From Octopus vulgaris (Eukaryota), in contig OX597835.1 in the NCBI GenBank assembly GCA_951406725.2, forward strand, positions 22,940,001-23,004,000: a stretch of DNA of 64,000 nucleotides, read 5' to 3'. A model generated the notes under the pieces. The model ran no database searches. It was not told the DNA's origin and saw only the letters and a program-made list of their open reading frames with translations. The translations under genes were made by a program, and so were the position numbers. Shown here piece by piece: positions 1-64,000 of the stretch; positions within the stretch are counted from its first letter, which is position 1; the number at the start of each line of letters is the position of its first letter.

Positions 1-90
1 GACATTGCCACCTAGTCCAACATGTTGTTTTACATCTTATATGTCAACATGTGTTAATGTTTTCTCATGTAGTCTTCTAAATTCTTGCAG

Positions 91-260
91 GACGTGAACT
101 TGATGGAATCTATTTTGCAATGACATTCTTGTCAACCTGGCAAAAGATTCAAGAATCCAACAGTTCTGACCAAAGTACGATTTCTGCCAAAGACAAGACT
201 GTTTTGGTGATTGGTGGTGGAGACACTGGTGTGGACTGCATCGGAACATCCCTGCGACAG
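91..260 (+). CDS. GLT1: NADH-dependent glutamate synthase, internal exon (GltD-like beta region)
   Basis: ttgcag acceptor, gtattt donor; reads (G)RELDGIYFAMTFL...KDKTVLVIGGGDTGVDCIGTSLRQ with the GGGDTG dinucleotide-binding motif of glutamate synthase; phase 1 to 0. Upstream exons lie outside the window. Confidence 0.95.
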
Positions 261-1002
261 GTATTTCTAACTCCTTGATCCTATATTTCTTTCTCCCGCC
301 TCTTGAGAGACTGCTACTCTGTTCACCATAGTGAACCTTTCTGATATTTTGACATAGGTGCAGGCTAAGCTGTATGCCTGTGAAGCAAATTTATGAGGCA
401 CATAACCAAGTGTGCCCCTTTCTCCCTCTCCCTGCTGTGTTTGTTCTGATCGACTCCCTCCATGTACCTCCTAACAACAATGTAAACTTCATTTAATGAA
501 GATACCCTCGACCTGAAGAGTTCCCCCTGCGGTATACACCTCGCCTGGATATTTACCACTTCCGAGGTTCCGCTCTCTATGAAACATTTATGGCCCAGAT
601 TGTATCTATTCCATTCCTTAACTCTTGGATTTTTATTCATATACCTGGCAACCCTGGCTGCCTACTCTCTCTCTCTTTACTCTTTTACTTGTTTCAGTCA
701 TTTGACTGTGGCCATGCTGGAGCATCGCCTTTAGTCAAGCAAATCAACCCCAGGACTTATTCTATTGGTCTCTTTTGCCAAACCGCTAAACATACCAGCA
801 TCGGTTGCCAAGTGATGTGGGGGGTGGGACAAACATATACACATGTGTATGTTTATATATATCTGATGTGTATCTTTTACCCATATGTAGAATAGGAGAA
901 GTTGTCCAGTTCTTAACGTGCCACAGCCAACAGGGGTGATTCATCTTTGTACTTATTATTGAACATACGGAAATAAATGACTGACATTTCTATTTTTTTC
1001 AG

Positions 1003-1170
1003 GGAGCAAAGAGCGTGATAAACTTTGAAATCTTGCCCCCTCCACCACCATCTCGAGCTGATGATAATCCTTGGCCTCTCTGGCCAAAAGTCTTCAGAGT
1101 TGACTACGGCCATGCTGAGGTTGCTCACAGATTTGGCCATGATCCCAGGATATTCAATATTCTGAGTAAG
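1003..1170 (+). CDS. GLT1: Glutamate synthase internal exon
   Basis: ttttcag/gtaagt; 168 nt, [56 protein letters not shown], typical NPWPxWP..FRVDYGH motif; in phase with neighbours. Confidence 0.95.
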
Positions 1171-1558
1171 GTAAGTAAAACATACAATGACTGCTGCAGT
1201 CTATTATTATAGTTCTCCTTAGCTTCTGCACCGTGTGTGTGCGTGTATGTAGTAATGTGAGTGTGTGTGTGTGTGTGTGTAATACACACTGCTACTGTTC
1301 GTGATCATAGCAGCTTTTATTAACTTCTGGACTGTGTATGCGTGTATTGTGTATATATAGTATTGTGCAAATATAGTGATGTATGTGTAACAACCTAGTC
1401 TTTCTTATGATCAAAGTTGACTTTTATCACATTCAAGGTCAAGAAAGGACTACTAATAAAAAGATATTTAACAAAAAAAGACAACAAAATAACAAAGAGA
1501 ATTTTGAAATAAAAATAAAATAAAATTTTATTATTTATTTAAATTTTCCTTTTTCTAG

Positions 1559-1661
1559 GAATTTCTGGATGATGGCAATGGAAATGTGCGTGGTGTTCGG
1601 ACTGTCCAGGTTGAGTGGAAGAAAGATGAAAATGGACGGTACCAGATGGCTGAATTACCAG
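1559..1661 (+). CDS. GLT1: Glutamate synthase internal exon
   Basis: ttctag/gtaacc; 103 nt, EFLDDGNGNVRGVRTVQVEWKKDENGRYQMAELP; phase 0 to 1. Confidence 0.93.
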
Positions 1662-1789
1662 GTAACCATGATGAATACACTGTACACCTACGGTTTACTG
1701 TCTGATGGGTAGTAAAAATAGTGATTTTTGTTGGGAGTAGAAATACATGGTATATGTCGGGCTGTGAAAATAGTATTAGTATGGAGATC

Positions 1790-1966
1790 ACCATGATCAC
1801 TGTGACCGACCAGGCCATCAGATATCGCAATTCATTTCTACAGCTGAGTGAACTGGAACTGTGAAATAAAGGGTCTTGCTCAAGAACACAACACACTCCT
1901 CTCTGGGAATTGAACTCACTACCTTGTGATTGTGAGCCCAATGCTCTAACCACTGAACCATGTGCT
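1790..1966 (-). mobile_element. tRNA-derived SINE with V-like domain
   Basis: tRNA head plus gtgttcttgagcaagaccctttatttcac; relatives at 19645-19870, 23950-24270, 46860-47035 (-). Confidence 0.7.
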
Positions 1967-2264
1967 AAAGGGTTAAAGACTTGTCGTGTTTTCTCTATCT
2001 AAATCCATCGATCCTGTTAGAAACTAGAGGTTTTGATGAAATGTTGTTAGTTCAGTATAAAAAACAGATCATAAAAATATAACTCCTCTGTGACCTCTGA
2101 TGGAATTTACTGATTCACTGTAATGATTATTGGTGTTCATTGTGAATGTGGTTTTTGTTTTACCAGTTGTCCTATCACTTTCACTTACCCAATCTAATAG
2201 ATTGAATACAGTTAAGTTGATGGCATACATATTTTCTTATGTATTTGCAAGATATCATTTCCTG

Positions 2265-2714
2265 GATTTTATCAATTTATCGTGACGTACATTTGCCATT
2301 TAAATATGGCTAACCCCTAAGGGTGGATGCTACTGTAGTTTGTAGCCCCAGGAGGACACCTCCTCCAGCTGGCCATAGACACACTTTCTGTGCCCTATCA
2401 GTGTTTGCAAAGGGAAGCCATCCTTCCCGTCTTCAACTTATGATACACACGGACTCGAGTTTCTGGGTATTGACCCCTCAGAAACTCGAGTCCGTGTGTA
2501 TCATAAGTTGAAGACGGGAAGGATGGCTTCCCTTTGCAAACACTGATAGGGCACAGAAAGTGTGTCTATGGCCAGCTGGAGGAAGTGTCCTCCTGGGGCT
2601 ACAAACTACAGTAGCATCCACCCTTAGGAATTAGCCATATTTAAATGGCAAATGTACGTCACGATGTGTTGTAGCTACTGTTTATAACTCGCTCTGAGAT
2701 TTATTATATCATTT
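2265..2714. mobile_element. Fold-back (palindromic) Penelope-like insertion with hammerhead remnant
   Basis: Near-perfect inverted arms 2279-2464 / 2479-2665; GAAACTCGAGTC (hammerhead 3' core, palindromic stem III, GUC) at 2481-2492; flanking direct repeat tatcatttcctg at 2253-2264 and 2715-2726. Confidence 0.75.
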
Positions 2715-3079
2715 TATCATTTCCTGTTAAATCATTAAATGATGAAATTATTAATAAATAATATCACTGAATTCTAACTCACTACTTGAGTCAGTTCACT
2801 GTTATTATGCTTGAAAATGGAAGGAAGAAACAAATTCTGAGAAATTTATTTGACAAAATGTCAAAAATTAACATACATGCCAGAAGTTCTTTCTAAAATG
2901 AGGCTGAACTTTGTTTCTCACACAGAAGAGTGCTTAGTTCCAGTTTTTGACATGACAAATAGTAACACTATTTCAATAGTTGATTCATATGGTTAAGGAT
3001 TTGGCAACAAGTGCAGATATATGGTATTTATCAATTTATCAATACCTCTTGACAATCTGTGATATTGATTTTTTTCCAG

Positions 3080-3247
3080 AAACTGAGAAGGTATATGAAT
3101 GTGACCTAGTGATTATTGCCATGGGTTTTCTGGGACCAGAAAAAGACATTCTCAATGAACTGGAAATAAAACTTGATCCCAGAGGCAACTGCGAAACTCC
3201 CAAAAATAAATACTCCACAAATATCCCTGGTGTTTATGCAGCTGGAG
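3080..3247 (+). CDS. GLT1: Glutamate synthase internal exon
   Basis: ttccag/gtaagt; 168 nt, (E)TEKVYECDLVIIAMGFLGPE...YSTNIPGVYAAG; phase 1 to 1. Confidence 0.95.
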
Positions 3248-3939
3248 GTAAGTAAATACACCTTTTTTTTTACCTTTATGTTAAATTTGGATTTATTTTT
3301 ATTTCTGACCTGTGTAGTTGGACTTACATACTGAACCAAATGTTTTTTTTTATATTTTATTGTGAAGGTCACAGGCACTGCCTTCCCATTGACAAATTTA
3401 TTAAAAAGGGACCCCCTTAATTTTATTACTGGGGAAAACAGATATAGCCACTTAAAATTTCACTACCTTTAGTAGCAGAATGAAGGTTTATTTACCAATC
3501 TATCTTTTGTTAAAGAATGTCATGTTTGAAACTATTTTTTGTTAAGATATGTCAAGTTTATTGAGGTACTGTGACTTTCAGAAAATACCAATTCTAATTT
3601 TTTGGTAGATATTTAACATCACTACTGGAATAATCACCTTCTTAGATGTAAATATTGTTTTTATTTCTAAAAAAAAGAAAATGAGTTTTAATTAGTGTGA
3701 AAGCATTATAATTGTTAATAATTAATTTCAGAGACATAAAGGTAGCAAGCTGGTAGAATTATATATACACACATCAGACAAAATGCTTAGTGGCATTTCT
3801 TCCAGTTCTTTATCTTTTGAATTGAAATTCTGTCAAGGATGTTTGCCCTTTGTCCTTTCTAGATTGATAAAATAAGTACTATTTCCTCTTTCCATCAAAA
3901 ATTGCTGGCTTTGTGCCAAAAGTATTATTATTATTATTA

Positions 3940-4230
3940 TTATTACTTCTGCCTTTGTCTGTGGACAAGATATCTCAAGAACCGCTGGATGGATTCAGAT
4001 GACACTTTCAGGGATGTTTGGCCTCATGACTGGCACAAACTGATTAGATTTTGGGATCGATCCGGTAGCAGACAAGGATTCTAGATTATTTTTTCGTTTT
4101 TTCAACTTAATTTTTAAGAGCAGACTAGTTTATTTCAGATATTTTCATTTTAAAAATCACCTCTGGCTAGTCATTGAGAGGACGTTGGTGTTGCCTTGGC
4201 AGAGGTTTGCACTCTCTGAGTGCTCTTGTT
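3940..4230 (+). mobile_element. Helentron-associated (HINE-like) element
   Basis: Subterminal IR acttctgcc / ggcagaggt, 3' hairpin gcactc-tct-gagtgc, then tcttgtt. Confidence 0.6.
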
Positions 4231-4231
4231 A

Positions 4232-4755
4232 TTATTATTCATATACACACAACAGATTAGACTGATGGAAAAGAAAAAATCCTAACATTGGGCTACAACA
4301 AGTAACCTTAGATGCTAAGAACCCTCTTAAGTATCCCAGCTGTCCCTAATAACACTGTTCTCTGCAGCTGTACTAAACTGGGTTTTATGCCTATTTCCTT
4401 TATCCATCTGTTCAGATCTTTAGGGATAGTACCCAATGTAACTATAACTACTGGGATACATTTTACCCACACTTTCCATAGTCCCTGTAATTCAATGGCT
4501 AGATCCTGGTACTTTGCAATTTTTTCTATTCTTCTCGTATTGATTTTTTTTTTTTTCATCATTTACGACTGTAAGGTCAATTATCTAGCACTTTCTATTC
4601 CCTTTCTCTACAACTACTAAATCAGGTTTTCTAGCTTCTATTATTCTATCAGTCTGAATGTTAAAATCCCACAACATCTTGCATTTCTTACTTTCTAGGA
4701 CTCTACTAGGTTCGTGTTCATGTATTTCTTACTTTCTAGTACTTTATTGGGTTCA
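4232..4755 (-). mobile_element. 3' fragment of a restriction-like-endonuclease LINE (R4/Dong-like)
   Basis: EKIAKYQDLAIELQGLWKVWVKCIPVVIVTLGTIPK...LQRTVLLGTAGILKRVL-stop, preceded by a K.LWDFNIQTDRII..RKPDL-like segment; flanked by (TAA)n. Confidence 0.8.
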
Positions 4756-6022
4756 TTATTATTATAATTATCATTGAAGGTGGCGAGCTGGCAGAAACGT
4801 TAGCAAGCCAGGCGAAATGCTTAGCAGTATTTCGTCTATCTTCATGTTCTCAGTTCAATTTCTGCCAAGGTCGACTTTGCCTTTCATCCTTTCAGTGTAG
4901 ATAAATTAAGTACCAGTTACGTACTGGGGAGGTCAATCTAATCGACTATCTCCCTCCCCCAAAATTTCAGGCCTTGTGCCTAGAATAGAAAAGATTATTA
5001 TTATTATTATTATAATTAAGGTGAGCTGGCTGAATTGTGAGCACACTGGGCAAAATGCTTAGTGGTATTTCATCTGTTGCTATGTTCTGAGTTCAAATTC
5101 TGCCGAGGTCGACTTCGCCTTTCATTTTTTTGGGGTCAATAAAATAAGTACAACTGGAGCACTGGGGTATATGATCGACTAATCCCTTCCCCCAAAATTT
5201 GTGTCTATAGTAGAAAGGATTATTATTATTATTTGTAGGCGTAGGAGTGGCTGTGTGGTAAGTAGCTTGCTTACGAACCACATGGTTCCAGGTTCAGTTC
5301 CATTGCGTGGCACCTTGGGCAAGTGTCTTCTACTATAGCCTTGGGCCAACATCGCTTGACAACCAATACTGGTGTGCTTACGTCCCCATAACTTAGCGGT
5401 TCGGCAAAAGAGACCAATAGAATAAGTACTAGGCTTACAAAGAATAAGTCCTGGGGTCAATTTGCTTAACTAAAAGGTGGTGCTCTAGCATAGCCACAGT
5501 CAAATGACTAAAACAATTAAAAGAGTAAAAGAGTAAAAGAAAAAAAAAGAGTGTATGGAAAAATGGGATGAGCTGGCAGAATCATTAGCATGCCAGGCAT
5601 TTTGTCTGCCTTTATGTTCTGAGTTCAAATTCCACCGAGGCTGACTTTGTCATTCACCCTTTCAGGGTTAATAAAATAAGTACCAGTTACCCCTCCCCTA
5701 AAATTGATGGCCTTGAGCTAAAATTTGAAACCATTATTATATGCCTGACGAGTTAGAAGAATCATTAATGTGTTGGACAAAATGTTTGGCAACATTTCTT
5801 CTGACATTTTATGTTCTAAGCCCAAATTCCACCAAGGTCAACTGTATCTTCCATCCTGTCAAAATTTATAAAAGAAGCACCAGTTGAACACAAGGGAGGG
5901 GGTGAGGTCGATGTAATCAATTTTCCCCACCTCTCTGCAAAATTTGCAGGCCTTGTGCCAAATTTAGAAATAATTAATTTCAGCCATTTAAATAAATGTG
6001 GGTTTGCTTAATTTTCTTTCAG

Positions 6023-6189
6023 ATTGTCGTCGTGGTCAGTCCCTGGTGGTGTGGGCAATACACGAAGGCAGACAAGCAGCACGACAGATAGATAAGGACC
6101 TGACGGGCATCATGTCGCTACCGGGCCCAGGAGGAGTGGTGCAGTTAGTCATAGACACACCTTTGATGAACGGTGTTACAGTGAGCTGA
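6023..6189 (+). CDS. GLT1: Glutamate synthase terminal coding exon
   Basis: ttttctttcag acceptor; (D)[23 protein letters not shown]...TVS-stop, the conserved [15 protein letters not shown]-terminal motif. Confidence 0.95.
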
Positions 6190-6669
6190 GGATGGATGGA
6201 GAAGCCACTGACCCCCTGAAACCAGACCTTGATTCTTGGCCTGAAGCAATCTTTAAGTGTTTCTGGATGTTTTGGTGATGTGTTGTGCTCATAGCAAAAA
6301 GAAGAAGAAAAAATAACAAAGAAAAATAACAAAAAAAAAACCCAAAAACAAATCAGAAGACAAATAACCATTGTTGCTTGGTGATGGGTTAAGTGTTTGT
6401 TATATGTTTAATTATGTTAATATTTTAGGGATTGATGGTTGCTGTTGTTGCTATTGTAGTTGTAAAACAAATAAAATTTACATCGTTGACAGTTGAAGCA
6501 TAAAATGAAATTTCACTCTGAGAATTATTCCCCCGCCTCTTCCCCATACCAGTTCCGGTATGCTGCCTTTTATACACAAGCGGTGTACCATGGTACAGGT
6601 ACAACATCGATTTTTCGGGAACTTTTGTTTCTGGAACCGTTTCCGGATTACTGATTTTTTTTTTCAAAC

Positions 6670-6850
6670 GTTTTTGTCGTGACCCATTTTATTTATCTCA
6701 TGACTCACTAAAGGGTCGGGACCCACAGTTTGAAAAACACTGGTTTATATTCTGCACTTTGCACCCACTTGCATTTCTTTTCTTTCTTTCCTTCTTTTCT
6801 GTCATGACCAACTAAAGGGTTGAGACCCTCAGTTCGAAAAACGCTGCTCT
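6670..6850. mobile_element. Two hAT-like (Charlie-type) terminal fragments
   Basis: gggtcgggacccacagtttgaaaaacactg and a second degenerate copy ending gaaaaacgctg. Confidence 0.5.
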
Positions 6851-8377
6851 AAATTATACAAATAATCTAATTACAGACGGCAGCAAGCTGGCAGAATCGT
6901 TACCATGCCAGGTAAAATGCTTAACAGCATTTCGTCCGTCTTTACATTCTGAGTTCAAATTCCACCATGGTTAACTTTGCCTTTCGTCCTTTCAAGGTCA
7001 ATAAAATAATCGATCAGCTTGTCCCTCCCCCAAAATTGCTGGCCATGTGCCCTAATTTGAAACTAATAATTAAATAAATGAAATAAAGTTATTTGTACAA
7101 ATCTCTTAATACTGAACTGTGCAAGATACCAGTATAAACTAGTCTGGTAGCTGGAGGAATTTGAAGTTCCCACTTGTAAATTAGTGCAGATTTTAAAAGG
7201 ATCTGGACCGTTCAGATCCAAAAAGTTGGTGTTGTACCTGTACACAGAACCAGAGTGTGGTGAGCAGAGTGACGAGGTAAACTGGGAAATTGTTTTACAA
7301 AGTAATTACTTCATTTGTTTATGATTCATTATGTAATTGACTGTGTTTTAAATCTCTGGTGTGGGAAATACGATACAGACGGCAGTGAGCTTCATTTCAC
7401 ACACACTTTGAAACTCATATGCACACACATGTGAGAGAGAAAGAGAAGTGTAATATATACATGGCTAGAGAGACAGGGTGTATTGAAAATTAGAATTAAG
7501 TAAACATCAATATTACTTTGAGAGATTAAACAATCTATGCGTTTAAGTGCTACTCTGTTTATTTACACACGCACACACACACACATATGTATATGTAACA
7601 AAGCCATCATAAACCAAGACCTATAAGAGCCAGAACTTAAATAAAAGACAACTTAGAGTCATCTCTCTCTATATAAACATAAGAGACTATCTAAGACTAT
7701 GTATATGTATATATATATGTGTGTATATATATAAATATATATAAATATAGATGTATAAATGTATATATATGTACAAATATATATATATATGTATAAATAT
7801 AATAATAATATTAGGGAGTATAACTCCAAACTTACAGGGGAAAATTCAATTTAGTATTAAATCAAATTTCACAATATAAATTGTTTGTTTTTTGTTTTTG
7901 TTTTTCCAGTTTCAGCTCTTGAGCTGTGGCCATGCTGGGGCACCGCCATTGTGGTGAAAGAGTACAGCAGGGATCACCACCCCCTGCCGGAGCCTCGTAG
8001 AGCTTTTAGGTGTTTTCGCTCAATAAACACACACAACGCCCGGTCTGAGAATCGAAACCGCGATCCTGCGACCGCGAGTCCGCTGCCCTAACCACTAGGC
8101 CATTGCGCCTCTACTAAATATATAAATTAGAGAAATATATATGTATAAATATTAATATACTTAATTGGTTTCACACTTATATGATTTTCAAAAGTGTAAG
8201 TTTTAAGGTATAGAGAGCTGTGTCACATACTGTATCATTTCTAATTTCATATATATATATATATATATATGAATTTATAAATAAGGATAATATTGATATT
8301 TAAATATCGATATTATCAAGTGGCCAGCATGGGAAAAAATACCATACAAAGGTAATAATTTTTTACAACTAAAAATA

Positions 8378-8578
8378 AGGGTGTCTGAGAAATACCACCA
8401 TGCCGAAATAGCAGTCAAATCCCTGACTCTAAAAGATATTACATCTTTTTGCTAGTCTATTTTGTCCCTCTATCTTATCTCATGGTGCGATATGAACATT
8501 TAAGGTGGTTCTTAGAGTCAGGGATTTGACTGCTATTTCGGCATGGTGGTGTCTCTCAGACACCCTTATTTTTAGTTA
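8378..8578. repeat. Inverted repeat, about 65-bp arms with 70-bp spacer
   Basis: aactaaaaataagggtgtctgaga...ccctgactctaa / ttagagtcaggg...tctcagacacccttatttttagtt. Confidence 0.8.
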
Positions 8579-9005
8579 TATATATATATATATATACAAT
8601 AGTAAAATATAATCTCAAAATAAACACACAGATGTAGTGTTTAATCTGGCAATGATGAATTATCTCAGTTAAACCATCATTCTCATGATTCCTTGTTGCC
8701 AACAGCAAAAACTGGAATTCAACAATGAAAACGAAACACACTCTATCCGTACTTCATTCTTAAGAGTTATTTCTAGAAACATTATCAGACTTAAGAACAA
8801 TACTGTCTCAAACTAATTATAAAGGACTAATTAAGAAATGTGGAAAATCTGTAATAAAAAAGTTAAACATGGTTCATTAGCCATAGCTTTAAAAATAATG
8901 TTTGAAAGGAAAGCTGGTCTCCATGTCTATCGACACACAAACACGCATGTGTGTGTATAAAATCATGTGTAAAATTGAGACTCAAACATTATATTGGTAG
9001 CAATG

Positions 9006-9045
<40 letters not shown>

Positions 9046-9949
9046 TTATATTTACATACAGATATGTGCTTATGTACATCTGTCATAATACATACACATT
9101 AATATAAATAGAATTTATACACATGAGCTAAAGAAGGAACCTCTATCTGTCCAATTAAGCTGATAGAAATAGAAGCCAAATACTCAATGAACCACAGAAC
9201 CACAATTAATAAAAAAGAAAAAGAAAGAAAGGATGCACTGGATAAAGGAATCTTAGAAAACCAAAAAACACCTGACAAAAGGTCTGATGGATCAATGGCC
9301 CAGGGCTAAATAGCAGCCACAATATACAAGCCAGTGATTTCTCTTAAAGGGTGTGTTAAATGTTTTAGTAAGTCTGAACATTGTTGCTATAAAACATACA
9401 TATATACACTAACACATCAATAATGCTATTCAAACACACACACAAATTAGAAAATGTTGAAATATCTAAAAATAGTGAAATAAATTCAATATTCATTTCC
9501 TGCTCTACACCATGTTGTATACTCCACTTGCTACTCATATATATGTATGTATGTATGCATAAATATGTATGTATATATGCATAAATAAATATATATATAT
9601 ATGTATGTATAAATAAATATGTATGTATGTATAAATATATATGTATGTATGTATGACTATTTAAATATATATGTATGTGTGTATGTATAAATATATATGT
9701 ATATATAAATATATATATGTATTTATGTATGAATATTTAAATATATATGTATGTGTGTATGTATAAATATATATATAGATATTTATGTATATATATAAAA
9801 TATTAGAAAAAACCCACCTTTTATCAATTCAAAATGAATAATTAAATTACACCATCTAGAAAATTACATATAATAGAAAAGTGAAAATTGAAATAACAAT
9901 AAAAAGTAAAGATTAAGTAGATTACAAAAATAATAAAAATGTATATAAT

Positions 9950-10040
9950 CGGTAGAAAAACGTGTTTCGCTGCTATATTTAAGAAGTGATTATAGTAGTA
10001 AAGAAATCACTTCCATATAAATATAGTCGCTCATCAGGTT
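9950..10040 (-). ncRNA. Hammerhead-like motif with long stem II
   Basis: Minus strand: CTGATGA gcgactatattta...taaatatagcagc GAAA cacg TT; extended stem II pairs, stem I partner absent. Confidence 0.5.
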
Positions 10041-10083
10041 AAAAATAAAATAGAACAATAAAATAATTAATTAATAAATATAC

Positions 10084-10121
<38 letters not shown>

Positions 10122-10640
10122 GAAAATCCTAAATATATATATGTATAAATATATATATGTATCAATATATATATATGTATAAATAAATATATATATAGAT
10201 ATGTATGTATATATAAATATATATATGTATAAATATATAAAAATTAGAAAAAAAACACCTTTTATCAATTAATGATGATGATGATGATGATGTATAAATA
10301 TATAAAAATTTATACATAAATATATATATAAATATATGTGTATAAATATAGATATAAATATGTGTGTATATATATATATATGTGTGTGTATAAATATAGA
10401 TATATAAATATATGTATAAATATAGATATATAATATAAATGTATATGTATAAATATATATATATATGTACAAATATATATATATGTATAAATATAATAAT
10501 AATATTAGGGAGTATAACTCCAAACTTACAGAGAAAAATTCAATTTAGTATTAAATCAAATTTCACAATATAAATATATAATATATAAATTAGAGAAATA
10601 TATATATGTATAAATATTTATATATATATATATATGTGTG

Positions 10641-10676
<36 letters not shown>

Positions 10677-12084
10677 GTATTGACTGAGACAATGACCAGA
10701 CTGATTCTCTGAAATATATCTTTGTCCTAAGTACATAGAGCAATGCATGTCATCTCTCTTTCTCTCTCTCTCATTATCACGTGTGAGCTTTGTGTGTGCC
10801 ATTGATGAGCATCAACCAAGACAGTTTTTGGCAGTTACTCAGTATAATCTACTGATTATGTAACATCACTGCATTGAGTATTGGGCAGAAGATGAGCTTG
10901 TGATCCTATATTAAATTTTGGACCAATGTGTCTATACTAAATATTGACCTAGATGTATTGTCATTGTACTTGAGGCAAGTACTGAGCTGTGACCAGCTTT
11001 TCTCTCATCATATAGTCTTTCTTAAGATTGTTCTTTAAAATGTTAGCTTGCTCAGGGTACACCTTTTCCGTCCTAGCTCAGGGAAGGGTTGGTGAAATCC
11101 TGCGCCTCTGTCCAGTAAATGTCGGTCTTTCACAGTAATGAATCATAATGCTAAACTTTTGAGATTAGTATACGGGTAGAAATTTATGTTTGATCTTGCT
11201 TTCTTATTGTGTTAGTGAGAAAATAAACTGCAGACCCATGTGCGACTAGACTACATGTGTATATGGGTGTGCATGTATCCTTGCGAATGTCTCTGTATTT
11301 ACGTGTTCCTGTCCATAAAGCTGACATACTTTCCCTTTTATCACTTAATACTAAAGAAAAAGGAAATTATTTTTCAAAGAATTTTTAACCGTTTTTTTTT
11401 TTGTTGTTTTTGTTTTTATTTGTTTTTATTTTTATTTTTTGAAATGAAATTTTTAAAGCTTTCCTTTTGTAAATTTTTACCAGCCACCTTGCTGATTTTT
11501 TGTCTTTTTTTTTTGTTATTTTTTTTTGTTAACTGACTTATCAACGAAATTCTTTTTCTTTTTCTAAAGTTTTATTTACTTCAATGTGTACTCTTTATAT
11601 CATGTACTCTTTATATTATGTACTCCTGGAGTAAAGCTTTGTTGATTTTGTTGTTGCTTACATCCCGTGTTGTTGCTATTAGTTCAAATCCCAAGAGGGT
11701 CGTTTTTATCACCCTGGGGCTCGTTAAAACAAAGAACAAGTCCAATACTGGACATTAATTGAGCATAATATCTTTTCTTGTAAATTTCTGGCCTTGCACT
11801 AGTAAAAGATCATTATCATCATTATTATTATTATTATCCTTATCGTTAATGTTATTAAAAATAAAGGCAGTAGATTGCCAGAATTGCTAAAGTGTTGGAC
11901 AAAAAATGCTTTGGAGTATGTACTCTTGTTATTGATGATACAAGTTCATATCTCAAGCATGGTTGACTTTGCCTTTCATCCTTTCAAGGGATGATAAATT
12001 ACCAGTCTGGAACTGGGTTTGGTTTAATCAGCTAAGCCCATCCCAAATTTCAGTCCTTGCCTATGTTAAAAAAAAAAAATATTA

Positions 12085-12118
<34 letters not shown>

Positions 12119-13743
12119 GGTGGTGAGCTGGCAAAATCGTTAGCAGACCAGGCAAAATGCTGAGTGGCATTTCGTCCACCTTTGCGTTCTGAGTTCTAAT
12201 TCCGCCAAGGTTGACTCTGCCTTTCATCCTTTCGGGGCTGATAAAATAAGTACCAGTTGAGTACTGGGGTTGATATAATCGACTTACTCCCTCCCCAAAA
12301 ATTTCAAAATTTGAAACCATTATTACTATTATTATAATAATAATAATAATAATTATTATTATTATTATTATTATTATGGCAACTGGTCTCCAGCAAGTTC
12401 TTAACATCAAAGAGGCAAGTTGGTTTCAATTCTCAATAGTAACCATTTTGACTCTACACCGAATCACTTCTTTAGAAAGACATCAATGTCGTTTCTTCTT
12501 GCTTTTCCCCCTCTTCCCTCTCCCTTATAAGCTCTGGATTACTTTGTGCCTATGTAAAGAAAATCATTTGTGATTATCATATTTTGTATATGGAATACCA
12601 ACTGTCTTGATAAATATACATTCATACGTGCGTATATAAAATTTGCTCTGTCAAACGCAAGGTAATAAAAATGGTTGTGAAAAATGAACAACAACAGGAA
12701 CCAACAACGGAAGTATTTCTATCAATAATGTATTATATTTGAGTAAAGGACCAGATGTGAGTGTAATGGCAGCTTAATAAACACCAAATAAAACATTCAA
12801 CAGATTATAAATATTTGACTTGAGTATATACACGTGTGTATACATTTGTGTGTGTGTGTGTGTGTGTTATAACTAATGTGGCTTTGTTTTTTTTTCCTCT
12901 GCCAAACATGACATGAAGATGCTCAATATATACTCATTGAAAGTCTGGTAGAGCATCTTATATATATATATTGTGACTGTGGTTAGGTCCCTACCTTGAT
13001 TTTGTGTTTGTTGTGAAAACAACAAAGACAAAAGTCTATGAAAAGCCACTAGATCCAAATACCTGGATACTAGTGTCAACCATGGTCCAGAATTATGGGA
13101 TATATATAATAATATGTAATATCACGCATACCCGCTAATTTATTTCTTCAGGACAAGTATAAATCCTAGTCAAATTAACAGTATCAGTACTGTAATAGCA
13201 GGGTAAATAAGAGTTTGTTTATTTCCCCTTCTTTTTATACCTAAATCAAATGCTACAATTCTAGTTTACTGTGGGCTAAACCAGAGCTCATTGTGGAATT
13301 CTTCAGACAGAAACTATGCAGAAGCCAGATGTATGCATGCTTGTACGTATGTGTGTGTATGAGTGTATATGTACACACAAACACACACATACATACATAC
13401 ATATATATATATATATACATGCATACATACATACATACATACACAGACACACACATATTAGTAATGAACTGAAACTAGTACTCAACACTGAATGGGTGAA
13501 TAAATAATTCCATTTAAAAGAATTGTTTTACCTTTCCAGCACCATTGGTTTCTTGTGTGGATCTTTCAATCAAATAACTAGTGAGATACGATCCATTCTT
13601 CAAATTCTGGTTGCATAACTGGAAATTTTCACAAGAAACCAACAGTACGGGAAAAATAACACAAATGTATTAAGAATTTTATATATATATATATATATAT
13701 ATAGGAATAAAACATTTTTGGTTATGTACAGAATAAGTATATT

Positions 13744-14018
13744 GGTAAGAATAATATGGTTAGAAGAAATGAAGGAATTATTCTTCCAGAGTTTATTTAT
13801 ATAAAAATACCGAAAATCTTAAAATTTTCCAAGGAAATGAAATGAAATAAAGTAAAATATTTACATTTGATAAAAAAACTTCTTAAATGTAATATGATTA
13901 AATATTTTACTTACTTGCTTTATTCATTTCGTTTCCTTGAAAAATTCCAAATACCTGTATTTAAATAAACTAAGGAACATATCGTTCATTTCTTCTGACG
14001 AATTTATTATTATTACCT
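13744..14018. repeat. Old diverged inverted repeat between TA runs
   Basis: agaagaaatgaa / ttcatttcttct, caaggaaatgaaatgaa / ttcatttcgtttccttg and agtaaaatattt / aaatattttact nested symmetrically. Confidence 0.6.
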
Positions 14019-15051
14019 ATATATATATATATGATGATATATATATGTATATATATTTATATAGTTAAGTCTGAAAGTAACTGTAAATTTTGTAGCATTC
14101 AGTTTTTAAAGAATATATTCACACAGACTTATAAGGTGTATTTTTATACACATATACTTATGTGCATAAACATACACACACATTTGTATATATATGAGAT
14201 ATATATACCATACTAATGATAACAAAGAGAAAATTTTTTCTTTGTATTTTTTCTTCTTTTTTTTTTCTTTTTTTTTTTTTTTTCTCTGTTAAATCAATGT
14301 TGTATTTCAAAGCTGAAATCATGTGATATTTGTTATTGAAAGAAAATGTTGTCAATATTTTATGTTACTGAAAAGGAGCAGTAATATTGTTGTGTCCAAG
14401 TGGTGCAGCTTGGTATTTGAACCGTGTGATTAGAGGTTCTAACCAGTGGTCTTTTGAAATATTAAGAGCTTTTGTGAGGCATTTGTCAACATGTTAGAAT
14501 TATTATATAAATTTATGGAATATACTGTAAATGCTGAAATCCTAATCAAAAACCAAGAATTTATAGTAACTGAGCAGTTGTTTTTGTTTTCTAAATGCAG
14601 TTCTTTTCCTATTTTGTGACTCTGAATTTTTAATCATCATTTAAATATTCAAAATTGTTTTGTAAAGTTATTTTGCAGAAAATTATTCTTTTAAAAAGAA
14701 ATATTTTGCTATTGAAAAACTGTCAAAATTTGATGGCATAATTGGTGGATAAGATGGTTTTTGTTCTTATTTTGTGTTTGGTGCAAGATTTCAATAACCT
14801 CTCTGTCTGTCTGCCTGCCTGCCTCGAGTGTTTTTGCTATCAGACAAGAATTCCATCCATACAAAAAACGAAACAAAACAAAAAAACCTTCTCCCCAGTC
14901 AACACACAGACACACACACACACATTTAATGTACATACAAACACACATACATACTCACAAACATACACACACCCACACATATAGAAATATACATACATAA
15001 ATATATAATTATATACATACACACACACACATATATATGTATGTATATATA

Positions 15052-15105
<54 letters not shown>

Positions 15106-16599
15106 TATACATACTTATATATACATAGCAGTTACAGGTATTATTTAAAACAATTTGATTTGGCTCTTTGCTGAATCAGACTGTTTTAAATAATAATAAT
15201 AATAATAATGATCATGATGATAACAATAATATATACATACATATTTCATTAGATACACAACTGTGTTCAACTTTTATCGTTTTCATTTTATATTTATTAG
15301 TTTGAATCAATAAAATTCATGAATTCATGTTTCACATTTTCAGGCCTTCACACGTCTGGAAATGTATAATATGAATATAGGAATTTTAGTCTTCCAAACT
15401 AGCTGTAAAAAAAAAAAAACAAGAAGAAAATATGAAAATTCTAAAATACAGAAGATAAAAGTTGAATAGTTATGTAAAATATCAGAGCCAACTTAGCTGA
15501 TCTGTCTGCTTGTGGTCCATACATGTCAGTGTAGACAAACTGATGTTTGAAACAACGCAATAAAGTGTAGGGTTTTTCCTCTTTTTTAAAACTAATTCCT
15601 TATGTAATGAAAATACTACGACCAGCATGTGATTAAATCTAATTAATGAATTAATCCAATAGATTAGCTAATTCAAGAAGATATGTAAGTGAAATGAAAT
15701 ATGGAATTTGTAACCCTTAACTGTATCTAGAATAAATTTCTTTATAATTAATCTAAATATTATTGTTAGTTTTATAAATTTAAACTGGCTGGGATATTTA
15801 ATGAGTGAAGTTGAGAGAGGAAATCTTACAAACAGATTTCAATTAAATTTATTTTGATTAAATGTAAATTTAATACTTACAAATAAAATGACAAGATGTT
15901 CACGGAATTCGATTCTTTTCATTTAACTGAATTATATCCTGGTAAGTGATGCTGGAATCTGAACGATTTCTTTCAACACTTGCTGGATTTATGATTTCAA
16001 AGGAATGAAAGTTAATATATCTCTTTTGAAACAATGACCCTCCATAAAACAGCAGTGAATCCCTGTGACTTGGAATAAAAAAAAAAAAAAGAAGAAAATC
16101 CTCTGAATTTAGAAATCCGTTGACTTTCTTCAGAGTGACATTCTTCAAATTGAGCAGTTGGAATTCCAATACACTTTAATGTTTTGTGGATTTGGGGTGG
16201 AAAATTTCAATTCAATTACCCCTCCACAAAGGCACAGTCACTTGTTTGTATCTTATCTGAATATAATCCAGGCGGAATACACAACAATGAGGGTTGCCTT
16301 TTCCTGTCTTTTTACAGACAGAACAAAAATTCAAAATTAATAAATGATCCTAAACAATTCACAACTAATTAAAGGGATATAACTGATTAATTATATCTTT
16401 TTAAATAGTTGATAACTGCACTTGTTGCCGGCTTTGTTTGAAGTGCGATGGTAGAAGCAGGGACTTCAACCCATCTTCACCCAACAAAGAATTTTAAGGA
16501 TATACTTTTTGTTAGGTAGAAAAGAATAGAGTTTATCTGGTGGAGGTCTTTGTCAGCAAAGCATCTCATTAATTAAGATCATATCTAGTAAACTATTAT

Positions 16600-16799
16600 T
16601 ATTGTGGTGAGCTGACAGAATCATAAACATGTCTGATAACATTTCTTCCAGCTCTTTACATACTGAAATCAAATTCCAGGGTCAGATTTACCTTTTGTCC
16701 TTTTGTGAGGACAAGATAAATTTCAGTAAAACACTGGGGATCAATATTATCATCCTGTCCCTCTCCTAAAATTGTTAGCTTTGTACCAAACATTTGAAA

Positions 16800-16841
<42 letters not shown>

Positions 16842-17740
16842 GACTATGAGCTGGTAGAATCTTTAGTACACTGGGCAAAATGCTCAGAGGCATTTCATCC
16901 ATCTGTGAGTTCAAATTCCACCAAAGTCAACTTTGCTTTTCATCCTTTCGGAATTGATAAAATTAAGCACCAGTTGCATACTGGGGTCAATGTAATCAAC
17001 TAGCCCCCGCCCAGATTTCAGGCCTTGTGCCTATAGTAGAAAGGATTATTATTATTATTATTATTATTATTTTATTTAAGAGAGAGAGTTGGCAGTATTG
17101 TTAGCACACAAGACAAAATGCTTAGCAGCATTTTTTCTGGGTTTATGTTGTGAGTTCAAATCCTGCCAAGGTTGACTTCGTCTTTCATCTTTTTGGGATT
17201 AATAAAATAAGTACCAGTTGTACACTGAGGTCATTATAATCGATTAGCCCCATCCCCTAAAGTTTCAAGTCTTGTGCCTATAGTAGAAAGGATTATTATT
17301 ATGCGGGTGGTGGATTGGCAGTATTGTTAGAGCATTAGACAAAATGCTTTATCCAATACTTTACTTTCAGAGTTCAAATCCCACACGGACCAACATTACC
17401 TTTCATCCTTTCAGAGTTAATAAAATACAGTACCAGTAAAATACTGGGGGTGATGATATCCATTAAATCTCCTCCCCACAAAAATGCTGGCTTTATGCCT
17501 AATACGGAAATAGTTATTGTACCAAGGGCAGCAGATTGGCAGAAATGATTGGACATTGGATAAAATGCCTTGTGGTGTTTCTTCCAGCTCTTTACATTCT
17601 GAGTTCAAATCCTGCTGAGGTAAACTTTACCTTTCACTCTTTTGTAATCAATGAAATAAAGTGCCACTCAAATACTGGGGTTAATCATACTGATTAATGC
17701 CATTCCTCAAATTTCAAGCTGTCGGCCTAAACTAGAAACA
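16600..17740 (+). mobile_element. Head-to-tail cluster of five Meta-like SINEs mostly separated by (ATT)n
   Basis: Heads near 16604, 16845, 17085, 17305, 17530; similar cluster at 4778-5970. Confidence 0.8.
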
Positions 17741-17800
17741 TTTTTTTGCTCAACTCTGACATTTATTATAGAAAATGTTAAACAATACTTTCCAATAATA

Positions 17801-18206
17801 GGCGCAGGAGTGGCTGTGTGGTAAGTAGCTTGTTTACCAACCACATGGTTCCGGGTTCAGTCCCACTGCGTGGCACCTTGGGCAAGTGTCTTCTACTATA
17901 GCCTCGGGCCGACCAAAGCCTTGTGAGTGGATTTGGTAGACGGAAACTGAAAGAAGCCCGTCGTATATATGTATATATATATATGCGTGCGTGTGTTTGT
18001 GTGTCTGTGTTTGTCCCCCTAGCATTGCTTGACAACCGATGCTTGTGTGTTTATGTCCCCGTCACTTAGCGGTTCGGCAAAAGAGACCGATAGAATAAGT
18101 ACTGGGCTTACAAAAGAATAAGTCCCGGGGTCGAGTTGCTCGATTAAAGGCGGTGCTCCAGCATGGCCGCAGTCAAATGACTGAAACAAGTAAAAGAGTA
18201 AAGAGT
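17801..18206 (+). mobile_element. Full-length tRNA-derived octopus SINE (CORE-like centre)
   Basis: A box tggctgtgtgg, B box ggttcagtccc, caccttgggcaagtgtc core, internal TA/TG tract, (aagagta) tail. Copies at 5238-5535, 26277-26700 (-), 50950-51332, 59497-59850, 62500-62762 (-), plus fragments. Confidence 0.9.
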
Positions 18207-18699
18207 AATAATAATGATAATAATAATATCTCTAATCACGAGCAGTAGTGGGGCAGGGAGGGTAACATAGCCATGTGTTAAGAGGAATTCTTTGGGGTTT
18301 GAATAATTCACTTCTGGAAACATTGGTGTTTCGTTCATCATCCTTAGACAAACCTTAATTAAGGACCTTTTGAGTGAGATGGGATACTTGACCTGAAGAA
18401 AATTCTAACTGGGTCCCACCTGCAAGGCATGCATTGATGGTATGCATTGCTCTCTCATTCAATAATAATAATTATTATTCTTTCTACTAAAGGCACAAGG
18501 CCTGAAATTTGGTGGGAGGGGGGACTAGTCAATTACATCGACCCCCAGTGTTTCACTGGTACTGAATTTATCAACCCTGAAGAGATGAAAGACAAAGCTG
18601 ACCTCGGTGGAATTTGAACTTAGAATGTAAGGATGGATGAAATGCTACTAAGCATTTTACCTGGCATACTAAAGACTCTGCCAGCTCACTGCCTTATTC

Positions 18700-18709
18700 A
18701 ATAATGATG

Positions 18710-18749
<40 letters not shown>

Positions 18750-18895
18750 TAATAATAATAATAACAATAATAATAATAACAATAATAATAATAACAATAA
18801 CAATAATAGTAATAACAACAACAATAATAGTAACAATAATAATAACAACAACAATAATAATAACAATAATAATAATAATAATGATGATAATAATC
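18700..18895. repeat. (AAT/AAC)n microsatellite
   Basis: Direct reading. Confidence 0.95.
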
Positions 18896-21139
18896 ATATT
18901 CACCTCAGTAATATTAATCCAGAGATTATCCACATTTAAAGAGTGGTCACAATGGTTAAGTAATTCTATCCGAATCTATTGAGTACTTAGGACAAGGTCC
19001 AGTGGTCATCAGAATATTGCAACAGGAGTCAGTTTACTAAATTAATTCAACTGCAAGTAGAGAACTGTTTCTAATATTGATTAGTAGAAAATGAGTACTT
19101 AACTGTCTAAATAGAACTTGCATCTCATTAGGATGGGGAAGAGGAGAAGGAACTCCCCCCTCCTCTTGCTTCTCTCTCTCTCTCTCTCTCTCTCATACTT
19201 CCTAGTAGTCTCAGATTTGCTACCAGCCACTTTTTTTTGCTTCCAGCATCTGTACCAAAATTTTGATCATATTTAGAATTGTAATCTCTTAATCACTTGG
19301 ATGGCCAAGTGGCGAGGGTTATTGCACTATGATTATAAGACCTTGGTTTTGATTCCTAGACCATGCAGTATATTCTGTTCTTGAGCAGAGAATTTCATTT
19401 CTTGATGCTCCAGTGTACTCAGCTGTGAAAGAGTTCCAGCAATAGTCGAGGAGTTAACCTTGTGACAGACTGGCATCCTAGCCAGGGAAGGAGGATTTGT
19501 AATTGCCATAGAAACTAGGTTCACCTCTAAACTTGGGTGTTAGGGCTCATGACAGACTCAAGTCTAAGTTTAATCTCTTTGGTGAAGTTTAAAAGACATA
19601 AATCTGCAAAGTTCTAAAATTTCATCTCACTCTTAGAACTAAGTGGAGGCACATAACTTAGTGGTGGTTAATATGTTGAGCTCATTATCGTAACGAGGTT
19701 TCAATCCTGGACTGAGCAATGCATTGTGTCCTTGAGCAAAACTCTTCATTTCATGTTGCTCCAGTCCACTCAGCTGGCAAAAATAAATAATCCTGTGACA
19801 GACTGGTCTCTTGTCCAGGGAGGAATATTTACATAGGTCAGTGAAACCAGGAGACCAGCTTTTACAGACTAATGGTGGACTAACCAAACAGCTAGGTCAC
19901 ACGTAGTCACATGCATGCATTTGCAAGCACACACACACGTACACATGTGCACTCATACATGCAGACATTTGCCAATCCATACAGATCAACACACACACAC
20001 ACACACACACACTCATATTGGCAGTGGTTGGTCAGTAATGGAAACCTGTACAATATCAATGGGTGTGAGGTGTGTAAATAAGTGTCTTCTTACTTGCCTA
20101 AGCTACTGATGTACAAACTTGTTTCTTGCTTTTTCCTCTTTGTCTGATGATTTGTCAATATATATCTACACACACACACACACACATATCATTGAAACTT
20201 CCAGAAACATCTTATTTATTTAACCCTAATCCTTAACTGCAACAACAACATGGTGGGGTTTTTTTTTAAAGAACAAAACAAAAAAAAAAGCAAAGTGTAA
20301 ATTGTTGTCGTAGGTAGAGGTTGCCATTACAGGTAAATAGGTAATGGAGTGTTGCACTTCCAAGTAAGTGAATTGATGCACCTAAGCACCCACCCCCCAC
20401 CTTTGTATTTAAAAATAATACACACACACACACATATTTCAGCTAAACTACAGATTTAGCTCACTATCCTGTATTAGCAACTTTGCATTATAATCGAAAT
20501 TGTTGACATTATTGAGAATACCTGTATCAAGGGGGACGGGTGGCTGGCCTGGCCCTAATATATTTTTTAGTATCAACACATTGTTAAAGAAACTCCCTAT
20601 AGTATTGACAAGATTGTTAAAGAAGTGACAACACTTGAAAAAGTAAGCAGATTGCTAAAGAGCGACTCCCCCCCATCTCCCCAATAAAGTTGAACAGATT
20701 TTTATCTTAAAGAAATTATCCCTCTTTAAAAAGTTGTTGAACAAGTTGTTAAAGAATGATTCCCACCCCCCTACTTTCAAGTTGAACAGATTGTTAAATA
20801 AAAATAAAAAAAAAACTTCTAAAATACACAAAAAAATATTGAAGTATAAGAACATAGAATGAAGAGTGTCTGAGAGCAAAGATGAACTCCCAAGTTCCAC
20901 AAGTCAATGTCAAATTCCTCAATGGAATCATTTCTTTTATCATTTATGCCACAGATTCCATTTGGGGGAAGGCATGAACATCATAACACCCTCCTGCCTA
21001 CAACCTTCAGCCATATCTGCTTTCACTCTAAATATGAGGCCTTGTATCATCTGTGTGCGTAATTGATATTTTATCTTTTAAAATGCCTTTCTAGTTGTGA
21101 CGCTGATGATGACGATGTTAGATTTATGCTACATTAAAA

Positions 21140-21630
21140 TGTTGTCAAGTCAGTTAAAACGCAAAATACAGAGCACTCACATCACATGTAGCTGAAACAT
21201 ATTGTCAGCCAGTTAAAGCACAAACACAGCCCTCACACTACATGTGGCTGGCATATATATATCAGCCAGTTAAAGCACAAACAAAGCCCTCATTTGACAT
21301 GTAGCTGGCATATATTGTCAGCCAGTTAAAACACGAGTGCAGCCACATAACATATAGCTAGCACATATATATATATATATATATTATATTAAATTAGAGA
21401 TAAAACCACTATCAGGCAAATCAAACAGTGAAAATCATAAGCCAATACATAGAAATAAAATTAATTAAAAAAATATATAAAATTCCAAATTAAAATATTT
21501 AAATTAAAGTTAAAATTTTAAAAAATTTTTTAATTATTTAAATAATATATATATATGTATATATATATATTGTCAACCAGTTAAAACAAAAACAGTGCTT
21601 ATCTCTCCCACAAACTCCACATGTAGCTTT
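21140..21630. repeat. Degenerate 55-60-bp tandem repeat (5 units), interrupted by an insertion at about 21365-21570
   Basis: Unit ttgtcagccagttaaagcacaaac...cacatgtagctggcatata. Confidence 0.8.
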
Positions 21631-22569
21631 GTTTTCTAGTCTCCATACACAACTTTCTAAGTTTCTGCCAATCTGACCTGAACACCTAGCAAATACCAAA
21701 ACCATTCCAGGTTTGCATTTTGGAGGAAAACTTAAGGAAAGATATATCTCTTTTTCACTTTTTCATTTTTTGATGTGGTGGTGGCGATGATGATGATGAT
21801 TGTGGTTAACACCTAGGTGGACATGGACAGTCAATACTGAATAGTTTACAACGAATTGCGTTAGTATAGTAGAAAAGTGGAACAAATTCACTATTATTAT
21901 TAGTAGTAGTAGTATAAATCAATTTTGCTTTACATTCTTCTGGGATGAATAAAATAAAGTACCAGTTACATAACAAGGTTGAACATAATCAACTATTTCC
22001 TTTCCCCTTAAGACAAATTATTGTTGGCAATGGGAAGTCAACCTTGCCTTTCATTTTTCCATCTTTTGGTAATATTGATTTGTCGCTAGATTAATTAGAA
22101 TCTAGGTGTATCAAGTATGAAGGGCGCCAGAATTGGCTGGGTTCTTAATGTTAGGCCTACAGTACATAGAAGGAACTCATAGTTGTTTATTAGTAGTATA
22201 CCGTAAGCATGTATACACACACACACACATCTATATATATGGATCAAATAGTTTGCTTCAAATTCGTTGGTCCTCTTGAGTTTCAAACGTAACGCTAGTT
22301 GTCAGCCATGAAACACAAGGGTACCAACGCATTTGAATCAAACTGTTTTGATCCATACATGTAACTCCCAATAAATTGGTTGAGTGCCCTTCGTTCGTTT
22401 CTCCACTCACTCATATATGTGTGTGTTGTGTGGGCAGTTAAGGTAAATTCCTACTAGCAAATGAAACATGTAATGATGAATAAATAATACCTAAAAATTT
22501 CCAATTTCCTGTTTAGTTATATAAATATACATATAGACAAATACATATATACATAGGCAGCCAATCCAA

Positions 22570-23145
22570 CATCAAGGTGGATTGATGACAAACTCAGAAG
22601 AGCAGTGAATCCATGCCTTGCGACGGGCCTGCCGCCCCGACAGGCCTCCGTGCCGGTGGCACGTAAAAAGCACCATCCGATCATGGCCGTTGCCAGCCTC
22701 GCCTGGCCCCCATGCCAGTGGCACGTAAAAAGCACCATCCGATCATGGCCGTTGCCAGCCTCGCCTGGCCCCCATGCCAGTGGCACGTAAAAAGCACCAT
22801 CCGATCATGGCCGTTGCCAGCCTCGCCTGGCCCCCATGCCAGTGGCACGTAAAAATCACCATCCGATCATGGCCGTTGCCAGCCTCACCTGGCCCCCGTG
22901 CCGGTGGCACGTAAAAAGCACCATCTGACCATGGCCGTTTGCCAGCCCTGTCTGGTACCTGTGCCGGTGGCACGTAAAAAGCACCCACTACACTCGCAGA
23001 GTGGTTGGCATTAGGAAGGGCATCCAGCCATAGACACATTGCCAGATCAGACTGGGCCTGGTGCAGCCTTCTGGCTTCCCAGACCCCAGTTGAACCGTCC
23101 AACCCATGCTAGCATGGAAAGCGGACGCTAAATGATGATGATGAC
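22570..23145 (+). mobile_element. RTE-type 3' UTR element with five to six about 61-bp tandem units
   Basis: gtgccggtggcacgtaaaaagcaccatccgatcatggccgttgccagcctcgcctggcccc repeats, then ttaggaagggcatccagc and (GAT)n tail; relatives at 38335-38830 (-), 41470-41660 (-), 48555-48980, 53460-53740 (-), 56400-56630, 60685-60985. Confidence 0.85.
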
Positions 23146-24513
23146 CATCATCATCACTTTAAGCTTCTGAGTTCAAATCCTAGCAAGACAAACTTTGCCT
23201 TTCACCCCTCTAGGGCAAATAAAGCAGCAGGCTAGTAATGGGATGTAATCAACAAACCCAGCCTGTCGAAACTGCTGGCCTTCAGCCAAATTAGAAAGGA
23301 TTCTTGTTTGGCGGCAATGCCTGTAGTAGAAAGGATTATTATTATTGTTAAGAGATGGCAGAATGGTTAACACATTGGACAAAATGCTAAGGTGCATTGC
23401 TTTTAGCTTTATGTTCTGTGTTCAAAATCTATCAAGGTTGATTCTGCTTCCATCCTTTCAGGGTCAATGAGATAAGTACCAGTTATACACTGCAGTCAAT
23501 ACAATCAACAAGCTCCTCACCCCAAAATTCCAAACCTTCTTCCTCTAGCAGAAACGATTATTATGATGAGGATGGTTAAAGGGTTGGTGAAATACATTTC
23601 TTCTGGTTCCAAGTTCAAATCTCACCAAGATCAACTAGGATCAAACCAAGCTTTGTGGGGGAGACTAAATGCATAGAAACAGTGTGTGGGTGAATAGGTC
23701 TGCCAAATGGACCCTTCCTCTAATTTGAAAGGACCAGTCTTATCATACACACATGCCATCTCATGCCGATTCTGCCTGAAAATTACATTTAAGATACACA
23801 TGCCTGTGGAATACTCAGCCATATTACTCTACAATTCCCTAAGCTAGGGGTCCATTTGATCACACAACTGGAAATATTCATTCATCAGAAATTACCACCT
23901 GCCCCTCACCATGGAAGTCATAATATACCCACCATCTATTACTCTGAAGGCATACAGCTTAGTGATTAGGGTATTTGGCTCACAATCATAAAGTTGTGGG
24001 TTCAATCCCTGGTAAAACATTGTGTCCTTGAGCAAGACACTTTATTTCACATAGTTCCAGTCTACTCAGCTGGCAAAAAATTAGTTGCATTTGTAGCTCA
24101 AACAGCCAACCTTGTCACATTCTGCACCATGCTGAATCTACTTGAGAACTACATTAAGGGTACACATGTCTGTGGAATGCTCAGCCACTTGCATATTAAC
24201 TTCACAAGCAGGTTGTTCTGTTGATCAGATCACCTGGAATCTTCATCATCATAACTAACAGAGTGCCAGCTATCACCTGCTATTGGTCACTACTCTCATC
24301 CAACAGAGAAAACAACGAACTTCCACCATGACCACCACCACCAGCCATCTTTATCGATTTCAGTCTCTGAAATTTCTAAACTTCAAATACTAAAATAGTT
24401 CCCATATATGTACGCATGCACATTAGAACACACACACACACATTTATAACAAATAAAAATTTACACTTACGCACATATACACATACTCATGCATTTATGT
24501 ATACACAAGAATA

Positions 24514-24551
<38 letters not shown>

Positions 24552-24635
24552 GTCTAAGAAACTTTAAGTTGGAAAAATATGCACTCCTACATTTGTCAGT
24601 AGAGTGGATATATTAAAATGTTATTGATCAATTTT

Positions 24636-24732
24636 AGCCAATATTACCAATTAGTTTTGCTCTGGGTATTCGATAACCAGATATTAGATAAAAATGAAGT
24701 TAAGTAACACGTGCTCTTCAGAGATAGTAGGT
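24636..24732 (-). ncRNA. Degenerate hammerhead, inverted partner of 24750-24842
   Basis: Minus strand: cctactatct CTGAAGA gcacgtgtt...cagagc AAAA ctaattgg TA atattggc. Confidence 0.5.
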
Positions 24733-24749
24733 ATGAAGAAAAAAAACCT

Positions 24750-24842
24750 GCCAGCTCTGAAGAGCACATGTCACTACTTCACCACACTTAACTAATATCG
24801 TGTAATCTAAGACACTGTGCAAAACTAATTAGTAAGACTGGC
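24750..24842 (+). ncRNA. Degenerate type-I hammerhead ribozyme
   Basis: gccagct CTGAAGA gcacatgtc...gacactgtgc (A for G)AAA ctaattag TA agactggc; stems I and II pair, stem III actaattagt is palindromic; G12 is mutated. Confidence 0.65.
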
Positions 24843-25369
24843 TGAAATGGGTCTATACTAAATATTTTGATTTATATATATATATATACATACATACACA
24901 CATACATATATATATATATATCTACACACATACGCACTCACACACATTCACTTATATAAAGTATTTAATCATGCATCAATTTAGTAAAAAATGTAGACCT
25001 CCCCTCCACCACCACAAACACATTAATTACACTGTGTGCTGCACACCACCACCACCAATATAATAATCATATTGGGTATATATGTATATAATAATAATAA
25101 TGATATTGTTATTGTTGAATTGTTGTTATAATGCCATAGTTTAGTGATTGCTTCAAGCCAACATATTTCTGTGTCATTTGCTCTCCTCTGCCCCAGTTCA
25201 CTCTCCCCCCGGCCCCGGCCCCTAACATATTCTTTTAGTCATGGGTTGAGTTGTCACTGGGCAGCAGAGAGGAGCTGGAAAAAAAAAATAAAAAAGAAAC
25301 CCTTCCCTCCTTAACAACAAACTAGACTAAAATGTGATATATTCTACTTTGATGGCAGCTTATTTCCCC

Positions 25370-25733
25370 ACATACACACACACACATATATATATATGCA
25401 CATATACATATAAATGCATATATATATATATATATATGCACATATACATATAAATGCATATATATATATATATATATACGTGTATATATATATACATATA
25501 TATATATATATACATATACACATATACGTATATATATATATATATACGTATATATATATACATATATACGTATATATATATATACATATATATATATATA
25601 CATATATATATACACACATATATATACACACACATATACATATATATACACACACATATATACACATATATATACGTATATATATATATATATATACGTA
25701 TATATATATATATAAATGCATATATGCACATGT

Positions 25734-25771
<38 letters not shown>

Positions 25772-25825
25772 AAGCATATATTTATATATACACATATACA
25801 TACATACATAATATATATATACATG
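25370..25825. repeat. TA/CA compound microsatellite
   Basis: Direct reading. Confidence 0.95.
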
Positions 25826-27689
25826 TGTTACTCCTCATACATCAATACCTTTCATGTCATTTCCTTCCCCCACCCCCTCACTACCATTTTTCGGACAGGA
25901 ATGTGGGTAGGGGTGCAGGAACACTAATTGCTTTGCTCATATCAAGTGAATGTGAATGGGGTGGGTGGGGTGGAAGAAGTGACGTCTGTAGACTTCCAGT
26001 TATTTAGACCCATAGCACTAATAAAATAATAATAATAATTTCAGCATCTTGTGTTTTCATTTATAAAACTGTTGTTGTTTTTCTTATACTGTAAACAGAA
26101 GCAAGCTACTGCCATCTCTAGCAGACAAGGTGTCCCAGCACTGAGAAAGGGCAGAAATAGCCCCCAAACAAGGCTGGTCTGCTGGTCCTGTCGTTAAGAG
26201 GTGGTAGGGGTTCGCTCCCCTGTGCGCAATATATCGGATGCAGGTGTGCATCGTTAACCAGGTAGAGGAAATGACCTTTTCTCTTTTATCTCTTTTACTT
26301 GTTTCAGTCATTTGACTGCGGCCATGCTGGAGCACCGCCTTTAGTCGAGTAAATCGACCCCGGGACTTATTCTTTGTAAGCCCAGTACTTATTCTATCGG
26401 TCTCTTTTTGCCGAACCGCTAAGTGACGAGGACGTAAACACACCAGCATCGGTTGTCAAGCAATGCTAGGGGGACAAACACAGGCACACAAACATACATG
26501 CACACACACACATATATATATATATATATACATATATACGACAGGCTTCTTTCAGTTTCCGTCTACCAAATCCACTCACAAGGCATTGGTCGGCCCGGGG
26601 CTATAGCAGAAGACACTTGCCCAAGATGCCACGCAGTGGGACTGAACCCGGAACCATGTGGTTGGTAGGCAAGCTACTTACCACACAGCCACTCCTGCGC
26701 TATCTTTTGTCTTTTACTTGTTTCAGTCATTAGGCTTCGACCATGCTGGGACACCGCCTTGAAGAATTTTTAGTCGAATGAATCGACCCCAGGACTTTTT
26801 TTAAGCCTGGGCCTTATTCTATTGAATTCATTTGCTGAACTTTTAAGTTACAGAGACGTAAACACACCATCACTGGGTGGGGAAGAAACAGGGATACAAA
26901 GACACACACACAGATATACGCATATCTATATTATATATTGGTTGTCAAGTGATGGTGGTGGGGGACAAACAAACACAGACACACACACATGACAGACTTC
27001 TTTCAGTTTCCGCCCACCAAGTCCACTCACAAGACTTTGGTTGGCCCAGAGCTATAGTAGAAGTGGGACTGAACCCACAACCACGTGGTTGGGAAGCAAG
27101 CTTCTTACCACACAGCCACACTACAAGTAATTAATGTACAATGAACTTGTTTCAATTTCCATCTATCAAATCCATTAGCAAGGCTTAGGTCGGCCCAAGG
27201 CGACAATAGAAGACATTTGCCTAAGGTGCCAGACAATAGGACTGAACCTAAGCCCATGTGGTTGGGAAGCAGACTTCTTACTAAGAAATCCTGCCTGTGC
27301 CTTATAAGATTGTTAGGTTCCAGTGTAATATATATATATATGAAATACAAAATGGGACAAGAACACAAAACATCAAGACAGTTAGGCAATACATAAAAGG
27401 GGCAACAAAGCATCCAGATAGACAAGACAAAGAAAACAAGGACGAGTCATTCGGAGTTTTCTTTCCTCAGTCGAGTTCCAGATTATCTTTGCAATTTCAG
27501 CTGGTTATACTCAAGATTGCTCCAATCTGGCCAGCCCCAAGGAAAAACTAAGCTAAGAGCATTAGATTCCTTGGAGGAAAGCAGTGAATGTATACAAAAA
27601 CAAGGACGGAAAAAATGGAGAAATGTTACACAAATACAAAAAAAATAATAATAACAGGACATATCCAAGTGCACATTACCAGGATGGCG

Positions 27690-28062
27690 ACATAGTGCAG
27701 ACGACTGGCTGGATGGATCCTAAGAACATTCAGAACCAGAGATAAGGAAACCATGATGATCCTCTGGCGGACATTCATCTTCAGCCACCTGGATTACTGC
27801 TCACAGCTATGGTCACCCACCAGTGTGAATTTAACAGTGGACCTTGAAGCCATCCAGAGAAGATTCACAAAGATGATCGTCTCTTTGCAACAGCTCAGCT
27901 ACTGGGAAAGGCTGAAACAGCTAAGACTCTACTCCCTGGAGAGAAGACAGGAGAGATATGTAGTGATATATATCTGGAAGATCCTGGAAGGAATTGTGCC
28001 AAATTTTGGCATTGCAAGCTACACCAATGCTAGAACAGGATGACACTGCTTAGTGCCAAAGA
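27690..28062 (+). mobile_element. CR1-group LINE RT C-terminal fragment
   Basis: WILRTFRTRD...LWRTFIFSHLDYCSQLWSP...LEAIQRRFTKMI...SYWERLKQLRLYSLERR. Confidence 0.85.
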
Positions 28063-28154
28063 TATGCATATATTTGTTTGTTAACAAAACCAATTGATGC
28101 CAGCTTGACAATTCATCAAGAAACATTAAACAATTAAACAGAATCAACTAGATA

Positions 28155-30065
28155 CACATTAACAAGCAACATTTGGTCAGATGAAAGCTATGTTTTTAAT
28201 AGTCCGATGACAATACATAAAATCCATTGAGAATGACTGGTTTTCGAATATATGAACTGTAAAAAGCAATATTTGCAGATGTGAGTTTCAGAGGGGTGGC
28301 CACATTAACAAGCAACATTTGGTCAGATGAAAGCTATGTTTTTAATAGTCCGATGACAATACATAAAATCCGTTGAGAATGAATGGTGTTCGAAAATATG
28401 AACTGTAAAAAGCAATATTTGCGGATGTGAGTTTCCAGAGGGGTGGCCACATTAACAAGCAACATTTGGTCAAATGAAAGCTATGTTTTTAATAGTCCGA
28501 TGACAATACATAAAATCCGTTGAGAATGACTGGTTTTCGAATATATGAACTGTAAAAAGCAATATTTGCAGATGTGAGTTTCCAGAGGGGTGGCCACATT
28601 AACAAGCAACATTTGGTCAGATGAAAGCTATGTCTTTAATAGTCCGATGACAATACATAAAATCCGTTGAGAATGACTGGTTTTCGAATATATGAACTGT
28701 AAAAAGCAATATTTGCGGATGTGAGTTTCAGAGGGGTGGCCACATTAACAAGCAACATTTGGTCAGATGAAAGCTATGTTTTTAATAGTCCGATGACAAT
28801 ACATAAAATCCATTGAGAATGACTGGTGTTCGAATATATGAACTGTAAAAAGCAATATTTGCGGATGTGAGTTTCCAGAGGGGTGGCCACATTAACAAGC
28901 AACATTTCGTCAGATGAAAGCTATGTTTTTAATAGCCCAATGAAAATATATAAAATCCGTTGAGAACAACTGGTGTTCGAATATATGAACTGTAAAAAGC
29001 AATATTTGCGGATGTGAGTTTCCAGAGGGGTGGCCACATTAACAAGCAACATTTGGTCAGATGAAAGCTATGTTTTTAATAGTCCGATGACAATACATAA
29101 AATCCATTGAGAATGACTGGTGTTCGAATATATGAACTGTAAAAAGCAATATTTGCGGATGTGAGTTTCCAGAGGGGTGGCCACATTAACAAGCAACATT
29201 TCGTCAGATGAAAGCTATGTTTTTAATAGTCTGATGACAATACATAAAATCCGTTGAGAATGACTGGTTTTCGAATATATGAACTGTAAAAAGCAATATT
29301 TATGGATGTGAGTTTCCAGAGGGGTGGCCACATTAACAAGCAACATTTGGTCAGATGAAAGCTATGTTTTTAATAGTCCGATGACAATACATAAAATCTG
29401 TTGAGAATGACTGGTTTTCGAATATATGAACTGTAAAAAGCAATATTTGCGGATGTGAGTTTCCAGAGGGGTGGCCACATTAACAAGCAACATTTGGTCA
29501 GATGAAAGCTATGTTTTTAATAGTCCGATGACAATACATAAAATCCGTTGAGAATGACTGGTTTTCGAATATATGAACTGTAAAAAGCAATATTTGCGGA
29601 TGTGAGTTTCCAGAGGGGTGGCCACATTAACAAGCAACATTTGGTCAGATGAAAGCTATGTTTTTAATAGTCCGATGACAATACATAAAATCTGTTGAGA
29701 ATGACTGGTGTTCGAATATATGAACTGTAAAAAGCAATATTTGCGGATGTGAGTTTCCAGAGGGGTGGCCACATTAACAAGCAACATTTGGTCAGATGAA
29801 AGCTATGTTTTTAATAGTCCAATGACAATACATAAAATCTGTTGAGAACGACTGGTGTTCGAATATATGAACTGTAAAAAGCAATATTTGCGGATGTGAG
29901 TTTCCAGAGGGGTGGCCACATTAACAAGCAACATTTGGTCAGATGAAAGCTATGTTTTTAATAGTCCGATGAAAATACATAAAATCCGTTGAGAACAACT
30001 GGTTTTCGAATATATGAGCTGTAAAAAGCAATATTTGCGGATGTGAGTTTCCAGAGGGGTGGCCA
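28155..30065. repeat. Tandem array, 13 units of 146-147 bp
   Basis: Unit starts cacattaacaagcaac at 28155, 28301, 28448, 28595, 28741, 28888, 29035, 29182, 29329, 29476, 29623, 29770, 29917; few substitutions per unit; stops in all six frames. Confidence 0.97.
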
Positions 30066-30360
30066 AATATTTACATAAAAAGTCGGTTTCGAAGATTCTG
30101 AAATAAAAACAAGTTGTATGTCTCATATATACATATACATGTATTAAATGGAGTTCTTTTACTCCAAACATAGATGTCCTTGCATCTGCAGGAGTCACCT
30201 CAATTAAAGCTACGATTTTGAGAAATAAATGAGATGGTGTGGCCATATTGTTCGAATGGTGGATGAATGCACGTCTAAACAGCTGTTTTATGGTGAGCTT
30301 GCAGAGGGGAAATGCTATAGGTGTAAACCTAAATAAAGGTTTAGGGACAGCATAAGGACC

Positions 30361-30395
<35 letters not shown>

Positions 30396-30611
30396 ACTAT
30401 TTGGTAACATAATGTGGTTGTACTTGAAGGGACGATTATTACTGTTGTTTAGCCCCAGGAAACATTGTTTCCATCTGGCTATACAGCACAATATCTGTGT
30501 CCTTATGGACAGTAACACTCGTCCCATTTAGGAATGCCACATTATGTTGGCAAATAGTCTTTACTTTAAAGAACTGTTACTGAATATTTCTCTTTGAGAG
30601 ATTTAGAAATA

Positions 30612-30658
<47 letters not shown>

Positions 30659-30858
30659 CACACACACACATATATACACACATATATACACACACACATA
30701 TATATATACATACACACATATATACACACATATACACAAATATATATACACACACACACACATATGATTGATTCTAGTTTCAGCTCATGAGCTGTGGCCA
30801 TGCTGGGGCACCATACATATATTATACACACAATATATATACATACACATATATACAC

Positions 30859-30919
<61 letters not shown>

Positions 30920-30927
30920 CACACACA

Positions 30928-31152
30928 TAGGGTGCAGCAGAAGTAACACCCTTTTTGCCTTTAATAACTTTTATAGTATATAAATGTTCAGTAAATAATT
31001 TTTTATTAAACACAAATTTTATTGCATCACTTAAAGAAACAAACAATAAACTCATGAAAAAAATCGCAGAAGTTCCTGGAAATTTATTAAGTATTGTTTC
31101 ATCAAAACAACATGATTCAATATAAAAGGGCTTTACTTCTACTGCACACTGT

Positions 31153-31153
<1 letters not shown>
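30928..31153. mobile_element. Tc1/mariner-type MITE
   Basis: TIRs agggtgcagcagaagtaacaccctttt / aaaagggctttacttctactgcacactg, TA flanks. Confidence 0.75.
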
Positions 31154-33769
<2,616 letters not shown>

Positions 33770-33941
33770 GTATGTATATATATATGTAAGAATTTACAGT
33801 GGTCATGGTTGCATGGTGTTTGATTATAAGTAAATAAAATAAAAAATACACATTGTATACAGGACATCACCAACACGCGAGAGATAAGAACAGGACAAAA
33901 TACCAAAAGAAGATAACTCTTCATCAGTTGTCAGGCTGTTT

Positions 33942-34156
33942 ATTATTATTTGATAAACACAATATGTCTTTTTATAAGCAACCAATAGTTTCATGCAACT
34001 AAAGCATCAGGCAGCATATTTCTTGCCAAATGGGCAGAGCCCGAGGATCGCATGAAGGCACCAGACATGTTAAAAAATGCTGTCTGATGTTTTTATTGCA
34101 TGAAACTATTAGTAGCTTATAAAAATATATATTGTGCTTACTAAATAATATTTATC
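33942..34156. mobile_element. Diverged inverted pair with hammerhead-like motifs
   Basis: Right arm gctgtCTGATG...gcatGAAActattagTAgc, left arm is its diverged reverse complement; related single copy near 60145-60260. Confidence 0.5.
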
Positions 34157-34216
34157 TCTCACCAAACAGCGTATTTTTTTTATTAATCTTACAATCACGG
34201 AACAGTACACTATCTA

Positions 34217-34250
<34 letters not shown>

Positions 34251-34256
<6 letters not shown>

Positions 34257-35110
34257 GCAATGGGTAAGTTGTCACCATTTTATATTTTTAATTTCGTGCA
34301 TGTGCATTGATTGTTTTTGATTTTGTCGACTACACAGTATAGTAGGGTCAGTTGGGCACCGTCTGTGAGAAAAACAGCACCGTGCCAGAAATTTGGAAAT
34401 GACATGCTGTACTTCTTGGCATTTGCACTAGAATCTCCAGTACGAACATTTCAGAGTGTTTGGATGTCAATCTAAGGATATGTACCAAGAGTGATAAAGA
34501 TCAAACATCCAGTCAACATCATGGTGTTTGGAGTGATCACTAGTAATGGCAACATTATGCCTCCATTCATCTTCTCACATGGCCTCAAACTTAATATGGA
34601 GGCCTACAGCAAATGCCTGGAGGAGGTAGTGCTGCCCTGGGCTAAGAGGGTGGCTGCTGGAAGATTCTATGTCTGGCAACAGAACTCTGCACCATATCAT
34701 ACAAGCAGGAGAACCCAGTCATGGTTGTCAGACAATTTCTGTGACCACACTACCCCAAACATTTGGCTACCTAACTCCCCAGACTGCAACCCCCTTGATT
34801 ATTGTGTGTAGGGTGCAGTTGAGTGAGAGACCAACAAAACTCCTTGTAACACCAAAGATGATCTGAAAGCAAGGATTATGGCAGCATTCACCAACTTAAA
34901 CAAGGAAACTGTCCAGAAGATTTACAGGAGATTCTGATGTCTTCTGGAGGCCGAGATTGAAGCCAATGGCGATTTTATTGAATAAATTTACTCTTTAGTA
35001 TTTCAAGATATTTTTATGTATTTTTCGTAAATATATCTGTTAGAATGAAATATCTGTGTTATTTTCATTTTTGTGCAATTTAGGCAACAGATTATTCACT
35101 ACACCCTGTA
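34251..35110 (+). mobile_element. Internally deleted Tc1/mariner-superfamily transposon
   Basis: KHPVNIMVFGVIT...WQQNSAPYHTS...WLPNSPDCNPLDY transposase motifs; diverged TIRs tagggtgcaatgggtaagttgtcacc / ggcaacagattattcactacaccctgta with TA ends. Confidence 0.85.
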
Positions 35111-35249
35111 CACACACACACATTACCAAAACATTAGCATATATTACATACTACAATAAGCATATACAATGTATTAGGTCAAGAAATTAGCATACATAAT
35201 GTGTTAGCATAAGAAATTAACACAAATAACGTATTAGTATAGGAAACTA

Positions 35250-35533
35250 TTGCAGCGTGGAAGGTGTTTGTAAGCCATTTAAGAAACATACAAAATCCCT
35301 TCGATTCACTTTAACATTTAAGTTTAATTTGTCAAAATATTTTCGTCGCTAAAATCCGCGACCTGTTCACTGACAAAGGTCGCGGATTTTAGCGACGAAA
35401 ATATTTTGACAAATTAAACTTAAATGTTGAAGTGAATCGAACGGCTTTTGTGTGTTTCTTAAATGGCTTACAAACACCTTCCACGCTGCAATTGTTTTCG
35501 TTCCAGCACACGATCTCAGATCAAATCCCTTGC
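35250..35533. mobile_element. Fold-back Penelope-like insertion
   Basis: Inverted arms of about 115 bp (35250-35365 / 35377-35492), hammerhead at the axis, flanking direct repeat tataggaaacta at 35238-35249 and 35534-35545. Confidence 0.75.
35328..35377 (-). ncRNA. Minimal type-I hammerhead ribozyme with G3:C8 core variant
   Basis: Minus strand: tttgtca GTGAACA g gtcgc-ggatttta-gcgac GAA Aatatt t tgacaaa; 7-bp stem I, 5-bp stem II, palindromic stem III (aatatt). Confidence 0.7.
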
Positions 35534-36114
35534 TATAGGAAACTAGCATACATGAAATTATATAGTGCATGTGTGTGTGTACACACATACAAGTACACAT
35601 ATATACACAAGGTACAATGACTGTGAGATATAGATACTAAATTACTTACCTCAAGGCTGCAAATTCAAATCTTTATTCACAGTTCACCTGTTGCACACCT
35701 TTCCTAAGAATGCTTGTTCCTGTTTATCTTACTACACAAAACCAAAATTCTCTTCAGACTTTCCAATTGAAATGATTAACAGTAAGAAAAGCAGTCGTGG
35801 TGGTGGTGGTGGTGGTGATCGGATGGATCAATGGATAATCCACCCCACTCATGTATGTATGATCCAAACAACAAAAAAAAAAGAGGGAAAGTTAACTTAC
35901 CATCCTTGTATTGTAAAATGAGGTGATGAATCCAAAGAAAGGGCGTGGTTTCACTTCACTGGTGAGTCATACTGGCAATAGTGTGACCTCGGTGTAGAGC
36001 AGCAGAAATTTGTTAAGGTAGAATGGTTACAAGGGGAACTGGCTGATGAGAATCAGTGAGCTGAGAATACTGTTGGTGGTCAAACAGCTTTGGTCAGATG
36101 TGAATGAGTGTATT

Positions 36115-37150
36115 GTTTATTGTGTGTGTGTGTGTGTATGTGTTGAGTAAGTGTGTGCGTGAGTGAGTGGGTATGGTGAGTGTAAGAATGTGTTGTGTGT
36201 GTGTGTGTGTGTGTGAGTATGGTGAGTGTAAGAATGTGTTGTGTGTGTGTGTGAGTATGAGTATGGTGAGTAAGAATGTGTTGTGTGTGTGTGTGTGTGT
36301 GAGTATGGTGAGTGTAAGAATGTGTTGTGCGTGTGTGTGAGTATGGTGAGTGTAAGAATGTGTTGTGTGTGTGTGTGTGTGTGTGTGTGAGCATAGTGAG
36401 TGTAAGAATGTATTGTGTGTGTGTGTATGATGAACGTATGTGTTGAGTAAGTGTGTGCGTGAGTGAGTGGGTATGGTGAGTGTAAGAATGTGTTGTGCGT
36501 GTGTGTGAGTATGGTGAGTGTAAGAATGTGTTGTGTGTGTGTGTGTGTGTGTGTGAGCATAGTGAGTGTAAGAATGTATTGTGTGTGTGTGTATGATGAA
36601 CGTATGTGTTGAGTAAGTGTGTGCGTGAGTGAGTGGGTATGGTGAGTGTAAGAATGTGTTGTGCGTGTGTGTGAGTATGGTGAGTGTAAGAATGTGTTTT
36701 GTGTGTGTGTGTGTGTGTGTGAGCATAGTGAGTGTAAGAATGTATTGTGTGTGTGTGTATGATGAACGTATGTGTTGAGTAAGTGTGTGCGTGAGTGAGT
36801 GGGTATGGTGAGTGTAAGAATGTGTTGTGAAAGTGTGTGAGTATGGTGAGTGTAAGAATGTGTTGTGTGTGTGTGTGTGTGTGTGTGAGCATAGTGAGTG
36901 TAAGAATGTATTGTGTGTGTGTGTGTGTGATGAAACGTATGTGTTGAGTAAGTGTGTGCGTGAGTGAGTGGGTATGGTGAGTGTAAGAATGTGTTGTGTG
37001 TGTGTGTGAGTATGGTGTGTGTAAGAATGTGTTGAGAAAGTGAGTGAGTATGGTGAGTGTAAGAAGGTGTTGAGTGTGTGTGTGTTGTGTGTGTGTGAGT
37101 GAGTATGGTGAGTGTAAAAATGTGTTGAGTGAGTGTGTGTGTGGGTGGGT
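36115..37150. repeat. GT-rich compound minisatellite with higher-order period of about 166 bp
   Basis: Subunit gagtatggtgagtgtaagaatgtgtt(gt)n; marker tgatgaacgtatgtgttgagtaag recurs near 36428, 36594, 36760, 36928. Confidence 0.9.
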
Positions 37151-37266
37151 GAGAGTGTGTGTGCATATCAGTGACTGTGTGTATGTGTGTGTAAATGTGT
37201 GGAGCTCAGTGTGAATGAGTGTATGTGCATGTGCAAATGACTGAACAAGCAGCTGTATGCATGTGA

Positions 37267-37311
<45 letters not shown>

Positions 37312-37477
37312 TGAGTGAATGAGTTAGTGCAAGCATGTGTATGATACTGTGTGAATGAGCAAGTGACTACATATGTGTGTGTATGTGCCCTGTGAGTGAA
37401 TTTGGTAGACAGAATTTGTGTGGAAGTACACCATAAAGATATTTATACATATACATATATATATATACTTTATTTAA

Positions 37478-37591
37478 AGCAGCAGAAAATTCAACAAAAT
37501 CTGTTACTCTGAGTTTCTCGTTGCCGTTCATCATCTGATGAACGGCAACGAGAAACTCAGAGTAACAGATTTTGTTGAATTTTCTGCTGCT
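37478..37591. mobile_element. Palindrome centred on a hammerhead core
   Basis: Perfect arms of about 55 bp; right arm begins CTGATGA acg-gcaa-cga GAAA ctcagag TA (37535-37564); sits between TA runs. Confidence 0.7.
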
Positions 37592-37640
37592 ATTTGAGTA
37601 CTCTTTTTTTCCACCTTGTTTCACATTTATGTGTTTACTC

Positions 37641-37730
<90 letters not shown>

Positions 37731-38138
37731 TAATATATAAGAATAAAATCTGTATAAGAATTTATCAAGTAGCCAGCATGGAAAACCAGTTCAGGAAAAA
37801 ATTAATACAAAATATACTATTTTTCTCTTCATATATAAATACATTCATTATATTAAGGGCTATTACCACATGTTAGTGCTTCACGCTGTTATGGGTGTCA
37901 GAGTCCCATGGCAGTGTGAGGCATTTACATGTAGTAATAGACCTTAATATAATGAATGAATGAATGAATGGATGGATGGATGGAATTTATAGAAAAACAA
38001 AAGACAGGTTTATTAACGACAAGAAGGTGTATTAGTTTGATACTTGGGGAAGTGAAAAATGAAGTTTTTTATGTTTTGAGCCTCTGCTCTTCAGCAGAAA
38101 GGAATGAAGGGAAAAAACCAGAGAGAATGATGTATGTA

Positions 38139-38173
<35 letters not shown>

Positions 38174-38177
<4 letters not shown>

Positions 38178-38254
38178 TTCAAAATAGAAAATTACCCTTT
38201 AACAGGTAATTTTTACATGTACCTGTTAAAGGGTAATTTTCTAGTTTGAAATAT
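38174..38254. repeat. Short palindrome, about 36-bp arms
   Basis: atttcaaaatagaaaattaccctttaacaggta / tacctgttaaagggtaattttctagtttgaaat. Confidence 0.8.
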
Positions 38255-38837
38255 GAATATGTTGTCTATTGACTATTTATACATGCTGGGCCACTGGTGA
38301 TGATATTTATAACAAATATTTGCAACCCTATATATCATCATCATCATCATCATCATTTAACGTCCGTTTTCCATGCTAGCATGGGTTGGACGGTTCAACT
38401 GGGGTCTGGGGAGCCCGAAGGCTGCACCAGGCCAGTCAGATCTGGCAGTGTTTCTACAGCTGGATGCCCTTCCTAATGCCAACCACTCCGAGAGTGTAGT
38501 GGGTGATTTTATGTGCCACCGACACAGGTGCCAGACGAGGCTGGCGAACGGCCATGCTCGGATGGTGTTTTTTATGTGCCACCGACACAGGTGCCAGACG
38601 AGGCTCGCAGACGGCCACGCTCGGATGGTGTTTTTATGTGCCACCGACACAGGTGCCAGATGAGGCTCGCGAACGGCCACGATCGGATGGTGTTTGTTAC
38701 GTGCCCACAGCACGGAGGCCAGTCGATGCGGTACTGGCTATGGCCACGTTCGGATGGTTTTCTTGTGTGCCACCGGCACTGGTACCACAAAGATACAAAT
38801 TCCATTGATGTTCATCTATTTTGATTTGTCGGTCTAG

Positions 38838-38878
<41 letters not shown>

Positions 38879-38884
38879 TATAGA

Positions 38885-39156
38885 TAGGGTACTACATGTA
38901 GCACCAGCAGGCTAAAATTAGCACTCAAAAGAATTCAAAACCACAGTTTTCACTTGTACACAAGGGCAAAATCAAGTGAACAACGAATAAAATTTTAAGA
39001 CCCTGTATCATAGATGAGAAGAATTGAAAATGCAAATCATTTTTGATTCTTTTTACTGCTCATTTCCTCAATTTCCCCCTTGTGTACAAGTGAAAACTGG
39101 TTTTGAGTAGTTTTGATGGTTATTTTTAGCATGCTGGGGATACATGTACTAACCTT
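38885..39156. repeat. Diverged inverted repeat
   Basis: cagttttcacttgtacacaaggg / cccttgtgtacaagtgaaaactg core with weaker outer matches; follows a (TA)n run. Confidence 0.65.
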
Positions 39157-39469
39157 CATTATTAATTAATAATTTTGCCTTTAAGATTCTTTTAAGCATG
39201 CTAGCCACTGATATTATTGTGAATTATTAACAATAATGTCCTTATATATTTTGATATAATATATGGGCATGGCTGTGTGGTTAGGGAGCTTGCTTCCTAG
39301 CTATATGGTTTCGGGTTCAGTCCCACTGCGTGGCACTTTGGGTAGGTGTCTTTCACTATAGCCCCGAGCTGACCGGAGCTTTGTGATTGAATTCGGTAGG
39401 TGGAAGTTACTGCCGTGTGTATATGTGCGTGTAGGTGCTTGTGCCTCTCCGAAAGAGAGAGAGGGATAT

Positions 39470-41460
39470 CATTATCATCATCGTTTAACGTCCATTTTCC
39501 ATGCTAGCATGGGTTGGACAATTTGACTGAGGAATGGCGAACCAGATGGCTGCACCAGGCTCCAATCTGATCTGGCAGAGTTTCCACAGCTGGATGTCCT
39601 TCCTAACGCCAACCACTCCGAGAGTGTAGTGGGTGCTTTTACGTGCCGCTGGCACGAGGGCCAGTCAGGCAGTACTGGCAACGGCCATGCTCAAAAGGTG
39701 CTTTTTATGTGCCACCTGCACAGGAGCCAGTCAAGCGGCACTGGCAACAACCTCACTCGAATGTTTTGTTCAAGTGCCGGTAAGGTGAAGTTGGTAACGA
39801 TCACGCTCAAATGGTGCTTTTTACGTACCACTGGCATAGAAGCCAGACAGCTACTCATATATATTACATTTGCTCCAACAGGTCTTCGCAAGCAGAGTTT
39901 AGTATCCAATGAAGGAAGGTGTGCCAGTCGTCGAATTTGGTTCAATTATGAATTCGATTTCACTTCCCTCAACAGGTCTTTGCAAGCAGAAATTTGTGTT
40001 CAAAGAAGGAAAGGTACGCATAAGTGGGCTGGCTACACCCCTGGTAAAGGCGATGGGTTATGGTCTCACTTGTCTTGCTGGGTCTTCTCATGCACAGCAT
40101 ATTTCCAAAGGTCTTGGTCACTAGTCATTGCTTCGGTGAGGCCTAATGTTTGAAGGTCATGCTTCACCACCTCATCCTACGTCTACTTCTTCCACAGGTT
40201 CCCTCAACTGCTAGGGTGTGGCACTTTTTCACACAGTTATCCTCATCCATTCTCGCCACATGAACATACCAACGCAGTCTCCTTTGCACACCACATCTGA
40301 TGCTTCTTAGGTCTAACTTTTCTCTCAAGGTACTAACACTCTGTCGAGTATGCACACTGACATTACACATCCGTCGGAGCATACTGGCTTCATTCCTTGT
40401 GAGCTTATGCATGTCCTCAGTAGTCACAGCCCACGTTTCACTGCCATGTAGCATGGTTGTTCGTACACATGCATCATACAATCTACCTTTTACTCTGAGC
40501 GAGAGGCCCTTTGTCACCAGTAGAGGTAAGAGCTCTCTGAACTTTGCCCAGGCTATTCTTATTCTAGCAGTTACACTTTCAGCACATCTGACCTCACTAC
40601 TGACTTGGTCACTGAGGTAATGGAAGCTATCAACTACTTCTAGTTTTTCTCCCTGGAATGTGGCAGAAGTTGTTCTCTGCATATTTTCAGTGTTTATTAC
40701 TCTTGAGCATCTGCCACATGCAAAAACTATCTTCCCAGTTAGCCTTCCTTTGACAATGCTGCACCTCTTACATGTCCATAGCTTACACTGGGTACATCTT
40801 ATAGAGTTTCTACATACGCCTTTTCTACAGATCAAGCAGGGCCATCTACCTTCCTACTTATTAGGACTTTGGTTTTAGCTACGTTGACTCTAAGGCCCTT
40901 CGATTCTAATCCTTGCTTCCACACCTGAAACTTCTCCTCTGGTTCTGATAGAGACTCAGCAATTAGAGCAAGGTCGTCAGCATAGAGGAGCTCCCAGGGA
41001 CATTCTGTCTTGAATTCCTCTGTTATTGCCTGGAGGACTATGATAAATAGGAGGAGGACTGAACCATAGTGGTCCCCTACCTCTACCCAGAATTCTTCAC
41101 TGTACTCGTTGCCAACCCTCACCTTACTGACAGTGTGCCTGTACATGGCTCGCACAGCTCTCACTAACCATTCATCTATCCCTAGTTTCCTCATTGACCA
41201 TCAGATAAGGGATTGGGGCACCCTGTCAAAGGCTTTCTCCATGTCAACGAAAGCCAGGTACAGAGGTTTATCTTTGGTTAAGCACCTTCATTACCTGATG
41301 CAAGAACTTGATACCCCTGTAATCATTTGTATCTAAAGTGTAACCTTACCTTTGTAGCAGTTGACTATGGTGCTGCTACACCAGTCATTGGGTATGATTC
41401 CTTCATGTATCACCTGGTTAACAATACGAGTGACTAGGCTATAGCCAACACTGCCAGATA
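39470..41460 (-). mobile_element. RTE-clade LINE fragment (RT C-terminal half plus 3' UTR)
   Basis: FVDMEKAFDRVP, ELLYADDLALIAES, AWAKFRELLPLL, MLHGSETWAV, RLRWYxHVARM motifs with frameshifts; 3' UTR ends in (GAT)n. Confidence 0.92.
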
Positions 41461-41664
41461 TGTATATATCATCATCATCATCATCATCATTTAGTGTCCG
41501 CTTTCCATGCTAGCATGGGTTGGACGGTTCAACTGGGGACTGTGAAGCTGGAAGGCTTTGTCAGGCCCAGTCAGATCTGGCAGTGTTTCTACGGCTGGAT
41601 GCCCTTCCTAACGCCAACCACTCCGTGAGTGTACTGGGTGCTTTTTACGTGCCACCTGCACCTG

Positions 41665-41700
<36 letters not shown>

Positions 41701-41708
<8 letters not shown>

Positions 41709-41900
41709 TAAATAAGAACAAAAGAAGGAAATTTTCTATGCCAATATGCTGAAAAAATAGACTTTAGATTGTCTAACCACATATAATATTTTTCACTATA
41801 AATACAGTGAAAAATATTGTATGTGGCTAGACGATCTAAAGTCTATTTTTCAGCATAATGGCATAGAAAATTTTCTTCTTTTGTCCTTATCTATAATTGT
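41701..41900. repeat. Inverted repeat, about 95-bp arms with 8-nt loop
   Basis: Axis tttttcact-ataaatac-agtgaaaaa; arms with scattered mismatches; follows a (TA)n run. Confidence 0.8.
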
Positions 41901-41983
41901 TTATAATTTTCACCTTCAAAGGTATTTTAATATGCTGGCTGCTGATAAGACCTTTTTGAAAAATGTTGTCCTTATATTAGAAG

Positions 41984-42004
<21 letters not shown>

Positions 42005-42015
<11 letters not shown>

Positions 42016-42340
42016 GGAAATGAAGAAAATGCTGACAAAATAATTTAAGTAAGGGAGAGTGTATTTAATTAGGTGAAAGTTCTTTTTACCGGTTGCGCAT
42101 TTGTTATGCTTATCAAAAGATATTTTTTAAAGAGAGATAGAGTTCCTTTCTGATAGATTTTTTTCTCTTATCTCTCTTTAAAAAATATCTTTTGATAAGC
42201 ATAACAAATGCGCAACCAGTAAAAAGAACTTTCACCTAATTAAATACACTCTCCCTTACTTAAATTATTTTGTCAGCATTTTCTTCATTTCCTTTTTTTA
42301 TATATCACAACTCGTGTTCCACATCTCCTTTTTTAAATAT
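42005..42340. mobile_element. Fold-back element, family shared with 49946-50170
   Basis: Arms of about 130 bp (42011-42139 / 42169-42298) carrying TTGATAA gcat-aacaa-atgc GCAA ccgg TA; flanked by TA runs. Confidence 0.7.
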
Positions 42341-42344
42341 ATAT

Positions 42345-42965
42345 ATATAATATAAAAATACAAAATGAGACAAGAACGCAAAACATCCAGAAGATGATAC
42401 AAAAAACACACGACGGGTCATTCGAAGCCTTTAATTTTCAGTCAAGAATTGGATCATCCTCGCAATTTCGGCTGATTAATCTTGAGATTGCTCCAATCTG
42501 GCCAGCCCCAAGGAAAAACTAAGCTAAGAGCATTAGATTCCTTGGAAAAAAGCTTCGAATGTATACGAAACAAGGATGGAAAAACGGACGATGTTACACG
42601 AATATAAATACAAAAATAATACGTAAAAACAACAATAATAATAATAACAGGACATCACAACAGGCGTCTTTCGACTGGAAACGAACTGAATTCAGCTGGC
42701 ATGTTAGGAATTTAAGCCTTAGGGCAGAAGAAAAGTGTTGATGTTGCTCGACTGCTGCCAAACCCAAAAAGGCCAGTTGTCAGAGAAGAGAAGAGAGAGG
42801 AAAAGAGGAACAAAGGAATTAAGGAGGGGGAGAAGAGAGAGAGAGAGAGAGTGAGAAAAAGGGAGAGACGGGGACAAAGTGAAGTGCAAAGTAAGAAAGG
42901 CAAAGAAATGTAAGTGAGCGGGGAGAGAGAGTGTTGTAGAAGTCATACAAAGTTTAGTGAAATGT
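42345..42965 (-). mobile_element. TA-associated repeat, probably Penelope-derived (copies at 27330-27670 and 43020-43165)
   Basis: Three copies share aaaatgggacaagaacgcaaaacatccag...gattgctccaatctggcca; minus strand has CTGA(A/G)GA...GAAT hammerhead-like remnants; each starts at a TA run. Confidence 0.5.
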
Positions 42966-43169
42966 GTACTTACATATAAGAGAACATAGTGTACGTACAC
43001 CACTATATATATGTATATATATAAATAAAAATATACAAAATGGGACAAGAACGCAAAACATCCAGAAGACGATACAAAAAACACGGACAGGTCATTTGAA
43101 ACCTTTAATCTTCAGTCAAGAACCGGATGATCCTCACAATTTCAGCTGTGGCCAGATTGGAGTAATCTC

Positions 43170-44310
43170 AAGTGTGCTGAAAGTGTAACTGCTAGAATAA
43201 GAATAGCCTGGGCAAAGTTCATAGAGATCTTACCTCTGCTGGTGACAAAGGGCCTCTCGCTCAGAGTAAAAGGCAGACTGTATGACGCATGTGTATGAAC
43301 AGCCATGCTACATGGCAGTGAAACGTGGGCTGTGACTACTGAGGACATGCGTAAGCTCACAAGGAATGAAGCCAGTATGCTCCGACGGATGTGTAATGTC
43401 AGTGTGCATACTCGACAGAGTGTTAGTACCTTGAGAGAAAAGTTAGACCTTAGAAGCATCAGATGTGGTGTGCAAGAGAGACGACTGCACTGGTACCGCC
43501 ATGTGGCGAGAATGGATGTGGATAGCTGTGTGAAAAAGAGCCACACCCTAGCGGTTGAGGAAACCTGTGGAAGAGGTAAACCCAGGAAGACCTGGGAAGA
43601 GGTGGTGAAGCATGACCTTCAAACATTGGGCCTCACCAAGGCAATGACTAGTGACCAGGACCTTTGGAAATATACCGTGCTTTAGAAGACTCAGCAAGCT
43701 CAAGTGAGACCATAACCTTGTGGCCTTTTCCAGGGGTGTAACTAACCCACTTATGCATACCTTTCCATCATTGGACACTAAACTCTGCTTGCAGAGACCT
43801 GCTGAGGCAAGTGAAATCGAAATCAAATTCGATGACTGGCATCTGTGCTAGGGGAGCGCTAAGAGTACCATATGAGCTTGATCATTGCCAGAGCAATAAG
43901 CTAGCCTCCGGTGCCATGTAAAAAAAAAATTGAGCGTGATCATTACCTGTGTTGCCTTACTGGCACTTATGCTGGTGGCATGTGAAAAAACATCCGAGCG
44001 AGGTTGTTGCCACTGCCGCTGGACTGGCTCCTGTGTAGGTGGCACATAAAAAGCACCTTTTGAGCATGGCCATTGCCAGTACTGCCTGACTGGCCCTCGT
44101 GCCAGTGGCATGTAAAAGCACCCACTAAACTCTCGGAGTGGTTGGCGTTAGGAAAGACATCCAGCTGTAGAAACTCTGCCAGATCAGATTGGAGTCTGGT
44201 GCAGCCATCTGGTTCGCCAGACCTCAGTCAAATCATCCAACCCATGCTAACATGGAAAGCAGACGTTAAACAATGATGATGCTGATGATGATGGTGATGA
44301 TGATGATGAT
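43170..44310 (+). mobile_element. 5'-truncated RTE LINE, same family
   Basis: MLHGSETWAV...RGKPRKTWEEVVKHDL, then 3' UTR and (GAT)n tail. Confidence 0.92.
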
Positions 44311-44804
44311 ATTAGAAGAAATAAGGTACTCAGAAATCTGGATGGTTTTATATTTACAGATTTTTATTAATATGTCACATGTTTTTATAAATCATATATT
44401 AGCGCTAGCATCCACTTTAGTGGATTCTTCAGATTGAATTTTTTCAGATTTGTCTCTTTTTATAATATTATTGAGTGTGTAGGGGTGGAGAGAGATATAG
44501 GTTAGTAAAAGAGGATGATATGTGTGTGTGTGTGTGTGTTTGCATCTTTATGCTTGTTGCTTGTGTTTGCCCTCCCTGCAGCCACCTACCACTTCATAGT
44601 TGGAGCTAGTTTGTTTATGCCCCATGACTGGTAGTTTGGCAAAAGAAATTGACAATGAGTACAAGAATTAAAAATATTAATTCTGGGATCAATTGTTTGA
44701 CTAAATAAACCTTTGAAAGGGGTGCCCCCACATGGCTGGAGTTCAATGGCCGAAACAAGCAGAAGGTAGAAAGTGCACACCAGTTCTGCATTATGAAAAA
44801 TATG

Positions 44805-44813
44805 AAAGGATAC
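44805..44813 (-). promoter_or_regulatory. U12-type (minor spliceosome) 5' splice site GTATCCTTT
   Basis: Exact match to the RTATCCTTT consensus directly after codons ISA of the SPAG17-like exon. Confidence 0.65.
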
Positions 44814-44958
44814 AAGCCGAAATTTGAAGCACCAACGATGTTTTCTCTGTGACAATACATAAATTATATTTCAAATTGATGCCACCTTCATATTTCTCAG
44901 TTAGAGCCGCAGGAATGTGGAGTCTGACTGTCAATTTCTCTTGGAGGCCAGCAGCAAT
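44814..44958 (-). CDS. SPAG17: SPAG17-like exon continuing the PapD-like domain
   Basis: atgcag acceptor; IAAGLQEKLTVRLHIPAALTEKYEGGINLKYNLCIVTEKTSLVLQISA parallels the SPAG17 segment VAAGMQTEL...HNIEIMTE..VLFLPVEA; followed by GTATCCTTT. If unspliced the frame ends at 44791. Confidence 0.8.
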
Positions 44959-47330
44959 CTGCATTGATAAACAATAAAAAAAAGAAATTAAACACACAAT
45001 AGATACTTACTTTAAACTAATTACAATGCAACATCAAGGAATATGAGACATTTTGGCTCAGCATTTGTGGAACTGCTTATTTGGCATTGCAATTTCAACA
45101 CTGGTTCATTTGACATCAAACCTTCTAAAGCTTTCTAGTTTCTTGCTCTTTAACTCTCTCTCTCTCTCTCTCTCTCCTCCACCTTCCTCCTCTCTTTCTC
45201 TGTGTTCATGGGTGTGAGCATATTTCTCTCTTTGTGTCTGAAGAGAGGGAAACTGTTTATGTCAACCGTATTCAATTAATAACTTGTAATGTCTCTTCTC
45301 CTCCTCCCCCTCTCTCTCTCTCTCTCTCTCTGTATTCTTTTGTTATTTTACTTGTTTAAGTCACTTGACTGCGGCCATGCTGAAGCACTGCCTAAAAGGG
45401 TTTCAGTCAAAGAAATCGACCCTAGGACTTATTCTTTTGAAGCCTGGTATTTATTCTATCAGTCTCTTTTGCTGAACTGCTAAGCTATGGGGATGCAAAC
45501 ACACCAACACTGGCCATCAAGTGATGATAGTGAGACAGAGACATAAAGACACGCACATAATAACTATATATACATATATACATACACACACACACACACA
45601 CACACACAATGTGCTTTTTTCAGTTTCCTTCTATTAAACCCTCTCAGAAAGCTTTGCTCAGCCTGTGACTATAGTAGAAGACACTTGCCCAAGGTGTCAA
45701 ATAGTGGGATTGAACCTGAACCATGTGGCTGCAAAGCAAGCTTCTTATTTCTTTATTGCCCACAAGGGACTAAACATAGAGGGAACAAACAAGGACAGAC
45801 AAAGGGATTAAGTCAAATACATCGACCCCAGTGCGTAACTGGTGCGTAATTAATCGACCCCGAAAGGATGAAAGGCAAAGTCGACCTTGGCGGGATTTGA
45901 ACTCACAACGTAACGACAGACAAAATACGGCTACGCATTTCGCCTGGTGTGCTAACGCTTCTGCCAACTCGCCGCCTTCTTACCACACAGCCACACCTGC
46001 GCCTATATTTCTGTGTGTTTGTGTGTGGAAAAGAGGAGGATTGAATGTGGGTATATACATATATGTGTGTGTGTGTATATAAGAGATTGTGTGTGTGTGT
46101 ACATAAGAGATTGTGTGTGTGTGTGTGTGCGTGCGCGCACACACACACACACACACACACATAAGGGATTGAATGTGTGTGTTTCTGTCCCATTGTTGAA
46201 TTTTAAATGAGTGTCCTCAAACAAGCAATGTCATTCATTTCCAATCTTTATGAAGACATGTCCAGATGTGTAGAAACATAAACTGCTTCGGGAACAATTG
46301 AGGATTGGCCTAAGAAATTCTGTTTTGATCCACACAAGCATGGAAAAGTGATGATGATGATGATGATGTCTATAAATTTCTGTAAGCATGTGCATATCAT
46401 TTGCGAATGCAGTACTGGAAAAAGATGTAAACTGTAGCAAGAAACCCGATAAACCAGTGATTTCATATGAAAATACCTTGAGTGATATTTGTTCAGTCCC
46501 CATTGCACAGACAATTTCATGTCACTCACATTACCACAAACTAATGATTACTCCAATGGATAGTGAGGCAGAGCTAAAAACACGAGGATCCAATGGAGAG
46601 AAGCAGAAAGGTCAGCCCAAAGTCGAAAACAGTGGAGAAAAGTCATTGAGGGCCTATGATCTATAAGAAGCAGAGAGGCTTAAGTAATAAAGCCTCCACC
46701 TTGAAGAGTAACTTACTAGTTGTAGCCATGACCAAAGGCAACCCTAAATAACCACAAAGCTAAAAGTTTGAGAAGAACAATGGTACAGTCACTTAATGAT
46801 TTCTAATATGTCACCCACTGTAAAAAGTCAAGCTCCTTCCCAAGTCATATAGACTTACAGAGCCACTTTCCTGGTTTCCATGGCATATAAATTCCCCACC
46901 TGGATGGGACGCCAGTCCCTTGCAGGGTTAACTCATTTTTGCCAGCTGAGTGGACTGGAACAATGTGAAATGAAGTGTCTTGCTCAAGAACACAATGCAT
47001 CACCCAGTCCAGGAATTGAAATCACAATCTTACAATCATCATTATCATCATTGTTCGACCATGGTCAAGACAATGGAATTTACCATGCTACGCCAGACTT
47101 CACGGTCCATCATAGCATTATGGAGGTCCTGTTGCTGGATGCCTGTATCCCTGGAAATTACGAGTAGATGGCTTCCAGAGGAGAAGAGTAGAAATTGCCT
47201 CGTTTTCAGCTCTACAACAATCATGAGTTCTACACCCTGACTGCTAATCCACGCACCTCCACAGAAATATGCACACCAAGGTAAAATAAAAGAAAAAAAG
47301 TAAAAAAAAAAAAAGCAATACATTACTTAC

Positions 47331-47573
47331 AGGTCCAAGTCGGTAGAAAACTTTCAAGCCAGAAGTAGGAGGTGGTTGTTTTATTTTAAAGCGGCACGAA
47401 TCGACACCAATATTTCTAAGAAAGAAGAATTTTTCATAGGTCTGACCCACTTTGATTTTACCAAACTGAAGCTCTTTCACAGATAGTTCAAGGGACTTGC
47501 TAAGTTTCATCCTGTCCTTTTCTTGGAGAGACGAACCAGCGAGTCTGCTATCGATCGGTTTGACATTGTGAGA
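47331..47573 (-). CDS. SPAG17: SPAG17/PF6-like exon, start of C-terminal PapD-like domain
   Basis: catttccag/gtaagt; 243 nt, phase 0-0; ...LQFGKIKVGQTYEKFFFLRNIGVDSCRFKIKQPPPTSGLKVFYRLGP resembles the vertebrate SPAG17 motif [28 protein letters not shown] (recalled, not aligned). Confidence 0.85.
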
Positions 47574-47879
47574 CTGGAAATGAAGACAGAATTAAGAGAC
47601 CAAAAGATACTGGCAAGAAGACGCACTGACGCACATGAAATGCAGTGCAAATGCACTCAATACAAGTGTTGGTTTGTTTATGTCCCTATAGCTTAGTGGT
47701 TCTGGAAAAGAGACCAATAAAATCGGTATCAGACTTTAAAAAAGGGTAAGTACTGGGAGTCAGTCAGTTTGATTAAACTTTTCAAGATGGTGCCCCAGCA
47801 TGGCCACAGTCCAATGAGTGAAAACAAGGAAAAGGTAAATGATGAAACCCTTGCTGCCAACATAAAAGGGGTCACAAAT

Positions 47880-48095
47880 ACAATGATGTTGATGATGATG
47901 ACTACAACTAAAGTGATGATAATGACAACAACGATAATAATGATGACAATGATGATGGCGATGATGATGACAATGGTGGTGATGATGGTGGTGGTGGTGG
48001 TGATGATGACGGTGGTGGTGGTGGTGATGATGATGATCATGATAGCAATCACAATATTGATGATGGAAGTGGTGGTGATGGTGGTTGTAATGATA
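47880..48095. repeat. (GAT/GGT)n intronic microsatellite
   Basis: Direct reading. Confidence 0.9.
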
Positions 48096-48164
48096 TGCAT
48101 CCAACAAGCAAAATATTTCAACTAACAATAAATTTTTTTTAAAAACCCCAAAAAAAACCCTTAC

Positions 48165-48271
48165 CATTGGAAGCAAGTTCGTTTCGCATGGTATCTCTGA
48201 TGAGAGGTTTTCTGATGTAGAAATGAACAGTTTCGGTAGGAGTGTAGGAGTTGAAGTATCTAGTGATGTAG
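48165..48271 (-). CDS. SPAG17: Probable SPAG17-like upstream exon
   Basis: tttttttaag/gtaagg; 107 nt, open in the phase 1-to-0 frame needed to join 47573 (TSLDTSTPTLLPKLFISTSENLSSEIPCETNLLPM). Confidence 0.6.
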
Positions 48272-49231
48272 CTTAAAAAAAAGAGAAAGACATATGTACA
48301 GACATGCCAACAGATATACACACACATTAGTAGTATAAACAGAATATACACACACACAGACACACACACACATATATATACACATACACATACACACATA
48401 TACACACAAATTATTATACATATATATATACACACACACACATATTCACATATATATAAACACACATATATACATACATACATACATATAAACACACATA
48501 TATACATATATATACACACACATATACACATATATATACACACACATATACATTTCATTGGACACTAAACTCTGCTTGCGAAGACCTGTTGAGGCAAGTG
48601 AAATTGAAATCAGGAGCTCTGAGAGTACCATCTGAGCATGATCGTTGCCAGAGCAGCTGACTGGCTTCTGTGCCGGTGGCATGTAAAAAGCACCGTTTGA
48701 GCGAGATCGTTGCCAGTGCCGCTGGACTGGCTCCTGTGCAGGTGGCACATAAAAGCACCATTTAAGCGTGACTGTTGCCAGTACTGCCTGACTGGCCCTT
48801 GTGCCGGTGGCACATAAAAGCACCCACTACACTCTCAGGGTGGTTAGCATTAGGAAGGGCATCCAACCACAGAAACCATGTCAAATCAGACTGGGGTCTG
48901 ATGCAGCCTTCTAGCTTGACAGTCCTGGTCAAACCATCCAACCCATGTCAGCATGGACAACAGACACTAAATGATGATGATAATATATATTGTTTCACAC
49001 ATGTATCCTAAAACTGAATCAAACTTATTTGTGCAAAATTGGTGAATTACCAGCTAGTATAAAATATATATCATTATATATATATATCATTATATATATA
49101 TATACTGTGTATATTATGATCTTTGTACCTCTCTCCTTCTTACACTATCATCACATCTATGCTCTGATCCTTGTTACTTGTGAGTATACCCTGGGACTTC
49201 ACCATCTTTCTCCTGCTCTCTCTTACACTTT

Positions 49232-49271
<40 letters not shown>

Positions 49272-49945
49272 CATGGTTACTGAGTAACCATGTACCTCCT
49301 CTATAGCAAGACACCTATTTATGCCTCTCTATTTCTCTGTCACACTCTGACCTTTCATCATCTGATACTGAACCACCACCTGTTTCTGCCTCTTTGTCTC
49401 TTTATCACACTCTAACCTTTCACCCTCTGACACGAGTTCCCCTTCTCAAAAGCCCCTGCCCCTCTCACAGCTCCGTGTCTTGTGAGTTACTTGGTGGCCC
49501 TGTTAGTGCTGGTACCACAAAAAAAAGCCTCCAGTCCACACTGTAAAGGGGTTGGCATTTGGAAGGGCATCCAGCTGTAAAAATCATGCAAAAACTGACC
49601 TCGCCTTTGCTACTGCCACATAAAAAGCACTGAGTTCACTCTGTGGAGTGCTTGGTGCTAGGAAGGGCATCCAGCCATAAAAAAACCTTGCCAAAACAGA
49701 CACAGTTGCATAGGGGACTTTCTCTGCCTGGCCAGCTCCAGTCAGCTGTCTTACCCATGCATACATAGAAGATGGATGTTAAACAATGATGATGATTACA
49801 ATGATGATATATGCTGTAATATGTTACAATAAATAACTGTATATGTGTTTGTATACATACATGCTTACATATTATATACGTACATGTTTTTTGTGTTTAT
49901 GTATGCACGTGATACTTACATATATATATATATCTATATATATAT

Positions 49946-50163
49946 TTAAAAAAAGGAGATGTGGAACACGAGTTGTGATATATAAAAAAGGAAATGAAGA
50001 AAATGCTGACAAAATAATTTAAGTAATTTAATTAGGTGAAAGTTCTTTTTACCGGTTGCGCATTTGTTATGCTTATAACAAATGCGCAACCGGTAAAAAG
50101 AACTTTCACCTAATTAAATTACTTAAATTACTTAAATTATTTTGTCAGCATTTTCTTCATTTC

Positions 50164-50170
<7 letters not shown>
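49946..50170. mobile_element. Fold-back element, second copy in opposite orientation
   Basis: Same sequence as the 42005 element, axis near 50072 at gcatttgttatgcttataacaaatgc; flanked by TA runs. Confidence 0.7.
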
Positions 50171-50212
<42 letters not shown>

Positions 50213-50219
50213 TTATTAC

Positions 50220-50303
50220 CTATAGGTGCTGAATGCCTTTGCCATAGTTGTGGTTTAATGGGCGATAGATATACCTCAGAAACTTCATCTCTACCTACGG
50301 TGC
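50220..50303 (-). CDS. Possible SPAG17-like upstream exon
   Basis: ttattcag/gtaata; 84 nt, open in phase 1-1 (TVGRDEVSEVYLSPIKPQLWQRHSAPI), compatible with the 48271 exon; no motif recognised. Confidence 0.45.
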
Positions 50304-50910
50304 CTGAATAATGAACAACAGAAGGTCATTGATGGAAAACAGTGTTGGAGAGCAAAGTTACAAGTTAATGTTAGCAATGTTAATGGTGAATAACAGAAGT
50401 CAATGTTAGCAGACACTGGCCAGAAGATGGCACTGGAAGCAAATGTCAGGTGTTTCAGGAAACCACAATATATCTTTTAGCATTTACCTGTTTCAGTCAT
50501 TTGATTGTGACCATGCTGGGGCATCAAGTGGAAAGGTTTTAGCGGGAGAAATCGACCCCAGGACTTATTTTTTTAAAGCCTAGTACTTATTCTATCAGTC
50601 TCTTTTGCCAACTGCTAAGTTGCAGGGACATAAACACACCAACATGAAAAGAAGTAATTAACTGCTGAATATAACTGGATATAAATCTCTGTTCTCCTTT
50701 ATTATAAATTCATTATGTGTGTGTGTGTATGATGGGCTTCTTTCAGTTTCCGTCTACCAAATCCACTCACAAGGCTTTGGTCAGTCTGAGGCAACAGTAA
50801 GCTACACTTGCCTAAGATGCCATGCAGTGGGATTGAACCCAGAACTATATAGTTGGGAAGCAAGCTTCTTACCACACAGCCACACCTGCGCTTATATATA
50901 TGTGTATGTA

Positions 50911-50950
<40 letters not shown>

Positions 50951-51929
50951 GGCGCAGGAGTGGCTGTGTGGTAAGTAGCTTGCTTACCAACCACATCATT
51001 CCAGGTTCATTCCCACTGCGTGGCACCTTGGGCAGTGTCTTCTATTCGGGCCTACCAAAGCCTTGTGAGTGGATTTGGTAGATGGAAACTGAAAGAAGCC
51101 TCTCGTATATATGTGTATGTATGTATGTATGTATGCTTGTGTGCCTGTGTTTGTCCCCCTAACATCGCTTGACAACCGATGGTGGTGTGTTTACGTCCTC
51201 ATAACTTAACGGTTCGGCAAAAGAGGCCGATAGAATATGTACTAGGCTTACAAAGAATAATTTGCTCGACTAAAGGCAGTGCTCCAGCATGGCCACAGTC
51301 AAAATGACTGAAACAAGTAAAAGAGTAAAGAGTATATAAAATAAGAATGCTTTATGATGCAATCAAATTATTCATCAATAAAAAATGTGTTTAAAACAGC
51401 TGTAGTGAACCTTTGACCCATTTGAGTTATTCTATATAAACATCATATCTGGAACCTTCCTTGTTTTGAATCTGAAACTTACATTGGATTGTGAAACTCC
51501 ACACTGGTGTGCATGGGTATATAATTTCATGTCTACACATATGCGTAAGTTTATGAATATGTCCATGTATACATGGGTATATATATATATATGGATGTGT
51601 TTGTATATGGTAGATGAACAGATCTTGGCCCTCATCTGGTCTCCTCCATATTAAACAAATCATAACAAATCCTACAAATAATTAATGACTATACACACAC
51701 ACATATATATATAGGGAAAATTCACGAAAAAAAACAAAAGATGAAGAGAGGTGGTGTAGACAACAAAAAATGTATTAGTATAATGCTCAGGAAGTGAAGA
51801 AGTCTTTAACATTTCAAGCCTACGCTCTTCCAAAGAAATGAACACAAAAAGAAACAAGGATAGAAAATGAAGAATGTGTAGTGGCTAGCGATCTATCATG
51901 GTGATCTATCATCTATATATATGCTCAGG

Positions 51930-52955
51930 AGCAATAAACACTGAAAATATGCAGAGAACAACTTCCGCCACATTCCAGGGAGAAAAACTAAAAGTAGTTG
52001 ATAGCTTCCGTTACCTAGATGACCAAGTCAGTAGCAGGGGAGTGTGCACTGAAAAGTGTAGCTGCTAGAATAAGAATACCCTGGGCAAAGTTCAGAGAGC
52101 TCTTACCTCTGCTGGTGACAAAGGGCCTCTTGCTCAGAGTAAAAGGTAGACTGTACGATGCATGTGTACGAACAGCCATGCCATATGGCAGTGAAACATG
52201 GGCCGTGACTGCTGTGGACATGCGTAAGCTTGCAAGGAATGACGCCAGTATGCTCCGCTGGATGTGTAATGTCAGTGTGCATACTCGACAGAATGTAAGT
52301 ACCTTGAGAGAAAAGTTGGACCTAAGAAGCATCAGATGTGGTGTGCAAGAGAGAAGATCACGCTGGTATGGTCATGTGGGGAGAATGGATGAGGATAGCT
52401 GTGTAAAAAAAAGGTGCCGCACCCTAGCGGTTGAGGGAACCTGTGGAAAAGGTAGACCCCATGAAGACCTGGGATGAAGTGGTGAAGCACAACCTTCGAA
52501 CATTAGGCCTCACTGAGGCAATGACTAGTGACCGAGACCTTTGGAAATATGCTGTCCTTGAGAAGACCCAGCAAGCCAAGTGAGACCATAACCTCATGGC
52601 CTATGCAAGGGATGTAACTAGCCCACTTATGCATATCTTTCCTTCATTGGACTCTAAATTCTGCTTGCGAAGACCTATTGAGGCAAGTGAAATTGACATC
52701 AAATTCAATGACTGGCATCCGTGCTAGTGGAGCACTAAGAGCAACATCCGAGTGTGATCATTGCCAGAGCAGCTAACTTGGCTTCCATGCCGGTGGCACA
52801 CAAAAAGTACCATTTGAGTATGATCGTTACCAGTGACTCCGTAGTGGCACTTGTGCCGTAGGCACATGAAAAAACATTTGAGCGAAGTCATTGCCAGTGC
52901 CACTGGACTGGCTCCTGTGCAGGTGGCATGTAAAAAAACACCATTTGAATATGGT
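51930..52955 (+). mobile_element. RTE LINE fragment, same family
   Basis: GEKLKVVDSFRYL...WAKFRELLPLLVTKG...YGSETWAV. Confidence 0.9.
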
Positions 52956-52994
52956 ACCTATGTGTGTATATATTTGTGTGTATGTATATATATA

Positions 52995-53420
52995 TCACCT
53001 TGATCACCTTAACCGACCAATCCGTCAGGCGTCCATTTGACACCGCTGGTCACAGCATGCTGTCCACTCCTCTCTGGATCGCACCTTTCACATCCACGTG
53101 ATCCCAATCGTCCTCCTGAAATCGTAACTCCACCGTCGTGGAGGCCTTTCCGGGTCGTCGTGTCCGCTCGTGCGGGTACCACTCAACAACTGCGCGGGTC
53201 CATCGATTATCGGTGAGCCAGGCGACGTGTCCAGCCCATCTAAACTTGCTGCATGTATACTCTGCGATGACATTCCTCACGCCAGACTTCTTTCTTATGA
53301 TCTCACTACTGATGTGCTCTCTCAACGAGATACCAAGCATTGACCTTTCCATGGCTCTTTGAGCTGTTACCAGTCTCTGCTCTTCTCTCTTTGTTGTAGC
53401 CCATGTTTCACAGCCATGTA
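52995..53420 (-). mobile_element. 3' end of a second RTE-clade LINE family
   Basis: LHGCETWATTKREEQRLVTAQRAMERSMLGISL...KFRWAGHVA. Confidence 0.85.
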
Positions 53421-53421
53421 A

Positions 53422-53458
<37 letters not shown>

Positions 53459-54036
53459 TATCATCATCGTTGTCATTTAATGTCCACTTTCCATGCTGGC
53501 ATGGGTTGGATGGTTTGACCAAGAACTGGCAAACCAGGAGGCTGCACCAGACTCCAATCTGATCTGATAAGGTTTCTACAGCTGGATGCCCTTCCTAATG
53601 CCAACCACTCGAGAGTGTAGTGGGTGCTTTTTACATGCCACCAGCACAGGGGCCAGTTAGGTGGCACTGGCATCGACCATACACGAATAGTGCCTTTTAC
53701 GTTCCACTGGCACGGGAGCCAGTCAGGCAGTACTGACAACAACATATATATATATCATATGTATATAATTGCATGTATATACATATGTAGAAGGTTGTAT
53801 AATACATACGTATATATTTATGTATGTATGTTTTATATATGTATGAATATATGTTTGTCAGCAAGTACTTATATTCATTGAGCATACTATCTGACTGTTA
53901 CCTGTGCCTTGTATATTGAAATACCTGGATTCTAACTAATGAATCTCACAATTAAATAATGATGTTTATATATATAACTAGATTATTTTATGCGCAACTC
54001 CATTGTCTCCCGAGACAAAAAGGATGCCAACAACAA

Positions 54037-54398
54037 TCTATATATATATAGCTGAAGTTGTCTGTGTGTGGCAGGTTTTGTAGCCTTCAACTAACATTAT
54101 CTCCTTCGAGACCCTGTGGTGTAGGTTGACCAAAATTGAGAGTATGATAGAAGAAGGTTTGCTCTTCATTCCGTAGAAGATAAAATTATTTACATCAAAA
54201 AGATGCTTTTTTTCTATGAAAATCCCTATTTTTTTACGATTTTTTGACTCCTGTGTCGCCATTTTTCGGTGTATTTCAACCAGAAAAATGTTCACTTAAA
54301 GAGAATAACAAGCTACATGATGCAAAATTTTTACTTTTCAAAAGTCCCAATTCTAAAGGGTCGAAACAAACCCAAGCAACGCCGGGCAACACTGCTAG
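54037..54398 (+). mobile_element. Non-autonomous Helitron
   Basis: A|TCtatatata 5' end; subterminal hairpin cccaagcaacgccggg followed by CTAG|T. Confidence 0.75.
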
Positions 54399-54639
54399 TA
54401 TATATATATATAAATAAGGATAAGATCATTATTTAAAATACCGATCATATCAAGTGGCTAGCATGGGTGCATTTTACATTTCACTGGCACTGGTGTCCTT
54501 GCATGTTATTGATATAAGTGCCATTTACGTGACTCTGGCACAGGTTCTACTGAGAATTCTGACAGAAATGAGGCAATATGTAAGGTAGGAGAGGTGGGCA
54601 TGGTAGTAAAGGACATGCATGTATGCATGGATGGCTACA

Positions 54640-55210
54640 ATTTCATTTTGTTTGTCGTGTCTTCTTAAGCATGGCAAATCACCAGAAGTCTTGGTTCCTT
54701 GTCATCTCTGTGAGGCTCAACAGCCAAAGATAATCTTTCACCGCTTTGTCCAACATCTTACTGGGTCTACTCTTCCCACAGGTTCCCTCCACAGAGATCA
54801 GCATTTCTTTATGCTGCCATCTTTATCCATATGCATCACATGACAATACCAGCACAGTTTTTCCCTCTTGTACCCTACATCTCATGCCTCTTATACCCAA
54901 TTTTTCTCTTAACCCTTTAGTGTTCAAACTGGCCATATCCGGCCCAAATAATCTACCTGTTTTCTGTTAAAACTGCCCAGATTTGGTATCTCACACCAAC
55001 CTATAATGTCAATCTAAAAACAGGTGATAACATCATCGAAACCTTAAAGCTACAAAATAATGCATGATTAGCTCAAAACAATATGGATGAATAAATATTA
55101 TATTTGACAGAATAATCTGAATGCTAAAGGGTTAAGCTGTCATACGTGCACACTGATATTGCACATCAAGAGGAGCATGTTGGTTTCTTTTCTTTAAAGC
55201 CTCCACATGT
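54640..55210 (-). mobile_element. Old RTE LINE fragment interrupted by a TTAA MITE
   Basis: Degenerate similarity to 40070-40420 on both sides of 54909-55135. Confidence 0.6.
54913..55131. mobile_element. piggyBac-type MITE
   Basis: TTAA|ccctttagtgttca ... tgaatgctaaaggg|TTAA. Confidence 0.8.
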
Positions 55211-55802
55211 CCTCTACAGTCACAGCCCATGTTTTGTGTGCGTGCGTGCGAGTGTAAGAGGGTCATCAGTGGATAATATATCCGAAAAAGAAGCACACCC
55301 TAAAAATTGGAGCAGTAATGTATTTATATGCATCTAAATATATGTCCCAGTCATAGAATGACCAATGGTTTCACATCCATAAAACTTAAGCTTTATAGAC
55401 AACTCCTCAGACTCCAATGGCCACGAACATCTAACCTCTCTTCAAACAGGAGGTAGAAAACTGTTACGGTCAGTTAATATATGTATATATTATTTTTCAC
55501 TTGTTTCATTCATTAGATTGCAGCCATGGTAGGGCACCACCTTGAAGGGTTACAGTCAACGAACTGACCCCTGTTCATATTATTTTATCAAACTTGGTAC
55601 TTATTCTACCACGACCTTGGCCGAATTTGAACTCAGAATGTAAAGAGAGACGAAATCCCACTAAGCATTTCGCCCAGCATGCTAACGTTTCTGCCAGCTC
55701 ACCACCTTACTAAAATCTGTACTCTACAACAAGTATTGAGTAATCTTTCAGTTAAATCCTAAATTGATTTTTAGTATATCTAGACATAAAAATGAACATT
55801 AA

Positions 55803-56040
55803 TATTTCTTTTTTCTTTACTACCCACAAGGGGCTAAACACAGAGGGGACAAACAAGGACAGACAAAGGGATTAAGTCAATTACATCGATCCCAGAGCGT
55901 AACTGGTACTTAATTTATCGACCCCGAAAGGATGAAAGGCAAAGTCGACCTCGGCGGAATTTGAACTCGGAACGTAACGACAGACGAAATACAGCTACAC
56001 ATTTCGCTCGGCGTGCTAACGTTTCTGCCAGCTCGCCGCC
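55803..56040 (-). mobile_element. tRNA-derived SINE with Meta-like domain
   Basis: ggcggcgagctggcagaaacgttagc...gagttcaaattcc...gcctttcatcctttcggggtcgataaattaagtacc; copies at 45747-45977 (-), 61573-61795 (-), 12118-12320, 18480-18695 (-). Confidence 0.88.
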
Positions 56041-56363
56041 TGAACATTAATATTATTTATTAATGGCATGGCTGTGTGGTATGAAGCTTCGTTCCAGGTT
56101 CAGTCCCATTTAATCTCAGGCCAAACAAAGAAAGAGTGGATTTGGTAGACCAAAAAGGAGTCTGTTGTGTATATTCTTTTATTGGTTTCAATCATTTGAC
56201 TGCGGTCATACTGGAGCATTGCCTTTAGTCTAACAAACTGACCCCAGGACCTATTCTTTTTAAGCCTAGTACTTATTCTATTGGTGTCTTTTGCTGAACC
56301 ACTAAGTTTCAGGGATATAAATATACCAACATCAGTTAAGTGATGGTGGAAGGACAAACACAG

Positions 56364-56401
<38 letters not shown>

Positions 56402-58980
56402 CGTGCCAGTGGCACGTAAAAAGCACCATCTGATTGTGGCCGTTTGCCAGCCTCGTCTGGCACGTAAAAAGCACCCACTACACTCACGGAGTGGTTGGCA
56501 TTAGGAAGGGCATCCAGCCGTAGAAACATTGCCAGATCAGACTGGGCTTGGTGCAGCCTTCTGGCTTCCCAGACCCCAGTTGAACCGTCCAACCCATGCT
56601 AGCATGGAAAGCGGACGCTAAATGATGATGATATATATACGATGACCTTCTTTCAGTTTCCATCAACAAAATCTACTCAAGGCTTTGGTTAGCCTGAGGC
56701 TATAGTAGAAGACACTTGCCCAAGGTGCCATGCAGTGGGAACTGAACCTGAAACCATGTGGTTGGGAACCACGCATCTTACCACACAGCCACGCCTGCGC
56801 CTATATATATATATAGTTGAAATTTACAGAAAAATAAAATACAAAGACAGGTGTATAAACAATAAACAGGTGCTTGACGCTCGGGAAGGTGGGAGAGTCT
56901 TTTACGTTTTGAGCCAACACTCTTCAACAGAAAGGAACACAAGGAAATAAACAGAAAGAGAATAAAAAAAACTTGTGGATGTAGCAGTCGGCATTTTGTC
57001 CATCTTTACATTCTGAGTTCAAATTCTGCTGAAGTTGACTTTGCCTTTCATCTTTTTACCTTTCATAAAATAAGTACCAGTTGAGGTCTAGAGTTGATGT
57101 AATCAACAGCCCTTCCCCCAAACCTGCAGGCCTTATGCCAAAATTTGAAATCAATATTATCAACATGTGGAACTGTTAATCCCAACATATTTTTTTTCTC
57201 CCTTTCTCCATTTTTCCTCCCATCCCTTTCTGTCAAACAGCATAGGCTCAAAATGTCAAAGAGAAAGGCTCAAAATGTCGAAGAGCCTCCCATTCTTCCT
57301 GAGCATTAAACTAATACACCTTGTTTGTTGTTGCTTCACCTGTCTTTGTCTTTTGTTTGGACCATATATAAATGTGTGCGTGTGTGTGTGTGTATGTGTG
57401 TGTGCATGTGTATGGTTGACAGTTGTCAATTATGGAACACGACTGTCATTACATAAACCTGACGATTGTGTAACACATGAAAGTACTAGTTTATTTCAAC
57501 ATTGTAAAACTATAAAAATAGTAAAGAATAAAAAGTGAAAATCAGACTAGGATGACACTCCCAGTATCAGTTTCTTTTATCACTCTTTCTTTCTTTCTCT
57601 CTTCCTCTGTGTGTGTGTCTGTCTGTCTGTCTCTTTCTCTCTCTCTCTCTTCCTTTGTTTGTCTCTTTCTCTTTCTCTCTCTCTCTGTTTTTTTCACTTT
57701 CTCTCTCTGGTTCTTCTGTCATCACTCTTCTCGCATCTATTCAGCCTCTTGGCAATTATGCCTCTAAAGACGTAACATATATTAGTGAGTACTCTTTAAT
57801 TTGAAAGAATTTTGAGGTGTGTATGCAAGTGACATTGAAGAACACACACACATACACAAAAACGGTCTCCATAGAGTTTCTGCCTTCTAAGCTTTCCTTC
57901 ACAAAGCATGGGTCAGTCAACGTTTTGAATAGAAGACACTTTGCCAAGGTGCCATGCAGTGTGATGGGACCTCAAACCCCACATTGAAAACACAACCAAA
58001 GATTCAAAAAAACACTATAAGTTTGAAATAGAGGAGTGAAAACAAAAAGGGCCAAATGAGAGCAGATTGGGATGGAGTTTGCTATAGTCAGAAGCCCTTC
58101 CAACAGCCAATCCCCACTTGTTTCCTAGTGAAGTAATAGACTCCCAGTTTATAGAACAACAAACAGCCCAGACACGTTTATGGTGGGGAACTGGAAACAA
58201 AAAAACAACACTATATGAATAAATCTTTTGTTTAAAAAGATTGTGCAACATATCAAGAGTTGTCATTCAGCCCAGACATGTTTTTGCAGTGAACTGCCAG
58301 CAAATGACACTGTTAGCAAAACCACTGCTTACAGCAAGTTAGGAAACACTTGTGAGTATGGAAGCAAATATGAACTCACTAACACAATCAAACACACACA
58401 TGTATATGTCAGAAATCAAACATGTGAGTTACCCATGTGTTTGTTTTTCTTGGTTCACCTTTCTTATCTCTTTTCTTTCCTTTTTTTCTCCTTTTCCCTG
58501 GACTTTTCTCTGTATATCCAACAAAGGGACATGACCAACACATTATACTTTTACTCTATAATTTTCCCTTTATAACTTTTTTACCTTATTTGAGTATCAA
58601 CATAATAATATTGGTTCCAAATTTTGGCACAAGGCCAACAATTTCGACCCCCAATATACAACTGGTACTTAATTTATCAACTCCGAAAGAATGAAAGGCA
58701 AGGTCGACCACAGTGGAATTTGAACTCAGAACATAGAGATGGAAAAAAATGCTACTGAGCATTTTTCCTGGTGTCCTAACAATTGGAAGAAGCGAGGGCA
58801 AATAAAACACTTGTGGCATTTCATCTGTCTTTATGTTCTGAGTTCAAATTCCACCAGAGTCAACTTAGCCATTTATTCTTTATCAATCTAATAACATTAA
58901 CTGTTAACCTCCTTTGGACCTTCATTTTTTTTATATTTAAATTTGTCTTTTGTTATTGATCACACTCTCTCTCTCTCTCT

Positions 58981-59266
58981 GGAGGCGCAATGGCCCAGTA
59001 GTTAGGGCAGCTGACTTGCGGTCATAGGATCGCGGTTTTGATTCCCGGACCAGGCGTTGTGAGCGTTTATTGAGCCAAAACACCTAAAAAGCTTCATGAG
59101 GCTCCGACAGGAGATGATGATCCCTGCTATACTCTTTCACCACTCTTTCTTCTGTTGGCCTGCTTGCTTAGCCAATGGGTAGGCGTCATTTGAAGGCTAA
59201 AACAATGCGAACGCATTGTTACCAGCGATGTGTAACAACATCTGATAACCTGGTCGGTCACGTGAT
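58981..59266 (+). mobile_element. tRNA-Arg-like SINE (OR1-type)
   Basis: ggaggcgcaatggcccagtagttagggcagctgacttgcggtcataggatcgcggttttgattccc head; related copy at 7905-8111 (-). Confidence 0.8.
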
Positions 59267-62200
59267 ATATATATATATATATATATTTGGTGAAATAGAA
59301 AGATGAATAATCTTGTTGCAGATTAATCAAAAGTTTAACCGATACCTTGGTAGCAAAAATCACAGCAGAAGAAAGCACGGTTGGAGGTACAACCATATGG
59401 TGTTGCAACCGTGCGTTGGTGCGGATAATTGAATTAATAATATTATATATATATATATATGCACGCATGCACACACACATTATATATAAGCACATGCATG
59501 GCTGTGCTGTAAGAAGCTTGCTTCCCAACCACATGGTTCCAGGTTCATTCCCACTGCATGCTGCATGGCACATTGGGCAAGTGTCTTCTACTATAGCCTC
59601 AGGCTGACCAAAATTTTAGGAGTGGATTTGGGAGACAGAAACTGAAAGAAGCCTGTCGTATGTGTGTGTGCATGCATGTCTCTGTGTTCATCCCCCACCA
59701 CCACTTGACAACCAGTGTTGGTGTTTATGTTCCCGTAACTTAGCAGTTCAGCAAAAGAGACCAATAGAATAAGTACCAGGCTTAAAGAAACGAAACAAAA
59801 AAAAGGAGTATTAGAGTTGATTAGTTCGACTAAAATTCCTCAAAGTGGTGACCATCATCATCATCATTTAGCATCCATTTTCCATGCTGGCATGGGTTGG
59901 ATGGTTTGATAGGAGCTGCCAAGGCAGAAGACTGCACCAGGCTTCAGTGTCTGTTCTGGCTGGGATTTTTATGGTTGGATGGCCTTTTTAACACCAATGA
60001 TTCTATAAAGGGATCTGAGAGCATTTTATGTAGCACCAGCACTGGCAAGGTCTGTTTTGGCATCAGGATGATTACACACACATATATATTATATACAGTG
60101 TACTTTTCCATGATGGCAAGATCAACAAAAAAAGTATTCCATATGGTGAGAGATAAATATTATTTGATAAACACAATATATGTATTTATGTGCTACTATT
60201 AGTTTTATGTGCTGAGAGCATGCCAAACAGCATTTTTTAGCATGTCTGGTGTCCTAACACAATCATCAGACACTGTCCCCATGCCATAATGAACTAAAAA
60301 TGGGATGATAGGATGAGGGAAAAAGTGAGAAAAGGCGAGAAAGAAGTAGATATAAAAGGTGAAAGGTTGAGAAAAACCCAGAAAACACAAAAGAAATCAG
60401 AAAGAAACAAAAGGGAGAATTATATATATATATGTTTATATATATATATATATATATATAACGGGAAGCTTTATGAAAATAAACAAAAGACGAAGGCAGG
60501 TGGAAAACAAACGAACAATTGTATTAGTATGGCGCTCAGGAAATATAAATAAAACAAGTCTTTAACGTTTGAGCCTACGCTCTTCAACAGAAAGATACAC
60601 AGAGAGAGAAAAACACAGAAAGAAGGAGAGAAAAAAATGCGTGCAGTAGCTAACGAATCAACATGGCGATATATATATATATAAATCAAAATCGATCAAC
60701 ATCAATGGTAATTGTAGCTGTGATACCAGTACCGGTGGCACATAAGAGAACCATCCGAACATGGCCGTTGCCAGCGCCGCCCTGACTGGCTTCCGTGCTG
60801 GTGGCACGTAAAAAGCACCCACTACACTCATGGAGTGGTTGGCGTTAGGAAGGGCATCCAGCTGTAGAAACATTGCCAGATCAGACTGGGCCTGGTGCAG
60901 CCTTCTGGCTTCCCAGACCCCAATAGCATCGTCCAACCCATGCCAGCATGGAAAGTGGACGCTAAACGATGATGATGATGATGATATATGTGTGGTGAAG
61001 AAGATCATGGGTGCACTTGAGCTACCAGTTCCTATGAAAGAAAAGGAAAACTCTTGTCATCAAAACCTGTCCCTGTGTCTGTTGTTGAAAGGGTCACTGT
61101 ACTATTGTGGGTTTAGGCAAGTAAAGTAGGCCAAGCTTAATATCCTCAAGTTGGTCTGCAACTACATTCACATCTGACATGTGGCACTGTGTACCTGTAC
61201 AGGCAATACAGGCAACAGTGATTTGATGGAAAGAGTGAGCTAATGTACAGCACAAACGTTTGATCACCATAAATGATTTGTGCAGGTTGTTCAGAAAAGC
61301 AGAGGCTCAATACAATATAGAGTTCTTGTTGCAAAACCTTCATCGGTTAATTAGGATGGCAGGGTTCACCGTGTGTGTGTGTGTGTGTATTTTTATTAAA
61401 ACAATGGCTTTAACGAGACTAATTATGTTTCATACCTGCTCTGTCTTTCAAGCCTCTCTCAGTAAAATGGTGGTTTAAGGAAGAGGACATGTGTGCATGC
61501 ACACACACATATGCATGCGCATGCACTCACACACACACACACACAAAAAATGACTGACTTCTTTCAGTTTCTTATTTCTTTATTGCCCACAAGGGGCTAA
61601 ACATAGAGGGGACAAACCAGGACAGACAGACGGATTAAGTCGATTACGTCAACCCCAGTGTGTACTTTATTTATTGACCCCCGAAAGGATGAAAGGCAAA
61701 GTCGACCTCAGCGGAATTTGAACTCAGAACGTAACGGCAGATGAAATACCGCTAAGCATTTCGGCCGTCGTGCTAATGATTCTGCCAGCTCAGCATCTTT
61801 GCTGACTTCTTTCAGCTTCTGTCAACCAAATCCACTTTTAACGCTTTGGTTGGCCCAAGGCACATGACAGCTGCCTAAGGGACTGAACCCAAAACCAGAC
61901 ACAAACTCACCCAGGTGGCAGCCAATTTGTCAGTAATAATGAGAAAATAAGGTACATATTCTTCCTACCCAATTTTTACACCCATAATCCAACCAATGAA
62001 TCAAGAAAAGAATCGTAACCAATGAAGAGAATTGGATGAAGTTTCCATGGTGACAGAAGAGACCAAGAATATAAGGGAAAACAAAAATGTGGACAAATAG
62101 CTCTGGACAACATCAAGAACATCAAGTCAGCAATATTCTGTTTAACAGCATTCATAGAAGGCATTAAGAATACCCTTTGAAGCCAGTATTTGGTAAATAC

Positions 62201-64000
62201 TTCAGCATGATGATGCGGTAGAATGCGATTTTGTAGGATTTGAAGAAAGTGAGTTTCATTGTATATTTCAAGGGGCAGGAGGTACAGATGTCACCAAAGA
62301 CAATGTCAACTCCTGGTTGGAAGACACAGAAGACACTGGATACCAAATATTAATGGAAAAAAATAAATTGCTGTTGGTGACAACAGTTATTGAGGATGAA
62401 GAAGGAGACAATGAATCATTATTCGTGAAACATAAGCTCTCTAAACAAACTCGAACACACATACACAAGGTATGTGTGTTGTTAGTTTGTGGGTTGTGCT
62501 AAGTTACTGTGATGTAAACACACCAGCTCCGGTTGTCAAGTGGCAGTGGGGGTCAAACAGTGACACCAAAGACACACACACACACACACACACATTTATG
62601 ATGGGCTTCTTTTAGTTTCCATCAACCAAATCCACTCACAAGGCTTTGGTCAGCCCAGGGCTATAGTAGAAGACACTTGCCCAAGGTGCCACGCAGTGGG
62701 ACTGAACCCGGAACCATGTGGTTGGTAAACAAGCTACTTACCATACAGCCACTCCTGCGCCTATATATATATATAGCACCTAGGTGCAGGTGTGATTGCA
62801 CCTATACTATATATATATATTTTTGAGTGTTCTGTTCTGTAGTCTCAGCCTGAGACTACAGAACAGAACACTTGCCCATGGTGCCATATAGAGGGACTGA
62901 ACCTGAAACCATGTGGTTGGCAACCAAGCTACTTACCACACAGCCATGCCTGTGCCTTTCAAATGTATCCACTCCTTGAAGGCATCAGGTTCATTTGTTA
63001 TATTCCACAAGTAAATGAACTTAATTTATGGTATTAACTTTTTAATATTGCATAATGGCCTTTCCAATAATTTTATGAGACTCATTACTATGTACCCTTT
63101 GTAGTAGATTTATAAGCAGGACAAGTTTAGTTATTTCCTGTAGACTGTCAAAATGACGAACAACCTTCATTGTTGATCAAATCTTATTGAATTCTCATCA
63201 GAGGTGTCTCCATCAATTTGACCAATTCCAAAGAAACCAGTTGCCAATTTGTTTATATATTCAACAATTTCAATAGCTACAGGAAACTGGAGTGGCTAAT
63301 TTGCATGACACAAGTCCTGTCAACAAGGGTCTCAGTCTACACAGTATCAAGGTATATATGTAACCCCGAAACGCTGAGGAGATGAGAGAGGACGGAGATA
63401 TGCAGCACATTGCTGTACTTGAGAAGACCCGCCCATCACAAGAGATTTGAGATCCTGAAAGCAAGGTGCCAGATAAAAAGCAATGGTCTGGGTGCTGGTG
63501 CCATATAAAAAGCATTAGTGATGGTGTCATGTAAAATCACCCAGTACACTCTGTGGAGTTGCTGACATTATGAAGGGCATCCAGCCATAGAAACCAAGCC
63601 AAAACAGCCTATGGAACCTGGTGCGGCCCCTGGCCTTGCCAGTCCCTGTCAAGCAGTCCAACACATGCCAGCATGGAAAACACATTAAATGATAATGATG
63701 GTGAACCTATATAGTAGGTTTAGAGAGCTAATTCAGCTATTTCTCCACAGACTGTTCCTTCTTCCAATTCCCTTCACACCAAACTGATATTCACTGTATC
63801 CAACTCAAACCCCACCTCTAATAACAAGTCACACTCTTCCCTCAAGTGCACTGACCCACCCACCTTTTGTATTCCTCTATCCTTTTCTTTCTCTCATACT
63901 CTGTACCTTAACCTCACATCTCTCTCTCTCTCTCACTCCCCTCACTCTCTCTCTCTCTCAGTCACCCGCTCCCTATCTCTCTTCCTCTCTCACTCACTCA

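Follow-up and report, generated by a model that had tools for sequence, protein, structure and literature searches.

A hammerhead motif with a G3:C8 core pair was found on the minus strand of the window, i.e., the whole 64,000-nucleotide stretch of Octopus vulgaris DNA analyzed here (contig OX597835.1), within a terminal repeat (pLTR) fragment of a young Penelope-like retroelement (PLE) with a C-terminal GIY-YIG domain. The explanation that fits best, and that we regard as probably right, is a short inverted pLTR insertion with a naturally occurring G3:C8 pair, derived from a family whose ribozyme likely cuts slowly and with assistance and is predicted to be inactive in the window copy, where it lies in a 121-bp hairpin. 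The motif and the insertion that carries it are composed as follows.

35238..35249, plus strand: target-site duplication, 12 bp, left copy, TATAGGAAACTA
35250..35377, minus strand: arm 1, a pLTR piece that spans from hammerhead stem I to the first of two 3′ ends common in the family
35276..35278, minus strand: ATG that opens the element ORF in long copies (MAYKHLPR... in copy L096)
35328..35377, minus strand: minimal type I hammerhead motif with a G3:C8 core pair, an extra G between A9 and G10.1, and a palindromic stem III
35377-35371, minus strand: stem I, 5′ strand, TTTGTCA
35370, 35365, and 35364, minus strand: core residues G3, C8, and A9, respectively
35363, minus strand: extra G before stem II
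35362-35358 and 35349-35345, minus strand: stem II, GTCGC and GCGAC, with an 8-nt loop
35344-35342, minus strand: GAA
35341-35336, minus strand: palindrome AATATT (stem III)
35335, minus strand: U17
between 35335 and 35334, minus strand: predicted cut
35334-35328, minus strand: stem I, 3′ strand, TGACAAA
35377..35536, plus strand: arm 2, inverted, a pLTR piece running from A9 into a tail of about 60 nt
35534..35545, plus strand: target-site duplication, 12 bp, right copy, whose first three bases also match the element tail

The motif has a 7-bp stem I and a 5-bp stem II, and with G3 and C8 it departs from the literal CUGANGA core (C3 and G8), while positions 3 and 8 are Watson-Crick paired and the rest of the core (U4, G5, A6, A9, GAAA, and NUH) is intact. 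It bears the marks of minimal type I PLE hammerheads as defined in PMC4209133, namely, an extra base between 9 and 10.1, a G10.1-C11.1 pair, and a palindromic 15.2-16.2. The extra base, to which a sequence-only reading of this DNA had drawn attention, is therefore present (G 35363) but not unusual, being a described hallmark of Penelope hammerheads (PMC4209133). On folding, the isolated 50-mer formed stems I and II (z, −3.4), and a descriptor allowing any Watson-Crick 3:8 pair, with a stem II of ≥5, a palindromic stem III, and a stem I of ≥6, gave one match in the window and none in 300 dinucleotide shuffles. The same reading had described a complete hammerhead with three stems. This holds for stems I and II, but stem III is only an intermolecular palindrome, so that three intact stems are true of a dimer only; the AAUAUU self-duplex forming that dimer helix is AU-only and very weak (−0.2 kcal/mol). 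Its expectation that CUGANGA searches miss the variant was correct, because a G3:C8 core does not fit CUGANGA descriptors. In an Rfam scan, the hammerhead models were silent at this site at an E value of ≤1, and only microRNA and snoRNA look-alikes were matched.

The motif is central in a 121-nt inverted repeat (96%; 35244-35364 and 35377-35497), which the sequence-only reading had passed over. Arm 1 starts ~17 bases into the likely transcript, arm 2 is without G3-C8 and the 5′ strand of stem I, and the ATG of the window copy has just ~25 bases of element downstream. Across the window locus, the pairing probabilities of stems I and II were 0.000 each, and folding prediction put the penalty of forming the hammerhead within the 121-bp hairpin at 46 kcal/mol. 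The window motif is also without a dimer partner, its sole neighbor missing the 5′ half of the core. The idea of dimeric cleavage after UUU was thus upheld only in part: the architecture and U17 fit published Penelope hammerheads (PMC4209133, Fig. S3), but the window copy is predicted to be sequestered, and its partner is incomplete. Burial in the hairpin is predicted to leave the ribozyme of this copy inactive, and the locus is likely an ordinary, inert transposon fragment. A non-LTR retrozyme was rejected as its source, since a retrozyme needs short head-to-tail hammerhead repeats, and the window shows just two stem II matches, in inverted orientation.

Directly to the left of the insertion (34476-34990) lies what we take to be a Tc1/mariner-like transposase remnant (no Pfam match). 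Elsewhere in the window, we observed two exon-like pieces, one with a flagellar PapD-like domain (47247-47591, minus strand) and one from a pyridine nucleotide-disulphide oxidoreductase (2980-3252, plus strand), and a 147-base unit repeated 13 times in tandem at 96% identity (28155-30065).

The stretch carrying the motif is a high-copy repeat of the genome (1,433 candidates, 40 of them scored), with arm lengths and centers that vary between copies. Upstream of non-inverted copies come ~1 kb of untranslated sequence and then an ORF ending in GIY-YIG. In one full unit (L097), hammerheads at 4737 and 8998, 4,261 bases apart, lie around the ORF, and an inverted truncated copy stands before the unit. 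In L096, the ORF starts at the ATG within the terminal repeat, ~56 bases past the predicted cut, and in one copy, the ORF is open over about 1,000 codons. The element protein has a GIY-YIG match (PF01541, 25.5 bits versus a cut-off of 22.6), a CX3CxxC linker (CQSNCAVC), and a YVDD motif with conserved flanking motifs. Its alignment profile matched a reverse transcriptase (RT) structure weakly (E, 7e-5), whereas Pfam RVT_1 had no match to the element ORF and remained below cut-off for the protein of a sister family. Tandem pLTRs, inverted 5′-truncated copies, and a tail are all present, as in EN+ PLEs. The Neptune and Nematis EN+ PLEs (Craig 2021, PMC8557442) likewise have a C-terminal GIY-YIG, a CX2-5CxxC linker, (TA)n targets, and partial tandems with an inverted 5′-truncated copy, but they have DKG where the octopus family has DKS. 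A MITE or fold-back DNA transposon was rejected as the source, because the arms are unequal, the centers are variable, and the parent is a retroelement. A metagenome search found no relatives, and the pLTRs are known from the octopus genome and the contigs of four runs. A different Penelope-like element, with RVT_1 and weak GIY-YIG matches, adjoins one family copy (L062:1727-4165).

The genome was searched with a 20-base core-spanning pattern with N at positions 3, 7, and 8, and the listed matches were tallied by eye. There were 7,079 matches, and none in the control; among the 100 listed, G3 and C8 occurred together in 95 and C3 and G8 in none, and 93 read GTGAACA, the heptamer of the window motif. 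A second pattern, built to avoid the main family and accepting C or G at positions 3 and 8, matched 960 times, and the 100 listed comprised 91 C:G, 8 G:C, 1 G:G, and 0 C:C. Among the rows listed for the contigs of the four runs, which are labeled as four organisms, neither position 3 nor position 8 showed a variant at the 5% level.

In an alignment of 17 representatives, positions 3 and 8 were paired in every row (CG in 8, GC in 8, and UG in 1), with a covariation score of 0.308 versus 0.155 for shuffled alignments (reached by 0 of 500) and ≤0.135 for slid ones. Stem II was 95% paired, with one A-U/G-C exchange, although its conservation is favored because the rows were hand-picked from pattern matches. 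Pairing was weaker in stem I (59%) and stem III (73%), in part owing to misaligned or decayed old copies. U4, G5, A6, G12, A13, and A14-type positions were fixed or nearly so, while loop II, N7, and the flanks varied. Since related families of this genome retain C3:G8 while 17 of 17 rows have the two positions paired, we read G3:C8, from these comparisons of sequence, as a natural and old compensatory swap. The natural G3:C8 variant that the sequence-only reading proposed at 35377-35328 is thus as described, kept across copies and covarying with C3:G8 relatives. In a tree of 20 rows built with positions 3 and 8 masked, a 100/98 branch separated the 10 C3:G8 rows from all 9 G3:C8 rows; the tree counts two changes because a long-branch row (L242) sits on the G3:C8 side. 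The G3:C8 lineages are 66 to 87% identical to the window copy, and the swap was probably one event, kept while the repeat drifted to that identity. The 3:8 covariation itself probably reflects this single event, so that the many copies are not independent.

Other families in the genome carry related motifs. A young, high-copy sister family with 56% protein identity has a hammerhead at the equivalent position, with C3:G8, in 27 of 30 loci. All 40 of its motifs from these 27 loci carry A9C, so that the clade holds another core variant besides G3:C8. The family (L191:2285-2336 and other loci in L189-L218) thus combines C3:G8 and A9→C with U at 17, and its older relatives (L279 and L281) have A9 and C17. 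An older, decayed family has a GTGACCA core and a different loop II; a core pattern matched in 14 of its 38 extracted arms, 8 of which have G3 and C8. In DNA flanking two loci (L003:1179 and L072:2630), motifs resembling hammerheads have a U3:A8 pair together with a perfect 6-base palindrome, which suggests a third 3:8 pairing in the octopus genome. In addition, two copies of another canonical family with shared upstream sequence (L291:1494-1545 and L293:1491-1542) turn into (TC)n exactly where the cut is predicted; this may be a trace of copying from a 5′ cleavage product, or the repeat may simply belong to the element.

Much of the octopus motif is already described for the minimal type I hammerheads of metazoan PLEs (Cervera and de la Pena 2014, PMC4209133), which share its pLTR location, extra base, G10.1-C11.1 pair, and palindromic stem III, in which U17 is allowed and common, and which have many solo and opposite-strand copies. 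However, those hammerheads have C3:G8; all 56 representatives in Fig. S3 of that paper have C3 or U3, with U3-A8 as the sole named covariant. The extra base is G in the octopus family and H in that consensus, and the octopus stem I is longer, at 7 bp. The Poseidon element PAc of Anolis carolinensis (Frangieh 2024, PMC11167929) resembles the octopus family in having a pLTR hammerhead near the ORF start, two internal RT starts, a tail, AT-rich targets, and copies made from uncut RNA. The octopus family differs from Poseidon in its CX2-5CxxC linker, absent there, its ~60-base tail, and a hammerhead wholly upstream of the ATG; moreover, the C3G/G8C combination is a laboratory rescue mutant in PAc and the wild type in the octopus family. 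A compensatory 3:8 change in nature is also on record among core variants (Perreault 2011, PMC3088659), but the one named is U3-A8. In the literature searched, G3:C8 appeared only as laboratory mutants (PMC11167929 and PMC8495972), and the PLE-hammerhead survey of Lunse et al., which lies outside that literature, could already describe a natural case. What would be new here is a natural G3:C8 pair in a successful family; the other traits (extra base, G10.1-C11.1 pair, palindrome, and U17) have been described before.

The ends of the copies bear on how they are made. Copies with a 5′ leader gave 1,216 matches; among 100 listed, 30 run on into the upstream element, and 29, as judged by eye, have the A of TCAGAT as their first base. 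A G precedes 22 of these 29 starts where the element has C, and five of the 22 lie directly after TA runs. RTs copy the cap as G, and the extra 5′ G is likely a copied cap, placing the transcription start 23 bases before G3, while some of the 5′ Gs are explicable by junction microhomology. A spliced-leader origin of the G is disfavored, since the bases preceding it vary from copy to copy, and promoter spacing was dropped as a reason for G3, since the start-to-G3 distance varies between subfamilies. The bases just 5′ of the likely start (L061:7640-7670 and equivalent positions) look like a branch point together with a 3′ splice site, and there may be an intron near the start, as in Drosophila Penelope. 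The 3′ ends were bimodal, with 21 and 24 of 53 arms ending at points ~60 bases apart, and an inverted arm lay upstream in 30 of the 53. The Anolis element has two internal RT start sites that give a tail (PMC11167929), and the two 3′-end clusters match two such starts, so that short copies span the intact hammerhead to the cap. The window copy is an inverted pair of this kind, with a minus arm from stem I and a plus arm from A9.

Put together as a mechanism, transcription would begin at the A of TCAGAT, 23 bases 5′ of G3, so that the hammerhead would come after the cap but ahead of the ORF start and of both internal RT start sites. From these sites, uncut RNA would be reverse transcribed as far back as the cap, yielding abundant copies of 130 to 215 bases, and fold-back or template switching would turn some into inverted pairs like the window copy. 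The swapped pair would retain the core geometry at lower speed; as a cut would strip the cap, the element would tolerate the ribozyme only if it were slow and depended on a dimer or on protein for help.

The 5′ ends of full-length copies gave pairing probabilities of 0.93 for stem I and 0.998 for stem II. Copying of cut RNA would be expected to make 5′ ends accumulate at position 1.1. We found no clear pile-up there, with 5 clear and ~7 ambiguous cut-site starts among the 100 listed of 305 copies, and no clear peak among TA-run copies at 27 distinct loci, of which 3 start at the cut site, 4 at +7, and 3 at +4. Copies read through the uncut site. The 3:8 pair positions the catalytic 2′-OH of residue 8. 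G8C costs about 10^5-fold, with partial rescue by C3G (PMC8495972), and C3G/G8C partly restores cleavage in the Anolis PLE hammerhead (PMC11167929). The latter cuts only with the help of protein, and insertion does not depend on its cleavage, uncut RNA being the main template (PMC11167929), and PLE motifs with a canonical core cut poorly in vitro even as dimers (PMC4209133). By analogy with these systems and from the copies themselves, the family ribozyme likely cuts slowly, if at all.

A hammerhead descendant that no longer cuts but has been retained for some other role at the RNA 5′ end (for example, in protein binding, as a promoter, or in translation control) would also accord with copies made mostly from uncut RNA and with a cut site lacking a clear pile-up. 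We consider this unlikely, although several observations lean its way. Catalytic mutants left insertion in vitro unaffected, and no RNA ends were found at the Anolis cut site (PMC11167929); the young sister family carries the further core change A9C; and the core lies ≤30 bases from the likely start, a region of internal promoter elements in Penelope (PMC2377424). However, reciprocal substitution of positions 3 and 8 would be expected only where their pairing, which belongs to the active conformation, matters, the core positions are near-fixed beside a variable loop II, N7, and flanks, and the differing start-to-G3 distance of the subfamilies speaks against a spacing-dependent promoter element. 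Slow, assisted cleavage was ranked above such a relic because the reciprocal 3:8 change and the fixed core point to selection on an active fold.

A fully active dimeric ribozyme of the type proposed for PLE hammerheads and retrozymes, which would convert tandem transcripts to RNAs of unit length or to circles, is improbable. Tandem pLTRs do set two hammerheads 4.3 kb apart on one transcript, and stem III is palindromic, as in the model of PMC4209133. On the other hand, the AU-only dimer helix is weak, the copies read through the site, in vitro activity is low even with a canonical core (PMC4209133), and the swap rescues only partly (PMC11167929 and PMC8495972). A chance look-alike from the palindromic center of a MITE-like fold-back DNA transposon is scarcely credible: the 121-bp inverted repeat with its target-site duplication and the absence of an Rfam hammerhead call would suit it, but the arms are unequal and the centers differ, the same motif occurs in copies that are not inverted and in each of the two pLTRs of full-length retroelements, sister families have a canonical core at the same position, and the two pLTR hammerheads of L097 together with the C:G and G:C pattern counts in relatives refute it.

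The natural G3:C8 pair has consequences beyond this locus. Surveys based on CUGANGA miss whole high-copy families, as the reversed-pair lineage stayed transpositionally successful, and a single genome offers matched natural variants for testing what Penelope hammerheads do. Tentatively, octopus PLEs may tune their 5′ hammerhead down, with weakened but paired cores being favored by the position of the ribozyme, which lies 3′ of the cap and 5′ of the ORF and of the RT start sites. The ribozyme would then serve as a decapping switch that is slow and triggered by protein, and the family studied here would have the first natural G3:C8 hammerhead to be described. If so, the tuning would have taken the form of G3:C8 with U17 in the window lineage and, independently, of A9C with U17 in the young sister family, and the sister with a canonical core would serve as a built-in control.
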